A stretch of DNA of 50,354 nt from a virus. Below are positions 1-50,354 of the stretch, in pieces. The translations under genes were made by a program, and so were the position numbers. Numbering within the stretch: position 1 is the first letter of the stretch; every line of letters starts with the position of its first letter. The DNA is taken from the IMG/VR virus record IMGVR_UViG_3300020138_000002, positions 1 through 50,354 of that record, one strand, 5' to 3'. Under the pieces are notes generated by a model, which did not search any database, was not told the origin of the DNA, and saw nothing but the letters and a program-made list of their open reading frames with translations.

Positions 1-127
1 GAACCACATGGACACCACCTACACCGACATCAACACCGCCTTCCTCCACTCGGACATCGAGGTCCTCCTCGAAAACACCCGCTTCGACGTCGCCACCATC
101 GTCGACGCGATCATGAACGACTACGAC
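1..127. repeat. 127-bp terminal duplication, identical to 50228..50354. The window is one 50,227-bp genome read slightly past its own start.
   Basis: Read directly: bases 1-127 (gaaccacatggacaccacc...tgaacgactacgac) recur base for base at 50228-50354, an offset of 50,227. The partial ORF from ATG 50235 is the same gene as 8..334. Confidence 0.95.
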
Positions 128-334
128 GACGCCCCCGAACTCACCGACCTCGGACACGAGATCTGGGACTACGTCGCCAAAGCCCACGACATCGAACCGA
201 TCGACGCCATCGCCACCCGCCTGGCCATGGACATCTGGGGACAATCCGCACTGTCTTTCGCCTATCTCATGCGGCAGACCCTCGCAGGACTCGACATCGA
301 CGTCAAGACCGCCCACGACAAGTACATCGCCTAA
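8..334 (+). CDS. hypothetical acidic early protein (108 aa)
   Basis: ORF with an ATG preceded by GGGAGAACCAC (seen in the duplicate copy at 50226). It sits directly downstream of the conserved promoter at 50176-50205. High third-position GC; hairpin after the stop codon. Confidence 0.7.
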   Translation: MDTTYTDINTAFLHSDIEVLLENTRFDVATIVDAIMNDYDDAPELTDLGHEIWDYVAKAHDIEPIDAIATRLAMDIWGQSALSFAYLMRQTLAGLDIDVKTAHDKYIA

Positions 335-346
335 CCGCATCACATC

Positions 347-377
347 GGGGCAGCCGCGAAACCGGCGCGGCTGCCCC
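347..377 (+). terminator. GC-rich hairpin after gene 8..334 (12-bp stem, no T tract)
   Basis: ggggcagccgcg (347-358) pairs perfectly with cgcggctgcccc (366-377), with a 7-nt loop. Confidence 0.4.
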
Positions 378-403
378 ACCAACACCGAGAAGAGGAGCAA
401 GAC

Positions 404-712
404 ATGAACCGAGGACAGCTCATCGAGACGCTGATGCAGGTCAACGGATACACCCGATCCGAAGCCGATAACGCGCTCAATGCCGTGATCGACGCGGTCA
501 CCGAAGGCCTCGCCACCGACGGGAACGTCACGATCCGAAACTTCGTCACGTTCAACACGGTCACACTTCCCGCCCGCGAGATGCACAACCCGTTCAACAA
601 CGAGCCGATGACCGTACCGGAACGGGCCACCGTCCGCGCGAAAGCGTCGAAAAACCTCGCCAAAGACGTCCGGGTGCGACGCCTGATGCGCCGCCGGGAC
701 ACCAGCCAGTAA
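404..712 (+). CDS. HU/IHF-family histone-like DNA-binding protein
   Basis: 102 aa. MNRGQLIETL...SEADNALNAVIDAVTEGL...GNVTIRNFVTFNTVTLPAREMHNPFNNEPMTVPERATVRAKASKNL follows the HU/IHF pattern: N-terminal helices, a beta-arm with R-x-x-x-N-P, then a conserved basic C-terminal stretch. RBS is GAGGAGCAAGAC-ATG. Confidence 0.85.
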   Translation: MNRGQLIETLMQVNGYTRSEADNALNAVIDAVTEGLATDGNVTIRNFVTFNTVTLPAREMHNPFNNEPMTVPERATVRAKASKNLAKDVRVRRLMRRRDTSQ

Positions 713-719
713 CAAGACG

Positions 720-747
720 GGGCGGGCCGCCGCCTGACGGCCCGCCC
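720..747 (+). terminator. hairpin after the HU-like gene
   Basis: gggcgggccg (720-729) pairs with cggcccgccc (738-747), 8-nt loop, no T tract. Confidence 0.4.
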
Positions 748-834
748 ATCCGGCTCGAACCCATGAACCGGACCCCACCATCTATCAATCCGTGAGAGAT
801 CACGTCGATCCTAGACCGAAACCGGAGAACCACC

Positions 835-1098
835 ATGAGCAACACGAATTACCACGACACCGACCGTCCGACCAGCGACACCGAATGGGCGATCCAGTAC
901 GACGAGCAGAACGGCTGGTGGGAGACCGTCGACGCGGAAACGTACATCGACGACGACGAAGACGACGACCTCGATGACGACGACGATGACGATGATGATT
1001 CGGTCGCCGTGTCTGTCATCCACGGATCCATCGCCGTCGCCGACGGGCCAGGATCGGTCGCCATCGCCGCGCAGAACATCAACATCATTCAACGCTGA
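835..1098 (+). CDS. hypothetical protein with a poly-Asp/Glu tract (87 aa)
   Basis: ATG preceded by GGAGAACCACC. The protein contains DDDEDDDLDDDDDDDDD followed by a repetitive hydrophobic tail (SVAVSVIHGSIAVADGPGSVAIAAQNINIIQ). Confidence 0.65.
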   Translation: MSNTNYHDTDRPTSDTEWAIQYDEQNGWWETVDAETYIDDDEDDDLDDDDDDDDDSVAVSVIHGSIAVADGPGSVAIAAQNINIIQR

Positions 1099-1139
1099 CA
1101 CATCCGGCCCTCAACCCAACCCGCGGAGGAGACGCCCCA

Positions 1140-1457
1140 ATGGACATGAACATCCCGGACGCCGCCCGAGAACTCGCCAACACCACCCGCGACCTACACC
1201 AACACCTCTACCCCGGCGCCGAAGACGGGACGTTCACCGACACCGTCATCGGACGTCTGGCAGCGGCCGCGTCACGGATGGCCGATAACGCCCACACCGA
1301 CGACCTGACCGGCATGACCGAACCGGTCGAATACCTGGTCATCAAGCTCACCGACCACGATGGTGCGTCCGAAGGCGCTACCGCCCGAGCGTACGAACGC
1401 GCTCGTGACGCGGCGCAGGACCTGCACCGGGCGCTCACGTCGACGGTGATCGAGTAG
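1140..1457 (+). CDS. hypothetical protein (105 aa)
   Basis: ORF with RBS GGAGGAGACGCCCCA-ATG and codon usage typical of the genome. Hairpin at 1464-1488 after the stop codon. Confidence 0.6.
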   Translation: MDMNIPDAARELANTTRDLHQHLYPGAEDGTFTDTVIGRLAAAASRMADNAHTDDLTGMTEPVEYLVIKLTDHDGASEGATARAYERARDAAQDLHRALTSTVIE

Positions 1458-1528
1458 TCCAGTCGGGCACGGCCTCATCCCGTGCCCGGCCGGATCACCC
1501 GATCACGACTCGACGACAGGAGACACCC

Positions 1529-2050
1529 ATGAAAACTATCCCCGACACCGCTATGACGGTGATGCGTGCCGTCGCCGCCGGATCGATCGCTGGACCTAAC
1601 GTGACCCAAGCCCAGCTCGACAAGCTCGACGAACTGACGCACGACGACCTCATCGGCGCGCTCGACCGTCTCATCGGCGACGCCATCAACATCGACATTC
1701 CGACCACCCGATTCAGCTCGGCCGAGCGCGCCGTCCTGATGAGTTTTGGCGGGTTCCGTCGCCGGCACGACGAACTCATCGTCTCGCTCGTCGGCATCGG
1801 TATCCCCGACCACGAGGTCACCGAGGCTATCGAGATCCTGCGGCGACGCACCATGATCATGGGTCAGGGTCACCTACAGATCACGACGACCGGAGAGGAC
1901 TGGCGCGAGGCCGACTCGAGGGCCGGCGTCGTCGGAACGGACCCGGAGCCCGTCCAAGCCGCCACGGCATGGCATCGGGTACTGATCCACGTCGCTGACG
2001 CCAATGAGACGAGCGTCGAGCAGATCATCGTAGACGCGATGGAGAGATGA
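1529..2050 (+). CDS. hypothetical protein (173 aa)
   Basis: ORF with CAGGAGACACCC-ATG; same strand and close spacing as its neighbours. Confidence 0.6.
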   Translation: MKTIPDTAMTVMRAVAAGSIAGPNVTQAQLDKLDELTHDDLIGALDRLIGDAINIDIPTTRFSSAERAVLMSFGGFRRRHDELIVSLVGIGIPDHEVTEAIEILRRRTMIMGQGHLQITTTGEDWREADSRAGVVGTDPEPVQAATAWHRVLIHVADANETSVEQIIVDAMER

Positions 2051-2103
2051 GGAGATCACGCGTACCAGCTCGACATCGAACACGAGAGAGGACACCACCA
2101 GCC

Positions 2104-2679
2104 ATGAAATGCGTCAACTGCGGAAAAGTCACTTACGACAACGACCTGAACGCGTGCTACCACTGCTACGAGACCATCTACTACGACATTCGACCCGGGC
2201 ACCCCGGATACATCGCTGGCCACGACGTCGAGGTGTTGGAGACGGCATCAGGCACCCTCCGGGTTCTCGACGGGAAACTGTGGCTCGTCACCGCGTACGG
2301 GATCGCGGGAATCTCCGCTGCGCGAAGCCTCCCGTCCGGTCAGATCGGCATCCGGGAGTTCCGGGGACGTGCCGCCGAACGAGGCGACGACTCCGTCACC
2401 TACCAGGACATGCAGTCGCTGATTCAACCGGCGCCAACAGATGACCTGGTTGCTCGTCTCATTCGTGCGGTCCGGCAGTGCGATGAGGAGATCGACCCGA
2501 CCACCCTCAACGCGGTCACGGGAGAACGGCTGTTGCCGCTGTTGACGTTCATGGGCCCGGATCGATTCATGTTGGGTCGGTCCGCCATCAAATGGGATGG
2601 GCGGACTCAGAATGGTCTCTACCTGCAAGGCGTTCATGGGCGGATCGCGTGGTGCATCGAGTCGTCCCCGTTCTGCTGA
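2104..2679 (+). CDS. hypothetical protein with an N-terminal zinc-ribbon-like CxxC...CxxC (191 aa)
   Basis: The track ORF 2047..2679 is trimmed to ATG 2104 (MKCVNCGKVTYDNDLNACYHCYE), which avoids overlap with 1529..2050 and follows a GAGAGAGGA purine run. Followed by the strong terminator at 2695. Confidence 0.55.
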   Translation: MKCVNCGKVTYDNDLNACYHCYETIYYDIRPGHPGYIAGHDVEVLETASGTLRVLDGKLWLVTAYGIAGISAARSLPSGQIGIREFRGRAAERGDDSVTYQDMQSLIQPAPTDDLVARLIRAVRQCDEEIDPTTLNAVTGERLLPLLTFMGPDRFMLGRSAIKWDGRTQNGLYLQGVHGRIAWCIESSPFC

Positions 2680-2694
2680 CCAGACACGCACGAA

Positions 2695-2734
2695 TAGTGC
2701 CCCCTACCTGGATCCCGGTAGGGGGCACTATTTT
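2695..2734. terminator. bidirectional rho-independent terminator between convergent genes
   Basis: A perfect 14-bp stem: tagtgccccctacc (2695-2708) with ggtagggggcacta (2717-2730), followed by tttt (2731-2734). It lies between the plus-strand stop codon at 2679 and the minus-strand stop codon at 2815. Confidence 0.8.
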
Positions 2735-2814
2735 GCCGGGTGACGACGCGATCTGAGACGGCGTCGATCTGATGCAATACGGTACCCCGACGGCGTCACT
2801 ATACCGTCTGACCG

Positions 2815-3663
2815 TCACTCGAAATCTTCGTCGTCGTACAGCAATTCCCCGTCATCGATCGTCGGGATCGGGGCGTTGATCCACCGGGCGTACACGACTC
2901 GACGTTCCGGCATGGACATCTCGTTCCACAGATCGCGAAGCCGAACGACCGCCCGTTCCTGGAAGGACCGGTCGTTGAAGGGGCCGTCAGAGTCGCTATA
3001 AAAGGCCTTGACGATGTGATCGGACACCCGGGAATCGTCCAAATCCAGGTCCAGGTTTGCGTTGTTCATCTGCGAGTTCATCGTTGTGTGGTAGCCGTCT
3101 TGCCAGTTGACCCATGACGCTGTGGCCATGACCAGAGCAAGGCACTCGCCGATTCGACGGGAGTGGATATCCGTCATGTCCTCGCGGATCCACTCGGCGA
3201 GGTTTTGGCGTCCTCTGGTGTCGAGGTAGTGCTCGCTCAACACTCCGATAATGTCTTCGCCGAACGCTTTCCTGGCATCGACAATGCGATGGGTGATGAG
3301 GTTACCGGTCACGTGGGCGATGACGTCCCCATCGCGATAGACCCGAGATTCTGTCGCATCGACGTGTGGTGACCGGTAGATACGTGCTTCTGTCACATTG
3401 GATCGGATGTACGTCGATTCCGTCGGACCCCAGGTCACCTTGTCGGCTGCGATGAAACAGGGGTGATCGTTGATTCTCACCCCATACGTGGTTTTGAGGG
3501 GTTCGCGTCCCGGCCAGATCCTCGTCTCGATGTATTCTTTGATGGACCACCTGTCGTATTCCTGTCGTGCGGTGATCGGGTCGATGCCCCACTGTTCGGG
3601 TTTCTGTAGCTCGTGGATCGGATCGTTGCATTCCGGGCAGGTGATGGTGTTGTTGCTGGTCAT
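2815..3663 (-). CDS. hypothetical protein, N-terminal CPEC zinc-ribbon-like motif and acidic C-terminus (282 aa). Stand-alone moron-like unit.
   Basis: Long ORF, visibly less GC-rich than the flanks, bracketed by hairpins at 3789-3827 and 2695-2734. No motif I can assign. Confidence 0.6.
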   Translation of the reverse strand: MTSNNTITCPECNDPIHELQKPEQWGIDPITARQEYDRWSIKEYIETRIWPGREPLKTTYGVRINDHPCFIAADKVTWGPTESTYIRSNVTEARIYRSPHVDATESRVYRDGDVIAHVTGNLITHRIVDARKAFGEDIIGVLSEHYLDTRGRQNLAEWIREDMTDIHSRRIGECLALVMATASWVNWQDGYHTTMNSQMNNANLDLDLDDSRVSDHIVKAFYSDSDGPFNDRSFQERAVVRLRDLWNEMSMPERRVVYARWINAPIPTIDDGELLYDDEDFE

Positions 3664-3788
3664 ACCGTTCGTTTCGTGTGTTGGGTTTCCTGTCGGGCGG
3701 GTCGCGGCCGACTTCGGTAGAGTGTTTCCTCAGTTACGGTGCGTGTGTGGGTGTTACCCTGGCCTCACCGCAACACATCGCCGTTAAC

Positions 3789-3827
3789 GAAAGATCCCTA
3801 CGCCACCAGGTGACGTAGGGATCTTTC
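3789..3827 (-). terminator. hairpin terminating the late (tail) operon
   Basis: A perfect 14-bp stem: gaaagatccctacg (3789-3802) with cgtagggatctttc (3814-3827). It lies 70 nt downstream of the stop codon of 3898..5706. Confidence 0.6.
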
Positions 3828-3897
3828 TATTCTGTTCTTAGCAATGAGCAGAACTGGATACCGAGGACGCCATGAGACTAGGCGTTCGACTAGTGCA

Positions 3898-5706
3898 TCA
3901 TATCATGACGTCGCTCGTGAGAACGTCCCGGATGCGGCGGGCTTCCACAACGGGCGGCTCCGGAACACTCGTGCCCTCCATCGACGCGTTCGCGTCCACG
4001 AACTGACGGACGCCCGCAACGAAGTCACCGGCCGGATTACCAGGAACTTTGTTCGCCAGCCATGACACGTACGGGCCACGGAACTGCGTATCGGTCGTGG
4101 TGACCGAGTAGGGGGTGGCGGTGTCGGTGCGGGTGAGCGTGAGCGCGGTCGGGCTGATCTCGATCCGGAATGTCATCCAGTCGTTCGGAGGCACGGCCTG
4201 GCTCGTGGTCGAGGTCGCGAGGACTTCGTACGGCGCTCCGGGGACGAGCTTGCCGATCTCCAGCTGACCAGTCGACTCGGTTCCGACGCGTACGAAGCAC
4301 GCGTACCCGGAGCCGTTACCGGATTCCGGTGCGGTGTCCTGGTCGTCCGGTTGGCAGATCGTCACGCCGATTTTCGGTGACTCGCCGGTCGGAAGAGGGC
4401 CACCGGGGGCGTCGACCTGCGCCTCGAACGTGTAGCTGCCCGTCTCCGGGTCGGGGAGCGGACAGGCACCACCGATGAGGATGCTGTTACGCGGCCGGTC
4501 CTCCGTCACCCACGTGAACAGGCCGTACTCGGTCGATTTGGTGAATCCGCGGGCGTCGACGACCCCCTGAAGGTCGGTCATCGTCGTCAGGTGACCGATC
4601 TCGGTCTGCCTCCGGACATACGAGATGGTCGGCCGCCGGTAGTACTGGTAGATCTCGCCGAGCGCTCCCCGCGCGTAGACGGGGTCATTCGACGCGATGC
4701 CGCGAGCGCCGAGCGCCTGGGCTCGTAGGGTCGACCAGTGTCGTGCCCCCGTCAGGAGGATGACGTTCAGGCCGGCGGCGATGAACGGCGCGATCTGCGC
4801 TTCCGACCATGACGCCGACAGCCGTACCCATTCCACACCGGTCGCGGCGACCTGATCGGCGGTCACGTCCGTCTCGCCCGCATCAACGTAGATCGCGGGC
4901 GTGACCTGCGCGTTCTCGATCGTCTCAACGTAGGCGGCCATGTCGTAGTTGACGCCGAGGATCGTCGAGTCGTGTGTGCACGCGGTCGACACGGCACGCA
5001 GAGCGGCCGTAACGTTCCGTTGCGCTTGTGCCCCGTCCGATGTGTTGTCGATCTGAGCGAACGTGACGATCCGCTGTTGGAGGCGACGGAGCACGCCCGC
5101 GAGCGTCAGGGGCTGGTATTGCGGAGCGTACCAGCCGTACCAGCCGCCGTCGGGGTCGATATGCTGAGACGGCGCGTACGCGTTCCGTCCTGTTGGGGAC
5201 TCCGTCGTCCCCGCGTCCACGTGCAGAGAGATCCAGTCCGAGGACATGACGCCGCCGCCAGCGGCCGTCGTCGGTGACGTCGTGTACAGGTCAAGTGGGA
5301 CCTCCGGCCCGTACACCTGCCACACCGCGACCTCGTCCGCTGTCGACCAGGTCGTGCCCATCACCATGTCCAGGGCATGATCCAGGGCGTAGTCGAGCGC
5401 CTGCGGCGAACCCTGAGGGTGGAGCAAATACGCCCCACCCGCAGCACCCGCATGGACGAAGTCCCCGAGCCCGCCGACGGTGGCGACGCACGCGCCGGGG
5501 ATCGGCTCCGACCCGTCACAGCAGTTGTTCCGTAGCCGTCCGAGCGCGTCGAACTCGAGACCTCCGCCCGGGGCCAACGCCACCCGAATGCACCGCAACG
5601 CCTCATCGACCTCGAGGCCGCCGGTGTCGCAGATCAGCTGCGCCAGGATCGCCTCGAGCAGCTCGTCAACTGACGGTGTCCCGCATGAGTTGCATCGTCC
5701 GGCCAT
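3898..5706 (-). CDS. minor tail protein / tail fibre (receptor-binding candidate), 602 aa
   Basis: Start moved to ATG 5706, which has the strong RBS CAGGAGGACGAGTA-ATG. The N-terminus MAGRCNSCGTPSVDELLEAILAQLICDTGGLEVDEALRCIRVALAPGGGLEFDALGRL resembles the conserved N-terminal module I recall in actinophage minor tail proteins. It is the last gene of the tail block. Confidence 0.6.
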   Translation of the reverse strand: MAGRCNSCGTPSVDELLEAILAQLICDTGGLEVDEALRCIRVALAPGGGLEFDALGRLRNNCCDGSEPIPGACVATVGGLGDFVHAGAAGGAYLLHPQGSPQALDYALDHALDMVMGTTWSTADEVAVWQVYGPEVPLDLYTTSPTTAAGGGVMSSDWISLHVDAGTTESPTGRNAYAPSQHIDPDGGWYGWYAPQYQPLTLAGVLRRLQQRIVTFAQIDNTSDGAQAQRNVTAALRAVSTACTHDSTILGVNYDMAAYVETIENAQVTPAIYVDAGETDVTADQVAATGVEWVRLSASWSEAQIAPFIAAGLNVILLTGARHWSTLRAQALGARGIASNDPVYARGALGEIYQYYRRPTISYVRRQTEIGHLTTMTDLQGVVDARGFTKSTEYGLFTWVTEDRPRNSILIGGACPLPDPETGSYTFEAQVDAPGGPLPTGESPKIGVTICQPDDQDTAPESGNGSGYACFVRVGTESTGQLEIGKLVPGAPYEVLATSTTSQAVPPNDWMTFRIEISPTALTLTRTDTATPYSVTTTDTQFRGPYVSWLANKVPGNPAGDFVAGVRQFVDANASMEGTSVPEPPVVEARRIRDVLTSDVMI

Positions 5707-5906
5707 TACTCGTCCTCCTGTACCCATGTACCGACGGCTAGCCGCCGTCGTGTCCCGGCGTCGTCGACGTGTTCCACCCTCACGGCCGCGGCCGTTGTGG
5801 CGGTGGGGAATTGTCGGCGTCGTGCTCTTCGTGTGCGGCGCCGCTCGATCATCAGGACCTGGCGTGAACCGCGGCGTTCCTGTGTTCTGTCGCCGCTACC
5901 AGCCAT
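5706..5906 (-). CDS. possible small basic protein (66 aa) filling the gap between the minor tail gene 5919..7064 and the fibre gene
   Basis: ATG 5906 has RBS CAGGAGACCCGT. Its TAA overlaps the fibre ATG (TAATG). However, the Arg-rich composition and mixed third-position GC are also typical of spurious frames. Confidence 0.3.
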   Translation of the reverse strand: MAGSGDRTQERRGSRQVLMIERRRTRRARRRQFPTATTAAAVRVEHVDDAGTRRRLAVGTWVQEDE

Positions 5907-5918
5907 ACGGGTCTCCTG

Positions 5919-7064
5919 TCATGGGATGGTCACCGGTTCACCGATCGGGGCGAACGTCGCCCGCACCGTCTCCCGACCGGGTGCCCCCGGGACGTGCTCG
6001 AATTCGACCTCGGTGAGCATCGTCGCCTGCCGGACCGGGACGGGGATGTTGTGGATCTCGATGTCGACGCGGGCCGAACCTGGCCGGAGGTCTCTCATCC
6101 CGATCGGCGCCGTCGGCAAAAGCCGCGCGGACGACGGAAGGTCGACACGCCACATCGGCCGAATACGGCCCTGGATCGCGCGGCGAGCCGCCGTCGCCCG
6201 CGACCGTGCCGACGTGCCCCGGGGGACGTCGACGCGCATCGCGGGCCACCCCCACGCTGAACCGAACTCTCCTGCGGTGGTGACGACGGGGGACCCGTCG
6301 GCGTCTTCGCCGACCGCGACGCCCATGATGCCCATGTCGAGCGCGGATTGCGTGATCTGCACGTCGCCCTCGAAATGCGCGGTGGTGAGTGTCGCGATCG
6401 GTGACCTGGCTATGGTCGCCGGTGACGACAGGATGATCCGGCGGCCGACGGCGGCGTACAGCAACCCGAAGTTATCGGCGAGGTCGTCGAGCGTGTCGCC
6501 GACGTAGTCCGCTGTCACTCCGGGCGCGTAGTCGATCGTCTCCCCGACCGGGTTGGTGTACAGGTAGTCGCGGATCAGGTAGATGTCCTCGGGAACCGAT
6601 AGGCCCATCATCTGCGTGATCACGTCGTACGCGATATCGACCGGGTCGGTGTCCTCATAGGTCATGTCGACCAGGTTGACGAGTCTCCCGGCGTCCTCGT
6701 GGAACACGGACGCCATGTCGCCTCCGCTGATGACGGCGCCGGACCGTCCCGTCGACTGGGTGATGTCGTAAATCGGCCCCGAGTAGGCGATGTCACGTCC
6801 CCGGAGGATTCTGACCTCCCACCATCCCGGCTGGATACGTCGCAGGACGTCCTGACAGAACGCGCCCCCGCCGAGCTGGACTTCGAACGGAGCCCACGAG
6901 TTATAGGTCCGCCCCCACGTGATCTTCTCGACGCCCTTGAGCCGGAAGTACCCGTCGAGTCGGGGCGGCTCGATCGGTGTCCCGGGTGCGGAGTACCGGT
7001 CGAGACGGCGAACCTCAACGATCGTGTCGTCACCGGCCGCCGGGCACCCCAGATAGTCCGCCAT
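5919..7064 (-). CDS. minor tail protein (baseplate hub / Tal-like position), 381 aa
   Basis: Start trimmed to ATG 7064 (MADYLGCPAAG), 1 nt after the stop codon of the upstream gene. It is the second gene after the tape measure. Confidence 0.55.
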   Translation of the reverse strand: MADYLGCPAAGDDTIVEVRRLDRYSAPGTPIEPPRLDGYFRLKGVEKITWGRTYNSWAPFEVQLGGGAFCQDVLRRIQPGWWEVRILRGRDIAYSGPIYDITQSTGRSGAVISGGDMASVFHEDAGRLVNLVDMTYEDTDPVDIAYDVITQMMGLSVPEDIYLIRDYLYTNPVGETIDYAPGVTADYVGDTLDDLADNFGLLYAAVGRRIILSSPATIARSPIATLTTAHFEGDVQITQSALDMGIMGVAVGEDADGSPVVTTAGEFGSAWGWPAMRVDVPRGTSARSRATAARRAIQGRIRPMWRVDLPSSARLLPTAPIGMRDLRPGSARVDIEIHNIPVPVRQATMLTEVEFEHVPGAPGRETVRATFAPIGEPVTIP

Positions 7065-7065
7065 G

Positions 7066-8325
7066 TCAGCCGCCGTTCGTCCGGGTCCAGAACTCGACGA
7101 TGACTTCGGCGCCTGCCGCAACGCCGACCGCCGTGTAGATCTCTATGCACAGTCCGGGGCCGCACTGGATTGCTTCGACGTACCCGGCGCCCGCGCCGTC
7201 GATGGGCGGACCGTACACGCTGGCCGGGGTATCAACGTTCCGGCCACGCGAGTTGACGCAGGTCATCGTGTTGAGTCCGGTTCTGCCGTCCATGATCAGT
7301 GACCCGTTGGCGGGGATCTCGGCGACGGTGAGGTCCGTGCAGGCGCGGCACGGGTTCAGGTCCGGGAGACGACCACACGGAATCCCCAGTGGATTAGCGT
7401 AGAAGCGGACCACGAGGTTACGGACCGCCAGATTCCCCGCTCGGACACGCACCACCGGGACCACGTCGAGCTGACGAGCAAGCACACCCGGCGGGATCGA
7501 GATCAGTGTCCGGTGAGCGGCGAACGGCTCGGCCGGGTAGCACTCCGGCAACGGCTCGGCCGGAAGCGGCGCGAACCCCTCCGGGACGGGGCACGCAAAC
7601 TGACCAGCGCATTCGTCGTCATCAGGGCACGCTTCATACACGGCCGGAAGGTCCAGCGTGACCTGTTGTCCGTCTGAAGGCCGCACCGAGATCACACGAT
7701 CAGGCGGCGGCGGACGCCACACGTACACGTTCGGCGTCGATAGGGTGACCTCGAACTCGACCCATAGCGGATCCTCCCAATCGCGGTCCATCATCGTCGG
7801 CCCCGACACGACCTCGACCTCGTACAAGTACCGAAGCGGGTCCGGTCCGACGAGCTCCCCGTCATCGTCGACGTCCGGGCAGCACGCGAGCACGCACATC
7901 TCGTGCCCCACACATCCCGTCGCGCACGGAGACGACTCGAACGCGTTCGCCAACCATCCTTGCGCGTACTCCAGACCGCATTCATCCGCGAGAATCGCCG
8001 CGAACCGGATCGTGAACTGTCGGCGTGCCGGCGCCGACGATGTCGCTGTTGTCGCCGACCGGACCGCCTCGGTCATACCGGTGATCTCCAGCCCGGCGAA
8101 CCCGAGCACCATCGCCGACTCCGGTACCGCCGGGTCATACCAGGGCGCGTCAACAGTGATCCCCTCGTAGGGTTCGCCGCTGTTCAGCCACTCTCCGGCG
8201 TCCTCTTCACAGTCCCAACATGTCCCTATCGCAGCACCGCACTCGTCGATTTGCGCACCGTACGCGGATGCGCGGGCTGTCGAGATGACCTCTAGGCCGC
8301 CGATCACCACATAGTCGGGCAGCAT
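7066..8325 (-). CDS. minor tail protein (distal tail protein position), Cys-rich, 419 aa
   Basis: First ORF downstream of the tape measure. Its N-terminus MLPDYVVIGGLEVISTARASAY resembles actinophage Dit-position proteins, from memory. Confidence 0.55.
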   Translation of the reverse strand: MLPDYVVIGGLEVISTARASAYGAQIDECGAAIGTCWDCEEDAGEWLNSGEPYEGITVDAPWYDPAVPESAMVLGFAGLEITGMTEAVRSATTATSSAPARRQFTIRFAAILADECGLEYAQGWLANAFESSPCATGCVGHEMCVLACCPDVDDDGELVGPDPLRYLYEVEVVSGPTMMDRDWEDPLWVEFEVTLSTPNVYVWRPPPPDRVISVRPSDGQQVTLDLPAVYEACPDDDECAGQFACPVPEGFAPLPAEPLPECYPAEPFAAHRTLISIPPGVLARQLDVVPVVRVRAGNLAVRNLVVRFYANPLGIPCGRLPDLNPCRACTDLTVAEIPANGSLIMDGRTGLNTMTCVNSRGRNVDTPASVYGPPIDGAGAGYVEAIQCGPGLCIEIYTAVGVAAGAEVIVEFWTRTNGG

Positions 8326-8348
8326 CTCGTCTCACCTCCCCTCACCTG

Positions 8349-10697
8349 TCACTTGTATTTCGCGATCGTGTCTTCGATTGTTCTGCGAAGCCGTTCCGGG
8401 TCGCCGCCGTCGATATTGATCGTGATGTCGATCTTGCGGTTGTCGTCGCTGCTGCCTGTTTGGGGACCGGCGGCGAGGATCTGCGTCAGTCCGGATTCCT
8501 GCGCGAGCTGTCGGGCACGGTCGGGCCGGGTCAACGGGATGACCACCTCTTTACCGGCTTCGCCGATCATCGCGTAGGTGGTGCTGGTGACGATGCCACC
8601 GTTCGCAAATCCGATCCACGACCCGGCTTCGTCCAGGGCGTTACCGATCGCATCGCCGATGTTTCCAGCGAGGTCACCGATCGCGTCCATGATCTGACCA
8701 GGAAGATCCTTAAACCACTGGACGACATCGCCGAGCCAATCCTTCAGACGATCGAACACGTCCTTAATGTCCTCGATCTTGTCGACGATCCAGTCGATCG
8801 CGCTGCCGAACTCTCCGGTGATGGCGGTGGCGACGTCACTGATCACGCTGATGACGGGGCTGACGACCGACACGATCCCCGACACGATGCCGATAAACGA
8901 CTGAATAACACCGACGACGATCTTGAACCCCTCGATCAGGAGACTGAGGCCGCCGCTGATCACGTCGGCGATCACCGGCAGCAAGTCCTCAAAGATCGGG
9001 ATGAGTGTGTCGGCTACCTGATCGATCAGCTCCAACAGCGGGGGTAGGAGCTGCTCGGTGATCATGTCGCCCATCTCGGTCAGCACCGGGATGAGCGATT
9101 CGGCGAGAGTCTCGTAAAACGTCGCGAAAATCGGGGTGAGACGTTCAATGATCCCGGCGAGCGTGCCGAAGATCGGGGTGAGAATCGAAACGAAGATATC
9201 GGCGAGCGTCTCGATCACCGGCAGCATCGGTTCGAGCACGCTTGTCAAGAGACCAGTGAATGCGGCGATCACCGGGGCGACAGCTTGCGCGATCCCGCCG
9301 ATCAGGTTGCCGACGATGCCGACGAGCTCACCCAGCACCGGAAGAACTGGTGCGACGGCGTCGAGGATGCTTCCGATCGCGCCCGCGATCGATTGGAGCG
9401 CACCGGAATCAGCGATCGCCGCGATCGCGCCGCCGAGCGCGTCGACGACGGTCTCGATCGCGGGCGCGAGTGTCGTTACGACGTCGGCGATGACCGACCC
9501 GAGTGGTGTCAATGCGGTGGCGACGGAGGCCAGAAGCGGGCCGATCGCAGACCCGATCGCCGCCAACGCCTCAAACAGTCCACTAAGGAATTCTTGGCCT
9601 TCGGTCGATTCGAGGAACCGGTCGACCTCACCGAAGACCTTCTCAAGCGTGTCAAGCAGCCCACCGCCCTCAGCGGACGCGGCGCCGAACACGGTCCCGA
9701 AAATCGACCCGACCGCCCCGATAATGCGACCGAGCTGCGAAAACAGTTCAAGCGCGCCCCGAACCCACTCGACAGCCTCACCAGACTCGGCCGCCTCGTC
9801 GAGAAATGCCGCGAAGTCATCGATGACGCCACCGAGTCCGTCGCCGAAATCGAACGCCTCACCGACGACCGTTCCGATATTGAGCAGCGCGTCGAAGAGC
9901 CGCGCGGTCGGCTCAGTAATATCCTCAATGATGTCCTTAAGCGACGCAAACGCGGTGTCGACGAACCCGACAGCGTTATCGCTGGAAGCAACGTCGGCGA
10001 GCGCGTCCACGAGACCGGACGCAGCAGACGCAGCCCCAGTCATTCCCTCCCGGACAGGCCCGATCAACGCAGACGCGACACTGTCCAGATTGTCGGCGAA
10101 CCCGGAGAAGAACTCCTCCTGAACCGCCTCACGCAACGACTGGAACTCCGGCGACAGTCCACGCAACGCCCGAGCCGCCTCCTGCGCGGACGGCGCCAAC
10201 CCATCCAGACTCTCCTCGAACTCGTCGGCGTCACCGGTGACGGCGGCCTCGAACGCGTCACCCACACCCGCCAAAGCCACCCGGAATGTGGACATTCCCG
10301 CGGCTGCGACACCCGCCACCGCAGGTAGAGCCGCGAGCGCACCGACAGCCGGAGCCAACGCCGTCACCAGCCCGGCCGCCGCCGCCGCCAACCCACCGAT
10401 CGCGCCCGCCATCGCCGTGATGCGGCCCGCGCTCCCCAACGCTCCACCGATGTTCGGGATGCGGAGGTTGCTGAGTCCGCGCCGGAACCCGTCGGAGTAG
10501 GCGTCGCCTGCGTCGCGACCGGCGCGAGCGAACCGTCCTCGTGCGTCCCGGAGTCGCCCGTTGGCGTCGCGGAATAGTCCCGGTTCGATTTCGACGGTGA
10601 TCTTCTCATCACGGTGTCGATTAAGGATTCGTTGTAGTGACGGCCCGAATGTCGAACCGTCCGCGACGACATCTGCGGCTACCTCACCAACAGGCAC
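8349..10697 (-). CDS. tape measure protein (782 aa)
   Basis: Longest tail-block ORF. It has long Ala/Gly/Ile/Leu-rich helical repeats and the C-terminal motif GFANGGIVTSTTYAMIGEAGKEVVIPL, typical of actinophage tape measures. GTG start at 10697 after a G-rich RBS. Two chaperone genes precede it. Confidence 0.9.
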   Translation of the reverse strand: MPVGEVAADVVADGSTFGPSLQRILNRHRDEKITVEIEPGLFRDANGRLRDARGRFARAGRDAGDAYSDGFRRGLSNLRIPNIGGALGSAGRITAMAGAIGGLAAAAAGLVTALAPAVGALAALPAVAGVAAAGMSTFRVALAGVGDAFEAAVTGDADEFEESLDGLAPSAQEAARALRGLSPEFQSLREAVQEEFFSGFADNLDSVASALIGPVREGMTGAASAASGLVDALADVASSDNAVGFVDTAFASLKDIIEDITEPTARLFDALLNIGTVVGEAFDFGDGLGGVIDDFAAFLDEAAESGEAVEWVRGALELFSQLGRIIGAVGSIFGTVFGAASAEGGGLLDTLEKVFGEVDRFLESTEGQEFLSGLFEALAAIGSAIGPLLASVATALTPLGSVIADVVTTLAPAIETVVDALGGAIAAIADSGALQSIAGAIGSILDAVAPVLPVLGELVGIVGNLIGGIAQAVAPVIAAFTGLLTSVLEPMLPVIETLADIFVSILTPIFGTLAGIIERLTPIFATFYETLAESLIPVLTEMGDMITEQLLPPLLELIDQVADTLIPIFEDLLPVIADVISGGLSLLIEGFKIVVGVIQSFIGIVSGIVSVVSPVISVISDVATAITGEFGSAIDWIVDKIEDIKDVFDRLKDWLGDVVQWFKDLPGQIMDAIGDLAGNIGDAIGNALDEAGSWIGFANGGIVTSTTYAMIGEAGKEVVIPLTRPDRARQLAQESGLTQILAAGPQTGSSDDNRKIDITINIDGGDPERLRRTIEDTIAKYK

Positions 10698-10709
10698 CTA
10701 CTCACCCCC

Positions 10710-11282
10710 CTATCCCCCTATCTCCCTCGCGAGTGCATCGAACTCGGCGCTGGCCCGGCGACGCACCGCCGTCAGCGACCCCGCCCCCGGAAGACACTTC
10801 GGCTCGATTGGCAGCGGATACTCCAGAGCCCTCTCCACGTATGCCCGATGCTCAGCGGACGCCCCATCAGTGATCACGTGACGGGTCGCGGCGATGACAC
10901 GCCACAGCTGGTCACGGGACGGGTCGATCCCCATCGCGGTGATCCGACCGGCGATCGTCAACCAGTCCCTGACCATCGCTGCGGACATGTGCATCATGAT
11001 CCGCCATGCGACGATGTCGTCGCCGCACCCCGACAGTCGCGTCGTGAGGATGATCGCGGCTTTCGTCAGGTCGGTGTCGTCGAAGTCGTCGTCGAGGTCG
11101 GCGATCCGGTCCCGCAGCACGGACGGGAGGTCGAACAGTTTCTGCGCTAGGACCCCCCATTGCGCGGTCGACGCGTAGTAGGCGATCGTCGGCGCGGGAA
11201 CGAACCGGACGTCGACGACCGCCCCGGCGATGCTGATCCGGCACGGCAGCGTGACCGGCCCTCCCGGATACAGCTCCCCCAT
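10710..11282 (-). CDS. tail assembly chaperone (190 aa)
   Basis: Immediately upstream of the tape measure. Acidic helical protein (DLDDDFDDTDL...GIDPSRDQLW), typical of gpG/T-like chaperones. Confidence 0.55.
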   Translation of the reverse strand: MGELYPGGPVTLPCRISIAGAVVDVRFVPAPTIAYYASTAQWGVLAQKLFDLPSVLRDRIADLDDDFDDTDLTKAAIILTTRLSGCGDDIVAWRIMMHMSAAMVRDWLTIAGRITAMGIDPSRDQLWRVIAATRHVITDGASAEHRAYVERALEYPLPIEPKCLPGAGSLTAVRRRASAEFDALAREIGG

Positions 11283-11286
11283 CGGA

Positions 11287-11907
11287 TCATCCCTGCCCGG
11301 CGTGCTGCGAATGTTTCGCGTGGCTCCCGCCGCCGCGTTTGTTCGCGGGGCGACGGGTCACCTGTCCGGGGTTCTGTTGGTTCCGTGCTGCTGGTGGTTT
11401 GGGTGCGCGCGCGGCCGACCGAACCGAATCGGTCTCCTGCCAGTGCGCGATCAGGTTAGCCACGAGCATGATCACGTTGTCGATGTCGAGGTCGTCGGAC
11501 GGGTTCGGGTCGTGCTCGAACTCGAGATACGTGACGCCGTTCGCGTCGTTGTCGTCGATGTCGCCGTAGAGACGCCGACGGATATCCGCGTAGTCGTCCG
11601 GGTTGTCCAGAGCGACGTGCAGGTACCGCCACACGGCCGTCATCGCCGACTGGATTTGCTCGGCGGTCAGTTCGATCGGTTTGGTGGTGGTGCGGGGTTT
11701 CGCGGCGCCCTGCCGGGGACGTCGAGGTGACGCCGCCTCAGTGTGCTGGCTGATGTACGCCGCCAAACGCATGATTTCGGTTTTCGGGGTGCCCGAGACG
11801 ATCGATTTCGGTCGCCTGACGGGGTATCGGATCCCGACCAGGTCGACCCATTCGAGTGTCCGTGTCGTCGGCTCGATAGTGATTGCGATAGGGACTTCGT
11901 CGTCCAC
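11287..11907 (-). CDS. tail assembly chaperone-like protein with a basic disordered tail (206 aa)
   Basis: Second ORF upstream of the tape measure. It has an acidic helical core (DNPDDYADIRRRLYGDIDDNDANG) followed by a Lys/Arg/Pro-rich C-terminus. Only a 4-nt gap separates it from the next gene, and I saw no overlapping -1 frame. Confidence 0.45.
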   Translation of the reverse strand: MDDEVPIAITIEPTTRTLEWVDLVGIRYPVRRPKSIVSGTPKTEIMRLAAYISQHTEAASPRRPRQGAAKPRTTTKPIELTAEQIQSAMTAVWRYLHVALDNPDDYADIRRRLYGDIDDNDANGVTYLEFEHDPNPSDDLDIDNVIMLVANLIAHWQETDSVRSAARAPKPPAARNQQNPGQVTRRPANKRGGGSHAKHSQHAGQG

Positions 11908-11949
11908 GTTCGGTGTCTCCCTCGTAGATGGTGTGGTGGGTGTGATTAT

Positions 11950-12441
11950 CTACGTGCCCGTGACGCGGGTCCCCGGAGGCGACATCGCCTGGATATCCCA
12001 ACCGGGGTGTTGCGCGAGGGTCTCCCGGATCGCGTTGGCGATGAACGGGTCGGGGCGGATGCCCTGCGAGCGTTTCGCGAACACGTACCCGGCGCCGCCC
12101 GGTGACGCGACGCCGCGGCCGCCGCGCCACCGCAGCGCCTTCCGACGGACCGGCACAATGTCCCTGCCCTGCGGGCCGTGACGTCCGGTGCCCTCGTGGT
12201 GAAGTTGCCACAGGTACCGTCCGCTGTCCCCGGCCTGGACGTTGCTCGACACGTGCACGGTGACGGTCGTACCGGTCACCTCGGTGTCGAGGGCCCACGA
12301 GTTCGCCAGCCGTCCTGAGTCGCGTGGGCTCGTCTGGACGAGTTTGTTACGCAGCGTGTTGGCGACGTCTTCGGCTGCTTGGCGGGCGATCCGCAGCGCT
12401 TCACGGGCGGCCTCGTCGTAGTTGACGCGCGCGTACCCCAT
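11950..12441 (-). CDS. HK97 gp10-like head-tail joining / neck protein (163 aa)
   Basis: Start trimmed to ATG 12441, which forms an ATGA overlap with the upstream stop codon. RLANSWALDTEVTGTTVTVHVSSNVQAGDSGRYLWQLHHEGTG...GIRPDPFIANAI matches the gp10-family layout as I recall it. Confidence 0.6.
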   Translation of the reverse strand: MGYARVNYDEAAREALRIARQAAEDVANTLRNKLVQTSPRDSGRLANSWALDTEVTGTTVTVHVSSNVQAGDSGRYLWQLHHEGTGRHGPQGRDIVPVRRKALRWRGGRGVASPGGAGYVFAKRSQGIRPDPFIANAIRETLAQHPGWDIQAMSPPGTRVTGT

Positions 12442-12953
12442 CAGGTCGGCCGCCGGAATCGGACCGTCGTGATCCCGCCGACGGCCATGGACTGCGGTCC
12501 GTACGGACGCCACGCCGTGACTGTCATCCGGGGGCGTCGGATCGATGCCGCCGCCGCCGCGACTGCCTGACGGTCCCACTCGACCTGAAGCGTTTCGGCG
12601 GCGATGACCTCCGGGTCAGGTAGTGACACGTCATCGGGTCCGGTGACGGTGTGGCACCGTAGGACCCCGATTTCGACGTCCACCCACAGGAGCGGTGTGC
12701 ATGGTGTCGTCGTGGTCGCGGTTTCTTGGACGGTTCGGATCCACACGCGGCCTTGCGAGTCGGGTCCGCGTAGGTCTGCGCCGCGTTGCGTCGGTGACTG
12801 GGCGACGATCACGTCGTACCGGCACGCCGCCGCACCCCGGCATTCCATCTCGGTTTCGATGGCGGCGGCGAGACGCTGCATGACCTGGTAGGTGACGCCG
12901 ACCCGTTGCATCGATGTCACCACTTCGGTGCCGTTGTCGGCGGTGAATGTCAT
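12441..12953 (-). CDS. head-tail connector protein (170 aa)
   Basis: Start trimmed to ATG 12953 with RBS GGAGG, 8 nt upstream. It forms an ATGA overlap with the amidase stop codon. The Cys/Trp pattern (CRYDVIVAQ...LLWVDVEIGVLRCH...WRPYGPQSMAVGG) resembles connector proteins of actinophages. Confidence 0.5.
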   Translation of the reverse strand: MTFTADNGTEVVTSMQRVGVTYQVMQRLAAAIETEMECRGAAACRYDVIVAQSPTQRGADLRGPDSQGRVWIRTVQETATTTTPCTPLLWVDVEIGVLRCHTVTGPDDVSLPDPEVIAAETLQVEWDRQAVAAAAASIRRPRMTVTAWRPYGPQSMAVGGITTVRFRRPT

Positions 12954-14590
12954 CCGGACAACCTCCATCCGGGCTGGTACAGGGTGTCGTACCACGGGCG
13001 AAGCCGCTCAAACGTGCGCGCGGCGGCGAGAACGCGCTCGTCGGACAGGCGTGGTCCGACGATCTGCATTCCGATGGGGAGACCGTCATAGCACCCGGCC
13101 GGGATACTGACGGCCGGTTCACCCGTGAAATTCTGCAAGCAGGTGCAGCACCAGCCGATGTTCGGGTCGACCGCGACGCCGCCGACGGTGGACGGGCCGA
13201 CGGTGGACCCGTCACCGGCGTTGATCAACTGCTGTGGGAGTGCGGCGAGTGTCGGGCCGATGATCAGGTCATACCCGTTCGGATCACCGTTGACGCGCCA
13301 CGCCGCATCGAACGCCGACCTGATCGCCTGGGTGTCGGACTCGATGTCGCGGATCCTGGTCGCGGGAAGTGATTGCCCGAGCTGGACAAGCTCGTACCAT
13401 TCCGGCGTGAGTTTCTCTGGCGCTGCGAGGACATCGATGCCGAAACCGGCGAAATAGTTGACGACACCACCCGCATAGAGTGTCCCCATTGATTCGTTCC
13501 ACCACGTCGACACATCACCCTGGGTGAGCGGTTCGCCGGTGGTGTGAATGATCGCCTCGTCGAGACCGAGGTGGACCCCGGTCTCGACGACTGCTCCGGC
13601 CTGCTCGAACACGCACCCGACCTGGTTGATCACGTCGCGGATCGGCTGTTCGACGGGGTAAATGTCCCACGTGTCGGTGATCCCGATGCGAAGGCCTCGG
13701 ACGCCGCGCTCTAGTTGCGCCTCGAAGTTGTACCCGGTCGACGACGACGGGACACCCGAGAAATTGGGCTTCGTGACGCTGAACGGGTCGGGTGGGTACG
13801 GCTGGACCATGAGGTCGGCCATGACCGCGACACCGTACACAGTCCGATCCATCGGTCCTGAGTGGAGGAACGGGTTGACGGGGAACGGCGGCACACCCTG
13901 CGGAATCAGACCAGCAGTCGCCTTGAAACCGACGATTCCGGTCGGCGCGGCGGGGATACGGATCGAACCGCCCGCGTCGGATCCCTCCGCCGACGCGACC
14001 ATGAACGACGCGAGCGCGGCGGACGCGCCACCCGACGAACCGCCAGGATTCAGACCGAGCCGGAGCGGGTTCTGCGTGTCACCCCACGCCGGTGACGCTG
14101 TGATTCCCTTGTGCCCGAACTCTGGGGTGGCGGTTTTACCCAGGCTGATCGCGCCCGCGTCGAGCAAACGCATCACGTAGATCGCGGTGTACGGCGGCAG
14201 GAACGGGTAGTACGTCGGAGGTGGATTCGTGGCGCTCTCGGGCGCGAACATGGCGCTGCCGAACGTGTTCGGAACGTTCATCTCCCAATCGAAAAGATCC
14301 TTCGTCGCGATCGGGAGACCTTCGAGCTTGCGGGCGGTCCCGTTGTCGTACCGCTCATCGGCTAGTACGGCCGCCGCCCGAGCCTCATCGAACTGGGTGT
14401 GAACGAACGCGTTGACAAGCGGATTCAGCCTCTCGATCCGGCCAATGTACGCCTCTAGGGCGTCGACGACGCGGATCTGACGCGTCCTGAAATACGAGAG
14501 AAGGCGCTGCATCGGGAGGTACGCAATGTCTTCGCCGGTTGGCGGGTTAGGTGCACACGCATTCCACGAAGGTCCACATTGAAAAGTCAT
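12950..14590 (-). CDS. amidase-signature (AS) family amidase, GatA-like fold (546 aa)
   Basis: Complete AS signature GGSSGGASAALASFMVASAEGSDAGGSIRIPAAPTGIVGFKATAGLIP, plus the upstream catalytic-Lys context LPIATKDLF. These are the Ser-cisSer-Lys triad positions. Translationally coupled to both neighbours. Confidence 0.85.
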   Translation of the reverse strand: MTFQCGPSWNACAPNPPTGEDIAYLPMQRLLSYFRTRQIRVVDALEAYIGRIERLNPLVNAFVHTQFDEARAAAVLADERYDNGTARKLEGLPIATKDLFDWEMNVPNTFGSAMFAPESATNPPPTYYPFLPPYTAIYVMRLLDAGAISLGKTATPEFGHKGITASPAWGDTQNPLRLGLNPGGSSGGASAALASFMVASAEGSDAGGSIRIPAAPTGIVGFKATAGLIPQGVPPFPVNPFLHSGPMDRTVYGVAVMADLMVQPYPPDPFSVTKPNFSGVPSSSTGYNFEAQLERGVRGLRIGITDTWDIYPVEQPIRDVINQVGCVFEQAGAVVETGVHLGLDEAIIHTTGEPLTQGDVSTWWNESMGTLYAGGVVNYFAGFGIDVLAAPEKLTPEWYELVQLGQSLPATRIRDIESDTQAIRSAFDAAWRVNGDPNGYDLIIGPTLAALPQQLINAGDGSTVGPSTVGGVAVDPNIGWCCTCLQNFTGEPAVSIPAGCYDGLPIGMQIVGPRLSDERVLAAARTFERLRPWYDTLYQPGWRLSG

Positions 14591-14592
14591 GG

Positions 14593-14805
14593 TTAGTCCC
14601 TAGGGTTCGGGTAGCCGAGGAAACGGATGTGAATGTTTTGACAGGTCGGATACTCCGAACCGCGCGGAACCTTCCCGCGAAGCTCCCGAGCACACCGGGT
14701 CAGATCACCGTCAGTGCCCCACCGGATCTCCCTACCGCCAGGGCCGGTAGTCCAATACCGGTACAGCGCGGCAGGCATCCGGAACTGCTGCGGATCGATG
14801 CTCAT
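14593..14805 (-). CDS. small conserved virion-module protein (70 aa), function unknown
   Basis: The ORF overlaps the adaptor stop codon by 4 nt. Sequence YWTTGPGGREIRWGTDGDLTRCARELRGKV...CQNIH resembles a small family I recall from actinophage head modules. Confidence 0.5.
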   Translation of the reverse strand: MSIDPQQFRMPAALYRYWTTGPGGREIRWGTDGDLTRCARELRGKVPRGSEYPTCQNIHIRFLGYPNPRD

Positions 14806-15506
14806 AGGCCCATCCCTCCAATGTCTCGGTACGGCCGGTGATGATCGGCAACGAACACGGCGGCCTGACGCTCAGCCCGGAACGGGTTGACGGTCTGCAA
14901 CCAGTCGTCGACAGCAGGAATCGACAGGTAGTCGGCAGCGGTGGCGTCCGGCGGCTGGTACTGGTACGACGCGCCGTCCATAGTCGCCGACTGGAGACGA
15001 CGTGAGGACACGCCGCACTGCCTAGCGCATTCACGCGCCAGTTGAGCGACGAGCGCAGTCACGGCACGCGACGCCAATGGCGTCACCGGCGACCCTTCCA
15101 GGTAGGTGATGTCCCACGTCCCGGGCATCGTCGCGTCAAGCGACAGGTCCTGGCAGGGCGGGAAACACCAGCCGTCGGCGAGGACGATCGTCCCGTCCGA
15201 GTAGAGACGCCATGCCTGGCGGGGGACGTGCTCACCGTGGATACGGATGCGTTCCACGCACGTCACCTGACCGTTCCCTACCCGGATCGAGCAGACCGGT
15301 GAGCACCCGCATACGCCCTGACACAGGTCACCCTGGTCGCTGCGGCATGGACGGACCGTGTACCGGCATTGGCCTACGGTCCGTCCGCTCGCCGCCCACA
15401 GCATGCTCGACGCCATGGGTAGGAACCGGTCGATGACGTCGGGGTCCGTGGGCCAGTCGTCGGGGACGCACGTCTCGTCTAGCGGCCACGGCTCACACGT
15501 CGTCAC
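14802..15506 (-). CDS. head-to-tail adaptor (234 aa)
   Basis: N-terminus MTTCEPWPLDETCVPDDWP...ASSMLWAASGRTVGQCRYTVRPC is the characteristic C-x-WP...C...LW..SGR..G.C...VRPC pattern of actinophage adaptors. Confidence 0.7.
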   Translation of the reverse strand: MTTCEPWPLDETCVPDDWPTDPDVIDRFLPMASSMLWAASGRTVGQCRYTVRPCRSDQGDLCQGVCGCSPVCSIRVGNGQVTCVERIRIHGEHVPRQAWRLYSDGTIVLADGWCFPPCQDLSLDATMPGTWDITYLEGSPVTPLASRAVTALVAQLARECARQCGVSSRRLQSATMDGASYQYQPPDATAADYLSIPAVDDWLQTVNPFRAERQAAVFVADHHRPYRDIGGMGL

Positions 15507-15553
15507 CGGTTCCTCCCCTCCCCTCTGTCTATTCGTTTCGAGCGATGGCGGCG

Positions 15554-17527
15554 TTAGCTTTTCTTCTTCGACCGTTTCGCGGTGGCCGACTCGGCCAGTG
15601 CGGCCGCAGTGGTCGCCGTGACCGACGCCGACGGCTCCGAATCCGTGTACTCGGTGCCGTCGCCGATCGCGGTCACACGCAGCTGGTACTCCGTCGCCGC
15701 CGTCAACCCGGTCGCCGAACCCGCCGGGTCCGTCGGCTCGGTCTCATCCGCCGTCCACGTCGTCCCATCAGCCGACGACTCGATCCGGTACGCGGTCGCA
15801 TTCGTCACGGCGTCCCACGTCAGCGGGACCTCTGTGGCGGTCGGCGTCCCAGCGGCGACACCAGTGGGCGCGCCCAACTGGACCGGCTCTGGCGGTGGCG
15901 CCTCCGTGACCGTGATCGTCACGTCCGGACTGGTGACGCCGCCGAGCGTGGCGCGCGCAATGTACTCGCCCGCCGCCGTACCGGCCGGGATGACCAGCGC
16001 CGTCGCGGGGAATGCGCCGGAGGCGTCAGCGGTGACGTCGGCACCGACGATCTCGTCGGTCTCCGTGGCGATCCCGACCCGACCGGTCGAATCGGCCGGG
16101 AATCCGGTGCCGCTGATCGTGACCGTGTCACCCGGCTCCGCTTCGGTCACATCGGGCGTGATCTGCGGGTCCGGTGGCGGCGTGGACGTCACCGTCAGAT
16201 CCACGTCGTCGACGGTCACACCCTCGTATTCGGCGTGGACCGTGTACGCCCCGGCGGCCTGCCCAGCGGGTACGACCAGTGGCGTATCCGGTAGGACACC
16301 GGTGGCGTCCGTGGTGACGTCGGCGCCGACGACTTCGGCCGCGGCGTCGTCCATGATGCTGACGCGACCCGCAAGATCGGTCGGGAAGTCGGTGCCGGAT
16401 GCGGTCACGGTTCGGGCGGCTTCGTCACCGCCCGAGTCGACCTCGGTCGGGGACGCGGTGAACACCGGCTCGACGGGCGGCGTGGACGTGACCGTCAACG
16501 CGACATCGTCGACGACGACGCCCTCATATTCGGCGTGGACGTGGTAGTCGCCCGCCTCCTGACCAGCCGGAACGACCAGCGGAGTCGACGGCAGAACACC
16601 ATCGGGGCCGGTCGTGACGTCCGCCCCGACGACTTCCGTGCCGCCTGATCCCGGTGCGCCGGTCATGATGCTGACGCGTCCGGCGAGGTCGGCGGTGAAC
16701 CCGGTGCCGTCGACGGTGACGGTACGTCCGGCCTCATCATCCGCGGAGTCGACCGTGGTCGGTGCGGCGGTGAGGACGGGCTCGGCCGGGGTCTCCGTCA
16801 CAGTGATCGTGACGTCCGGCGACGTCGCATCGCCGACGGTCGCCCGCAACGCAAGGTCACCGGCAGCCGTTCCGGCGGGGACGACGAGCGGCGTTCCGGC
16901 GAATGCGCCGTCGGCGTCGGTCGTGACCAGAGCTTCGACGACCGCCGTACCGTCGCCCGCGTACAGGCCGACGGTCCCGGACGTGTCAGCGGGGAATCCG
17001 GTCCCGGATGCGGTGACGGTCCCACCTGGCTCGACCTCGGTCACATCCGACGTGACGATCGGATCCGGGGGCGTGACACCGGTGACGGTCAGTCCGGTGA
17101 GGTCGATGACGACCGCTCCACCGGACAGGACCAGGTGATATGCGCCTGGGTCCGCGTCGTCGGGGACGGTGAGCTCGGTCGACGGGATCGCTCCGACGGT
17201 GTCAGCGGTCACCGGGGTCTCGACCAGTACCGTTCCGCCTTCCGTTCCTGCGGGTCCGGCGACGATCGCGAGCGTCCCGGCCGATCCCGGCGCCAGACCG
17301 GACCCGTCGACGGTGACGGTGCCTCCCGGCGCAACCTCGGTGGCGTCAGCGGTCGTGACCAGGGGTACGGAGAACGGTGCATCAAGGACGGTTCCGGAAC
17401 CGACGGGTTCGCGCTCGAGCTCAGCTTCGGCGGGTGCCGGAGTCGGTGGGTAGGTCTTCGTATCGGTCCCCTGATCGGGGAGCCCGGTGATGGGCGGGTC
17501 GGTGTCCCACGTGAGCTGTACGGTCAT
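15554..17527 (-). CDS. virion surface protein: five tandem Ig-like repeats plus one FN3 domain and a basic tail (657 aa)
   Basis: Start trimmed to ATG 17527 with RBS GGAGAAGGAGGAGG, forming an ATGA overlap with the upstream gene. Five units of 90-100 aa follow the pattern TVT(A/V)(S/D)GTGFPAD..G.V......VVGADVTTD..G....TPLVVPAG.AAG.Y. Then comes an FN3-like LTWDAVTNATAYRIESSADGTTW...EYQLRVTAIG, ending in KRSKKKS. Confidence 0.75.
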   Translation of the reverse strand: MTVQLTWDTDPPITGLPDQGTDTKTYPPTPAPAEAELEREPVGSGTVLDAPFSVPLVTTADATEVAPGGTVTVDGSGLAPGSAGTLAIVAGPAGTEGGTVLVETPVTADTVGAIPSTELTVPDDADPGAYHLVLSGGAVVIDLTGLTVTGVTPPDPIVTSDVTEVEPGGTVTASGTGFPADTSGTVGLYAGDGTAVVEALVTTDADGAFAGTPLVVPAGTAAGDLALRATVGDATSPDVTITVTETPAEPVLTAAPTTVDSADDEAGRTVTVDGTGFTADLAGRVSIMTGAPGSGGTEVVGADVTTGPDGVLPSTPLVVPAGQEAGDYHVHAEYEGVVVDDVALTVTSTPPVEPVFTASPTEVDSGGDEAARTVTASGTDFPTDLAGRVSIMDDAAAEVVGADVTTDATGVLPDTPLVVPAGQAAGAYTVHAEYEGVTVDDVDLTVTSTPPPDPQITPDVTEAEPGDTVTISGTGFPADSTGRVGIATETDEIVGADVTADASGAFPATALVIPAGTAAGEYIARATLGGVTSPDVTITVTEAPPPEPVQLGAPTGVAAGTPTATEVPLTWDAVTNATAYRIESSADGTTWTADETEPTDPAGSATGLTAATEYQLRVTAIGDGTEYTDSEPSASVTATTAAALAESATAKRSKKKS

Positions 17528-18093
17528 GCCCCTCCTCCTTCTCCTTGTGTGGCGGGTCCCCATGTTGCGAGCGCGGTGTACCCGGTCGGGTCGCCCGGAT
17601 CCGGGCTGATTGTTATGTCAAGTTCATCGATTGGTGGCGGTACGTCAGTAGGCCCCCAAATCGCCATGGCCGTGTACCCCGTCGGGTCGGACGGGTCCGG
17701 ACTGATCCGCAAATCGAGCATCTCGGACAGCGGGACCTCGAATGAGATCGTGACGTTGCGGGACGGGTCATCTTCGTCGACGATCAGGGCCGTATGCGTT
17801 CCTTCCTGCCCGGTCTCGTAGACGTGCGACAGTGTCCCGGTCGCTGGCTGACCCGCCTGTAGGTCGCCGCCGTCCCACCGGACCGACACGGTCGAACCGC
17901 TAGTGTTTTGCCACGTCAGGAGAGCCGTGTACCCGGTCGGGTCGGACGGGTCACGCTCGACGGACGCGATGATGTCCTCCGGACAGCCGGCCAGAGAGAC
18001 CAGCGCCATCGCCCGCTGCTCACCGACCGTAGCGACCGCGAGAACTTCGGGGCAGCCTCGCGTGTACGTGTGCGGAATCTGGTAGTCAGCCAT
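17524..18093 (-). CDS. virion-module protein with three DPxDPTGYTA motifs (189 aa)
   Basis: Start trimmed to ATG 18093, forming an ATGA overlap with the upstream stop codon. Contains ERDPSDPTGYTALLTW, ISPDPSDPTGYTAMAIW and ISPDPGDPTGYTALATW. Confidence 0.6.
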   Translation of the reverse strand: MADYQIPHTYTRGCPEVLAVATVGEQRAMALVSLAGCPEDIIASVERDPSDPTGYTALLTWQNTSGSTVSVRWDGGDLQAGQPATGTLSHVYETGQEGTHTALIVDEDDPSRNVTISFEVPLSEMLDLRISPDPSDPTGYTAMAIWGPTDVPPPIDELDITISPDPGDPTGYTALATWGPATQGEGGGA

Positions 18094-19163
18094 CAGTCGC
18101 CCCAATCAATCGTGGGCTGTCCGGTCGCGCCGGTCACGGTCCCGACGACGTCGAGCGGTACAGCACCCGACGACGGCTCGATCGTGAACCCGAGCGTTTG
18201 CGGTAGGCACCAGTGCTCGCCTCGGTACAGGCGCGGGTTACTCTCAGGCCAGATCCCGAGGTTGTGGCAGCCCTCGTCGACGTACTGGTAGCACACCTCT
18301 TCGTCCGCGCTGAACGTCTGCGTCGGGGACCCGTCGCCGAAATCCACCACCCACATTCCGCCGTCGGCCAGAACCTGGACGCACATCTGCATCGCGTTGT
18401 CGCCCGGCCGGATGAACACCAGCGGGGCAGCAGGATTGGACAGCGGTGTCGGACCGCATGTCGGTTCGGGCGGGGCGACATCAACGGTGGTGGCGCGTTT
18501 GCCGGAGTTGCGGGCGACGGGTGTGATCCATTGCCCGGGCATTGGTGGCGCTCCGGGGTTGAGTTGGACGTCGTAGGGTCCGCGTCCCCAGGAGTTGGTG
18601 ACGTTCGCCGTCGCCGTCACCGTGAACGGGGTCGCTTCGCTACCGTAAGTGAAATCTCCGGATTCTTGGAACCCGGACATGTTGTAAAACCCCAGGTAGC
18701 CCCACTCGCCTTCACCGATCAGATCCTGCTGATCGTCAGGCGTCTCGCATCCTCCGGTCGACGAATCATCACGACCCATCCACCCCTCCATCGCGGTGTT
18801 CCGCCTCGACAAACCGGTGGTCTCATCCCAACCGACCTGGTCAAACAGGTGGTCGAACACTGGCGAGTTCGCTTCGTTCAACGCGCTCATCATCGCCGGG
18901 TCGACCGAACACAGACCCATGGTGATCGTGTAGTTGAGGATCTGCGGCGTGACGGTTCGTGTCCGGCAGACACGGCCCGACGGGCGGACCAGCTGCGGCG
19001 ACTCCGGCTCGTTCACGTTTCTCGTCACTTGGACGCTAATCGGCTCATCGACCACCCACGTCGAGTTCGGACCGTAAATCGGCCGACCACAATTGTCCAC
19101 AAGAGTGAACCGGATGACCTCGAAAAACGTCGGCGAGAACGTCCTACAACGGATAGGCATCAC
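18093..19163 (-). CDS. structural protein with a C-terminal PKD/Ig-like domain (candidate major tail tube or decoration protein), 356 aa
   Basis: Beta-rich N-terminal part (FEVIRFTLVDNCGRPIYGPNSTWVVDEPISVQVTRNV...ITMGLCSVDPAMMSAL). The C-terminal VVDFGDGSPTQTF matches the PKD WDFGDG signature. Start is GTG 19163 or ATG 19160, overlapping the upstream stop codon. Confidence 0.45.
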   Translation of the reverse strand: MMPIRCRTFSPTFFEVIRFTLVDNCGRPIYGPNSTWVVDEPISVQVTRNVNEPESPQLVRPSGRVCRTRTVTPQILNYTITMGLCSVDPAMMSALNEANSPVFDHLFDQVGWDETTGLSRRNTAMEGWMGRDDSSTGGCETPDDQQDLIGEGEWGYLGFYNMSGFQESGDFTYGSEATPFTVTATANVTNSWGRGPYDVQLNPGAPPMPGQWITPVARNSGKRATTVDVAPPEPTCGPTPLSNPAAPLVFIRPGDNAMQMCVQVLADGGMWVVDFGDGSPTQTFSADEEVCYQYVDEGCHNLGIWPESNPRLYRGEHWCLPQTLGFTIEPSSGAVPLDVVGTVTGATGQPTIDWGD

Positions 19164-19453
19164 GCACCACCTCCCACACGGGCCCTACCCGTGGCCTTGC
19201 GTCGTCCCGGTGACACGCGCCGCTGTTCGCGGACGGTCCCCGAGCGTCCCTCCCACTCCTCGTACACGTCAGGGTGCATCAGGATCGAATGCGCGATCCG
19301 GTTTTTGCGGACCGTCGTCGGGGTCCCCGGTTGCGGAACAACCATCGGAAGCCCACGCCGCGACGCGATCACGTTTGCGGCGGCGGCGACGCTAGCGGGC
19401 CGCTGAAAATCCTCCAGAAACACGCGAATCCATGTGGACCGGTCATCTGTCAT
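19160..19453 (-). CDS. hypothetical virion-module protein (97 aa)
   Basis: Start trimmed to ATG 19453 with the strong RBS GAGAGGAGGAGAC, 11 nt after the upstream stop codon. Confidence 0.55.
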   Translation of the reverse strand: MTDDRSTWIRVFLEDFQRPASVAAAANVIASRRGLPMVVPQPGTPTTVRKNRIAHSILMHPDVYEEWEGRSGTVREQRRVSPGRRKATGRARVGGGA

Positions 19454-19464
19454 GTCTCCTCCTC

Positions 19465-20448
19465 TCATGGGGTAGCGGTCAAATCGACATTGACCGCGAC
19501 GTACGGGCATTGGATTGACACGGTGTACGCGCGCTCGGCGAGGACGAGCGACCGGTTACGTCGGTAGTCGTATCGTGCTTCGTCGGGTGTGATCGTGATC
19601 GGTCCGCGCCAGACCCGGACGGCGCCGGTCCCGTACAGCCACGCGCTGGCGAAGTCGGGCGTGTCGTCGAGGGTCGGCATCTCTGCGGGAGCGGTTCCCG
19701 GAGCGACGCTGACGTATCCGCGGCCGAATGCCCACCCGTGACCGAGCTGCGTGACCAGGCGAGATGCTTCCCGGCGCTCCCAATCCTCGAACCACGGGTA
19801 GACCCATGACGGCGCGTGGATCACGCCGGGTCCGCCGTAGTCCCGCATCCCCCACTCCAGGGCCGCCAACGCCGTCTTCGGCGCCACCGGGTCAGTCCCG
19901 ACGGGCAAGACCGGAGCGGACGACAGGTCAGCGACCGACCATTCCGCGAGCGCGGTATACCCGGTCGGGTCGACCGGGTCGGGACGGATCGTCAGGTCCA
20001 TCCCGCCTTCGCCCGTCGGAGGCCCTGCCAGGAACGGTGACGCGCCGCACGACCCGGTCATTACCGCGTACTCGACGGCAGCCCACTCGAGCGCTTCGAT
20101 GCGTTCACGTGCGCGCCGTTCAGCGTTGGCGATCGCGTGCGTTCCGAAACAACGCGGGCCGGTCGCGACGATCGAGAACGACGCGGATTCCACCCATTCT
20201 TGGCCGTGCTGGTCAGCGAATTTGTCGCCGGTGTGGTCACAGTCATGCGACCAGCAATTCAGCCGTCCACAGTTGTTGACTTCGTGGGTGACGCCACGCA
20301 TCGACAGTCGGTCACCGGGCGACAGGTTCTCCGACGGTGATGTCTCCTCCGTCAAGAATGCTTGCGATTGGAGACCGTACCCGCGGACACGGTCATCGGG
20401 GACCCGTGACGGGTCGATCAGGGCCGGTGGTCCTGTGATAGCGGCCAT
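19465..20448 (-). CDS. HK97-fold major capsid protein candidate (327 aa)
   Basis: Strong RBS GGGAGGGGGTGAGGAATA-ATG. Layout: ...FSIVATGPRC...ARERIEALEWAAVEYAVMTG...ALAALEWGMRDYGGPGVIHAP...LVTQLGHGWAFGRGY...WLYGTGAVRVWRG...YDYRRNRSLVLAERAYTVSIQCPYVAVNV. This matches the conserved C-terminal pattern of actinophage HK97-type capsid proteins, from memory. Confidence 0.55.
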   Translation of the reverse strand: MAAITGPPALIDPSRVPDDRVRGYGLQSQAFLTEETSPSENLSPGDRLSMRGVTHEVNNCGRLNCWSHDCDHTGDKFADQHGQEWVESASFSIVATGPRCFGTHAIANAERRARERIEALEWAAVEYAVMTGSCGASPFLAGPPTGEGGMDLTIRPDPVDPTGYTALAEWSVADLSSAPVLPVGTDPVAPKTALAALEWGMRDYGGPGVIHAPSWVYPWFEDWERREASRLVTQLGHGWAFGRGYVSVAPGTAPAEMPTLDDTPDFASAWLYGTGAVRVWRGPITITPDEARYDYRRNRSLVLAERAYTVSIQCPYVAVNVDLTATP

Positions 20449-20490
20449 TATTCCTCACCCCCTCCCTGTGCTGTAGCGATGGCCATCTGG

Positions 20491-22356
20491 TCATCCCGTC
20501 GTCGCGGCGAGCGCCCGCAAGGCCGTGAGTTCTTCCGCGGTGAGGCCGGTGACCGGGTTGATCCCGGCGCCGCCAGCATCGCCGCCGCCGCACGGGTACT
20601 CGAACAGCGAACCGGATCGACCGGCCGTGCAGATGTCGAGCGTGAGGTGGACCGCTTCGTAGCAGTGCGGGATGAGATTCCACTCAGTCTCGGCGAACCA
20701 CTCGAGCTGACGGTTCTGTTTCTGCAGGTCAAAATCCCAACGGGCGCGGATGTCGAGGAAGTCGTCCCGGACACCAGCGAATGTCCCTTGAGGCCAGATC
20801 AGCAGTTCCATTGTGTCCGGGTAGACCCCGTTCTCCAGCGAAACGTCGGATCCGATCCACGTCCGCATTGCCGGGTCGGGGACGTCCACCAGGGCGGTCT
20901 GCCACGGCATCTGAGGCCAGAAACGAACGGTCATACCGTTGCTGAGGATCGTGTTGATCGGGTCGCGCGTGAGCGTCATCATCGTCAGGTCGGCCCCGAC
21001 GCGTTTCGCGGCGTCCGCCTGAATCGCCGCGTATGCCCAAAATGGAATTGCGACGTTCCATATTGTCGACTCGTAGTTGAGCAGCGTCCGCGCCGAAATC
21101 GACATGATCGCGAACCCGATCTTCTCCTTCAACGCCTGCAGGATCCCCCACCCGGCGGTGTCCCACCGCAGCTCACCGTTCTGGGAGTCGGCGATTTCGA
21201 TCGCCGTCGACAGCATCTGCCAGTTGATCCACATGTCGTAAATCAACTCGAACTTACGAATCGCGTCGTCAATGGACTCCGGGAACGCCTTGCGCTGCAG
21301 CGTCCCCGAGGTGACGCAGATGTGGCAGATCCGGTTACGGTGGTCCACCCACGTCGGGCAGTCGATGTGCGTGCACGCCTTCTCCGTGCCGTCTTGGTCG
21401 CGCTCAATCTCTTCCTGCTCGGTGCGGCATTCGATTCCCGCACCCCACATGGTGCCAATCGACGGCGACACCGGCAGCTCGACGCCCCCGCGCTCGGCCG
21501 CGATCATCGGGATCGAGTCGCCGAACCTGCCCCACGGGGCCGGGACCCGGCAGAACTCGTACAGCTGTGTGGACGGCGAGCAGAAACCGTTGGCGAATTT
21601 CTCGCTGTGGTACGCGATGGCGTCCTGGAGGACTGCACCGGCCTGCTGCCTCGACATGTTCGCTCCGACGCGGAACGGGTTGGCGCCTTCACGAGCTTTG
21701 AATTGGACCAGTTCGATCCCGGTCGCCGCGCTCGACCCGGCGTTACGCAGCAGGTCCATCTGCCTGTCGACGTGTCGGGTGAGGTCGGCCATGGTGTGGA
21801 GTTCGCCGCCGGAGCCGCCCGCGAACGCCTGGTAGTAGTCGTTAGCGGCTTTCGCGTTGGCGAAGCTGGCGGCCGCCCCGGGACGCAGCGTCATTTTGAC
21901 CTGCTCGGGGTCACGACGACCACCACCGCCGCGGGCCTTGAACGCTTCGGCGGAGATCAGGTCACCGGTGACGGGAACGTCACCGCCGACGTCGTTGCTG
22001 TCCGCCTGGTCATTTTCGAGCGTCACCGCTCCACCTCCATCATCGGTGTTCTCTGTCTCGTCGGCGTCGTCGGTCGCCTCCAGTTCGGCCGCCGCATCGT
22101 CGCCGGTACCGGTGTCGTCGCTGTTCTCCGGTTCGGTCGCTGGTGCCGTCGCATCGACCAGGACACGGACCGCCCGGACCGCTTCGGCGGTGACCGTCGG
22201 GTCGGTGTCGACCGTGGCGGCCATGTCCCGGATCCGTCCGCGGGCTGCCTCGTGGATCTCGGCGGCGTCAACGCCGCGGTCAGCGAGGAACGACCGGACG
22301 GTGTCCGCGCTGGCCTGCTGCTCGATGATCCACGTGATCAGTTCGTCGCTGGTCAC
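20491..22356 (-). CDS. large capsid-module protein: acidic N-terminal extension of about 190 aa plus a capsid-like domain of about 430 aa (second major-capsid candidate), 621 aa
   Basis: GTG start forms a GTGA overlap with the upstream small ORF. It is the next large ORF after the protease/scaffold gene, separated from it only by the low-confidence small ORF 22353..22601. The C-terminal block ...WDFDLQKQNRQLEWFAETEWNLIPHCYEAVHLTLDI shares the D..N...(L)..AE......A.... ending seen in the 327-aa protein and in lambda gpE/HK97-like capsids. Confidence 0.45.
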   Translation of the reverse strand: MTSDELITWIIEQQASADTVRSFLADRGVDAAEIHEAARGRIRDMAATVDTDPTVTAEAVRAVRVLVDATAPATEPENSDDTGTGDDAAAELEATDDADETENTDDGGGAVTLENDQADSNDVGGDVPVTGDLISAEAFKARGGGGRRDPEQVKMTLRPGAAASFANAKAANDYYQAFAGGSGGELHTMADLTRHVDRQMDLLRNAGSSAATGIELVQFKAREGANPFRVGANMSRQQAGAVLQDAIAYHSEKFANGFCSPSTQLYEFCRVPAPWGRFGDSIPMIAAERGGVELPVSPSIGTMWGAGIECRTEQEEIERDQDGTEKACTHIDCPTWVDHRNRICHICVTSGTLQRKAFPESIDDAIRKFELIYDMWINWQMLSTAIEIADSQNGELRWDTAGWGILQALKEKIGFAIMSISARTLLNYESTIWNVAIPFWAYAAIQADAAKRVGADLTMMTLTRDPINTILSNGMTVRFWPQMPWQTALVDVPDPAMRTWIGSDVSLENGVYPDTMELLIWPQGTFAGVRDDFLDIRARWDFDLQKQNRQLEWFAETEWNLIPHCYEAVHLTLDICTAGRSGSLFEYPCGGGDAGGAGINPVTGLTAEELTALRALAATTG

Positions 22357-22601
22357 GACGCCTCCTTTGCTTTGGCGCGGCGGTAAACCCGCTGACAGGT
22401 GCCCTTGTTGAGCGACGCGAGACGGATCGCGTGCAGCTCCTCGGTGCGACCCCCGTAAAACGTTTCGGTCACCATTTGGCCGTTCTTCCGGTACCGGACA
22501 ATGTACTCACTCTGTACGGTCTGGTCGGGTTTCTTCACGGACCGTGTCCCCGTTGATGCGCGGATCACCGGTGACGATGTGTCCGCCCTACAGCACCCCA
22601 T
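22353..22601 (-). CDS. possible small protein between the protease and capsid genes (about 82 aa; alternative GTG start at 22538)
   Basis: It fills the gap between 22588 and 22356, and its TGA overlaps the GTG of the next gene. The N-terminal limit is uncertain and the RBS is weak. Confidence 0.3.
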   Translation of the reverse strand: MGCCRADTSSPVIRASTGTRSVKKPDQTVQSEYIVRYRKNGQMVTETFYGGRTEELHAIRLASLNKGTCQRVYRRAKAKEAS

Positions 22602-23820
22602 TGAGAGCCTCCAATGCGTCCCGGGCTTCCTTAACGCGCGCGAACTCGGCCATCTCGGCGTTGTCGCGGTCGGCGAGACGCGCCATGACCGCGTCAGCGA
22701 TCCGTTCGATACTCGCCTCGCTGATCTCCACACCAACGTCATCGCCGGTTTCGGCAATCACGTCGGCAATGTCTTCGATGCCAGGCTCGGCGACGGCGAA
22801 ATCTTGACTGTCGGTGTCTTCTTGCGTCATGTCCTCTCCTCTCTGTGCGATTGTCGGGTCGTCGAGGGCGTCCGCGGCGCGCTCGTACAGGGTGTTGATG
22901 CGTTCCCGGACGCGCTCGCGGTCCTCACTCGTCATGCCGTTCTCGGTCTGATCGAGCCGTCCGGCAGCGGCTGCAAGGCCCCGGTACACGGCCCGGAGTT
23001 CACCGTCGATGACGTCCGCATACCCGAGTGAGTACGCGGATTGGGTGGTCGGGTCGGCGTCTTCGTTGCGCCAGAGGAACGCGCGTGCCATGCGGTCGGG
23101 GTCGCCGTCAGCCCATTCCTGCACGCGCCGGGCGGCGCCGGGTCCATCCCAAGCGTGGTCGCGGGCCGCCCACGGAAGGTCGGTGTCGCCGATGACCGCG
23201 AACGGGACGGAACTGTTGATCATCGCGAACGGGACGGCGACCTGTTGACTCGATGATGCCCCGCCGGTGTCCATGGTGATGGTGACGCGGCGAGCGCCCG
23301 ACGTGAACGTGACGGAGTGCCCGCTGAACGCGGTAGACGGGATTCGACGCACTGCCGACACCGGGGTGATCCGGTCCTCATCGGTGACCGGGTAGACACG
23401 GGCAGCAGCGAAAGCAGGGTCGCCAACGAACGTCACACCGGTGAGGCGCCACTGCCGGTAGGCCGGTTGTCGGCCGCGCTGCGTCGTGACGTATTCGCCG
23501 CCGTCGGTCTCGATGTCGGCGGACACCCACCCGAGAAACCCGTCGCGGATTTTCCGGGCGAGTGTCTGGCCGCGCTCGTCGCCGACGTCGATCGGTCCGG
23601 ACGCCCACAGGCCGTCATCAGTCGTCCACACGCGCGTGATGGACGCCAGACCCTGTTCGGCGTTGTCGTGACCGTCGGCCGACTGCCACTGAACCTTAAC
23701 CGGAAGCGGCAGTTCACGCGACAGCTCCATGGTCGTGGGTAGGACGATCCTCGGGTCTCCTACCGCTGAGATCGACCCGTACGGCAGGACTAGACCCTCC
23801 CACCCGATCACATCATCCAT
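22588..23820 (-). CDS. capsid maturation protease (S78/HK97 gp4-like) fused to an acidic scaffold-like C-terminus (410 aa)
   Basis: Start trimmed to ATG 23820 (MDDVIGW), an 8-nt overlap with the MuF stop codon. PVKVQWQSADGHDNAEQGLASITRVWTTDDGLWASGPIDVGDERGQTLARKIRDGFLGWVSADI fits the S78 His...Ser layout. The C-terminal third is Asp/Glu-rich and helical. Confidence 0.6.
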   Translation of the reverse strand: MDDVIGWEGLVLPYGSISAVGDPRIVLPTTMELSRELPLPVKVQWQSADGHDNAEQGLASITRVWTTDDGLWASGPIDVGDERGQTLARKIRDGFLGWVSADIETDGGEYVTTQRGRQPAYRQWRLTGVTFVGDPAFAAARVYPVTDEDRITPVSAVRRIPSTAFSGHSVTFTSGARRVTITMDTGGASSSQQVAVPFAMINSSVPFAVIGDTDLPWAARDHAWDGPGAARRVQEWADGDPDRMARAFLWRNEDADPTTQSAYSLGYADVIDGELRAVYRGLAAAAGRLDQTENGMTSEDRERVRERINTLYERAADALDDPTIAQRGEDMTQEDTDSQDFAVAEPGIEDIADVIAETGDDVGVEISEASIERIADAVMARLADRDNAEMAEFARVKEARDALEALNGVL

Positions 23821-24766
23821 TCGTTTCCTCGGCCTCGTCTCGAGTAATGAGCAGCGTTGAGCAGCGGCAGTTGATGACTTCTTGCGGCGGACCGAGTGGG
23901 TCACCCGGGTACCGCAGTGTCGCTCCGCCGACGCTGAACCGTCCTCCAGGAGGGACGACCTGTCCATGCGCGGCACGGTGCGTCGCCCTGACACGGTCGT
24001 CTTGGGACGTCCACCATCGCTTGTACCATTCGCGGCCGGTCGCGGCCGTCGATTCGCGCGCGAACGCGTCGACCCCGGCGTTGACCGCGCCGGCGACTTC
24101 TGTCCGGGCGATCCGGTCGGCACGCCATTCCCACCGTCGCCGGGACCGGTCGGCGGTGTCGGCGAGTTCGCGGATCCGTGCCCGTAGCGACGCCTCAACC
24201 GCAGGTGGAACGCCTTGCTCGATCCGGTCGTATAGGGCGTCCATCTCGTCCTCGGTGACGCGTGTCAGCGCGGTGACGTTGAGGGCGTCTCCGACGCGTT
24301 CGCGGAGCGCTCGGGCGTCGAGCCCGGCCGCGATCCCGGCGTCGAGTTCGTCGCGGACCTCCGCCCACGCCTCCTGCGGCCATTCGCGGAGACGTGACTC
24401 GACGACGCGCAGGTGTTGTTGTGCGTACGCCAGGCTCGACACGCGTCCCTCAGTTCCGGTCGCGGGGACGAGTAGCGGAGCCACGGACGGTGTCGCCGGT
24501 GGTTGCTGTCGCCGCATCCCCAGCGTGAGGACGTAGTCGATGATCGCTGCGATCAGGTCGGCGATCGCCCCGCCGGTGATGAGTCGCTGCCACGTGAGGG
24601 ACCGACCGGACCACGCGGCCATGTTCGGCGGTCCGGTGGGAGGTAGGACGGCGTCACGGATCTCGTTCAGGACGATTCGCATCCCGTCCTGGATCAGACG
24701 CGCCATGACGGGTTCCTGTTCCCGCATGTAGTCCTCGGCGTCTCCGGGTCCCCATGGCTCAGGCAC
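23813..24766 (-). CDS. MuF-like / SPP1 gp7-like minor capsid protein (317 aa)
   Basis: Immediately after the portal gene, with an 8-nt overlap. The C-terminal ...THRAAHGQVVP...PGDPLGPPQEVINCRCSTLLI contains the hallmark NCRC motif of the Phage_Mu_F domain. Confidence 0.8.
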   Translation of the reverse strand: MPEPWGPGDAEDYMREQEPVMARLIQDGMRIVLNEIRDAVLPPTGPPNMAAWSGRSLTWQRLITGGAIADLIAAIIDYVLTLGMRRQQPPATPSVAPLLVPATGTEGRVSSLAYAQQHLRVVESRLREWPQEAWAEVRDELDAGIAAGLDARALRERVGDALNVTALTRVTEDEMDALYDRIEQGVPPAVEASLRARIRELADTADRSRRRWEWRADRIARTEVAGAVNAGVDAFARESTAATGREWYKRWWTSQDDRVRATHRAAHGQVVPPGGRFSVGGATLRYPGDPLGPPQEVINCRCSTLLITRDEAEETNG

Positions 24767-26315
24767 GTCGTGACCCCGCGGTGGGGAATCCGGGTGACCT
24801 GATCACAGGACCGGAGCCGGGAATGGTGGGGACGGCCGGGGTGACTCCGTTGATGCGCGGCACCTGGCCGGTCGTGGTGGTTGCGTCCGTGTCGGGGTCG
24901 TCCCCGGCAGTGGGCGCCATGTCGGGCTCTTCGGGTTCGGACGGCAGACCGGCGGCCCGGCGTACCTCCTGGGCGGTGACCAGGGACGGGTCGGTCCTGC
25001 GCAGCTCGATGAGGGTGGCGGACCGGTCGGGATCCTGGACGAGTGCGGACGTGTCGTACCAGATCGTCGTCCTCTTGATCTGGTCGACTGGGACTTTCCG
25101 CTTGGCCATCCTCCACTCGCACCACAGTTGTTGGACGAGTAGGCAGAGTTCGGCGGCGGCGGGGGCGATGACGATGCGGGCCCCGTCGAGGCCTTCGTAC
25201 AGCGCATTCCAATGGTTCGGATCCGATGACCCATTTGCGACTTCAGCTGGTGCGGAGAATGCGGTAGCGACGCGTTTAGCCGCCCAGTTGAGGACGTCGA
25301 GCGTCCGCTCGTCGTAGCCGACGGACGTGTCAAGCACTTCGATCGCGTTGCCGATAGGCGCTTTATCTGACCGGATCGATGTCCGGAACACCATCGGTGT
25401 CCGGGAGATCGGGTCGCGGCGGTGGTCGACGCGTTGCCCCATCGTGTCGACGAGACCAGCAAGGACAGGGTCCTCGCCTTCGGGGGCGTGCGGGCCGCCG
25501 AACCCGGGGATCGTGACGTCGGACGACACGGCGATCATCGGAGCGGTCCCGATCCGAGACATCGCCAGGGCGTTGAGCGAGTCAGCAACGTTGCGCAGCA
25601 GCTCAGCATCATCGAGCGCTGCCCGCATCGGAGCGTCAACCCGTTCGGGCGACCGGGGATCGCGGTAACGGTAGTGGTAGAACACGATGTCGTCGGGGAC
25701 TTTGTCCGGGTCGAACGTGCGGGTGATGCGTCCCCGTGGCGTCTCCCACGTGAGCGTGATCTCCGGTCGGTTTCGGAGCGCTCCTGACACGGGTGACGCG
25801 TCACGGATCATCCACAGCCACTCGTCGAGGATCGCGTACCGGATTCGCTCTTCCGGTGTTGGTTCGACGGCGGCGATGATGCACTGCCCGGCGACCAGCC
25901 GGTACAGGTACCAGAGACCGAGCATCCGGGCCTGATGGAGAGGACCACCGAACAGTTCGCGTACGGGCTGGATCAGGGGCTCGTTGTCGGGGTCGTTCAC
26001 GTCGAGTGGTTGGGGTTCGCCTCCGTCGTCGGGGATGCTACCGGCGTAGAGCCGGACACGTGACATGGCGTTGGTCAGCCAGTCGACAGTGGCGCGGACT
26101 TCCGGTATGTCGCGGTAGGCATCCCACGCGGCTTCGGTCCAGTTGTGGTCGGATCGTGCGCGTCGGGACGCGTCGATGGTGTCGCCGAGGGTCGTTGACC
26201 GGACCGGTTCAGGTCCGCGAGTAACCGGTGCCGGTGGTTGGGCGGGGAACTCGTATTCGCCGGTGTTGGTGTTGCTGCGGCTGAACTGTTCGGTGAAGCG
26301 CCGCCAGATTCCCAT
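24759..26315 (-). CDS. portal protein (518 aa)
   Basis: Called on size and position: downstream of terL, with one small membrane-protein gene (26319..26792) between, and upstream of MuF. RBS GCAGGAGTAGCCA-ATG. No single diagnostic motif was read. Confidence 0.7.
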   Translation of the reverse strand: MGIWRRFTEQFSRSNTNTGEYEFPAQPPAPVTRGPEPVRSTTLGDTIDASRRARSDHNWTEAAWDAYRDIPEVRATVDWLTNAMSRVRLYAGSIPDDGGEPQPLDVNDPDNEPLIQPVRELFGGPLHQARMLGLWYLYRLVAGQCIIAAVEPTPEERIRYAILDEWLWMIRDASPVSGALRNRPEITLTWETPRGRITRTFDPDKVPDDIVFYHYRYRDPRSPERVDAPMRAALDDAELLRNVADSLNALAMSRIGTAPMIAVSSDVTIPGFGGPHAPEGEDPVLAGLVDTMGQRVDHRRDPISRTPMVFRTSIRSDKAPIGNAIEVLDTSVGYDERTLDVLNWAAKRVATAFSAPAEVANGSSDPNHWNALYEGLDGARIVIAPAAAELCLLVQQLWCEWRMAKRKVPVDQIKRTTIWYDTSALVQDPDRSATLIELRRTDPSLVTAQEVRRAAGLPSEPEEPDMAPTAGDDPDTDATTTTGQVPRINGVTPAVPTIPGSGPVIRSPGFPTAGSRRA

Positions 26316-26318
26316 TGG

Positions 26319-26792
26319 CTACTCCTGCCACGATCGTTCAGCGCCCGCTGATGCGGCTCGAGCGCGCGTGACGTCGTTGATTGCCTCGGTGGTGGACGCG
26401 ATGGTCCCGTGCACGGTGTTTACCGCGGCGGCGGCGGAGAGCCATACGACGAGTTGTGTGCCGCTCCAGTCGTGTCCTGGCCACAGGATGTAGACGACGG
26501 CGAAGACGATGAGTGAGATCCACCAGCCGATGCACCAAGCGCACGAGACGAATGTTTCCGCTGGTCCTTTCCGGTCTTTGGTGTGGTCGGCGATGGTGAC
26601 GGTCACGATCTCGTCGTCGTTCTCGTTGTCGGCGTCGATCGGCGGGAGGTCATCAACAACTTCGGGCTGTTTGTCGACACGGTGACGGACCCACCTGCGG
26701 AGGGGCGCGGTGATGACGTCCCGGGTGATGAGGCGGGTGGCACGGGCAGATATGGCGGCCGCCGCGAGCATCATGATCCACTCCGCATACAT
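26319..26792 (-). CDS. integral membrane protein, DUF1360-like (157 aa)
   Basis: N-terminal TM helix followed by RATRLITRDVITAPLRRWV, then FVSCAWCIGWWISLIVFAVVYILW and a further hydrophobic helix. This resembles DUF1360 as I recall it. Inserted between terL and the portal gene. Confidence 0.6.
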   Translation of the reverse strand: MYAEWIMMLAAAAISARATRLITRDVITAPLRRWVRHRVDKQPEVVDDLPPIDADNENDDEIVTVTIADHTKDRKGPAETFVSCAWCIGWWISLIVFAVVYILWPGHDWSGTQLVVWLSAAAAVNTVHGTIASTTEAINDVTRARAASAGAERSWQE

Positions 26793-26835
26793 GCCAAGAG
26801 TTTACGTCACATAGACGAGAAAGACGATGGGACGG

Positions 26836-28350
26836 TTACCGACGACGACCACCACGACGCATATAGTCACTCGGCCGCATGACGTTCTCATACCCCGGAC
26901 TGTCTCGCGGCTGGTAGATAGCCGTCACCCCCCACACGAACGCGTCCATGTTGTCCGGAGAATCTGCCGACCCGGCCTGGTACGTCGTCATTTGCGACAC
27001 GATCGTGTCCACCCCGCCCGGAGCGCCCCGGTCGAGAACGACCTCGCCGTTGATCATCCTTGTTGCGACCGGAGACGCCCGCGTCACTTTGCCTTTGGTC
27101 GCGGTCACGTCAGTGATCACCGGGCACGCCCCGGAGACGACCCCACGACGCAACGAGTCCGACCACGCCGAACGGATCACCTGCTCAACCGCCCGGCCGC
27201 CCTTGTTGCGTTCGTAAACGATCTCGTCGATGTCGAGGCTCGCGGCGAGCTCGATGACACGCGCCGACCACTTTTCGATCGGCCCGGTCATCGTGTAGTC
27301 GCCGAGACACCACACGATCCCGTCAGTGTCGGCGCCGACATGCACGATCCCGGTCGCGTCGTTCGCGCCGGCGTCGAGACTGTCAGCGTCGGACGGGTCG
27401 ACGGCGAGAATGTCACGGACCATGACCGTGTCGCCTCGGTCGCGTATCGCGCGTTCGGCCTGGTCGAGCGTGAGGATCGCGGCTACATCAGTCGGTGGCA
27501 ACGCCTGGAACATCGCCAACCAGTCGCGCGGATGCTGGCCACGTCGCTGCTCCTCCCACCACGCGATCGATTCGTCGCGGGTGAGAACGTGTCGCCGGAT
27601 CTGGTCGGCTCGGCGGATCGGGTCACCGGGTGCACGCCCGAGTGGGTCATCGGCGCGGTCGGCGAGCGCCGGTATCCGAAGCACCCGAACTAGGCCGCCG
27701 TCTTCTCGGCGCCCGTACCGTTGGATCAGGACCTGCGATGGCTCTAGATGGTGCCAGAGTGTCCCGGTGTAGATGAGGGGCGCTCCGGGTGACCGCCTGG
27801 TGAGCGCCCCGGTCGTGATGTTGGCGAGGATTTTCGCCCGGTACCGCGCCGAATCCGCTTCTTCCCGGTTTTTCAGGTAGTCGTCGAGCAGGATCACGGT
27901 CGCCGGGTGGCCGGTGACACCGCCTTGGAGGCCAGCGGAGTACACCTCGCCGCCGCCGTCGATCGACCACTCTTTCGCGGACTTCGCGCCCCGCCGAAGA
28001 CGAAGACCGAGCAGTCCCCCGTAGGTTTCGACGAGCGACCTGATCGCGACACCGTTCCTGACCGCGTAGTCCTCATTGTACGACAAAACGACGATCTGGT
28101 GGGACGGGTTCCGCGCTAGCAGCCACAACGCCGTCCACTGGATCGCCGTCACGGTTTTACCGACCTGCGGTGGCGTGTTGATCGCGATCCAGTACCGGCC
28201 GTCGACGGCGGCTCGAATCTCTCGAGAGATCACGTCGGCGTGGTCGAGCCGCAGGTACGACGTGTCGAGTAGGTACGCCAACGCGGCGGGGCCTTCCTCG
28301 ATGGCGGTGAGCAGCGCCAGCTCGAACTTTTCGTCGTCGGTCAGCATCAC
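26836..28350 (-). CDS. terL: terminase large subunit (504 aa)
   Basis: Walker A context WIAINTPPQVGKTVTAIQW. A nuclease-half Asp-rich motif (LAVDPSDADS...GIVHVGAD). 4-nt overlap with terS. Confidence 0.85.
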   Translation of the reverse strand: MMLTDDEKFELALLTAIEEGPAALAYLLDTSYLRLDHADVISREIRAAVDGRYWIAINTPPQVGKTVTAIQWTALWLLARNPSHQIVVLSYNEDYAVRNGVAIRSLVETYGGLLGLRLRRGAKSAKEWSIDGGGEVYSAGLQGGVTGHPATVILLDDYLKNREEADSARYRAKILANITTGALTRRSPGAPLIYTGTLWHHLEPSQVLIQRYGRREDGGLVRVLRIPALADRADDPLGRAPGDPIRRADQIRRHVLTRDESIAWWEEQRRGQHPRDWLAMFQALPPTDVAAILTLDQAERAIRDRGDTVMVRDILAVDPSDADSLDAGANDATGIVHVGADTDGIVWCLGDYTMTGPIEKWSARVIELAASLDIDEIVYERNKGGRAVEQVIRSAWSDSLRRGVVSGACPVITDVTATKGKVTRASPVATRMINGEVVLDRGAPGGVDTIVSQMTTYQAGSADSPDNMDAFVWGVTAIYQPRDSPGYENVMRPSDYMRRGGRRR

Positions 28351-28823
28351 GTGTCCCGTGCGCGGGAGATGAGTTCGGCGATCCGGTCGGCGCGGACGGT
28401 GTCGGCGGCGGAGACCGTCAGGGATGTCTCTGATGCGACGGACCGTCCCATCCCGGTGAGGACGGCGCGTAGGACGCTGGCCTGTTGCTGGCTGATCACG
28501 CCGTCTTCGATCCCGTCGAGAACCTGCTGTGCTTTCTCCACGGCGGTCGCGAAGAGTCGTGTTGTAGCGGAGGCGACGTCAGCGCCGGCTCCGGACGCCG
28601 CCGACAGAGTGGCTTTCCCGCGTTCATCGGAGACACGCATGTCCCATGCCGCGGCACGGGAAACCCAGTCGTTCCGTGCCGACAGGTTGCGAATCGTTCC
28701 GGGCTTGACTCCCTGTGACTCGGCAACGAGTTCGAGGTTACGAAGAGCGGGCGGCATATCCCGGTAGATCGTGTACCGGCGATACGCCTCCGCTGTCTCG
28801 TTCGGTAGACGGTCATCGTCCAT
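28347..28823 (-). CDS. terS: terminase small subunit (158 aa)
   Basis: Directly upstream of terL and overlapping it. N-terminal HTH-like region (ETAEAYRRYTIYRDMPPALRNLELVAESQGVKPGTIRNLSARNDW). Confidence 0.7.
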   Translation of the reverse strand: MDDDRLPNETAEAYRRYTIYRDMPPALRNLELVAESQGVKPGTIRNLSARNDWVSRAAAWDMRVSDERGKATLSAASGAGADVASATTRLFATAVEKAQQVLDGIEDGVISQQQASVLRAVLTGMGRSVASETSLTVSAADTVRADRIAELISRARDT

Positions 28824-28844
28824 ACCGCAAGATTAGGTCACGGT

Positions 28845-28875
28845 CATGTCATAACCATGTCATAACCATGTCACA
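28845..28875. repeat. 11-bp tandem repeat catgtcataac, about 2.8 copies, between and overlapping the LPXTG gene stop codon and the terS start codon
   Basis: Read directly: catgtcataac (28845-55), catgtcataac (28856-66), catgtcaca (28867-75). This is a locally AT-rich island. Confidence 0.85.
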
Positions 28876-29144
28876 CTTCGGCGCCTGGTGATGAGGATGA
28901 TGACGGCGGCCGCGACGATCAGAGCAAGCCCGATACCAGCAAGAATGAGTGTCGATGACCCAGTGACCGGCAGCGTCGGTTCGTCGACAGGGCCCGAGTC
29001 GGGTACCTCGATCGTGGTAGTCGTCGGGAGAGGCTCGGTAGGTGCGTCGGTGACGACCGGTTCGCTGCTGGGGTCGGGGCAGGTACCGGACGCGACCGCG
29101 TCGGGATGCGGTGTCGGTTTGCACTCGGGCGTGGGCTCGTTCAT
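28860..29144 (-). CDS. small Pro/Thr-rich protein with a C-terminal LPXTG-type sorting signal (94 aa)
   Basis: The C-terminus LPVTG-SSTLILAGIGLALIVAAAVIILIT-RRRS is the tripartite sortase signal: LPxTG, a hydrophobic span, then a basic tail. No N-terminal signal peptide, and no in-frame upstream start before a stop codon. It is the first gene of the late operon. Confidence 0.6.
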   Translation of the reverse strand: MNEPTPECKPTPHPDAVASGTCPDPSSEPVVTDAPTEPLPTTTTIEVPDSGPVDEPTLPVTGSSTLILAGIGLALIVAAAVIILITRRRSVTWL

Positions 29145-29210
29145 CCCGAGATCGTAAGCGCGTCGCCACGGGTTGGTGCTCGTGTCGGTGGGGGCGTGTC
29201 GGGCACGAAC

Positions 29211-29242
29211 GAGGGCGCTAGAGGTATTCCTCTAGCGCCCTC
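29211..29242 (-). terminator. hairpin terminating the three-gene paralogue operon
   Basis: A perfect 14-bp stem: gagggcgctagagg (29211-24) with cctctagcgccctc (29229-42), loop tatt. It lies 70 nt downstream of the stop codon at 29313. Confidence 0.65.
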
Positions 29243-29312
29243 AGCATGGGACGGTACGACGGGAGATCGTCGCTAACGGTGGCCTGCCGGATCCTCCGTA
29301 CCGGTCATGATC

Positions 29313-30221
29313 CTACTGGTCCGTCATCGCGTCTTTGAGGATTTTCGAGATCCGTCCCTGGCTGATTCCGAGCTCATTGGCGGCTTTGATCTGGCTCCCG
29401 TGCTCCATGAACATTGCCTTCACTTGACGCTTTCGGGCATCCCGGATGTCGGGTTGAACTTTGCGTCGGACCATGTTGGAGACGACGGCGAGCGACTCAA
29501 ACGCCGACTTCGACGGGTCGGTCTCCTCAGCGATGATGTCGACGAGGTTGCTGGCGGCGACAGCGGCTTTGATGAGCGTCGGGACCGTGTCGTTGTGAAG
29601 TTCGATTCGACCGCGGTAGGCGAGCTCGAATGCCTCCTCTGGGGTGAGGACGTCGTAGAAGTCGTCGTTGATGTCACGGCGAAGATAGGTGCCGGCATCA
29701 GTGACCCACATCTGAACGGGATCACATGTGTCGAGCGAGATCGGTTGGTTCGTGACGCCGATGGGGCGGATCCGGTCGTAGTCGAACGCGACCGCGTTAC
29801 GCCAGTTTCGTTCGCCGTTGAACGCGATCCACCATGACGTTCCCTGACGGAACCGGTCACCCTCGCATGCGATCCGGAAGTTCTTCATGAAGTACCTGTC
29901 GATGGTGGTCGACTTGATCATTTCGGATTTTGGTGCGTCCTCGTCGAGCTGGAGAACTCGGTGCGGGTTGAACATGTCCATGGGAGGGATCGGGGTTTCG
30001 AGCCGCGCAGTGGAGCTGATCGCTGTGAGCGATTCACGGGTGCACGCGGTCAAATTCGGGTCGAAGTTGCGGTCCGGACGGTACTCGATGTGCCACCCTT
30101 CGGGGCCGAGGACGATCGCCGAGTATGGGTTTGCCGTGTCCTCGCTGTGGGTGCGTTGCCGGCCCTGGTTGTTGTTTCCGACCCTGAGGGCGCTGAGCAT
30201 GTCGCAGGTGATGGTCAACAT
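29313..30221 (-). CDS. paralogue B: unknown N-terminal domain plus a C-terminal Fis-type HTH (302 aa)
   Basis: The C-terminus EHGSQIKAANELGISQGRISKILK resembles HTH_8 (Fis-type). Blocks shared with 30251..31084 include IVLGPEGWHIEY / IVLGEEGWEVTY, LTACTRESL / LTACTKENL, NAVAFDYDR / DAVAFDASR, and VTDAGTYL / ITETGTYL. Confidence 0.65.
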   Translation of the reverse strand: MLTITCDMLSALRVGNNNQGRQRTHSEDTANPYSAIVLGPEGWHIEYRPDRNFDPNLTACTRESLTAISSTARLETPIPPMDMFNPHRVLQLDEDAPKSEMIKSTTIDRYFMKNFRIACEGDRFRQGTSWWIAFNGERNWRNAVAFDYDRIRPIGVTNQPISLDTCDPVQMWVTDAGTYLRRDINDDFYDVLTPEEAFELAYRGRIELHNDTVPTLIKAAVAASNLVDIIAEETDPSKSAFESLAVVSNMVRRKVQPDIRDARKRQVKAMFMEHGSQIKAANELGISQGRISKILKDAMTDQ

Positions 30222-30250
30222 GGGGTGTCTCCTTCGCGGATTGATTGGGG

Positions 30251-31084
30251 TTAGGACACGATCTGGGCGACGCGTTCCTGCGTGATCCCGAGGATTTCAG
30301 CGGCGGCGGTCTGGGTGCCGTACGCGGTGACGAGATTCCGGGCGTGTGTGGCCCGGGCGCGGCGCAGGTCCGGCAGGACAAGCCCGCGGATCACATCGGA
30401 CAGAGCACCGAGCGTCCTAACGGCTTCGGCAGATTCTTCGCGTGCGTCCCATGCCCTCCGCTGGCGCTCCTCGTCGTCGGGGTGGTCGATGACGTCGACG
30501 TGGCCGGGGAGGGCGCGGGCCTGGTAGACCACGGTCTGGATTGTCTCGGCGATCTCGATGAGCATGGGCTGCTCGGTGTACATGAGCTGCATGCCATCGC
30601 GGTAGACGGCGGCGAATGCGGCGAATGCGTCGATGACCCGGTACGTGTCGCGGCCGTGGTAGAGGTAGGTGCCGGTCTCGGTGATCCACAGCGATTCGTT
30701 TTTTTCGACGGCGACAGCGAGTCGCCGTGCCCGACTGGCGTCGAACGCGACCGCGTCGCCCCACCTCTCGATAGGGTCGCCGACGTTGGTGTACGCGATG
30801 CGCCAGTCGGCGCCGCTGGTGCGGGTGACCTCGGTCGGGATCGTGTACTCGGTGAGCTCAGCGGCGAACGCTCGAATGAGGGTGTCGTCGAGGGGTTCAC
30901 CGTCGCCGTACGAGTCGAGATTCTCCTTCGTGCACGCGGTCAGGTGGGCGGGGAGGCCGTCAACGTCGTACGTGACCTCCCATCCCTCCTCGCCGAGGAC
31001 GATCCCGATGTTGGCCCATTCGACGACCCCGACGGTCGTGTCCTGGAGTTCGCGGACGAGTTCAGGTGTGATGGACAGACTCAT
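30251..31084 (-). CDS. paralogue A: unknown N-terminal domain plus a C-terminal HTH (277 aa)
   Basis: The C-terminus AYGTQTAAAEILGITQERVAQIVS is an HTH. Collinear motif blocks are shared with 29313..30221 (see that entry). Confidence 0.65.
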   Translation of the reverse strand: MSLSITPELVRELQDTTVGVVEWANIGIVLGEEGWEVTYDVDGLPAHLTACTKENLDSYGDGEPLDDTLIRAFAAELTEYTIPTEVTRTSGADWRIAYTNVGDPIERWGDAVAFDASRARRLAVAVEKNESLWITETGTYLYHGRDTYRVIDAFAAFAAVYRDGMQLMYTEQPMLIEIAETIQTVVYQARALPGHVDVIDHPDDEERQRRAWDAREESAEAVRTLGALSDVIRGLVLPDLRRARATHARNLVTAYGTQTAAAEILGITQERVAQIVS

Positions 31085-31117
31085 AGCGGTTCTCCCTATC
31101 GGTGGTTTCAGGTGCGG

Positions 31118-31540
31118 TTACTGGTTGGTGATGCCGTGGGCGCGGAGGCACTGGCGGACCCGGTTGAGGAGGTCGTCGGAGTCCATGGCCCGCGGCTCCC
31201 ACGCGCCCGCCTTGAGGTGCAGGGTGTCCTCCTCATCCAGCCAGACCTTCGCGTACCGGAGCCAGTCGCGGACTTCGGTGGCCTTCGTGTTGCTGATGTA
31301 GTCGCCGTCGAGGATCGCGCTGGAGATGTTGCCGCTCTTGTACTGGTTGTATTCCAGGCCGGACAGTTCGAGGAGGTTGTTGATGTAGAGGCGACGCTCG
31401 CCGGTGCCGGGGTGACGCCACTCGTTCACGTCGGGTTTCGGGGTGGTGGTGGCGAACGCTTCCGCGCATTTTTCGGATGCCTCGGCGTAGGCGCGGTAGG
31501 CGGCGCTGGTCTGGGTCCAGTGGCGGTAGGCGTCGTTCAC
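31118..31540 (-). CDS. hypothetical protein (140 aa), first gene of the paralogue operon
   Basis: The track ORF 31118..31720 is trimmed to GTG 31540, with RBS GAGGAGCACACC. The upstream ATG at 31603 lies inside the promoter -10 element. Confidence 0.5.
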   Translation of the reverse strand: MNDAYRHWTQTSAAYRAYAEASEKCAEAFATTTPKPDVNEWRHPGTGERRLYINNLLELSGLEYNQYKSGNISSAILDGDYISNTKATEVRDWLRYAKVWLDEEDTLHLKAGAWEPRAMDSDDLLNRVRQCLRAHGITNQ

Positions 31541-31598
31541 GGTGTGCTCCTCATGACCGGCCGGGGTTTCCCGGGGGATCGTGTTGCTGTCAGGATCA

Positions 31599-31632
31599 AC
31601 CATACCACGATTATTCCAGTAATGGAATAGGG
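31599..31632 (-). promoter_or_regulatory. promoter (extended -10 TGGTATGGT, degenerate -35) for the operon 31540..29313
   Basis: The minus strand reads ...ccccctattccattactggaataatcgTGGTATGGTtgatcc. The -10 block is identical to that of the conserved early promoters; the -35 is poor. Confidence 0.5.
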
Positions 31633-31661
31633 GGTCGGGTTTCGTGCCGACGAGAACGAAA

Positions 31662-31691
31662 AGGGGCCCCCACCTACTGGTGAGAGCCCCT
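31662..31691 (-). terminator. imperfect hairpin plus T-run ending the upstream minus-strand operon
   Basis: aggggc (31662-67) pairs with gcccct (31686-91), with inner cacc/ggtg pairing. On the minus strand it is followed by ttttcgttctcg. Confidence 0.4.
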
Positions 31692-31763
31692 GAGACCCCG
31701 GCAAAATAACCGACGATCACACGCTATCGAACGCGTGAATCACGATCGTTCCTGGACACCGCG

Positions 31764-31988
31764 TTACCCCCTGAACATGGTGGGCAGTTGGTCGAGAACG
31801 ATCAGAACCGTCTTTTTCGCGGTCGCCTTGATCGTCAACTCGTACCCATTGGGGGCGACGCCGGTGATCGTGTACCGGGGCAACCAGTTCCTGAGCGTCG
31901 CCGGCTCGGTGGTGATCGCGACGTTTGTCCACCCGGCCGCCTTGACCTTTTCGATCCGGTCGGCGATGCGCTTGTTCATGGGGGTCAT
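31764..31988 (-). CDS. hypothetical protein (74 aa)
   Basis: Trimmed to ATG 31988 with RBS CGAGGAGACGAC (MTPMNKRIADRIEKVKAAGW...). The N-terminal extension in the track is Arg/Pro-rich and is not real coding sequence. Confidence 0.55.
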   Translation of the reverse strand: MTPMNKRIADRIEKVKAAGWTNVAITTEPATLRNWLPRYTITGVAPNGYELTIKATAKKTVLIVLDQLPTMFRG

Positions 31989-32116
31989 GTCGTCTCCTCG
32001 TCGTCGTTGATGATGGTGTGTCGGATGTCGTTGGCGGCGTCGCGGTCGATTCGGTCCTGGTCGTGTCCGGGTCGGGGCGAGCGGGCGTCGCGTTGTCGTG
32101 GGATGGATCGGGTCAC
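31985..32116 (-). CDS. possible micro-protein (43 aa)
   Basis: GTG 32116 is preceded by CAGGAGGAACACC. The ORF ends in an ATGA overlap with the next gene. Below the track size cutoff. Confidence 0.35.
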   Translation of the reverse strand: MTRSIPRQRDARSPRPGHDQDRIDRDAANDIRHTIINDDEETT

Positions 32117-32223
32117 GGTGTTCCTCCTGTGCACGTGTCGCGGTCAAGCTCGAATAGGGGAACGGCTTCGTCGTTCCTCGCCTCGATCAGCCGGGAACGG
32201 TCGCTGTCGTTGTTGTCGGTCAC
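32113..32223 (-). CDS. possible micro-protein (36 aa)
   Basis: GTG 32223 forms a GTGA overlap with the WDGH gene stop codon. Its own TGA overlaps GTG 32116. Product: MTDNNDSDRSRLIEARNDEAVPLFELDRDTCTGGTP. Confidence 0.3.
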   Translation of the reverse strand: MTDNNDSDRSRLIEARNDEAVPLFELDRDTCTGGTP

Positions 32224-32951
32224 AGGTCCCACCCGTAGAGTCGTGCAGCGGTGACAAGGTCGCTGATGGACGGGTTGAGCGCTGTCGTGGTGAGCGTCCC
32301 GGGTCCGTAGACCTTGACGCGGGCCCCGAATGTGTCGGCGTAGGTGATGTCGACCGCCAGCCCCGACTCGCTTCGGCACGACCAGGAGATGAAGTCGGAA
32401 CCGCTGACGTGCTCGCACCGCACTCGCCGCAGAGGCGCCCCGGCATCGTGCAGGAATTTCAGCAGCTCGCGGAGGGTCGGCTGTCGGGTCTTGGCGCCTG
32501 CCATGGCGCGGAGCCGGTTGAGGACGTCGGCAGTCGTGTGCCCGTCCCACTTTTTCGGGGCGTCGACCTCGGGGCACCGGAACAGGTCCCAATGCTCGTC
32601 GGGGTAGTGCTGGGACACCTGCCCGGACGGCAGGTCCGCGTGGACGAGGAACCAGCCGCCGCCGAAACACAGTTCCCCGTCATGGTGGCGTCGGGATTTG
32701 ACGACCTGGACACCATCGGACAGCCACGCCCTGACGGCGTGAGCGTGGTAGAGCGCGCGGGCTTCGTAGAGTTCGGCGAACGTGTGGTACCCGTCGCTGA
32801 GGTTGTCGAGGTCGTGGCCGTCGCGGCGTGCGTTGTCGACGATCCCTTGGAGTACGGCGAACTCGACGTGCTCCAGGGCGGTGTTCTCGGCGTGCTTGTG
32901 GCGGATGAACGATTGCATGAACTCGGACCGTTTGTCGTCGCTGGTGCGCAT
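32220..32951 (-). CDS. WDGH-motif protein, function unknown (243 aa)
   Basis: DGYHTFAELYEARALYHAH...HHDGELCFGGGWFLVHADLPSGQVSQHY...KKWDGHT matches a phage family I recall being labelled as the WDGH domain. RBS AGGAGACCCAC-ATG. Confidence 0.55.
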   Translation of the reverse strand: MRTSDDKRSEFMQSFIRHKHAENTALEHVEFAVLQGIVDNARRDGHDLDNLSDGYHTFAELYEARALYHAHAVRAWLSDGVQVVKSRRHHDGELCFGGGWFLVHADLPSGQVSQHYPDEHWDLFRCPEVDAPKKWDGHTTADVLNRLRAMAGAKTRQPTLRELLKFLHDAGAPLRRVRCEHVSGSDFISWSCRSESGLAVDITYADTFGARVKVYGPGTLTTTALNPSISDLVTAARLYGWDL

Positions 32952-32960
32952 GTGGGTCTC

Positions 32961-33431
32961 CTATTTGCTGGATCGTGGGGTGAGGATCATTCGGATCGCC
33001 TGCCAGGGCGTTTTCGGCGCGTTGTTCGCGTTCTCGTTCGCTCGGCGGATCTCGTCGATCATCCGGTTGCAGGCGTTTCGTTTCGGCTCTTCCTCAAGGT
33101 CGTTGAGGATGCGGTGCCAGGTCGCTACGGTCGCGGTCCGATTAGTGCTGGGAGAGTTGTGGTACGCGTCGGCCATCTGATCTGTTGCGTGCTCGGCGAT
33201 CTCGTATCGCGTCATCCCACCTATGACGAGGTTTGATGCTTGGCGCAGGACAATGGCTTCGAAAAGTTTGATGTCGTAGTTGGTGAGGGTGTCCTCGTTC
33301 TGTTGGCGCTGCAAGATGCGATGGCCTTCGATGTCGAGTCCGGCGGCCTGGTTCATCCATCGGACGGCGAGGTACGACAGTTCAGTGTCCATGATGGGGA
33401 CGTCGGTGAAGTCGACGTTGTTGGTGGTCAT
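32961..33431 (-). CDS. hypothetical protein (156 aa)
   Basis: ATG preceded by GAGGAGAACCC (the conserved start context). Confidence 0.55.
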   Translation of the reverse strand: MTTNNVDFTDVPIMDTELSYLAVRWMNQAAGLDIEGHRILQRQQNEDTLTNYDIKLFEAIVLRQASNLVIGGMTRYEIAEHATDQMADAYHNSPSTNRTATVATWHRILNDLEEEPKRNACNRMIDEIRRANENANNAPKTPWQAIRMILTPRSSK

Positions 33432-33501
33432 GGGTTCTCCTCTCGGTGGGTGTTGCGGCTTGCACGGCCGCCACCACCATCAACTGGTGGTGACGACTGA
33501 G

Positions 33502-33618
33502 CTAGTCGCGGACGGACCGAGCGGACTTGTTGCGGATTCGGCCGGTGATGATGCGTCGGCCGGTGTTGATGTCGTATTCGCGGGTTTCGGTGGCGGTGAG
33601 TCGGATCTGGTAGGTCAT
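33502..33618 (-). CDS. possible micro-protein (38 aa)
   Basis: ATG 33618 lies 1 nt after the upstream stop codon. Product: MTYQIRLTATETREYDINTGRRIITGRIRNKSARSVRD. It fills an otherwise empty gap and is below the track cutoff. Confidence 0.3.
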   Translation of the reverse strand: MTYQIRLTATETREYDINTGRRIITGRIRNKSARSVRD

Positions 33619-33619
33619 G

Positions 33620-33862
33620 TCAGTCCCGGTCCATGGCGGCGGCGATCTCGTACATGGACGCGAACGTGTCGCGTCCGAGTAGGAGGATCAGCCAGATGGT
33701 GGCGGCGGGGAATGCGATGAGGGTGGGGACGAACATGTGGGTGCCGATGGCGGCGGTGTCGAGGATGGCGTTGGCGGTTCCGGCGAGTGCGGCGGCGATG
33801 CCGATGATGTTGGCGATGCATCGTGCGGTGTAGGTGGCGATGGTGGCGGTTTTGGATTTCAT
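33620..33862 (-). CDS. small two-TM membrane protein (80 aa)
   Basis: The track ORF 33620..34030 is trimmed to ATG 33862, preceded by AGGAGAACCACACGC and located 35 nt downstream of the promoter -10. Product MKSKTATIATYTARCIANIIGIAAALAGTANAIL...FVPTLIAFPAATIWLILLLG. Confidence 0.65.
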   Translation of the reverse strand: MKSKTATIATYTARCIANIIGIAAALAGTANAILDTAAIGTHMFVPTLIAFPAATIWLILLLGRDTFASMYEIAAAMDRD

Positions 33863-33896
33863 GCGTGTGGTTCTCCTATCGGATCGAACTACGTAC

Positions 33897-33925
33897 AACA
33901 TACCATGATTGTTTCTGTTCCGCAA
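33897..33925 (-). promoter_or_regulatory. conserved early-type promoter (minus strand): -35 TTGCGG, 17 nt, extended -10 TGGTATGTT
   Basis: The minus strand reads ccggTTGCGGaacagaaacaatcaTGGTATGTTgtacgtagttcgatccgatAGGAGAACCACacgcATG. The architecture matches the plus-strand copies. Confidence 0.7.
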
Positions 33926-33935
33926 CCGGGTGTGG

Positions 33936-35417
33936 TTACGAGCGCATGAACTGCTCCTCCAACGCCGCCAGCACTTCCGCCCGACGCTGCTCCTCCTCGG
34001 CGTTCGGGGCGACCGGCGCCGGCGGGCCATCGGACACCGGAGCGTTCACCCCGCTCGACCGCCGTCCGCCCATGATCTGGTTGAGCGTCGCAGCGAACTG
34101 GGCGTCGCGTTGACGCCGGGTCCCCGTCGCAGGGTCGTCGACCGGGGCGTGCGGGACGTCCTCGAACTGTTCGTCGTCGACCGGGTCCGCCGCGGGTGCG
34201 GTGGTGTGGCAGGTGTGGCAGGCGACGCCGATCGGGTCGTGGTCACCGAGGCACGTCATCGGGCATTCCGGGGCGCACACGAGCCGACCGTCACGGCAGT
34301 CGCCACGGGGGCAGATTCGGGCCGTTGAGCGGGCCGTTGAGCCGCGTTCGGGGCTGTCGGTGTCCTTGCGGGGGGGTTTGCTGGCGATCATGCCGTGGAT
34401 CGCGTCAGAGACGATCGTTGACGGCGCGAACGTCGCCGCGTTCGTGCCGGCGGCGGCGGCGGCGGTGCGGATCTGCTGTAGCGAGTACCCGCGTCGGATC
34501 GCGTCACGAAGCGCGGCATAGATCCGGTCCCGCTGGCTGACGCGGCCGGTCAGTTTGTCGCGGCATCCCGGGTCGATCGCCTCGCGGACCTGCTGCAACG
34601 CGGATTCGAGGTCGGCGGCGGTGACATCCGGTTCGACGACGGGCGTGGGCGTGGTGTCGTCGATGTCGGACCAGTCGATCGCCTCATCGGGGTTCGTGGT
34701 TTGGGTTTCTGCACACACACTCGTGACGGTGCTGTCGTCGACGGCGGGTTCCGGTTCGACGGCGCTCGCGTTCGCGTGCGCGTTACTACCGTTAGGTGTG
34801 TGTAGAGAGTGACCACCCCTGTCTTTGTCTCTTTCCTTTGTTTCTCTTCCTTTGTGAGAGAGGCCCTTTACCGGCGTTCCGTCACCGGCGTTCCGTGAGG
34901 GGCTTCCGGTGCGACCTGCGGAAACGTCCGTTTGTGCAGGTGGGGACGGGTGGGTTTCGAGAGTGTCGTCACCGGGGTTCCCCAACGGGCTTCCGGTGCC
35001 ACCTGCGGAAACATTCGTTGATGCAGGTGGCGGCGTCGACTTCCGAGGCGTCGACCGTGCCGCGACCCGTTCGGCGCCGAGCTTCGCCCACTCGTCGATC
35101 GGACGGTCCGACACCGTCGTCACCGTCGTCAGACGGCCACCGTTTGCTTGGGTGATGTCCCGACGCAGGTACCCGGCAAGTTCCAGCTCCCTCAGGGCGC
35201 TGAGGACGACTTTTCGTCCCTGTGGGGACTGTTCGGCGATTCGGTCGGCCGAGAATCTCCAGTCGCGGGGGCGGGTCAGCATGTAGTGGTGGACTCCGCG
35301 GGCCGCCCATGTGAGGCGTGCGTCGTCGACGACGTCGTTATCGATGATTATGAAGTTCCGGTCGTGTCGGTGCTGCCGGAGGACGGTTTCCTCGCCGGTG
35401 ATCTTCTTGTGGGCCAT
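33936..35417 (-). CDS. replication initiator / replisome-organizer-like DNA-binding protein (493 aa)
   Basis: An N-terminal winged-helix layout (FIIIDNDVVDDARLTWAARGVHHYMLTRPRDWRFSADRIAEQSPQGRKVVLSALRELELAGYL) like DnaD/phage O-type initiators. A low-complexity middle region carries DNA iterons. A Cys/His cluster follows (CPRGDCRDGRLVCAPECPMTCLGDHDPIGVACHTCH). Confidence 0.6.
   Translation of the reverse strand: MAHKKITGEETVLRQHRHDRNFIIIDNDVVDDARLTWAARGVHHYMLTRPRDWRFSADRIAEQSPQGRKVVLSALRELELAGYLRRDITQANGGRLTTVTTVSDRPIDEWAKLGAERVAARSTPRKSTPPPASTNVSAGGTGSPLGNPGDDTLETHPSPPAQTDVSAGRTGSPSRNAGDGTPVKGLSHKGRETKERDKDRGGHSLHTPNGSNAHANASAVEPEPAVDDSTVTSVCAETQTTNPDEAIDWSDIDDTTPTPVVEPDVTAADLESALQQVREAIDPGCRDKLTGRVSQRDRIYAALRDAIRRGYSLQQIRTAAAAAGTNAATFAPSTIVSDAIHGMIASKPPRKDTDSPERGSTARSTARICPRGDCRDGRLVCAPECPMTCLGDHDPIGVACHTCHTTAPAADPVDDEQFEDVPHAPVDDPATGTRRQRDAQFAATLNQIMGGRRSSGVNAPVSDGPPAPVAPNAEEEQRRAEVLAALEEQFMRS
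34901..35030. repeat. two 43-bp direct repeats (87-bp period), each containing an inverted repeat, inside the initiator gene: candidate origin iterons
   Basis: ggcttccggtgcGacctgcggaaacGtccgtttgtgcaggtgg (34901-43) versus ggcttccggtgcCacctgcggaaacAttcgttgatgcaggtgg (34988-35030). Inner palindrome arms (c)cacctgc ... gcaggtg(g). In addition, accggcgttccgt occurs twice in tandem at 34870-34896. Confidence 0.8.
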
Positions 35418-35538
35418 GAGCGTGCCTCTCTATGAGGCGTCACACTGTCGAGACGACGCGTAATCGTCTACGATCGGGGACGCATGTTGAGTTGATCGGA
35501 TTGACTAGTGGCAGTCGGATGCTGATGTCATTCGTGTT

Positions 35539-35569
35539 GGGGCGGCGGAGGTCACTACTCCGCCGCCCC
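35539..35569 (-). terminator. hairpin after the ERF gene
   Basis: A perfect 12-bp stem: ggggcggcggag (35539-50) with ctccgccgcccc (35558-69). It lies 12 nt downstream of the TAA at 35581. Confidence 0.6.
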
Positions 35570-35580
35570 GATCGTGTCTG

Positions 35581-36273
35581 TTACTCCGTCGGCGCCACGG
35601 CCGCTTGGGCGTTGTCGAGTAGATGCCTCACGTACGCCCCCAGGCCCCCCTGTTTTCCGTCGCGGGTAACGATCACCGGAGACGCCAGAATAAGGTCGCG
35701 GTTGGCGTTAGCCCAGCCGCGAAACTCCGAGACCTTCACTGGCGTGTTGCATTTGTCGTACAGCTCCTCGGCTTTTTTCGTCATCGAGTCCGCTGTTTCC
35801 TGCGAGACCGTCACCTGGTGGGTGTCGGCGTCGGGGTCACGTTCCGAGGTCGGGATGCACAGCACCTGGAGGATCGCGACCCGGTAGGCCACGGACTGGG
35901 CTTTCGATGCGCCCTTGTCGCCGGTGTCGGCGGCTTCGCCGAGGACCTCACACGAAATCGACGATCCGTCTGCCAGGCAGTACCACGTGTACCGCACCCT
36001 GACAGTCCAAAACAGATTGAGTTTCTGTGCGTTGGTGACGCGTTCGTCGACCTTGGTGTCGATGATCTCCGGGATGATCATGACTCCGTGCTCACGCAGC
36101 TGCGGACCGACAGCGTTGACCACGTCGTCGACGCCCCGGAAATTGTATTTCGAGTGGTTGTTCCAGCCGTCCTTCGTGACGGCGGTGACGCCCCTCATGA
36201 CGGCCCATATCGCCTGGTAGATGCCGGGTACGGCGGGGGCTTCAGGGGTGTGAGGGGTTGTGGTGGTGCTCAT
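35581..36273 (-). CDS. erf: ERF-family single-strand annealing protein (230 aa)
   Basis: IYQAIWAVMRGVTAVTKDGWNNHSKYNFRGVDDVVNAVGPQLREHGVMIIPEI... follows the ERF core pattern: a phage-ID lysine region, Y-x-(F/Y)-R-G, then the L..HG(I/V) block. RBS GAGAGGACCACACCC-ATG. Confidence 0.7.
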   Translation of the reverse strand: MSTTTTPHTPEAPAVPGIYQAIWAVMRGVTAVTKDGWNNHSKYNFRGVDDVVNAVGPQLREHGVMIIPEIIDTKVDERVTNAQKLNLFWTVRVRYTWYCLADGSSISCEVLGEAADTGDKGASKAQSVAYRVAILQVLCIPTSERDPDADTHQVTVSQETADSMTKKAEELYDKCNTPVKVSEFRGWANANRDLILASPVIVTRDGKQGGLGAYVRHLLDNAQAAVAPTE

Positions 36274-36340
36274 GGGTGTGGTCCTCTCTCAGAGCCGGGA
36301 AACGCATCGTACGCCTCCCGTACACATAATAGCGCATAAG

Positions 36341-36357
36341 TGGTATCGTTTTTCGCA
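36341..36357 (+). promoter_or_regulatory. extended -10 element TGGTATCGT lying 7 nt from ATG 36357: probable leaderless transcript
   Basis: Sequence aagTGGTATCGTttttcgcATG. The TGGTAT block is the same as in the other promoters, and there is no room for an RBS. Confidence 0.5.
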
Positions 36358-37043
36358 TGGATAGGATTACAGAACTACTAGCCGACGACACGCTCGTCAC
36401 CAGACGACAAATCGCCGAACTCCTTCACGTCAGCCTCGGAACCGTCAACAACTGGGGCCGATACGGCAAACTCCCCGCCCCGATCAACCCCGGCGAACGA
36501 CCCCTCAAATACGTCACCGCCGACGTCATCCGCAAAGAGGTCAACCTCGAATACAGCAGCCACCGACACATCGACGACAACGGCAACCCGGTGCAAATGC
36601 ACTCCACCGAGTCCACCGGCGTCCCCGACGGCTGCTACGGGTCCGTCGCCATGGCCATTTTCCGGCACACCACCGTCAACAACCTGCATCGACGCGTCAG
36701 GGAAGGTCGAGAACACCTACCTCACATCACCCCCACCGGGGCGTTCTATTGGACGAAACAGCAGGTAGAGACTCCTCCGCCGTCGCCGAAAGTGTCGCCC
36801 GGGGCGCCCCGGTGGGAAGACGTCGTACCCGACGCCGTCGGGCCCGACGTGTACTCGCGACGTCAACTCATCGACGAAGCCGGCTGCTCCCAACGCACAT
36901 GGGCGCGGCTGATCCGCGACGGAACGATCCCGCCGCCGCACCGATTCGGCCGGTACCAGTACTGGTGCGAGGACGGGATGGCCGCCGCCCGACGATTCCG
37001 CGAACTCACCACCACCCGATCAGGAGACAACGACGATGCCTGA
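36357..37043 (+). CDS. DNA-binding protein with three excisionase/MerR-type HTH_17-like modules (228 aa)
   Basis: Three similar modules: LVTRRQIAELLHVSLGTVNNWGRYGKLPAPI; TVNNLHRRVREGREHLPHITPTGAFYW; and VYSRRQLIDEAGCSQRTWARLIRDGTIPPPHRFGRYQYW. Confidence 0.6.
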   Translation: MDRITELLADDTLVTRRQIAELLHVSLGTVNNWGRYGKLPAPINPGERPLKYVTADVIRKEVNLEYSSHRHIDDNGNPVQMHSTESTGVPDGCYGSVAMAIFRHTTVNNLHRRVREGREHLPHITPTGAFYWTKQQVETPPPSPKVSPGAPRWEDVVPDAVGPDVYSRRQLIDEAGCSQRTWARLIRDGTIPPPHRFGRYQYWCEDGMAAARRFRELTTTRSGDNDDA

Positions 37044-37971
37044 AGTTCTTCCCCCCGGAACGCCCCGAGACGAGTGGCTCGACTACCGGCGCACCCGTGT
37101 CGGCGGCAGCGACATCGGATCGATCGCCGGACTCACGCCGTTCGTCGGATCCAGCGTGATCGACGTGTGGCGCCGGAAACGGACCGGCGAACAGATCCCC
37201 GACACGCCCCCGATGCGGCACGGCCGTGAACAGGAGCCGCTCGTCGCCGCCGAATTCGCCGAGATCACCGGCCTAGACCCGGTGGTGACCGGGACGTGGG
37301 CGCACCCCAACCGTCCGCGGCACATCGCCTCCCCCGACCGACTCATCGACGATGACTCCGGGCTCGAAATCAAGGTCACCAGCGAACGAAACCTTCCGGC
37401 CTGGACCGGCGACCAGGACGACCTCCCGCAGTACTACGTCGCGCAGGTCCAATGGTGCATGTACGTGACCGGACGACCCACATGGTGGCTCGCCGCCCGT
37501 ATCCACGGCCACGAGCTCATGACGCACCTGATCCACCGCGACGACGACCTGATCGCCTACTACGTGTCCATCGCCGACCAGTTCCTGGACGACCTCGACA
37601 CCGGGACCGTCCCGGCGACGGTGTGGCGACCCAACGACGTTCAGGCCGTCCACTCGTTGTTTCCGGGCGACCCGACGGCGACGCACGTCGAAGCAACCGA
37701 GGAGACGATGGCGCTGGTAAGCCGCCGCGTCCGACTCGACGAGCAGATCGCATGCCTGACCGCCGAACGTGACGCGGTGACCGCCCGCATCAAATCGGCG
37801 ATGGGCGACGCGTACGAACTGACCGGGTACGACGGAGAGACGATCGCGACATGGCGAGCGCACAGCCGGTCCCGGATCGACACGGCTCGTCTGCGCAGGG
37901 ATCACCCCGACCTGGCCGAGGAATACATGATCGAGTCGTCGACCCGACCCTTCACCATCTCCGGACGGTGA
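37036..37971 (+). CDS. YqaJ/lambda-exonuclease-like recombination exonuclease (311 aa)
   Basis: WLDYRRTRVGGSDIGSIAGLTPF is the YqaJ N-terminal motif. Downstream ASPDRLIDDDSGLEIKVTS fits the PD-(D/E)xK D...E-x-K core. RBS CAGGAGACAACGACG-ATG. Confidence 0.7.
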   Translation: MPEVLPPGTPRDEWLDYRRTRVGGSDIGSIAGLTPFVGSSVIDVWRRKRTGEQIPDTPPMRHGREQEPLVAAEFAEITGLDPVVTGTWAHPNRPRHIASPDRLIDDDSGLEIKVTSERNLPAWTGDQDDLPQYYVAQVQWCMYVTGRPTWWLAARIHGHELMTHLIHRDDDLIAYYVSIADQFLDDLDTGTVPATVWRPNDVQAVHSLFPGDPTATHVEATEETMALVSRRVRLDEQIACLTAERDAVTARIKSAMGDAYELTGYDGETIATWRAHSRSRIDTARLRRDHPDLAEEYMIESSTRPFTISGR

Positions 37972-37974
37972 TGT

Positions 37975-38010
37975 GTTCGCGAGCGGGCACCCCCATGCCC
38001 GCTCGCGAAC
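37975..38010 (+). terminator. hairpin with a perfect 15-bp stem after the exonuclease gene (no T tract)
   Basis: gttcgcgagcgggca (37975-89) pairs with tgcccgctcgcgaac (37996-38010), loop ccccca. Confidence 0.5.
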
Positions 38011-38053
38011 CCCCCTATGACCCATCGAACCAGAAGACCAAGGAGAACCACCA

Positions 38054-38632
38054 ATGATGCACAACAAGATCACCGACTTCGCCGACCCCGCCATCCCCGA
38101 CACCGACCTGACCATCGACGGTCTCGACCTCGACCACACCACCGATAAAATCCTTCGCCACCTCACTGGCGACATCGACGGCGCGAAAATCTGGACGGCG
38201 ATCGACCCCGACCTGCACAACGAGTTCATCGGTATCGCCGACACGATCCGAGAGCAGCAGGAGATCAAACGCGGCATGTTGCGCGACACCGCCACGCCCG
38301 GAGACCACCTCACGGCGATGACCGAAGGAGTCGCGATCGCGCTCCGGGATGCTCTGTCGAGTTCGGCCCCGGACCGGCGCACCGCCGCCCGCATCGCGAC
38401 GATCGTCGCCGCCGCCCCATCGGTCACCATTGACATGATCACCATCGACGCCGCATGGAAGGCGCTGAAGTCCGGGCAGGACGCCCTCAACGCGACGTCC
38501 GCCGCGCTCGACCAAGCCAAAGCCGATCTACGTGACGCGACCGACGATATTCGTCGGCTCAAAGTCGCGTTGTACCTGTCCACGATCATCACCATGGTTT
38601 CCCTGGCGTTCCTGGTCACGGGGTTGGTGTAG
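38054..38632 (+). CDS. C-terminally membrane-anchored hypothetical protein (192 aa)
   Basis: AGGAGAACCACCA-ATG. The C-terminal ALYLSTIITMVSLAFLVTGLV is a single TM helix. Confidence 0.6.
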   Translation: MMHNKITDFADPAIPDTDLTIDGLDLDHTTDKILRHLTGDIDGAKIWTAIDPDLHNEFIGIADTIREQQEIKRGMLRDTATPGDHLTAMTEGVAIALRDALSSSAPDRRTAARIATIVAAAPSVTIDMITIDAAWKALKSGQDALNATSAALDQAKADLRDATDDIRRLKVALYLSTIITMVSLAFLVTGLV

Positions 38633-38635
38633 GCG

Positions 38636-39961
38636 ATGACGTTGACGATGATGGATTGGTTCTGCGGCGCCGGCGGCAGCAGCCAGGGTGCTGACGCGGT
38701 ACCGGGCGTGGCGGTGTCGTTGGCCGCGAACCACTGGGACCGCGCGATCGAAACCCACGCAGCGAACTTCCCGCATGTCGACCACTACCAGGGCGACATT
38801 CGGGACGCGCCCGTCGACACGTGGCCGGTCGCCGACCTGTTCTGGGCGTCACCAGAATGCCCACAATGGAGCAACGCGCGTGGGAAACGCCGCGACTTCG
38901 CCGACCAGCCGACACTCCCCGGCCTCGAACCCGGACGCGACGCCGCCGCCGAACGAAGCCGCGCCCTCATGGACGAGGTACCGCAGTACCTGGCGGGTGT
39001 CGCCTCCCGCGGCGGCCGAGTCGCGGCCGGGGTCGTCGAGAACGTCGTCGAGGTTCGCGCCTGGACCGAATGGGACCGGTGGCTCCGCGACATCCGAAAC
39101 CTCGGGTACGACACCCGCGTCATCGCGTTGAACTCGATGCACGCCGCCAGCCACCGCACCCCACGAGCGCCGCAATCGCGGGACCGCCTGTACGTCGCCT
39201 ACTGGCACCGGTCCCTCGGCCGCGCCCCGGACTGGGACAAGTGGCTGCGTCCCGACGCCGAATGCGGATCGTGCGGCACGACCGTCGCCGCGATCCAGTC
39301 GTGGAAGCGGAACGGTGCGGACATGGGCCGGTACCGGACGCAGTACGTGTACCGGTGCCCGCGAACGTCGTGCCGTGGCCAGGTCGTCGAGCCGACGGTG
39401 ATGCCGGCGGCGACGGTGATCGACTGGTCGGTACCGGCGCAACGTATCGGTGACCGGGATCGTCCGCTCGCGCCGAAGACGCTCGGCCGGATCGCGGCCG
39501 GAATCGACCGGTACGTCCGTCCGGCGGTGTTGCGGCAGAGTGGCGTTCCGGCGTTGATCGTCCCGGTTGAAGGCCGCGACGGCAAAGAGGCGCGTCCGTC
39601 GACGGTCCCGATGCGGACGCAGACGGCCCGCAACGAGACCGGTGTCGCGTTCGTGGTCGAGCTGCGTGGCGGTAGTTCGACGGCGCGTCCGGTGACGGTG
39701 CCGACGGCGACGATCACGGCGTCGGGTAACCACCTCGGGATCGCGACGGCGACGACTATCGACCTTGATGACGTGCGGTTTCGCATGTTGCAGCCGCATG
39801 AGATTCAGGCGGCGATGGCGTTTTTCGGCGACTACCTGTTGGCGGGTTCGAAACGGGATCGGGTGCGTCAGCTGGGTAATGCGGTGACGCCGCCGGTGGC
39901 GGAGGTGATGGTGAGTGCGTTGGTGGAGGCGGTGACGGGTGAGGAGCTACACCGCGGATAA
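38636..39961 (+). CDS. DNA (cytosine-5) methyltransferase, orphan (441 aa)
   Basis: Motif I DWFCGAGGSSQG, motif IV SPECPQWS, motif VI VVENVVEV, motif X RQLGNAVTPPVA. No adjacent endonuclease ORF. Confidence 0.85.
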   Translation: MTLTMMDWFCGAGGSSQGADAVPGVAVSLAANHWDRAIETHAANFPHVDHYQGDIRDAPVDTWPVADLFWASPECPQWSNARGKRRDFADQPTLPGLEPGRDAAAERSRALMDEVPQYLAGVASRGGRVAAGVVENVVEVRAWTEWDRWLRDIRNLGYDTRVIALNSMHAASHRTPRAPQSRDRLYVAYWHRSLGRAPDWDKWLRPDAECGSCGTTVAAIQSWKRNGADMGRYRTQYVYRCPRTSCRGQVVEPTVMPAATVIDWSVPAQRIGDRDRPLAPKTLGRIAAGIDRYVRPAVLRQSGVPALIVPVEGRDGKEARPSTVPMRTQTARNETGVAFVVELRGGSSTARPVTVPTATITASGNHLGIATATTIDLDDVRFRMLQPHEIQAAMAFFGDYLLAGSKRDRVRQLGNAVTPPVAEVMVSALVEAVTGEELHRG

Positions 39962-39982
39962 TGTTGTGACCTAGAACACACG

Positions 39983-40020
39983 ACACGGGTGGAAACATTG
40001 TTTCCACCCGTGTTAGTTTT
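39983..40020 (+). terminator. rho-independent terminator after the methyltransferase gene
   Basis: acacgggtggaaac (39983-96) pairs with gtttccacccgtgt (40000-13), followed by tagtttt. Confidence 0.8.
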
Positions 40021-40056
40021 GTGGCAACGGAGAACCGCACCAGAAAGAAGGACACC

Positions 40057-40998
40057 ATGTTCCACATCGCCCTCCCCAAAGACGCCGCCGACCAGTTCCT
40101 CGACCTCAACGAATGGCGCCACATGGCCGACATCGACGACCACATCGAACGCACCGACTACGGCGTCCGCATCTCTCAGCACATCGTCGACGCGATCCTG
40201 AGCGACTCCGAGTTCCGTCCCGACCTCGATTTCTTCATCGACACCAACGAAGCCGGCGGCCTGTGCATGTGGGTCGACGGGTGGGCCTACGACCTCGTCG
40301 ACGACACGCCCGACCCCGCCGACAACTGGGACGACGACGACATCTCCCTGGCCGTGTGGTCGAAGAGCATGAACCCCAATGGCCTTCCCCGGGTGTTGGT
40401 CGACCCGGACGATCCTGACTCGACCATGGTCAACAGCAACCCCACCGACGTCATCGACCACTACCGGTCGATCGACGCCGACCGGGAACGCGTCTGGACT
40501 GAACTCCGTATCGACCGCGACGCCGACCCGAACCTGATGTACCTGTCGGCGGTCGCCGGTCTAGCCGACCACTACCGGCGCCTCCGCGACGACGCGATCC
40601 GCTGGTGCGTCTCCCACGGCGTCGACAGCAAACGCGCCATCGCTCGAGCCGCGGGACTGTCCGGCGGGAACGCGATCAACCGGGTGACCGAACGGGCGCC
40701 GAAGATTCTCGAGCACGTGACGTACACGTACAGGGCGTGGATCGTCACGGACAAGAAGATCATGCAGGGCGACATGTTCGAGACCCACGTGTACGAGATC
40801 GGCGAGGGCGGGAACTGGACCGGGGCGAAGCTGTTCTCGGAGATCGGCGATCAGCCGGCTGATGACTCGTCGACGATCATCGGTGTCGTCGAAGCGGCGC
40901 AGCATCTCCTGGAGAAGAACGGGTGGTTTTTCGCCGGTCCGGTCAAGTCAATCGATGTCGGTTACATGGTGGAGGTTCGGCGTGAGGGCGTCGAGTAG
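40057..40998 (+). CDS. hypothetical protein with an internal HTH-like segment (313 aa)
   Basis: The track ORF is trimmed to ATG 40057, preceded by GAAAGAAGGACACC. The segment SKRAIARAAGLSGGNAINRV is HTH-like. Confidence 0.55.
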   Translation: MFHIALPKDAADQFLDLNEWRHMADIDDHIERTDYGVRISQHIVDAILSDSEFRPDLDFFIDTNEAGGLCMWVDGWAYDLVDDTPDPADNWDDDDISLAVWSKSMNPNGLPRVLVDPDDPDSTMVNSNPTDVIDHYRSIDADRERVWTELRIDRDADPNLMYLSAVAGLADHYRRLRDDAIRWCVSHGVDSKRAIARAAGLSGGNAINRVTERAPKILEHVTYTYRAWIVTDKKIMQGDMFETHVYEIGEGGNWTGAKLFSEIGDQPADDSSTIIGVVEAAQHLLEKNGWFFAGPVKSIDVGYMVEVRREGVE

Positions 40999-41014
40999 TC
41001 GGTGATGTTCGGAT

Positions 41015-41045
41015 CGGCCCCGGTGTTCGCCGGGGCCGTTTCGTG
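41015..41045 (+). terminator. rho-independent terminator
   Basis: cggccccgg (41015-23) pairs with ccggggccg (41030-38), followed by tttcgtgtgtt. Confidence 0.7.
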
Positions 41046-41071
41046 TGTTCGGTGGTTTCTGACCTCCCCCC

Positions 41072-41101
41072 TTGCGTTTCCATAATTCGTCATGGTATGG
41101 T
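41072..41101 (+). promoter_or_regulatory. conserved early promoter copy: -35 TTGCGT, 18 nt, extended -10 TGGTATGGT
   Basis: ccccTTGCGTttccataattcgtcaTGGTATGGTgta. Nearly identical over about 40 nt to the copies at 48163 and 50176. Confidence 0.75.
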
Positions 41102-41131
41102 GTACCTAGTTCGTTCTTAGGAGAACCACAC

Positions 41132-41467
41132 ATGATCAGCATCATCGGACGCATCGACACCGAAGACAACAACCTCACCCCCGACATGATCGCCTCCATC
41201 GAAAACCACAACCCGTACGTCGACGCGACCACCACCGACATCGGCATCGACGAATACGGAGACATCCTGATCTACGCCGACATCGACATCTACTGCCCCG
41301 ACGACATCGAAGCCGTCACCATCACCGCCATCACCATCACCGGAGAACGCGTCGACGTCACCATCCCCGACCCTTACGTTGACGCTCAGGGAACCACCTG
41401 GGACTCCGACGTCGAATGGAACGTCGGATTCGACCGCGAAACGGGGGACTCGTACATCTACGCCTAG
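41132..41467 (+). CDS. hypothetical strongly acidic protein (111 aa)
   Basis: Trimmed to ATG 41132, preceded by AGGAGAACCACAC. Very Asp/Glu/Ile/Thr-rich. Confidence 0.65.
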   Translation: MISIIGRIDTEDNNLTPDMIASIENHNPYVDATTTDIGIDEYGDILIYADIDIYCPDDIEAVTITAITITGERVDVTIPDPYVDAQGTTWDSDVEWNVGFDRETGDSYIYA

Positions 41468-41486
41468 ACACCCCTAGACAGCAAGA

Positions 41487-41522
41487 AGGCCCCCGGGGAT
41501 TCGGGGGCCTACTTGTTTCTCT
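41487..41522 (+). terminator. rho-independent terminator
   Basis: aggccccc (41487-94) pairs with gggggcct (41503-10), followed by acttgtttctctt. Confidence 0.65.
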
Positions 41523-41564
41523 TAAAGAGAACCACACCCGCAACAGTACACGAGAGGAATCAGA

Positions 41565-42023
41565 ATGAGCAACCACCAGGCGTACGGCACCGCCGATCTC
41601 GGCGCCGCACTCGGCGGGATGCCTGCGAGCCACGTCCGCAGGGCCCTGTACGAGGGGAATCTCCCCGAACCGGACCGTCGTCAGCCGCGCATCGAATGGC
41701 ACCAACCAAAGTGGGACTTGATCATGGGCGCCGTCCGGTCGGTGTCGATTCCGGTAGATCAGCTTCGCCGCGACCACGTCCGTCGTCCCGCTCGTGAACT
41801 CGCCCGGGTCATGCCGGTCCAGGCCGGGTCGATCCTGCGGCTGGCGTGTCTGGGTCGTATCGGGTATCGGAGTCCGTGGTCGCCGTCGGAGATCGTCCAG
41901 GATCTGGAGTTTCTCCGGGCAAGTCGCATGGTCCGTGTCGTCGAGCTCGATGGGTCGACGTATGTTGCCCCGTACTCAATCATGCCCGTATTGCGCGACG
42001 CAATCAATCATGGTATGATGTAG
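41565..42023 (+). CDS. hypothetical protein (152 aa)
   Basis: ORF with GAGAGGAATCAGA-ATG. Its 3' end contains the next promoter. Confidence 0.55.
   Translation: MSNHQAYGTADLGAALGGMPASHVRRALYEGNLPEPDRRQPRIEWHQPKWDLIMGAVRSVSIPVDQLRRDHVRRPARELARVMPVQAGSILRLACLGRIGYRSPWSPSEIVQDLEFLRASRMVRVVELDGSTYVAPYSIMPVLRDAINHGMM
41991..42019 (+). promoter_or_regulatory. early promoter copy embedded in the 3' end of 41565..42023: -35 TTGCGC, 17 nt, TGGTATGAT
   Basis: gtaTTGCGCgacgcaatcaatcaTGGTATGATgtagttatccgaacgttGAGGAGAACCACATG. Confidence 0.6.
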
Positions 42024-42048
42024 TTATCCGAACGTTGAGGAGAACCAC

Positions 42049-42228
42049 ATGTACGTCATCACCCGCCACCGCACCACCGACAACGGAATCGTCTGGAGCA
42101 ACACCGTCACCGCCTACGAGCGCGACGAACTCAAGTACGCCAAGCGCCGACTCGCGCAGGAGATCCGCGAGAACACCTACCCCAACGTGACCTTCTCGCT
42201 GGGATTCGTCCCCAACTACCCCGGATAG
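42049..42228 (+). CDS. small hypothetical protein (59 aa), below the track cutoff
   Basis: ATG 42049 is preceded by GAGGAGAACCAC and lies 30 nt after the -10. Product MYVITRHRTTDNGIVWSNTVTAYERDELKYAKRRLAQEIRENTYPNVTFSLGFVPNYPG. Hairpin 42241-42265 follows. Confidence 0.6.
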   Translation: MYVITRHRTTDNGIVWSNTVTAYERDELKYAKRRLAQEIRENTYPNVTFSLGFVPNYPG

Positions 42229-42240
42229 GAGATCGAATAC

Positions 42241-42265
42241 GGGGGCGACCGGCGTGGTCGCCCCC
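42241..42265 (+). terminator. hairpin (10-bp stem) after the 59-aa gene
   Basis: gggggcgacc (42241-50) pairs with ggtcgccccc (42256-65), loop ggcgt, no T tract. Confidence 0.4.
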
Positions 42266-42289
42266 ATCACAACAGATAAGGAGAACCAC

Positions 42290-42610
42290 ATGACCAGCAT
42301 CAACGACGCCGTCCGAACCGTCGCCGATCAGATGGACGGACGTATCCCCACCGTCCAGTCCGTCATGATCGCTATCCGCGAAGCGGCACGCCAGCACTAC
42401 CCGCCGCACCGCGAGATCACCGCCTGCCACCGGATCCAGCGGCACATCAGCCAACACATCCACGACGTCACCCCCTACGTCGACACCACCGGTGTTACTG
42501 GCGAGCTGATCCCCGCACTCCACCAGTGGATCAACCACTACAAGCCGTCACCGGCCGAAATGCGACGCGAGATCTACGCCGCCGCCGCGAAAATCTACGA
42601 CCTCACCTGA
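42290..42610 (+). CDS. hypothetical protein (106 aa)
   Basis: Trimmed to ATG 42290, preceded by AAGGAGAACCAC. Confidence 0.6.
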   Translation: MTSINDAVRTVADQMDGRIPTVQSVMIAIREAARQHYPPHREITACHRIQRHISQHIHDVTPYVDTTGVTGELIPALHQWINHYKPSPAEMRREIYAAAAKIYDLT

Positions 42611-42643
42611 CACCCACCCCAACACCGAGGACCACACACACCC

Positions 42644-44143
42644 ATGACCGCCATCGACCTGAACAACGCGATCGCGTGGGCCACTGACAACGTGGTCCTC
42701 GCGATCGCCACCATTATCTCCGCGCTATTCGCGGCCTTCCTGTCCTGGCTGATCATCGCCAGGCTCGTCCGACGCGCCGTCGGCGCCGCGAAGGTCACCG
42801 GACGCGCCGCCGCCCGACTTGATCTCGCCGCCGTCGGCGCCGCAGGAGTTGGACTTCTCGCCAGCCTCGCCTCACTAGAGGCGATGTGGGAGTTCCTGCG
42901 CCACGACCTCGGCATCACTGATACGTTTGTTCGGGCCGTCATCGTTGTCTTGTTCGATCTCGCCGCTGTCGTCGCCGCGCTACTGTCCCGCGAGGCACGC
43001 GTCCGAGCGCCCGGTCACCTCGGCGTAGACACGCTCCTGGTGTGGGCGATCGCGGGCCTTCTCGGCTATTTCGCCGCGTCTCATGCCGAGACCCCAGAAG
43101 GCTCCGTGTTTCGCGCCGCGGTCCCGGTATTGGCCGGGATCATGTGGGACCGCGTCATCGCCCGTGACGTCGCCCGTTCCGCCACCCTCGACAAGGCCCG
43201 CCTATCCACCATCACCGGACGAATCGTCGCCGGAATCCTCCGCGCCGTGTCTGCCGTGTGGCGATCGATCATGCGGACACTCGCTCGCCTCGGACTCGTC
43301 CAACCGGACCAGGACATCGCCGAGATTCAGCACGCACGGTGGCAGCGTCGGTTCATCAAGGTCGCGTCGATGGCGAAGTCTGCAGAGGGACGATACGAAC
43401 GGTTGGCTGCTGAGACCCCGCGAGACGAGAAGGAGCTCAAGCGAGCGACCGGACAACGTGACCGACTCTATGAGCGGTTCGACCGAACTGTCGCTGACGG
43501 TCTTCGTATCGGCGCCGTGACGACCCCAGAGGACCTCGAATCAGCCCTGTGGAAGGCCCGCGTGGCACTGAACGCGCGCGACATCCTCGATCAGGCTGGT
43601 TCGGATTCTCCGTGGCGTATCGCTGGCCGTTCGGTCGACCGGCCGATCGATGCGGAGGTGATCGATGGAGAAGTCATCGTCCGACCGGACCCGACCGACC
43701 GACCAGTCGACCGATCGGTCACCACCGTGACCGACCGACCGAACGAACCCGAACCGACCGGGACCGACCGACCAGACGACCGGCCGGACGACCGACCGAC
43801 CGACGACACCCCGATCGAACCGACCGACATCATCAACCGGCCGAACCGACCGACCGGTCGCGACCTCGACCGACCGACCGACCGAGCGGACGTGAACATC
43901 CACATCACCGTCACGACCGACCGCGAGACACAATTCATTCGGACCCTCGCCGAACTCGTCCTCGAGCAAGGCGTCACCGAGCTCCCATCCCAAGCGCGAC
44001 TCGCCACAGCCGCCGAGCTTTCGAAGAGCACCGTCGGCGACATCATCCGCCGGTGGGGAATCCCCAAACAGATCACCGACGAGGTCGCCGCCGCCATCGA
44101 AACCGTCGCCAACGCCATCAACCGCGAAAACGCCACCAGGTAG
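42644..44143 (+). CDS. polytopic membrane protein (DUF2637/Spd-like N-terminus), DRP-rich linker, C-terminal HTH (499 aa)
   Basis: 4-5 predicted TM helices in residues 1-190 (VVLAIATIISALFAAFLSWLIIA; LAAVGAAGVGLLASLASL; VIVVLFDLAAVVAALL; LLVWAIAGLLGYFAA; AAVPVLAGIMW). Then a charged coiled region. Then PDPTDRPVDRS...TDRPDDRPDDRPTDD repeats. Then the C-terminal QARLATAAELSKSTVGDIIRRWGI. Confidence 0.6.
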   Translation: MTAIDLNNAIAWATDNVVLAIATIISALFAAFLSWLIIARLVRRAVGAAKVTGRAAARLDLAAVGAAGVGLLASLASLEAMWEFLRHDLGITDTFVRAVIVVLFDLAAVVAALLSREARVRAPGHLGVDTLLVWAIAGLLGYFAASHAETPEGSVFRAAVPVLAGIMWDRVIARDVARSATLDKARLSTITGRIVAGILRAVSAVWRSIMRTLARLGLVQPDQDIAEIQHARWQRRFIKVASMAKSAEGRYERLAAETPRDEKELKRATGQRDRLYERFDRTVADGLRIGAVTTPEDLESALWKARVALNARDILDQAGSDSPWRIAGRSVDRPIDAEVIDGEVIVRPDPTDRPVDRSVTTVTDRPNEPEPTGTDRPDDRPDDRPTDDTPIEPTDIINRPNRPTGRDLDRPTDRADVNIHITVTTDRETQFIRTLAELVLEQGVTELPSQARLATAAELSKSTVGDIIRRWGIPKQITDEVAAAIETVANAINRENATR

Positions 44144-44237
44144 ACGCATCTAGACGCGTCTCACCTAGACGCCTCTACCCAAACATCACCCATAACCAGC
44201 AGAAACACCACGAACCCAGAACAGGAGACTCTAGACG
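44141..44237 (+). promoter_or_regulatory. TAGACG iterons in the intergenic region upstream of the FtsK-like operon
   Basis: TAGACG occurs at 44141, 44151, 44166 and 44232. The copy at 44151 is part of the 12-bp palindrome tagacgcgtcta, and the last copy abuts GTG 44237. Confidence 0.45.
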
Positions 44238-44533
44238 TGTCTACCTCACCATTGAGCATCAGCAACGCTGAGAGCTACTGGGACCAGCTCGGCGACACGA
44301 TGCACCGCATCCTCCGCAGCACCCAGGACGGCACGATCCTCCCCGACAGCATCGACGGTCAAACCGACGAATGCGGAGCGCTCGTCGAAGAGATCCAGGA
44401 CAACCTCAGGGCGCTGATGATCGCGTCGCGGGCGCTGGCCGGGATCTACCGCAAAGCCCGCTTGAAAGCTCCCGGTGATCTCGCGGATGCGCAGGTCAAA
44501 CCCCGCGAACACGTGCATGGGGCTTTGCGGTGA
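44237..44533 (+). CDS. hypothetical protein (98 aa)
   Basis: GTG start after CAGGAGACTCTAGAC. GTGA overlap with the next gene. Confidence 0.5.
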   Translation: MSTSPLSISNAESYWDQLGDTMHRILRSTQDGTILPDSIDGQTDECGALVEEIQDNLRALMIASRALAGIYRKARLKAPGDLADAQVKPREHVHGALR

Positions 44534-45534
44534 GTGCCGAAGGCGCCAGGTACTACCTGGCTCAGGCGGGCATGGCCGCGGCGACCGGGTGGACCGGTGT
44601 CGCCTCGGCTGTCGGCGTCGTCCCGGCGGCGATCGGGGCGGCGGCGGCGGGTGCGGCGGCCGGGGCGGTTGCGTTGGAACGGCGCCGCCGGACCGCGAAG
44701 TCGGGCCGGTCATCGTCCGGTCGGTCGATCGGGTCTCGGTCGGGACGACCGGGGGCCGGTCGGATCGGTCGGGCGCTGAACCGGTTGCGTGGCCGACCGG
44801 CCGGGACGGGTAAGGCAGCGTCCGGCCGACCGGCCGGTCGGAAACGACCGACCGGGACCGGTCGACCGACCGGACGGAACCGGTCACGAATGGTCGACCG
44901 GAAACGACCGACCGGAACCGGTCGACCGGGCGCCGGGAAAAGACCGACCGGAACCGGCCGGAAACCTCCCGGTCGACCGGGAGGAACCGGCCGACCGACC
45001 GCGACGAAAAAACCGACCGGGACCGGAGCCAAGAAGACCCCGAAAAAACCGACCGGGACCGGATCGAAACCGGCCACCGACCGGTCAATCAAGACCACAA
45101 CCAACACCAAAACGGAGAAAAGGGAGAAAACCATGAGCCAGGAACAGACCCGCAAATCCATCGGAAGCTACGACCCTCAGACGAGGATGATGACTCAGGT
45201 GATCGAGGACCTTAGCGCCTCCCTCAACACCGTCGACTGGAGAGGAGAGCAGGCTGGTCTGATCTACGGCATGTCTGTCCTCCAGGACCTGCAAGGAGCG
45301 CTTGAGGAGTACAGCAAGATCATTCGGTCGGTCGCCTCCGGTTTTGACCGTCCCGGTCTCGATCCGCGAATCACACAGGGACTGTCCGATTTGGCGTCGA
45401 ACGAAGCGGTAGCCGCGAACGACGTCGCCACCCTGATCACGGCGATCCAAATGTTCCATGCGGCCGACCTCGAACGCATGGAATCGGATGCCACGAACGC
45501 GCTCGACCGTCAAACCAACATGGACAGCATGTAG
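44530..45534 (+). CDS. membrane-anchored, extremely basic P(T/A/G)GTG-repeat protein with a globular C-terminal domain (334 aa)
   Basis: N-terminal hydrophobic span (AAATGWTGVASAVGVVPAAIGAAAAGAAAGAVAL), then seven (K/R)(K/R)P(T/A/G)GTG units, then a helical domain of about 130 aa. An in-frame internal ATG at 45133 has its own GGGAGAAAACC context. Confidence 0.55.
   Translation: MSAEGARYYLAQAGMAAATGWTGVASAVGVVPAAIGAAAAGAAAGAVALERRRRTAKSGRSSSGRSIGSRSGRPGAGRIGRALNRLRGRPAGTGKAASGRPAGRKRPTGTGRPTGRNRSRMVDRKRPTGTGRPGAGKRPTGTGRKPPGRPGGTGRPTATKKPTGTGAKKTPKKPTGTGSKPATDRSIKTTTNTKTEKREKTMSQEQTRKSIGSYDPQTRMMTQVIEDLSASLNTVDWRGEQAGLIYGMSVLQDLQGALEEYSKIIRSVASGFDRPGLDPRITQGLSDLASNEAVAANDVATLITAIQMFHAADLERMESDATNALDRQTNMDSM
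44790..45075. repeat. degenerate tandem DNA repeats ACCGACCGG(G/A)ACCGG with embedded perfect palindromes
   Basis: aaacgaccgaccggGaccggtcgacc (from 44842) and aaacgaccgaccggAaccggtcgacc (from 44902), a 60-bp period. Further copies at about 44942, 45012 and 45049. A 20-bp perfect palindrome cctcccggtcgaccgggagg lies at 44965-44984. Confidence 0.85.
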
Positions 45535-45543
45535 CCACTCGAC

Positions 45544-45569
45544 GGGGCGCACCGGGATCGGTGCGCCCC
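45544..45569 (+). terminator. hairpin between the repeat-protein gene and the FtsK-like gene
   Basis: ggggcgcaccg (45544-54) pairs with cggtgcgcccc (45559-69), loop ggat, no T tract. It may be an attenuator or processing site rather than a full stop. Confidence 0.4.
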
Positions 45570-45591
45570 CCAACACCGGAAGGCATCCGAC

Positions 45592-47970
45592 ATGACCGAC
45601 ACCACCACTGACGGCACGACGCCCGGCACGGATAAACCCGTCACCATCAACCTGCCGAAACCCGACCGCCAACCCACCCGGTCCGCCGCCCGTGAACGTC
45701 TCCGCGACATCGACCCGCCACGAGAGTGGATACGCCACCCCATCACCGCCGCCAACGCGCTCCTGCTGACCGCCGCCGTCATGTACCTGATCCGTCCCGA
45801 CGGGTTCTCTCTCCCGGAGTCACCCGGTACCGGTATCGCCGTCATCCTGAGCATCGTCATTGGGATCGTCCTCGCGTCGGGCCTCTCGTTCGGGGTCGGT
45901 CTCGCCCGAACTGATGACCCCGTCCGAGCATGGTCGCTAGGCGCCTCCGTGTTCGCGGCCGCCGCGTGGCTCGTCATCACCGTCATGACCGGCGGCGTGT
46001 GGACCATCGTGGGGATAGCGACGTTCTCCGCGATCCTCGCGGTCACGATGATGATCTACGCGGCCGTATCAGTCCGGACCCGACGTGAAGCGCTCCGAGC
46101 GAGCGCCGAACGGTCAGTTGAACGCGCCGAGCGTCGCCGCCACGAATGGGACGCGATCCTGGAGCGCGCCAAGGTCAAAGGAGTGAAGGTCGTCGGAGAA
46201 TCGCGGCTGGACAACGGCGGCGGACGGATCTACGAGCTCGACATCGAGGACGGGTCTTCGGGTATCGCCGGCCTGAACTCTGCGCTCGACCGGATCGCCT
46301 CCGCGGCGTCCCGTGTCGTGTCCTACCCGATCACGCCACGGTCTCTGACCGTACGCCCGCATTCCAGCGGAAAACTGCACCTGTGCGAACTCGTCGTCCT
46401 CGAACGCGACGTCCTCGCCGAGAACATCGCTCTCCCGGCTGACCTGTACTCCACACGCGGGACCGTCCTCGATGACTACGAGGTCGGCCGTGACGTGACC
46501 TCGGCTCCGGTCCTGATCGACCGCAGGCAGGGGCACGAATTTATTGCCGGTATGACCGACGGCGGTAAATCCACAGCGATGGAGGTCCGCATGATCCAGG
46601 ACATTCTCCGGCCGGACACGGTCGTGTGGGTGATCGCACCGGACAAGGGCGCTCGACTGGTCGGTCCCTACCTCCTCCCGTACCTGACCGGAGAGAATCG
46701 GACCGCTCGACCAGCGATCGACTGGATCGCCCTCGACGAGGCTGAGGCGGCGATGATGCTGGCGGACACTCTGCGCGCGATCAACCAGCGGCAGCGACGA
46801 CTCGGCGCCGACGGGCAGGGGTGGAAGCCAACGCCGTCCGACCCCGCAATCTCTATCTACATTGACGAGTCGGTCGGGATGTTGAACTCTCGGCAGTCGT
46901 ACCCCGACCACACGGGTCGGATGCGCACACCTGGTCAGCTCGTGACGGACGTGACCCGGCTAGCACGGTCCGAATGGATCACGGTCACGCTGGCGAGCCA
47001 GCGTGTCACCGCGACGATGACCGGTCCTGACGCGTCCAACATCAAATCGCAGATGCGGATCCGGACGGCGTTCGGGGCCGCTAAAGGAAACGAGGGGTTT
47101 GAGGCCGCGGGACTATTCGGGGCGGACTCTGGACGGCTTCGTCTGGCGGGACTGCCGCCGGGCGCGTACGCGATCACCGATGAACGGCACCGCCGCGTCC
47201 CGGAGGTCATCAAAGGCTACAACGTGTCCCCGGAGATCAGGACCGGAGCCGTACGCAACGCGGATCGTCTCGAGACGCACGCGATCCTCGATGAGTACAC
47301 GGCAGGTGCCCTGAAGACCTATGCTGGCCGGTGGACACGCGATAGCCAAGTGCAGCAGGTCCGAGACATCATCACCGGGTCCGGGCGTGATGTCGACGAC
47401 GACGTTCTCGACGAACTCGCGTTGACCGACCCAACGAACGTCGGGAAAAGGACGTCCCGGATCGATCCTCCCCGAGACGAGCACGGCAACCCGACGCGTC
47501 GTCGTGATGCCGCTGAATCATTGGCCGAGGAGATCAAACGTATCCAGTCCGCTGAGAGGTCGTCGCGGGTCGCAGCGGCCGCCGACGGGGCCGTCCCGGA
47601 CGACGACGAGTTGCAGGTGTGGTTCGCCATGGACGCCAACAACGAAGACGCCGACGACGACGTTCTTCCGCCGGTGTCTCCCGAAGCGCTGGATGTCGCC
47701 GCCGCGATCCGATCGAGTGGCATCCTCGATACCGGAGACGAGTGGGTCCCGTTCCGGCGCGTCGTTGAGGCCGTTTGTGACGAGATGGGATGGGCGGCGT
47801 TGAACGATAATGGCCGTCCGAACAAGGCGACGGACGGCCGAGTGTCTCGAGCGATCAGTGAGCTGGACCCGGAGATCGAGACGCGGCAAAAGTTCGCATC
47901 CCGCGTCGCTGCCTATGAGGTTGCTCGGTTGGCGGCTGCGGTCAATGCGCGACGAGAGGACACCGAGTGA
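45592..47970 (+). CDS. membrane-anchored FtsK/SpoIIIE-family (TraB-like) DNA translocase (792 aa)
   Basis: About four N-terminal TM helices (residues 55-165). Walker A GHEFIAGMTDGGKSTAM, Walker B PAISIYIDESVGML. A winged-helix-like C-terminal region (WVPFRRVVEAVCDEMGW...RVSRAISEL). Confidence 0.8.
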   Translation: MTDTTTDGTTPGTDKPVTINLPKPDRQPTRSAARERLRDIDPPREWIRHPITAANALLLTAAVMYLIRPDGFSLPESPGTGIAVILSIVIGIVLASGLSFGVGLARTDDPVRAWSLGASVFAAAAWLVITVMTGGVWTIVGIATFSAILAVTMMIYAAVSVRTRREALRASAERSVERAERRRHEWDAILERAKVKGVKVVGESRLDNGGGRIYELDIEDGSSGIAGLNSALDRIASAASRVVSYPITPRSLTVRPHSSGKLHLCELVVLERDVLAENIALPADLYSTRGTVLDDYEVGRDVTSAPVLIDRRQGHEFIAGMTDGGKSTAMEVRMIQDILRPDTVVWVIAPDKGARLVGPYLLPYLTGENRTARPAIDWIALDEAEAAMMLADTLRAINQRQRRLGADGQGWKPTPSDPAISIYIDESVGMLNSRQSYPDHTGRMRTPGQLVTDVTRLARSEWITVTLASQRVTATMTGPDASNIKSQMRIRTAFGAAKGNEGFEAAGLFGADSGRLRLAGLPPGAYAITDERHRRVPEVIKGYNVSPEIRTGAVRNADRLETHAILDEYTAGALKTYAGRWTRDSQVQQVRDIITGSGRDVDDDVLDELALTDPTNVGKRTSRIDPPRDEHGNPTRRRDAAESLAEEIKRIQSAERSSRVAAAADGAVPDDDELQVWFAMDANNEDADDDVLPPVSPEALDVAAAIRSSGILDTGDEWVPFRRVVEAVCDEMGWAALNDNGRPNKATDGRVSRAISELDPEIETRQKFASRVAAYEVARLAAAVNARREDTE

Positions 47971-48113
47971 TGATGGACGACATGGACAAGTCGATGAAAC
48001 GAGTTGACGTGGGATCTCATCTGGAAGCGGAGATGGAGCGTTACCAGTGTGAGGAGGCCGATCGAGAAGCTCGGGTCAGCGCCCTGTATGCGTCGATTCG
48101 GCGTTGGCGGTAG
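47970..48113 (+). CDS. possible micro-protein (47 aa)
   Basis: ATG 47970 overlaps the FtsK-like TGA (TGATG). Product MMDDMDKSMKRVDVGSHLEAEMERYQCEEADREARVSALYASIRRWR. It ends 14 nt before the terminator. Confidence 0.35.
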   Translation: MMDDMDKSMKRVDVGSHLEAEMERYQCEEADREARVSALYASIRRWR

Positions 48114-48126
48114 TTGGCCATAGGGG

Positions 48127-48155
48127 AGGCCACCCGGTTTCGGGTGGCCTTTTCC
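48127..48155 (+). terminator. rho-independent terminator ending the FtsK-like operon
   Basis: aggccacccg (48127-36) pairs with cgggtggcct (48141-50), loop gttt, followed by tttcc. Confidence 0.75.
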
Positions 48156-48162
48156 GCGCCCC

Positions 48163-48192
48163 TTGCGTTTCCCTAATTCATCATGGTATGGT
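48163..48192 (+). promoter_or_regulatory. conserved early promoter copy: TTGCGT, 18 nt, TGGTATGGT
   Basis: ccccTTGCGTttccctaattcatcaTGGTATGGTgta. Confidence 0.75.
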
Positions 48193-48237
48193 GTATGTGA
48201 TCGAAACGTTCGACCGCACAGAACACAGGAGAACCAC

Positions 48238-48372
48238 ATGGCCAACGTCGTACTCATCTGCTACGTCTGCCCCAACGAATCGACCTACCCGAAGCGGTCG
48301 ACCGTCCGCCGTGACGCCGCCAGCGACGGGTGGACGTTCGACGGACTCTGGTACTGCCCCGACCACAGCTGA
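48238..48372 (+). CDS. small Cys-motif (zinc-ribbon-like) protein (44 aa)
   Basis: Trimmed to ATG 48238, preceded by CAGGAGAACCAC. Product MANVVLICYVCPNESTYPKRSTVRRDAASDGWTFDGLWYCPDHS. Confidence 0.6.
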   Translation: MANVVLICYVCPNESTYPKRSTVRRDAASDGWTFDGLWYCPDHS

Positions 48373-48444
48373 CAATTGACCGTTCCCGTGGCCACCGGAC
48401 ACGATCCGGTGGCCACGCGGGACCAGCCAAGACAGGAGAACCAC

Positions 48445-49251
48445 ATGAACAACAGCACCGACTACCAGCTGCTCCTCCTCGACGACCACTTCCCTGTCGG
48501 CGAATACCAGGATGACGACGCAAACGAGTGGGTACTCGAGCACAAAGGCGAGTTCGTCGCCAACGTCGACGGCCACGATCACGCGACCCGTGTTCTCGCC
48601 GAACGTCTCGGTGTCGACGCCAGCCGGATCGAGCTCGTGCAGATCGACTTGTCCGAGTACCGTCAGGACGCGCCCGAATACGCGGTCGACGCGATAAACG
48701 TCGTCGTCCACCCGACGTCCGATTGGACGCCGACGATGCACGGCCCCGGCGCGTACGACACCGACGACTCTCGACCGTCCTGGATCGGAACCGCCAACGG
48801 ATGGGTGTGGGAGTGCGGACACCCGGGATGCGGACAGCAGGTGATGCTCGGTCACGTCGGTCACGAGCGCCTCGTCTGCGTGAAGAAGAGCGACATCACT
48901 CACGACGACACGATCGATCGCCTGTGGGGCGACGAATGGTCCGTAAGCAAGGACGGTCTCCGCTGCTACGACCACTCGCCCGAGACGCCCGAAGATAAGC
49001 CGGTACCCAGGCTCAACAAGCGTCTTGTCGTCGCGGCCGGAATCAAGGCGCCCATCCCCGCGATCGTTTGTTCCGGGTGCGGGACTGTGCACATGGTGAT
49101 GGATCCGGATGACGGGTACACGCACCCGTCGTGGATTGCCAATGCCGAGTCGATCACCGTCGATGACCTCGAGGACTGCGGTATCGGGTACGACGACGAC
49201 TGGATCGTAACCCCGGACGGTCCGGTGTGTGAGGACTGTCAGGTCCGCTAG
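48445..49251 (+). CDS. hypothetical Cys-rich protein (268 aa)
   Basis: Trimmed to ATG 48445, preceded by CAGGAGAACCAC. It carries several CxxC-type pairs (CGHPGCG, CSGCG, CEDC). Confidence 0.6.
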   Translation: MNNSTDYQLLLLDDHFPVGEYQDDDANEWVLEHKGEFVANVDGHDHATRVLAERLGVDASRIELVQIDLSEYRQDAPEYAVDAINVVVHPTSDWTPTMHGPGAYDTDDSRPSWIGTANGWVWECGHPGCGQQVMLGHVGHERLVCVKKSDITHDDTIDRLWGDEWSVSKDGLRCYDHSPETPEDKPVPRLNKRLVVAAGIKAPIPAIVCSGCGTVHMVMDPDDGYTHPSWIANAESITVDDLEDCGIGYDDDWIVTPDGPVCEDCQVR

Positions 49252-49270
49252 ACGGACGTTACAGAGCGCA

Positions 49271-49302
49271 GAGGGGCCGCAACCGATTGGTTGCGGCCCC
49301 TC
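49271..49302. terminator. bidirectional terminator between convergent genes
   Basis: A perfect 14-bp stem: gaggggccgcaacc (49271-84) with ggttgcggcccctc (49289-302), loop gatt. Confidence 0.7.
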
Positions 49303-49332
49303 GAACGTTCCCCGCCCCGCCCTACCGACGCC

Positions 49333-50028
49333 CTACCGACGCTCGACCAGCGTCTTCACCATTTCGCGCAGCTCAGACAGCTCCGACCGCAACTGACGAA
49401 CCTCACCCAACGCGTCATGAGCCGCTTCTTTCGCTGACCGGGCGTGACCGTACGCCGACCCGAGCGCCGTCCGCACCGAGATCGTGCTGTCCAGGTCCGG
49501 CCACCGGTCCGGAATCCATTCCGAGAGTTTCACCCTGTCGTCGAGGTCCATGTCATCCTCCGTGGTCATGGCGACGATCGCCGCCGCCGCGTCATCATCG
49601 TCAGCGTATTTCCGGATCACCGACAGGTGCACATGCCACAGGTGGCTGTTGTCCGACGACGCCGACTTCGAGCGCTGGAAATCCCACCCGGTGACGTGTT
49701 TCCCGTCGACCGTCCCGAAGAACTCGCGAAGATACCTGCGTGCCCGGGCGTCGTTTTTCCTGGATAGGAGCCGTTTCGTGACGGCGATCATCTGGTTCGG
49801 GGGGAGTCCGACGTCGAGGGCTGATGCTGCGTCGCCGGGGCCGGCCTGGTCTGGTGCGAGCGTGATCGAATAGTCGTTGTGCAGTCCGCGGCGTCGCAGT
49901 TCGTTTCGGGACCGGTGGTAGCCGTATGTGTGGCCGGTGTCGCCGACGATGCCGAGGAATGTTCCGCCGAGTAGGAACGCGATCTGTTTTCCGGCGTTGA
50001 CGAGTGTTGTGGGTGCGTATTCGCTCAT
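49333..50028 (-). CDS. M15/VanY-like peptidoglycan peptidase (endolysin candidate) with a C-terminal coiled coil (231 aa)
   Basis: GDTGHTYGYHRSRNEL...DYSITL...DAASALDVG...SDNSHLWHVHLS matches the YGYH ... A-x-D ... SHxWHxH layout of D-Ala-D-Ala carboxypeptidase-like phage peptidases as I recall it. The tail LGEVRQLRSELSELREMVKTLVE is helical. Confidence 0.5.
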   Translation of the reverse strand: MSEYAPTTLVNAGKQIAFLLGGTFLGIVGDTGHTYGYHRSRNELRRRGLHNDYSITLAPDQAGPGDAASALDVGLPPNQMIAVTKRLLSRKNDARARRYLREFFGTVDGKHVTGWDFQRSKSASSDNSHLWHVHLSVIRKYADDDDAAAAIVAMTTEDDMDLDDRVKLSEWIPDRWPDLDSTISVRTALGSAYGHARSAKEAAHDALGEVRQLRSELSELREMVKTLVERR

Positions 50029-50175
50029 TTGGTTGCTCCCCCATCGGTGCGGGTTACCAGGGTATCGGGGGTTTTGGCGTTACGGTGTGCCTGGAAGTTT
50101 TTGTGTCTTCCGCGCCGGCGCCCTCCTTCGCTTCCCCAGAGATGTTGAGGGCGCCTTTTTTTGCGCCCTACCCCC

Positions 50176-50205
50176 TTGCGTTCCCTTAATTAGTCATGGT
50201 ATGTT
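50176..50205 (+). promoter_or_regulatory. conserved early promoter copy: TTGCGT, 18 nt, TGGTATGTT, driving gene 8..334
   Basis: cccccTTGCGTtcccttaattagtcaTGGTATGTTgtacttacatcgttcctaGGGAGAACCACATG. Confidence 0.75.
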
Positions 50206-50354
50206 GTACTTACATCGTTCCTAGGGAGAACCACATGGACACCACCTACACCGACATCAACACCGCCTTCCTCCACTCGGACATCGAGGTCCTCCTCGAA
50301 AACACCCGCTTCGACGTCGCCACCATCGTCGACGCGATCATGAACGACTACGAC

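Follow-up and report, generated by a model that had tools for sequence, protein, structure and literature searches.

Amidase-signature enzymes and their described roles

The amidase-signature (AS) family is a well-known one, and soil bacteria commonly have amidases that belong to it, but no role in phages is described for them: a literature search for AS amidases in phages and for the Pfam family PF01425 in viruses found none, in agreement with what an earlier note on this DNA had said. Enzymes of the aryl-acylamidase branch are known to be promiscuous and to hydrolyse anilides, xenobiotics and N-acyl-homoserine lactones (PMC11741061; PMC3676327). QsdB is an AS-family N-acyl-homoserine-lactone amidase with a K-S-S triad, in a family that cleaves natural signalling amides as well as xenobiotics (PMC3676327). 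Tse8, another AS-family protein, is a type VI secretion system (T6SS) toxin of Pseudomonas aeruginosa (10.1101/733030; PMC12283126).

The window considered here, that is, the whole stretch of viral DNA that was analysed (50,354 nucleotides; IMG/VR record IMGVR_UViG_3300020138_000002), carries an AS amidase gene among genes for the head-tail connector. The phage amidase has the same K-S-S triad as QsdB, though the two are likened by family and triad only: QsdB is a proteobacterial enzyme and acts on a class of substrate that is atypical of actinobacteria. Tse8 offers a likeness of another kind, as an AS-family protein used in biological conflict and not in housekeeping metabolism, but it binds the transamidosome and is delivered by the T6SS, and the phage amidase is nearer to aryl acylamidase in sequence. 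Endolysins and virion-associated cell-wall amidases (Amidase_2, Amidase_3, CHAP) are also phage-encoded and also hydrolyse an amide bond; their folds and mechanisms are nonetheless unrelated, and the phage AS amidase has no wall-binding module.

An intact member of the AS family

The gene and its landmarks are the following:

12950..14590, minus strand: AS (PF01425) amidohydrolase gene, 546 aa, ATG start (ORF, Pfam, PDB 4YJ6, AF2, Foldseek)
14513..14590, minus strand: phage-clade N-terminal extension, residues 1-26 (MTFQCGPSWNACAPNPPTGEDIAYLP), with a CxPxWxxC motif (alignment)
14300..14302, minus strand: codon of the catalytic Lys97, within IATKDLF (invariant in the 17-sequence alignment A1)
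13946..14044, minus strand: AS signature stretch, residues 183-215 (GGSSGG...GSDAGGSIRIPAA; alignments A1, A2, A3)
14036-14038, minus strand: codon of the cis-Ser185, within the signature stretch
13964-13966, minus strand: codon of the nucleophile Ser209, within the signature stretch

The protein matches the Pfam Amidase profile PF01425 from end to end (profile positions 1-445 of 445, E=8.8e-66) at 223 bits, and because the cut-off is 27 bits the match is far above chance. This is its sole Pfam match; the PHROG family that it matches has no assigned function. The earlier note had held that the enzyme is not one of the Amidase_2 or Amidase_3 cell-wall amidases, which the Pfam scan bears out: no Amidase_2/3, CHAP, M23, glycosidase, wall-binding, tail or capsid-targeting domain was found in it. 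The signature and the catalytic-lysine context lie where that note had seen them, with IATKDLF at residues 94-100 (K97), GGSSGG at 183-188 (S185) and GSDAGGSIRIPAA at 203-215 (S209), and the triad sits in GGSS(G/S)G and GxDxGGSIRxPA motifs. The note had allowed that the triad might be misassigned, but none of the three residues K97, S185 and S209 varies in any of the alignments A1 to A3. The spacing of 24 residues between S185 and S209 is typical of AS enzymes. On this alignment evidence the protein is confirmed as an intact AS-family member with its predicted triad correctly assigned.

Structure prediction, which the earlier note had proposed, gave a confident AS fold (AF2 model, pLDDT 85, pTM 0.89) in which residues 1-13 are of low confidence. 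When the model was searched with Foldseek, the best 50 of 109 matches (E<=0.001) were all AS enzymes. The N-terminal extension is kept across the phage clade. Cellular relatives either lack it or differ there, and in some an RRxLL Tat-like leader takes its place; judged by eye on the alignment, the N-terminus of the phage amidase shows no signal peptide.

Closer to aryl acylamidase than to GatA

The earlier note had called the enzyme GatA-like, which holds for the AS superfamily but not for GatA itself. The two share superfamily, triad and overall fold (Foldseek TM about 0.75 between GatA and the amidase model). A GatA identity was rejected: the equivalog model TIGR00132 gives 151.7 bits where 481.1 are required and aligns only residues 35-333, phmmer aligns GatA to the N-terminal half of the amidase and leaves the C-terminal half unaligned, and no gatB or gatC domain was found in the window ORFs scanned with Pfam, although the GatB/GatC of the host might be used instead.

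The best PDB match is the aryl acylamidase 4YJ6, by phmmer (E=5e-70, full length) and, among the matches listed, by Foldseek (E=9e-44, TM 0.82/0.91); the runners-up in these searches reach E=1e-40 and TM 0.76. By sequence and fold alike GatA, NylA and peptide amidase fall clearly behind 4YJ6, and the phage enzyme, as judged from its sequence and predicted model, would belong to an aryl-acylamidase-like AS subfamily. It has the Ser-cisSer-Lys triad and the single-domain soluble architecture of the aryl acylamidase (4YJ6/4YJI). The identity is only about 31%, however, and the phage clade differs in its Cys-containing N-terminal extension, in two insertions (~117-129 and ~276-287) and in a context that is viral, not catabolic. 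Since no NCBIfam equivalog was reached (the best, PRK06169, gave 263 bits against a cut-off of 506), anilide specificity is not transferable to the phage amidase.

A gene coupled into the head-tail connector operon

The neighbours of the amidase gene, in order of transcription, are these:

14802..15506, minus strand: head-tail adaptor gene (phrog_783, E=1e-42)
14593..14805, minus strand: variable 70-aa ORF separating adaptor from amidase (phrog_6439, PHROG E=4e-12)
12441..12953, minus strand: first neck gene downstream of the amidase, 170 aa (synteny and profile match)
11950..12441, minus strand: HK97 gp10-like tail-completion/Neck1 gene (Pfam PF04883, E=2e-7; phrog_5)

The adaptor protein is ~30% identical to the annotated adaptors of Pipefish, CaiB and others. 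The domain of the 70-aa ORF is widespread in actinophages, at times inside MuF/protease fusion proteins. The product of the first neck gene has no family match in Pfam or PHROGs; it has syntenic orthologues in three related contigs (L001, L004, L012) and aligns with Pipefish gp24 and CaiB gp22 in hhalign (probability 58%, E=1e-4), and the gene right after the adaptor in those two phages is probably its orthologue. These identifications by PHROG, Pfam and synteny support the earlier placement of the amidase between the adaptor with its 70-aa partner and two connector genes.

The junctions, read directly, are as tight as had been described. The stop of the adaptor gene overlaps the start of the 70-aa ORF (ATGA); the TAA of that ORF is followed by 'cc' and then by the amidase ATG, a gap of 2 nt; the amidase TGA overlaps the ATG of the neck gene at 12953 (ATGA), which has a GGAGG 9 nt upstream; and the TGA of the neck gene overlaps the ATG of the HK97-gp10-like gene at 12441 (TGATG). 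No minus-strand terminator or promoter signal was found between 12.9 and 15.0 kb. The amidase is serially coupled within the late operon, and its co-expression with virion genes, as the earlier note had proposed, agrees with this arrangement.

Distribution, age and selection among phages

Homologues at the same locus, for which the earlier note had advised a search, are present in four related metagenomic phage contigs: the amidase lies at the identical junction in each, with 82-84% amino-acid identity, while the flanking virion proteins are at 30-60%. The 70-aa ORF has no tblastn match in the syntenic contigs and is missing from this position in L001, L004 and L012. Amidase dN is ~0.14 versus 0.35-0.7 in the flanks, 3-5 times lower, and dS, from 0.9 to saturated, is similar to that of the flanks; among the syntenic phages dN/dS is about 0.05-0.17. 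The GC3 of the gene follows that of each carrier phage over a range of 0.55-0.85. Unlike a recent host pick-up, the gene is old and under strong purifying selection. Its unchanged slot inside the connector block of four contigs could reflect a functional link to assembly and not hitch-hiking.

Elsewhere the gene occupies other places. In L016, a related 49-kb viral genome, a 61% orthologue lies ~2.3 kb past the tail fibre, with opposite-strand ORFs on both sides and its own RBS, outside the structural operon. In a second phage clade (L010, L014, L015) the amidase is in the early region, near RecT/Sak4, exonuclease and repressor genes, and in L011 it is upstream of the adaptor. Across these other phage contexts and an island context, the neighbours include a GmrSD_C nuclease, an α/β-hydrolase and a repressor region. 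In Pipefish and CaiB, which are distant annotated relatives, the adaptor abuts the next neck gene with nothing between. The gene is therefore best read as an accessory one of moron or auxiliary-metabolic type, being absent from the junction elsewhere and found at varied loci. The promoter and terminator that a classical moron has of its own were not found flanking the amidase in the window, and the gene stands alone only in L016.

The 10 kb that surround the gene matched no GenBank phage by megablast; the genome has no cultured close relative. In 50,697 GenBank phage records, tblastn of the amidase found no homologue in cultured actinophages, and its only matches (~26%) came from jumbo phages or from fragments without annotation. 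When IMG/VR and JGI metagenomes were scanned with a single sequence nothing was found, and alignment-based scans found the 61% lineage only. No tRNA or integrase that might point to a host was found in the window, and no partner enzyme (FAD amine oxidase, GatB/GatC, deazaguanine pathway) was found there. An FAD amine oxidase is present on the P0014 contig.

Cellular relatives

The closest cellular relatives are Streptomyces amidases (P0009 and P0011, at loci L005 and L006), with 49-52% identity, which form the sister group of the phage clade in a neighbour-joining tree; no homologue above about 50% identity was found in sequenced bacterial species. Like the phage amidase they have no leader peptide, but they are chromosomal, and neither the N-terminal motif nor the insertions of the phage clade are present in them. 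Those of two species are next to one and the same biosynthetic cluster, which has genes for an AMP-ligase, a KAS III, a class II DAHP synthase, a GNAT, epimerases and a SnoaL protein, and one of them is translationally coupled to the KAS III gene.

What the amidase may do in the infected cell

On balance we lean, without great confidence, towards an accessory enzyme, now fixed, whose substrate would be a small amide within the infected cell and which is not part of the virion. The amidase would be a soluble Ser-cisSer-Lys amidohydrolase of the aryl-acylamidase-like branch, predicted to be catalytically competent. Its gene would have been inserted long ago at the adaptor/neck junction in one lineage of uncultured high-GC actinophages and would then have been retained there by strong purifying selection. 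Having no signals of its own here, it would rely on the late structural transcript and on translational coupling, and the enzyme would then be present in the cytoplasm in the late phase of infection, in amounts about as modest as those of the neck proteins. There it would cleave the C-N bond of a small amide, for which an N-acyl-arylamine or an aryl or alkyl carboxamide metabolite are candidate types. By analogy with its nearest relatives, which are small-molecule amidases, affinity for a small molecule fits best, although a peptide or cell-wall amide may be the substrate. The earlier note had offered three options (amidated peptidoglycan, a capsule or teichoic amide, and a small-molecule defence signal); the small-molecule part of the third fits best of these. 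The amidase is probably not a virion building block or cargo.

A sub-case of this explanation, which seems to us quite unlikely as a specific proposal, is counter-defence: the amidase would destroy an amide-containing host molecule that blocks infection, either an antiphage metabolite of the actinomycete host or a neighbour, or an amide signal or by-product such as the nicotinamide from NAD-depleting immunity. Several observations are consistent with it. Strong purifying selection is seen in phages only, with bacterial homologues no closer than about 50%; the sister clade adjoins a Streptomyces biosynthetic cluster; at other loci the gene keeps company with variable conflict-type genes (the GmrSD_C nuclease, α/β-hydrolase and repressor region mentioned above); and an AS enzyme, QsdB, hydrolyses a bacterial signal (PMC3676327). 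Late, coupled expression would however be odd timing against a defence that acts early, and no precedent was found in the literature on phage countermeasures to Streptomyces chemical defence.

The option that the earlier note had put first was a virion-associated or late enzyme acting on amidated peptidoglycan. In a wider form, a virion- or lysis-associated enzyme would strip amide groups from peptidoglycan (at D-iso-Gln or amidated mDAP), from a capsule or from a teichoic amide and thereby aid entry or release, which we consider improbable. The constant adaptor/neck position in four contigs and the translational coupling would suit such a role. So would the lack of a recognisable endolysin: no canonical one was seen in the ~50-kb genome with Pfam and PHROGs over about 50 ORFs, nor by PDB phmmer with four large unknown ORFs or tblastn with three ORFs, and the amidase is therefore the only recognisable C-N hydrolase in the genome. 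The occurrence of the neighbouring 70-aa domain in MuF/protease fusions of other actinophages points the same way, but that ORF is not shared by the other syntenic contigs. The orthologues in L016 and the second clade lie outside the structural block, which argues against a virion enzyme, and the amidase has no wall-binding, tail or capsid-targeting domain, no leader and no holin neighbour, while its nearest relatives are small-molecule enzymes. We know of no AS-family member that acts on peptidoglycan.

Actinobacteria depend on the GatCAB transamidosome for Gln-tRNA and Asn-tRNA, and the amidase might be imagined to dock on it, replacing GatA or poisoning the complex. The shared superfamily and fold would allow this, and in Tse8 there is already one AS protein whose target is the transamidosome (bioRxiv 10.1101/733030). 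It is nevertheless very improbable given the shortfall against TIGR00132 (152 versus 481 bits), the half-length phmmer alignment, the far better match to aryl acylamidase and the lack of recognised gatB or gatC in the window; moreover, a triad that is fully conserved in a strongly constrained protein points to catalysis and not just to mimicry. A recent, functionless passenger captured from a host chromosome, which the earlier note had named as a possibility (a unique insertion with host-like codon usage) and which the insertion relative to distant annotated relatives might suggest, is barely credible and was rejected, as the gene is found at one and the same position in four phages that have diverged, with low dN/dS and high dS, its GC3 is ameliorated to each genome, and no cellular homologue exceeds about 50% identity.

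Implications for phage biology

In a small clade of uncultured phages this amidase has stayed intact until synonymous sites became saturated and GC3 drifted from 55% to 85%. The protein has changed at a rate 3-5 times below that of the neighbouring virion proteins, a constraint which implies that the amidase does something important for these phages. The locus also shows cleanly how an enzyme gene can become fixed through translational coupling within a head-tail connector operon. If the enzyme serves ordinary nitrogen or xenobiotic metabolism, the gene would be one more auxiliary metabolic gene; if its substrate is a defence metabolite of the host, a signalling molecule or an amide of the cell wall, it would represent a new class of phage-host interaction. 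We regard it as unlikely that the amidase is an undescribed phage weapon, one that cleaves an antiphage amide metabolite or immune by-product of an actinomycete host or, given that no endolysin was recognised in this phage, is a new peptidoglycan-deamidating entry or lysis factor, but if that were true, such a metabolite-cleaving or wall-modifying weapon would be the first role of the AS family in phage biology.

An intact amidase-signature enzyme

The ORF and the amidase-signature (AS) motifs quoted in the earlier note are present as described:

12950..14590, minus strand: amidase ORF, 546 aa (Pfam Amidase PF01425, whole profile, E=8.8e-66)
Amidase residues 94-100: IATKDLF motif, with K97
Amidase residues 183-188: GGSSGG motif, with S185
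Amidase residues 203-215: GSDAGGSIRIPAA motif, with S209

K97, S185 and S209 do not vary across alignments that include phage and cellular relatives, which argues against the triad misassignment that the earlier note had allowed for. AS-family membership is established on the profile, the triad and the predicted fold, which together show a predicted intact AS hydrolase. The AlphaFold2 model, computed from a 17-sequence alignment, is confident (pLDDT 85.4, pTM 0.89). The nearest solved structure by sequence is the aryl acylamidase 4YJ6 (E=5e-70, full length), also the top Foldseek match of the model (TM 0.82/0.91), followed by GatA, biuret hydrolase, NylA, peptide amidase, urethanases and FAAH. 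Placement in an aryl-acylamidase-like branch is a best-match assignment at ~31% identity, from which specificity is not transferable. No NCBIfam equivalog was reached (the best, PRK06169, scored 263 bits against a cut-off of 506). Identity as GatA was rejected (152 bits on the GatA model, cut-off 481), and the GatA sequence alignment is confined to the N-terminal half. Enzymes of the aryl-acylamidase-like branch hydrolyse anilides and other xenobiotics promiscuously (PMC11741061), and the AS family member QsdB hydrolyses N-acyl-homoserine lactones (PMC3676327). Alignment of the phage clade revealed a conserved N-terminal CxPxWxxC extension, two short insertions and no leader peptide; RRxLL Tat-like leaders occur in some cellular relatives (Jiangellaceae, Dactylosporangium, Micromonospora).

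Genome setting and operon junctions

The window amounts to an essentially complete siphovirus-type genome of ~50 kb (source contig 50,361 bp), in which no integrase or tRNA was found. On the minus strand, large terminase, DUF1360 protein, portal, MuF, "hexamer" capsid, "pentamer" capsid and major tail protein are followed by a 193-aa repeat protein, a 669-aa fn3/TIG protein, the adaptor, a 70-aa ORF and the amidase, and then by two neck genes, two small genes, the tape measure and minor tail proteins; the remaining genes include ERF and YqaJ recombination proteins, a C5 methylase, HU and a WDGH-domain protein. The DUF1360 gene (26319-26792, minus) is unusually located, between the terminase and portal genes. 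The capsid pair (19465-22356, minus; 621 aa, phrog_777, and 327 aa, phrog_779) matches the CaiB (Gordonia) annotation "major capsid hexamer protein" and "major capsid pentamer protein". Pipefish and CaiB lack both additional genes between major tail protein and adaptor (15554-18105, minus): the 193-aa protein has three "DPSDPTGYTA" repeats, and the 669-aa protein has repeated TIG/fn3-like modules and a likely start at ATG 17527, overlapping the preceding stop as ATGA. After the tail-fibre gene lies a 282-aa ORF (2815-3663, minus) of low GC (0.57), acidic and with an N-terminal CPEC motif, for which Pfam, PHROGs, PDB sequences and GenBank phages gave no match.

Read directly, the junctions form a serial chain: ATGA between adaptor and 70-aa ORF, TAA cc ATG between 70-aa ORF and amidase, ATGA (GGAGG upstream) between amidase and neck gene 12441..12953, and TGATG between that gene and the HK97-gp10-like gene 11950..12441. 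This bears out the tight coupling to connector genes reported earlier and shows that the amidase is co-translated with late connector genes. Unlike a classical moron, the window amidase lacks signals of its own, and a scan of the minus strand from 12.9 to 15.0 kb revealed no terminator-like or promoter-like site.

GenBank phages include no nucleotide-level relative of the window; module likeness at the protein level (~30% identity) is to Mycobacterium cluster-B-type (Pipefish), Gordonia (CaiB), Streptomyces and Saccharomonospora phages. Both Pipefish and CaiB have an adaptor gene that directly overlaps the following neck gene, a probable orthologue of 12441..12953 by profile comparison (hhalign E=1e-4), which points to the amidase and 70-aa ORF being an insertion at this junction. 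The 70-aa ORF (14593-14805, minus; phrog_6439) represents a small domain found across many actinophages (152 GenBank records), either by itself or within genes whose annotation is capsid maturation protease/MuF-like fusion or portal. It is missing from the adaptor/neck position in contigs syntenic with the window. In L001, a phage related at 84%, the adaptor is immediately preceded by a 34-aa ORF (9141-9245) that matches Pfam Acb2_Tad1_hairpin, and the neck genes are separated from the tape measure by an island of four genes (12989-15213) that lies partly on the other strand and encodes a MerR/HTH_17 regulator. The connector region is an insertion hot spot in this lineage.

Relatives and their loci

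In a large protein search, the query formed a tight clade with five sequences at 77-84% identity and two at 61%; beyond it lie Streptomyces amidases (49-52%) and then a broad soil-bacterial family (~40%). One-genome-per-species bacterial genomes contained no homologue above 50% identity, and no cultured actinophage in GenBank encodes a homologue. Homologues at the same locus in other phages, a search proposed earlier, were found: amidases of 82-84% identity occupy the same adaptor/neck junction, always tightly packed, in L001 and L002 (49.5 kb), L004 (27 kb) and L012. A 61% orthologue lies in L016, a 49,245-bp IMG/VR viral genome (the same contig as L099; L003 is of the same lineage) with tail genes 35-44% identical to the window's. 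There the amidase has its own RBS and is flanked by opposite-strand ORFs ~2.3 kb past the tail-fibre gene; a 70-aa ORF homologue (7730-7999, minus) is ~2 kb away on the opposite strand.

Members of a second clade (41-45% identity) lie at different loci in phage-like contigs. In L010, L014 and L015 the amidase sits among Sak4/RecT, PD-(D/E)XK exonuclease and repressor-like genes, adjoining an α/β-hydrolase and a GmrSD_C nuclease; in L011 it is just upstream of an adaptor homologue, and in a longer sister-sample contig LPMO_10 and an FAD amine oxidase precede it. The P0014 contig (sample ERR3697022; L011), from a more distant phage, carries LPMO_10, FAD amine oxidase, a 107-aa ORF and AS amidase, with the adaptor homologue further downstream, past an opposite-strand DUF1707 gene. 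A flavin amine oxidase near an AS amidase is reminiscent of amino-acid 2-monooxygenase/amidase pairs such as IaaM/IaaH.

By neighbour joining, the phage clade is sister to the Streptomyces group, whose amidase adjoins the same biosynthetic cluster in two species (AMP-ligase, KAS III, class II DAHP synthase, GNAT, epimerases, SnoaL) and in a third genome lies within an integrase/Prim-Pol/GmrSD island. A short GmrSD_C (DUF1524-type nuclease) gene adjoins the amidase in that island (L007, 9144-9809) and in L014 (12317-12886), a pairing common to the island and phage-like L014 and L015; the recurrence may be fortuitous or may mark a neighbourhood of conflict genes. With its absence from relatives and its changing locus, the amidase behaves as a phage accessory gene.

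Age and selection

Compared with their counterparts in the syntenic contigs, the window amidase shows 82-84% identity and the flanking virion proteins 30-60%. Nei-Gojobori dN is about 0.13-0.17 for the amidase against 0.35-0.74 for its neighbours, and its dS (0.9 to saturated) is in the neighbours' range. In GC, GC3 and codon adaptation the amidase differs from the window genome by no more than one standard deviation, and its GC3 matches each carrier phage's own value (phage range 0.55-0.85). These data indicate that the amidase was already in the common ancestor of the syntenic phages and was inherited vertically, with far stronger purifying selection acting on it than on the structural genes; they show an ancient, strongly constrained gene, not the unique, recent, host-like insertion considered in the earlier note. 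A functionless passenger is refuted by the shared locus, purifying selection, a base composition adjusted to each genome and the lack of a cellular homologue above 50% identity. GC3 is far lower in the L004 phage (~0.56) than in its relatives (0.78-0.85), although its gene order is unchanged and its amidase is 84% identical, which implies that host or composition has shifted strongly within the lineage.

Proposed role

We infer that the amidase would be soluble, work in the cytoplasm on a small amide and not form part of the particle, because orthologues in related phages lie outside the structural operon, because it has no structural, wall-binding or export module, and because the characterised proteins and the cellular ones closest to it are enzymes acting on small molecules. 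As a sub-case, action against an amide-containing metabolite or signal in counter-defence seems rather unlikely. The same three observations weigh against the peptidoglycan or virion role favoured in the earlier note, which we consider improbable; it draws mainly on the fixed gene position and on the lack of a recognisable endolysin. Pfam and PHROGs identified no endolysin, lysin B or holin domain in about 50 window ORFs, and PDB sequence searches and tblastn gave no lysis match for several large unassigned ORFs; the window seems to be a complete phage genome with no recognised lysis system. Binding to the transamidosome in the manner of GatA or Tse8 (10.1101/733030) is very improbable, the sequence data being unfavourable.

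The earlier note knew of no described role for the family in phage particles, and our literature search likewise found no paper giving AS enzymes a phage role. The gene combines known kinds, an AS amidase and a phage accessory enzyme, and the strength of selection on it is the notable part of the finding.

Follow-up and report, generated by a model that had tools for sequence, protein, structure and literature searches.

A phage-borne gene block with a membrane-anchored FtsK/TraB-type ATPase and its possible role in virion-independent DNA transfer

The window analysed here, the whole 50,354-nt stretch of IMG/VR record IMGVR_UViG_3300020138_000002, holds a complete siphophage genome of ~50.2 kb in a circular assembly with a terminal overlap of 127 nt. 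It carries a tailed-phage gene set (terminase, portal, capsid, major tail and tape-measure) and is the genome of an actinobacterial tailed phage whose lineage has no match, at the DNA level, among GenBank phages. Five plus-strand ORFs of 499, 98, 334, 792 and 47 aa form a block at 42644-48113, which belongs to the main rightward transcription unit and has genes of the replication/recombination side around it. Because the ORFs have a GC3 of 0.74-0.80 and dN/dS values of 0.17-0.58 against a relative of 72% identity, we regard them as real genes. The initial annotation had already placed the first four ORFs, a repeat cluster and a terminator at the positions given below; the 47-aa ORF is added here.

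Gene 4 (45592..47970, plus strand) encodes a 792-aa protein that its ORF, NCBIfam and family-profile matches, AF2 model and Foldseek matches identify as a membrane-anchored dsDNA translocase of the FtsK/TraB type. The AF2 model (pLDDT 82) has four TM helices (residues 45-66, 78-96, 110-133 and 139-~163), an alpha+beta motor at ~185-600, a disordered linker and a C-terminal winged-helix-like helix/strand domain (residues 697-791, nt 47680-47964). Walker A (GMTDGGKST, residues 320-328, nt 46549-46575) and Walker B (IYIDES, residues 422-427, nt 46855-46872) agree, as do the helices and the C-terminus, with what had first been read from the sequence. Across the family, for which 272 homologues were found, G325, K326, E426, R459 and Q470 are fully or almost fully conserved, and the dN/dS of gene 4 against the relative is 0.17.

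The best NCBIfam match of gene 4 is plasmid_TraB (E 8e-11), spanning both the TM region and the motor; 39 of 60 family members match this model and 21 of 60 match Pfam FtsK_SpoIIIE. The family profile finds FtsK in the PDB at E 9e-22, pIJ101 Tra at 94 bits (E 1e-29), pCQ4 TraB at 159 bits and, over their full length, plasmid proteins of S. atratus, S. albidoflavus and Frankia pFQ12 at 364-431 bits. Foldseek ranks the FtsK motor first (TMt 0.62-0.67, with identity of just 16-18%), then TcpA and then EccC, so that the alpha+beta motor expected of an FtsK/TraB-like translocase is present and that earlier assignment holds. Sequence and model together show that gene 4 encodes a membrane-anchored FtsK-family translocase with an intact catalytic site and an FtsK-like motor, and the profile matches show it to be homologous to Tra proteins from plasmids of Streptomyces and Frankia and from phage-plasmids of the pCQ4 type. 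They also support actinomycete plasmid Tra/TraB proteins as its nearest named relatives. Among GenBank phages the sole match is gp41 of Saccharomonospora phage PIS 136 (tblastn 29%; full-length Foldseek match, E 6.5e-34), the phage in which the closest terminase to that of the present phage is also found.

Gene 1 (42644..44143, plus strand) encodes a 499-aa polytopic membrane protein, as judged from its ORF, hydropathy, AF2 model and family matches. Hydropathy indicates four to five hydrophobic helices in a helical/TM bundle inside residues ~3-179, and the AF2 model (pLDDT 62) continues with a coiled coil (~225-320), a disordered TDRP-rich linker (~321-420) and an HTH domain (~426-498) that is backed by LacI/HTH_3-type matches in 6 of 12 family members. 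The polytopic architecture with a C-terminal HTH thus stands as originally described. The accompanying proposal that the protein is DUF2637-like does not: none of the 12 family members has a DUF2637 Pfam match even at E<=1, hhalign comparison with a DUF2637 alignment has a probability of 0.2%, and the fold search returned DUF2637 and phiC31 gp25 below threshold only, so that membership is ruled out by sequence. Gene 1 is instead a positional and architectural analogue of the DUF2637 protein that fills the same slot in one phage-plasmid. Ten homologues were found, several of them on phage-size contigs of 47-53 kb, and the family profile matches the first gene of the tra block of the S. albidoflavus phage-plasmid (E 4e-13). 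Relatives in the genomes of the mycelial Micromonosporaceae give a clue to the host, which may not necessarily be mycelial itself; no FtsK-like neighbour was found within 10 kb of these homologues.

The remaining genes are smaller. Gene 2 (44237..44533, plus strand) is an ORF for a 98-aa acidic soluble protein that is 77% identical to its counterpart in the relative L001 (dN/dS 0.18) and gave no matches in family searches; its last 4 nt are shared with the start of gene 3. Gene 3 (44530..45534, plus strand; dN/dS 0.38) was characterised from its ORF, its pI, its TM segment and its alignment with relatives, and encodes a 334-aa protein that is TM-anchored and extremely basic, as had been proposed: one TM helix (residues 21-49) precedes very basic RPTGTG-type repeats (~50-200) and a helical C-terminal domain, and the pI of the whole protein is 11.35. 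It has no match in Pfam, PHROG, NCBIfam or the PDB. Gene 5 (47970..48113, plus strand), whose start overlaps the gene 4 stop, is a 47-aa acidic ORF that was also called, independently, on identical contigs, and relatives likewise have a small ORF (44-80 aa) after the ATPase gene.

Between genes 1 and 2 lie four copies of the 12-bp palindrome TAGACGNNTCTA (44141, 44151, 44166 and 44232, together spanning 44141..44243), which occurs nowhere else in the 50 kb; none of 100 shuffles matched this count. The initial annotation was right about the repeats but took them for iterons in front of the block, and this we reject, as they are inverted-repeat palindromes inside it. The copy at 44232 overlaps the GTG start of gene 2. 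The palindromes are kept in L001, and in the distant relative L009 three copies of another palindrome, GGACATGTCC, are arranged in the same way, here too over the start codon. From this sequence pattern the cluster appears to be an operator-like control region for genes 2-5. L009 also has a GntR regulator upstream of the block, as in plasmid traR/korA systems (PMC4447253). The transcription unit is closed, as first noted, by a clean intrinsic terminator, a hairpin at 48123..48155 on the plus strand with a T run behind it (fold dG -29.9 kcal/mol, z -3.0). After it comes a conserved promoter-like element (~48159-48196), found three times in the genome and each time after hairpins.

A second kind of repeat is the oriented 8-mer. 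The gene-1 linker contains an array of ~13-14 copies of ACCGACCG/GACCGACC in co-oriented (ACCG)n runs (43691..43923, plus strand), and another cluster lies inside gene 3 (44717-45084). The module holds 24 of the 29 genome-wide copies of ACCGACCG and 22 of the 25 plus-strand copies, and five relatives show a like concentration. The Arg of DRP is encoded by the rare CGA codon in 29 of 34 cases. Known clt sites consist of direct repeats of 7-9 bp in arrays, to which the C-terminal wHTH of TraB binds (PMC4447253, PMC3583192). The 8-mer array in the gene-1 linker could be a clt/TRS-like cis site, or merely a slippage-generated peptide linker.

The order membrane protein, small protein, middle protein, ATPase and small ORF is shared by at least seven phage-like contigs (among them L001, L009/L010, L011, L012, L013 and L019), in which the block adjoins the terminase genes, and by the plasmids L015, L016 and L017, which comprise Streptomyces phage-plasmids and Frankia plasmid pFQ12. 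The block is co-conserved in related and distant phages, and the L016 block begins with a homologue of gene 1. Alongside the ATPase there is in every case a polytopic membrane protein bearing a C-terminal HTH, and usually also a small protein plus a basic, TM-anchored one; in L011-L013 a 150-aa membrane protein takes the place of gene 2. The block is fixed in place across several phage genomes and is therefore not an inserted ICE; no integrase or partition gene was found, which bears out the earlier view.

Our results suggest, with a probability of about 0.5, that in this block a phage carries its own form of the TraB/Spd-type dsDNA translocation apparatus of actinomycetes, serving virion-independent spread. 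The likeliest function, we infer, is the movement of phage dsDNA across septa or envelopes without virions. The gene 4 ATPase would form a hexameric pore-motor in the cytoplasmic membrane and load on phage DNA through its winged helix, possibly at the co-oriented GACCGACC arrays in genes 1 and 3; with its membrane partners it would then pump unprocessed phage dsDNA through septal cross-walls or into neighbouring cells, while the palindromes would hold a potentially toxic pump repressed in kil-kor fashion. The identity of the ATPase, the shared gene order, the dN/dS values, the preservation of the operator layout in L009, where the operator sequence has changed, and the occurrence of gene-1 relatives in mycelial Micromonosporaceae speak for this reading. 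Several observations count against it: gene 4 scores 41 bits against the TraB equivalog, whose cutoff is 800, and is about equally distant from pIJ101 Tra and FtsK; no homology of genes 1-3 to SpdA, SpdB, KilB or DUF2637 could be detected; unrelated proteins stand in for genes 2 and 3 in some relatives; the 8-mer arrays can be accounted for by slippage-prone (ACCG)n runs encoding a TDRP linker in all three frames; the gene-1 homologues of Micromonosporaceae lack an FtsK-like gene within 10 kb; the host may not be mycelial; and no plasmid replication or partition genes were found by which transferred DNA could be maintained apart from phage replication. If the reading is correct, the phage would gain a means of virion-independent spread like the conjugal transfer of pZL12-type plasmid-phages. 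[quoted passage not shown]

A pump acting inside the host is an unlikely alternative. It would work at host septa like FtsK, SpoIIIE or SffA with no export to other cells, either partitioning or clearing replicating or pseudolysogenic phage DNA into daughter compartments or spores, or disturbing host chromosome segregation and septation. The motor fold and four-TM anchor are those of FtsK/SpoIIIE, FtsK scores almost as high as pIJ101 Tra, and no partition genes are carried by the phage itself. In actinophages, FtsK-like genes are often found together with regulators of host development (PMC13587820); in PIS 136 and L019 a WhiB gene lies close to the FtsK-like one. However, the closest functionally labelled relatives are plasmid transfer proteins and not chromosomal FtsK, and the block resembles tra/spd operons in its dedicated membrane partners, its tight operator control and the short linker between TM region and motor (PMC4447253).

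Superinfection exclusion or defence, in which a membrane complex would intercept or expel incoming phage or plasmid DNA or act in entry exclusion, seems quite improbable. HerA/FtsK-family ATPases are known in defence systems, the block proteins are membrane-located with DNA-binding domains, Foldseek gives low-ranking matches to Sir2-HerA and similar complexes, and PHROGs classes phage FtsK-like proteins as 'moron, auxiliary metabolic gene and host takeover'. Against this, PADLOC yields just a negligible mad8 match (19.7 bits), and the block is not part of a moron-like island but of the main rightward transcription unit, at a position kept across diverged phages. A role in the phage's own infection cycle, pulling in the remaining genome after partial ejection or resolving or moving concatemers to a membrane packaging site, would suit a dsDNA pump with a sequence-reading domain, KOPS-like polarity of the 8-mers and a location directly upstream of the terminase region in several relatives, but is very improbable, as the oriented 8-mers are limited to ~1.4 kb where KOPS-like guides would be genome-wide, the gene must be expressed before it could act on the entry of its own genome, and no precedent was found in the literature searched.

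The idea of a phage-borne transfer pump is less new than the initial annotation implied, given the pZL12/pCQ4 plasmid-phages, the SpdB2 homologues of phiC31 and VWB and the FtsK-like genes of many actinophages; the conserved set of partner genes and the operator layout have not previously been described. Genes of FtsK-like or SpdB2/DUF2637-like type have been annotated in PIS 136 (gp41), Gordonia phages Bowser and Schwabeltier, Streptomyces phages Jaresh and AndoPrime, phiC31 (gp25) and VWB (PMC4447253), and what such phages share with the present one is an FtsK-family ATPase encoded by a phage. FtsK/SpoIIIE share with gene 4 the four N-terminal TM helices, the alpha+beta RecA-type motor and a winged helix at the FtsK-gamma position, whereas gene 4 has no long Pro/Gln linker between TM region and motor and is phage-encoded with dedicated partner proteins.

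Classical Streptomyces conjugation by TraB (pSVH1) or Tra-KilA (pIJ101) with Spd proteins and clt likewise relies on one FtsK-like membrane ATPase that reads DNA through its C-terminal domain, on small membrane proteins encoded beside it in an operon, on repressor control and on short direct repeats in or near the tra genes (PMC4447253, PMC3583192). Its genes, however, are on a plasmid or AICE, whereas the present block is on a virus and lacks SpdA, SpdB and KilB homology; in SpdB2 the TM helices come after an N-terminal coiled coil (PMC4447253), whereas in gene 1 they precede the coiled coil, linker and HTH. The Streptomyces plasmid-phages (traA-traB of pZL12 and pCQ4; S. atratus NZ_CP108279, S. 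albidoflavus NZ_CP109240) combine, like this phage, phage structural genes with a membrane FtsK-like Tra. As here, a ~500-aa polytopic protein with an HTH-like C-terminal end, a small protein, a middle protein and a 680-800-aa ATPase stand just upstream of the terminase, and their ATPases are homologous to the gene-4 family profile (159-431 bits), with identity of just ~26%. They differ in their size of 85-99 kb and in having ParA/ParB and plasmid replication, neither of which was detected in this 50-kb genome; in middle proteins unrelated to gene 3; and, in S. atratus, in a first gene that is a true DUF2637 protein, which gene 1 is not. A GntR regulator lies upstream in the phage-plasmids as it does in L009, whereas the window has no GntR TraR.

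The 50,354-nt stretch is a tailed-phage genome. Genes for the large terminase, portal, major capsid, major tail, tape-measure and minor tail proteins lie on the minus strand at 3.9-28.4 kb, and the early arms carry ERF, a RecE-like exonuclease and a DNA methyltransferase. An exact repeat of the initial 127 nt at 50228-50354 shows that the assembly is circular, with a genome of about 50,227 bp; the same genome was recovered from several metagenomes as near-identical contigs of 50,257-50,368 bp. A replication-initiator-like protein is encoded, and scans covering all ORFs of at least 280 aa outside the five-gene block at 42644-48113, the four main block proteins and most smaller ORFs found no integrase, ParA or ParB, so that the initial annotation's statement that integrase and partition genes are absent holds for the ORFs scanned. 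Set beside phage-plasmids of the pZL12/pCQ4 type, the genome has the structural module and, among those ORFs, lacks the ParA/ParB half. In the middle of the tail-gene block lies a gene for a 546-aa amidase-signature enzyme (12950-14590, minus strand; PF01425, E 8.8e-66), an unusual cargo for a structural region, for which PHROGs returned only a family of unknown function.

The four ORFs described initially were recovered with the same boundaries, all on the plus strand, and encode proteins of 499 aa (gene 1, 42644-44143), 98 aa (gene 2, 44237-44533), 334 aa (gene 3, 44530-45534) and 792 aa (gene 4, 45592-47970); a fifth plus-strand ORF of 47 aa (47970-48113), which overlaps the stop codon of gene 4, was also called independently on identical contigs. 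The genes are real and evolve under purifying selection, since the GC content at third positions of the four main genes is 0.74-0.80 and dN/dS, measured against the relative with a 72%-identical ATPase, is 0.17 for gene 4, 0.18 for gene 2, 0.38 for gene 3 and 0.58 for gene 1. These ratios, together with conservation in at least seven phage contigs, rule out a decaying remnant. The terminator noted behind the block is a strong hairpin (dG -29.9 kcal/mol, z -3.0). Three copies of a conserved element of roughly 45 bp, CCCCTTGCGTTTCCnTAATTCnTCATGGTATGGTGTA, lie on the plus strand (approximately 41068-41105, 48159-48196 and 50172-50209), each just after a terminator-like hairpin and one of them 3' of the hairpin of the block; the element is promoter-like, with a -35 TTGCGT, an 18-nt spacer and TATGGT. 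A ribosome-binding/start box that is conserved, AGGAGAACCACATG, precedes four small plus-strand genes flanking the block (42038, 42279, 48227 and 48434). Immediately 3' of the block, also on the plus strand, come a 43-aa ORF rich in Cys (CxxC...CPDH; 48240-48372) and a gene for a 291-aa protein in which CxxC/HxxC motifs occur several times (48376-49251); neither product matched a family.

Sequence comparison and modelling place the 792-aa protein in the FtsK/SpoIIIE-type family, as a predicted dsDNA translocase. Taken alone, it had no Pfam match (PF01580 included) at E<=1 and no match in a single-sequence phmmer search of the PDB, and its PHROG FtsK/SpoIIIE matches were weak. The best-scoring named family is NCBIfam plasmid_TraB (NF041214; residues 111-497, E 8e-11), but at superfamily distance only, the score of 41.1 bits lying below the equivalog cutoff of 800. 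An exhaustive phmmer search yielded 272 homologues at E<=1e-3, and in a sample of 60 used for domain scans and conservation counts plasmid_TraB was matched by 39, EccCa by 32 and PF01580 by 21 (E<=1e-3 for the last). In the PDB the family profile of this sample found FtsK motors first (E 9e-22), followed by EccC and the pCW3 coupling protein TcpA, and it aligned with 2iuu in the alpha as well as the beta region. Walker A (GMTDGGKST, residues 320-328) and Walker B (IYIDES, residues 422-427) are intact; G325 and K326 are invariant in the sample, and E426 is conserved in at least 90%. The AlphaFold (AF2) model built on the family alignment (pLDDT 82) has predicted TM helices at 45-66, 78-96, 110-133 and 139 to about 163, then a short helical neck, the motor at about 185-600, a disordered linker and a C-terminal domain (697-791) of winged-helix topology; wHTH-family Pfam matches were also obtained at the C-terminus of homologues. 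The predicted order of N-terminal TM anchor, FtsK-like motor and C-terminal wHTH is that of TraB. Foldseek, the check proposed at the outset, aligned the model with FtsK motor structures over about 420 columns (TMt 0.62-0.67, E 2e-13) and recovered the alpha and beta motor fold; the description of the motor as FtsK/TraB-like is borne out, as both subdomains are present and it does not group with non-translocase ATPases.

The same profile scored 94 bits (E 1.4e-29) against pIJ101 Tra (KilA), 159 bits against TraB of pCQ4, and 364-431 bits over the full length of the plasmid proteins from S. atratus, S. albidoflavus and Frankia pFQ12. In a rough neighbour-joining tree, drawn without support values and with E. 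coli FtsK as the outgroup, the 792-aa protein groups with other phage-borne proteins; Tra proteins of plasmids and phage-plasmids are interleaved with this clade, and pIJ101 Tra branches outside them.

The gene order of polytopic membrane protein, small protein, middle protein, FtsK-like ATPase and small ORF recurs in phage-like contigs: L001 (the ATPase relative of 72% identity), L009 and L010 (27%; here the block follows a GntR regulator and precedes a terminase), L011, L012 and L013 (16-20%), and L019. Two further phage contigs carry ATPase-family members in other arrangements, and in one of these, L020, a DUF2637 gene adjoins the FtsK-like ATPase gene. Within the plasmid collection the ATPase matched 16 actinomycete plasmids, and the loci of four were examined: pCQ4 (L014), S. 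atratus NZ_CP108279 (L015), S. albidoflavus NZ_CP109240 (L016) and Frankia pFQ12 (L017). The first three are Streptomyces phage-plasmids with a terminase, and in pCQ4 also a portal gene, a few kb from the tra genes; pFQ12 is an ordinary 22-kb plasmid. Three of the four, pCQ4 being the exception, have the same four-gene order. Because this order recurs across phages and plasmids, the block is a module that actinomycete plasmids, phage-plasmids and phages have in common and exchange, and not a landed ICE. Both the expectation that the genes would be co-conserved in related phages (at least seven contigs) and the view that the block is no inserted ICE are thereby confirmed, the order being found in phage contigs, phage-plasmids and the plasmid pFQ12 alike. 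The pCQ4 and S. albidoflavus plasmids share identical backbone proteins (e.g. WP_015060978.1) and have different tra blocks (304 aa, TraA and TraB in the former; 513, 85, 669, 62 and 712 aa in the latter), which points to module swapping.

A DNA-level search of GenBank phages with the block gave no match, nor did a genome scan with the single protein, and an IMG/VR search with the ATPase family alignment matched patterns and confirmed no relatives. The only isolated phage with a detectable relative of the ATPase is Saccharomonospora phage PIS 136, where the match is full length at fold level; its terminase is also the closest to that of our phage (37%). PIS 136 encodes two nearby FtsK-like proteins, gp41 (6170-8731; 853 aa, full-length structural match) and gp39 (8844-9878; 344 aa, motor only, TMt 0.85), with whiB about 2 kb downstream.

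Pfam, PHROGs, NCBIfam and PDB sequence searches with genes 1-3 returned nothing usable. The gene-1 protein has four to five hydrophobic helices in its N-terminal part, followed by a confidently modelled coiled coil, a disordered linker rich in TDRP and an HTH at the C-terminus; it is like DUF2637/SpdB2 membrane proteins in having about four TM helices and being encoded next to a Tra ATPase, and it resembles the DUF2637 protein of the S. atratus element in position and overall architecture. The initial suggestion that it is DUF2637-like did not survive. PF10935 was matched at E<=1 by none of 12 gene-1 family members, BLASTP gave E 0.16, and profile-profile comparison (hhalign) with 20 DUF2637 proteins of Streptomyces phage-plasmids gave a probability of 0.2% (E 0.3); the S. 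atratus protein, used as positive control, scored E 2e-32. Membership in DUF2637 is ruled out. Among the BFVD fold matches from a pLDDT-62 model were phiC31 gp25 (rank 31) and, at ranks 7 and 28 with TMt 0.46-0.53, two DUF2637 proteins from phages, all below significance at E 0.36-0.96. The gene that opens the block of the S. albidoflavus phage-plasmid is a homologue of gene 1 (E 4e-13), and the two share motifs across the TM core.

This core also has relatives in 19 actinomycete genome loci (L024-L042; 460-580 aa, 65-87 bits to the gene-1 family profile), mostly in Micromonosporaceae (Actinoplanes, Micromonospora, Dactylosporangium and Catellatospora). No FtsK-like or recognisable phage genes were seen within 10 kb of these homologues, and the neighbours, such as an IS21-type transposase and a secreted lipase/PKD protein, are uninformative; the Micromonosporaceae relatives are a host clue and a caution at once. 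A DUF932-like gene lies about 8 kb away in several of these loci. Genes 2 and 3 have recognisable relatives only in the closer phages, and L011-L013 have other proteins of similar style in their place. Neither gene showed homology to its counterparts on plasmids, nor did any accessory gene to SpdA, SpdB or KilB of pIJ101.

Between genes 1 and 2 the palindrome TAGACGNNTCTA occurs in four copies within 44141-44243 and nowhere else in the genome, a count reached in 0 of 100 shuffles. The GTG start codon of gene 2 falls within the last copy, and the palindromes are kept in L001; L009 has another palindrome, GGACATGTCC, three times in the same layout and again over the start codon. We have dropped the initial reading of these repeats as iterons, as the layout is that of a predicted operator with palindromic sites. 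In plasmids traB is under repressor control, and its unregulated expression is toxic (PMC4447253).

Co-oriented arrays of GACCGACC/ACCGACCG are confined to the module, and the same DNA encodes the TDRP peptide repeat. Of 29 genome-wide copies of ACCGACCG, 24 lie inside the block, nearly all on the coding strand, in two clusters, the gene-1 linker (43691-43923) and the gene-3 repeats (44717-45084); five relatives show the same concentration. All three frames of (ACCG)n encode TDRP, and in the DRP repeats the rare CGA codon specifies 29 of 34 arginines (background 5-21%). In all modules examined but pFQ12 and pCQ4, the co-oriented 8-mer that is most clustered at the locus sits in the linker encoded by the first membrane gene, and its sequence varies with the lineage (ACCGACCG, CGGTCGAC, ACCGGGAC, GCCGAAGC and GAGACCAG); this holds for our phage, L001, L009, L011-L013, L015, L016 and L019. 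Since the winged helix of TraB reads direct repeats of 7-9 bp that are arrayed at the clt sites of plasmids (PMC4447253, PMC3583192), the 8-mer arrays are candidate pump-loading sites; they may equally be slippage-generated linker sequence.

The block is a regulated operon that has homology to the transfer modules of plasmids and encodes a predicted dsDNA motor of the membrane FtsK/TraB family together with membrane partners that are conserved. Our main reading, to which we give a probability of roughly one half, is that the motor would load on phage DNA and, once loaded, would together with its partners move that DNA across septa or cell envelopes. A role in septal segregation or in interference with host development strikes us as rather unlikely. 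We doubt still more that the virus is a dual-route element, also self-transmissible as naked dsDNA, with a putative clt inside the coding sequence of the partner genes; the co-oriented (ACCG)n/GACCGACC arrays would then be the loading site of the TraB-like pump, and a separate 8-mer for each lineage at the same linker position would fit lineage-specific winged-helix recognition. Exclusion or defence, for which PADLOC was essentially empty, we regard as quite improbable. Help with genome entry or packaging is very unlikely.

Many actinophages carry FtsK-like genes (PMC4982277, PMC13587820), and SpdB2 homologues in phiC31 and VWB were proposed in 2015 to assist phage-DNA spreading (PMC4447253). 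What we report is a well-supported annotation of a known gene type in a new phage lineage, with a transfer mechanism that we infer; new are the lineage itself, absent from GenBank phages, the defined and conserved partner set with its operator layout, and the intragenic 8-mer arrays. The gene set is compact (5.5 kb), includes candidate cis sites and is conserved across many uncultured phages, and it will be important only if a transfer function is demonstrated. Should the pump indeed carry phage DNA from one hyphal compartment or cell to another, it would give the tailed phages of filamentous actinomycetes a second means of spread, independent of receptor and virion alike; this would bear on our understanding of plaques, pseudolysogeny, host range and phage resistance in antibiotic producers, and the boundary between phage, plasmid and AICE would be blurred. 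In the layout of its palindromes the phage block recalls the repressor control of plasmid traB (PMC4447253), and its lineage-specific 8-mers, if recognised by the winged helix, would be similar to plasmid TRS motifs. It differs from the TraB plasmid transfer proteins in its carrier, which is a 50-kb tailed-phage genome and not a conjugative plasmid or AICE.
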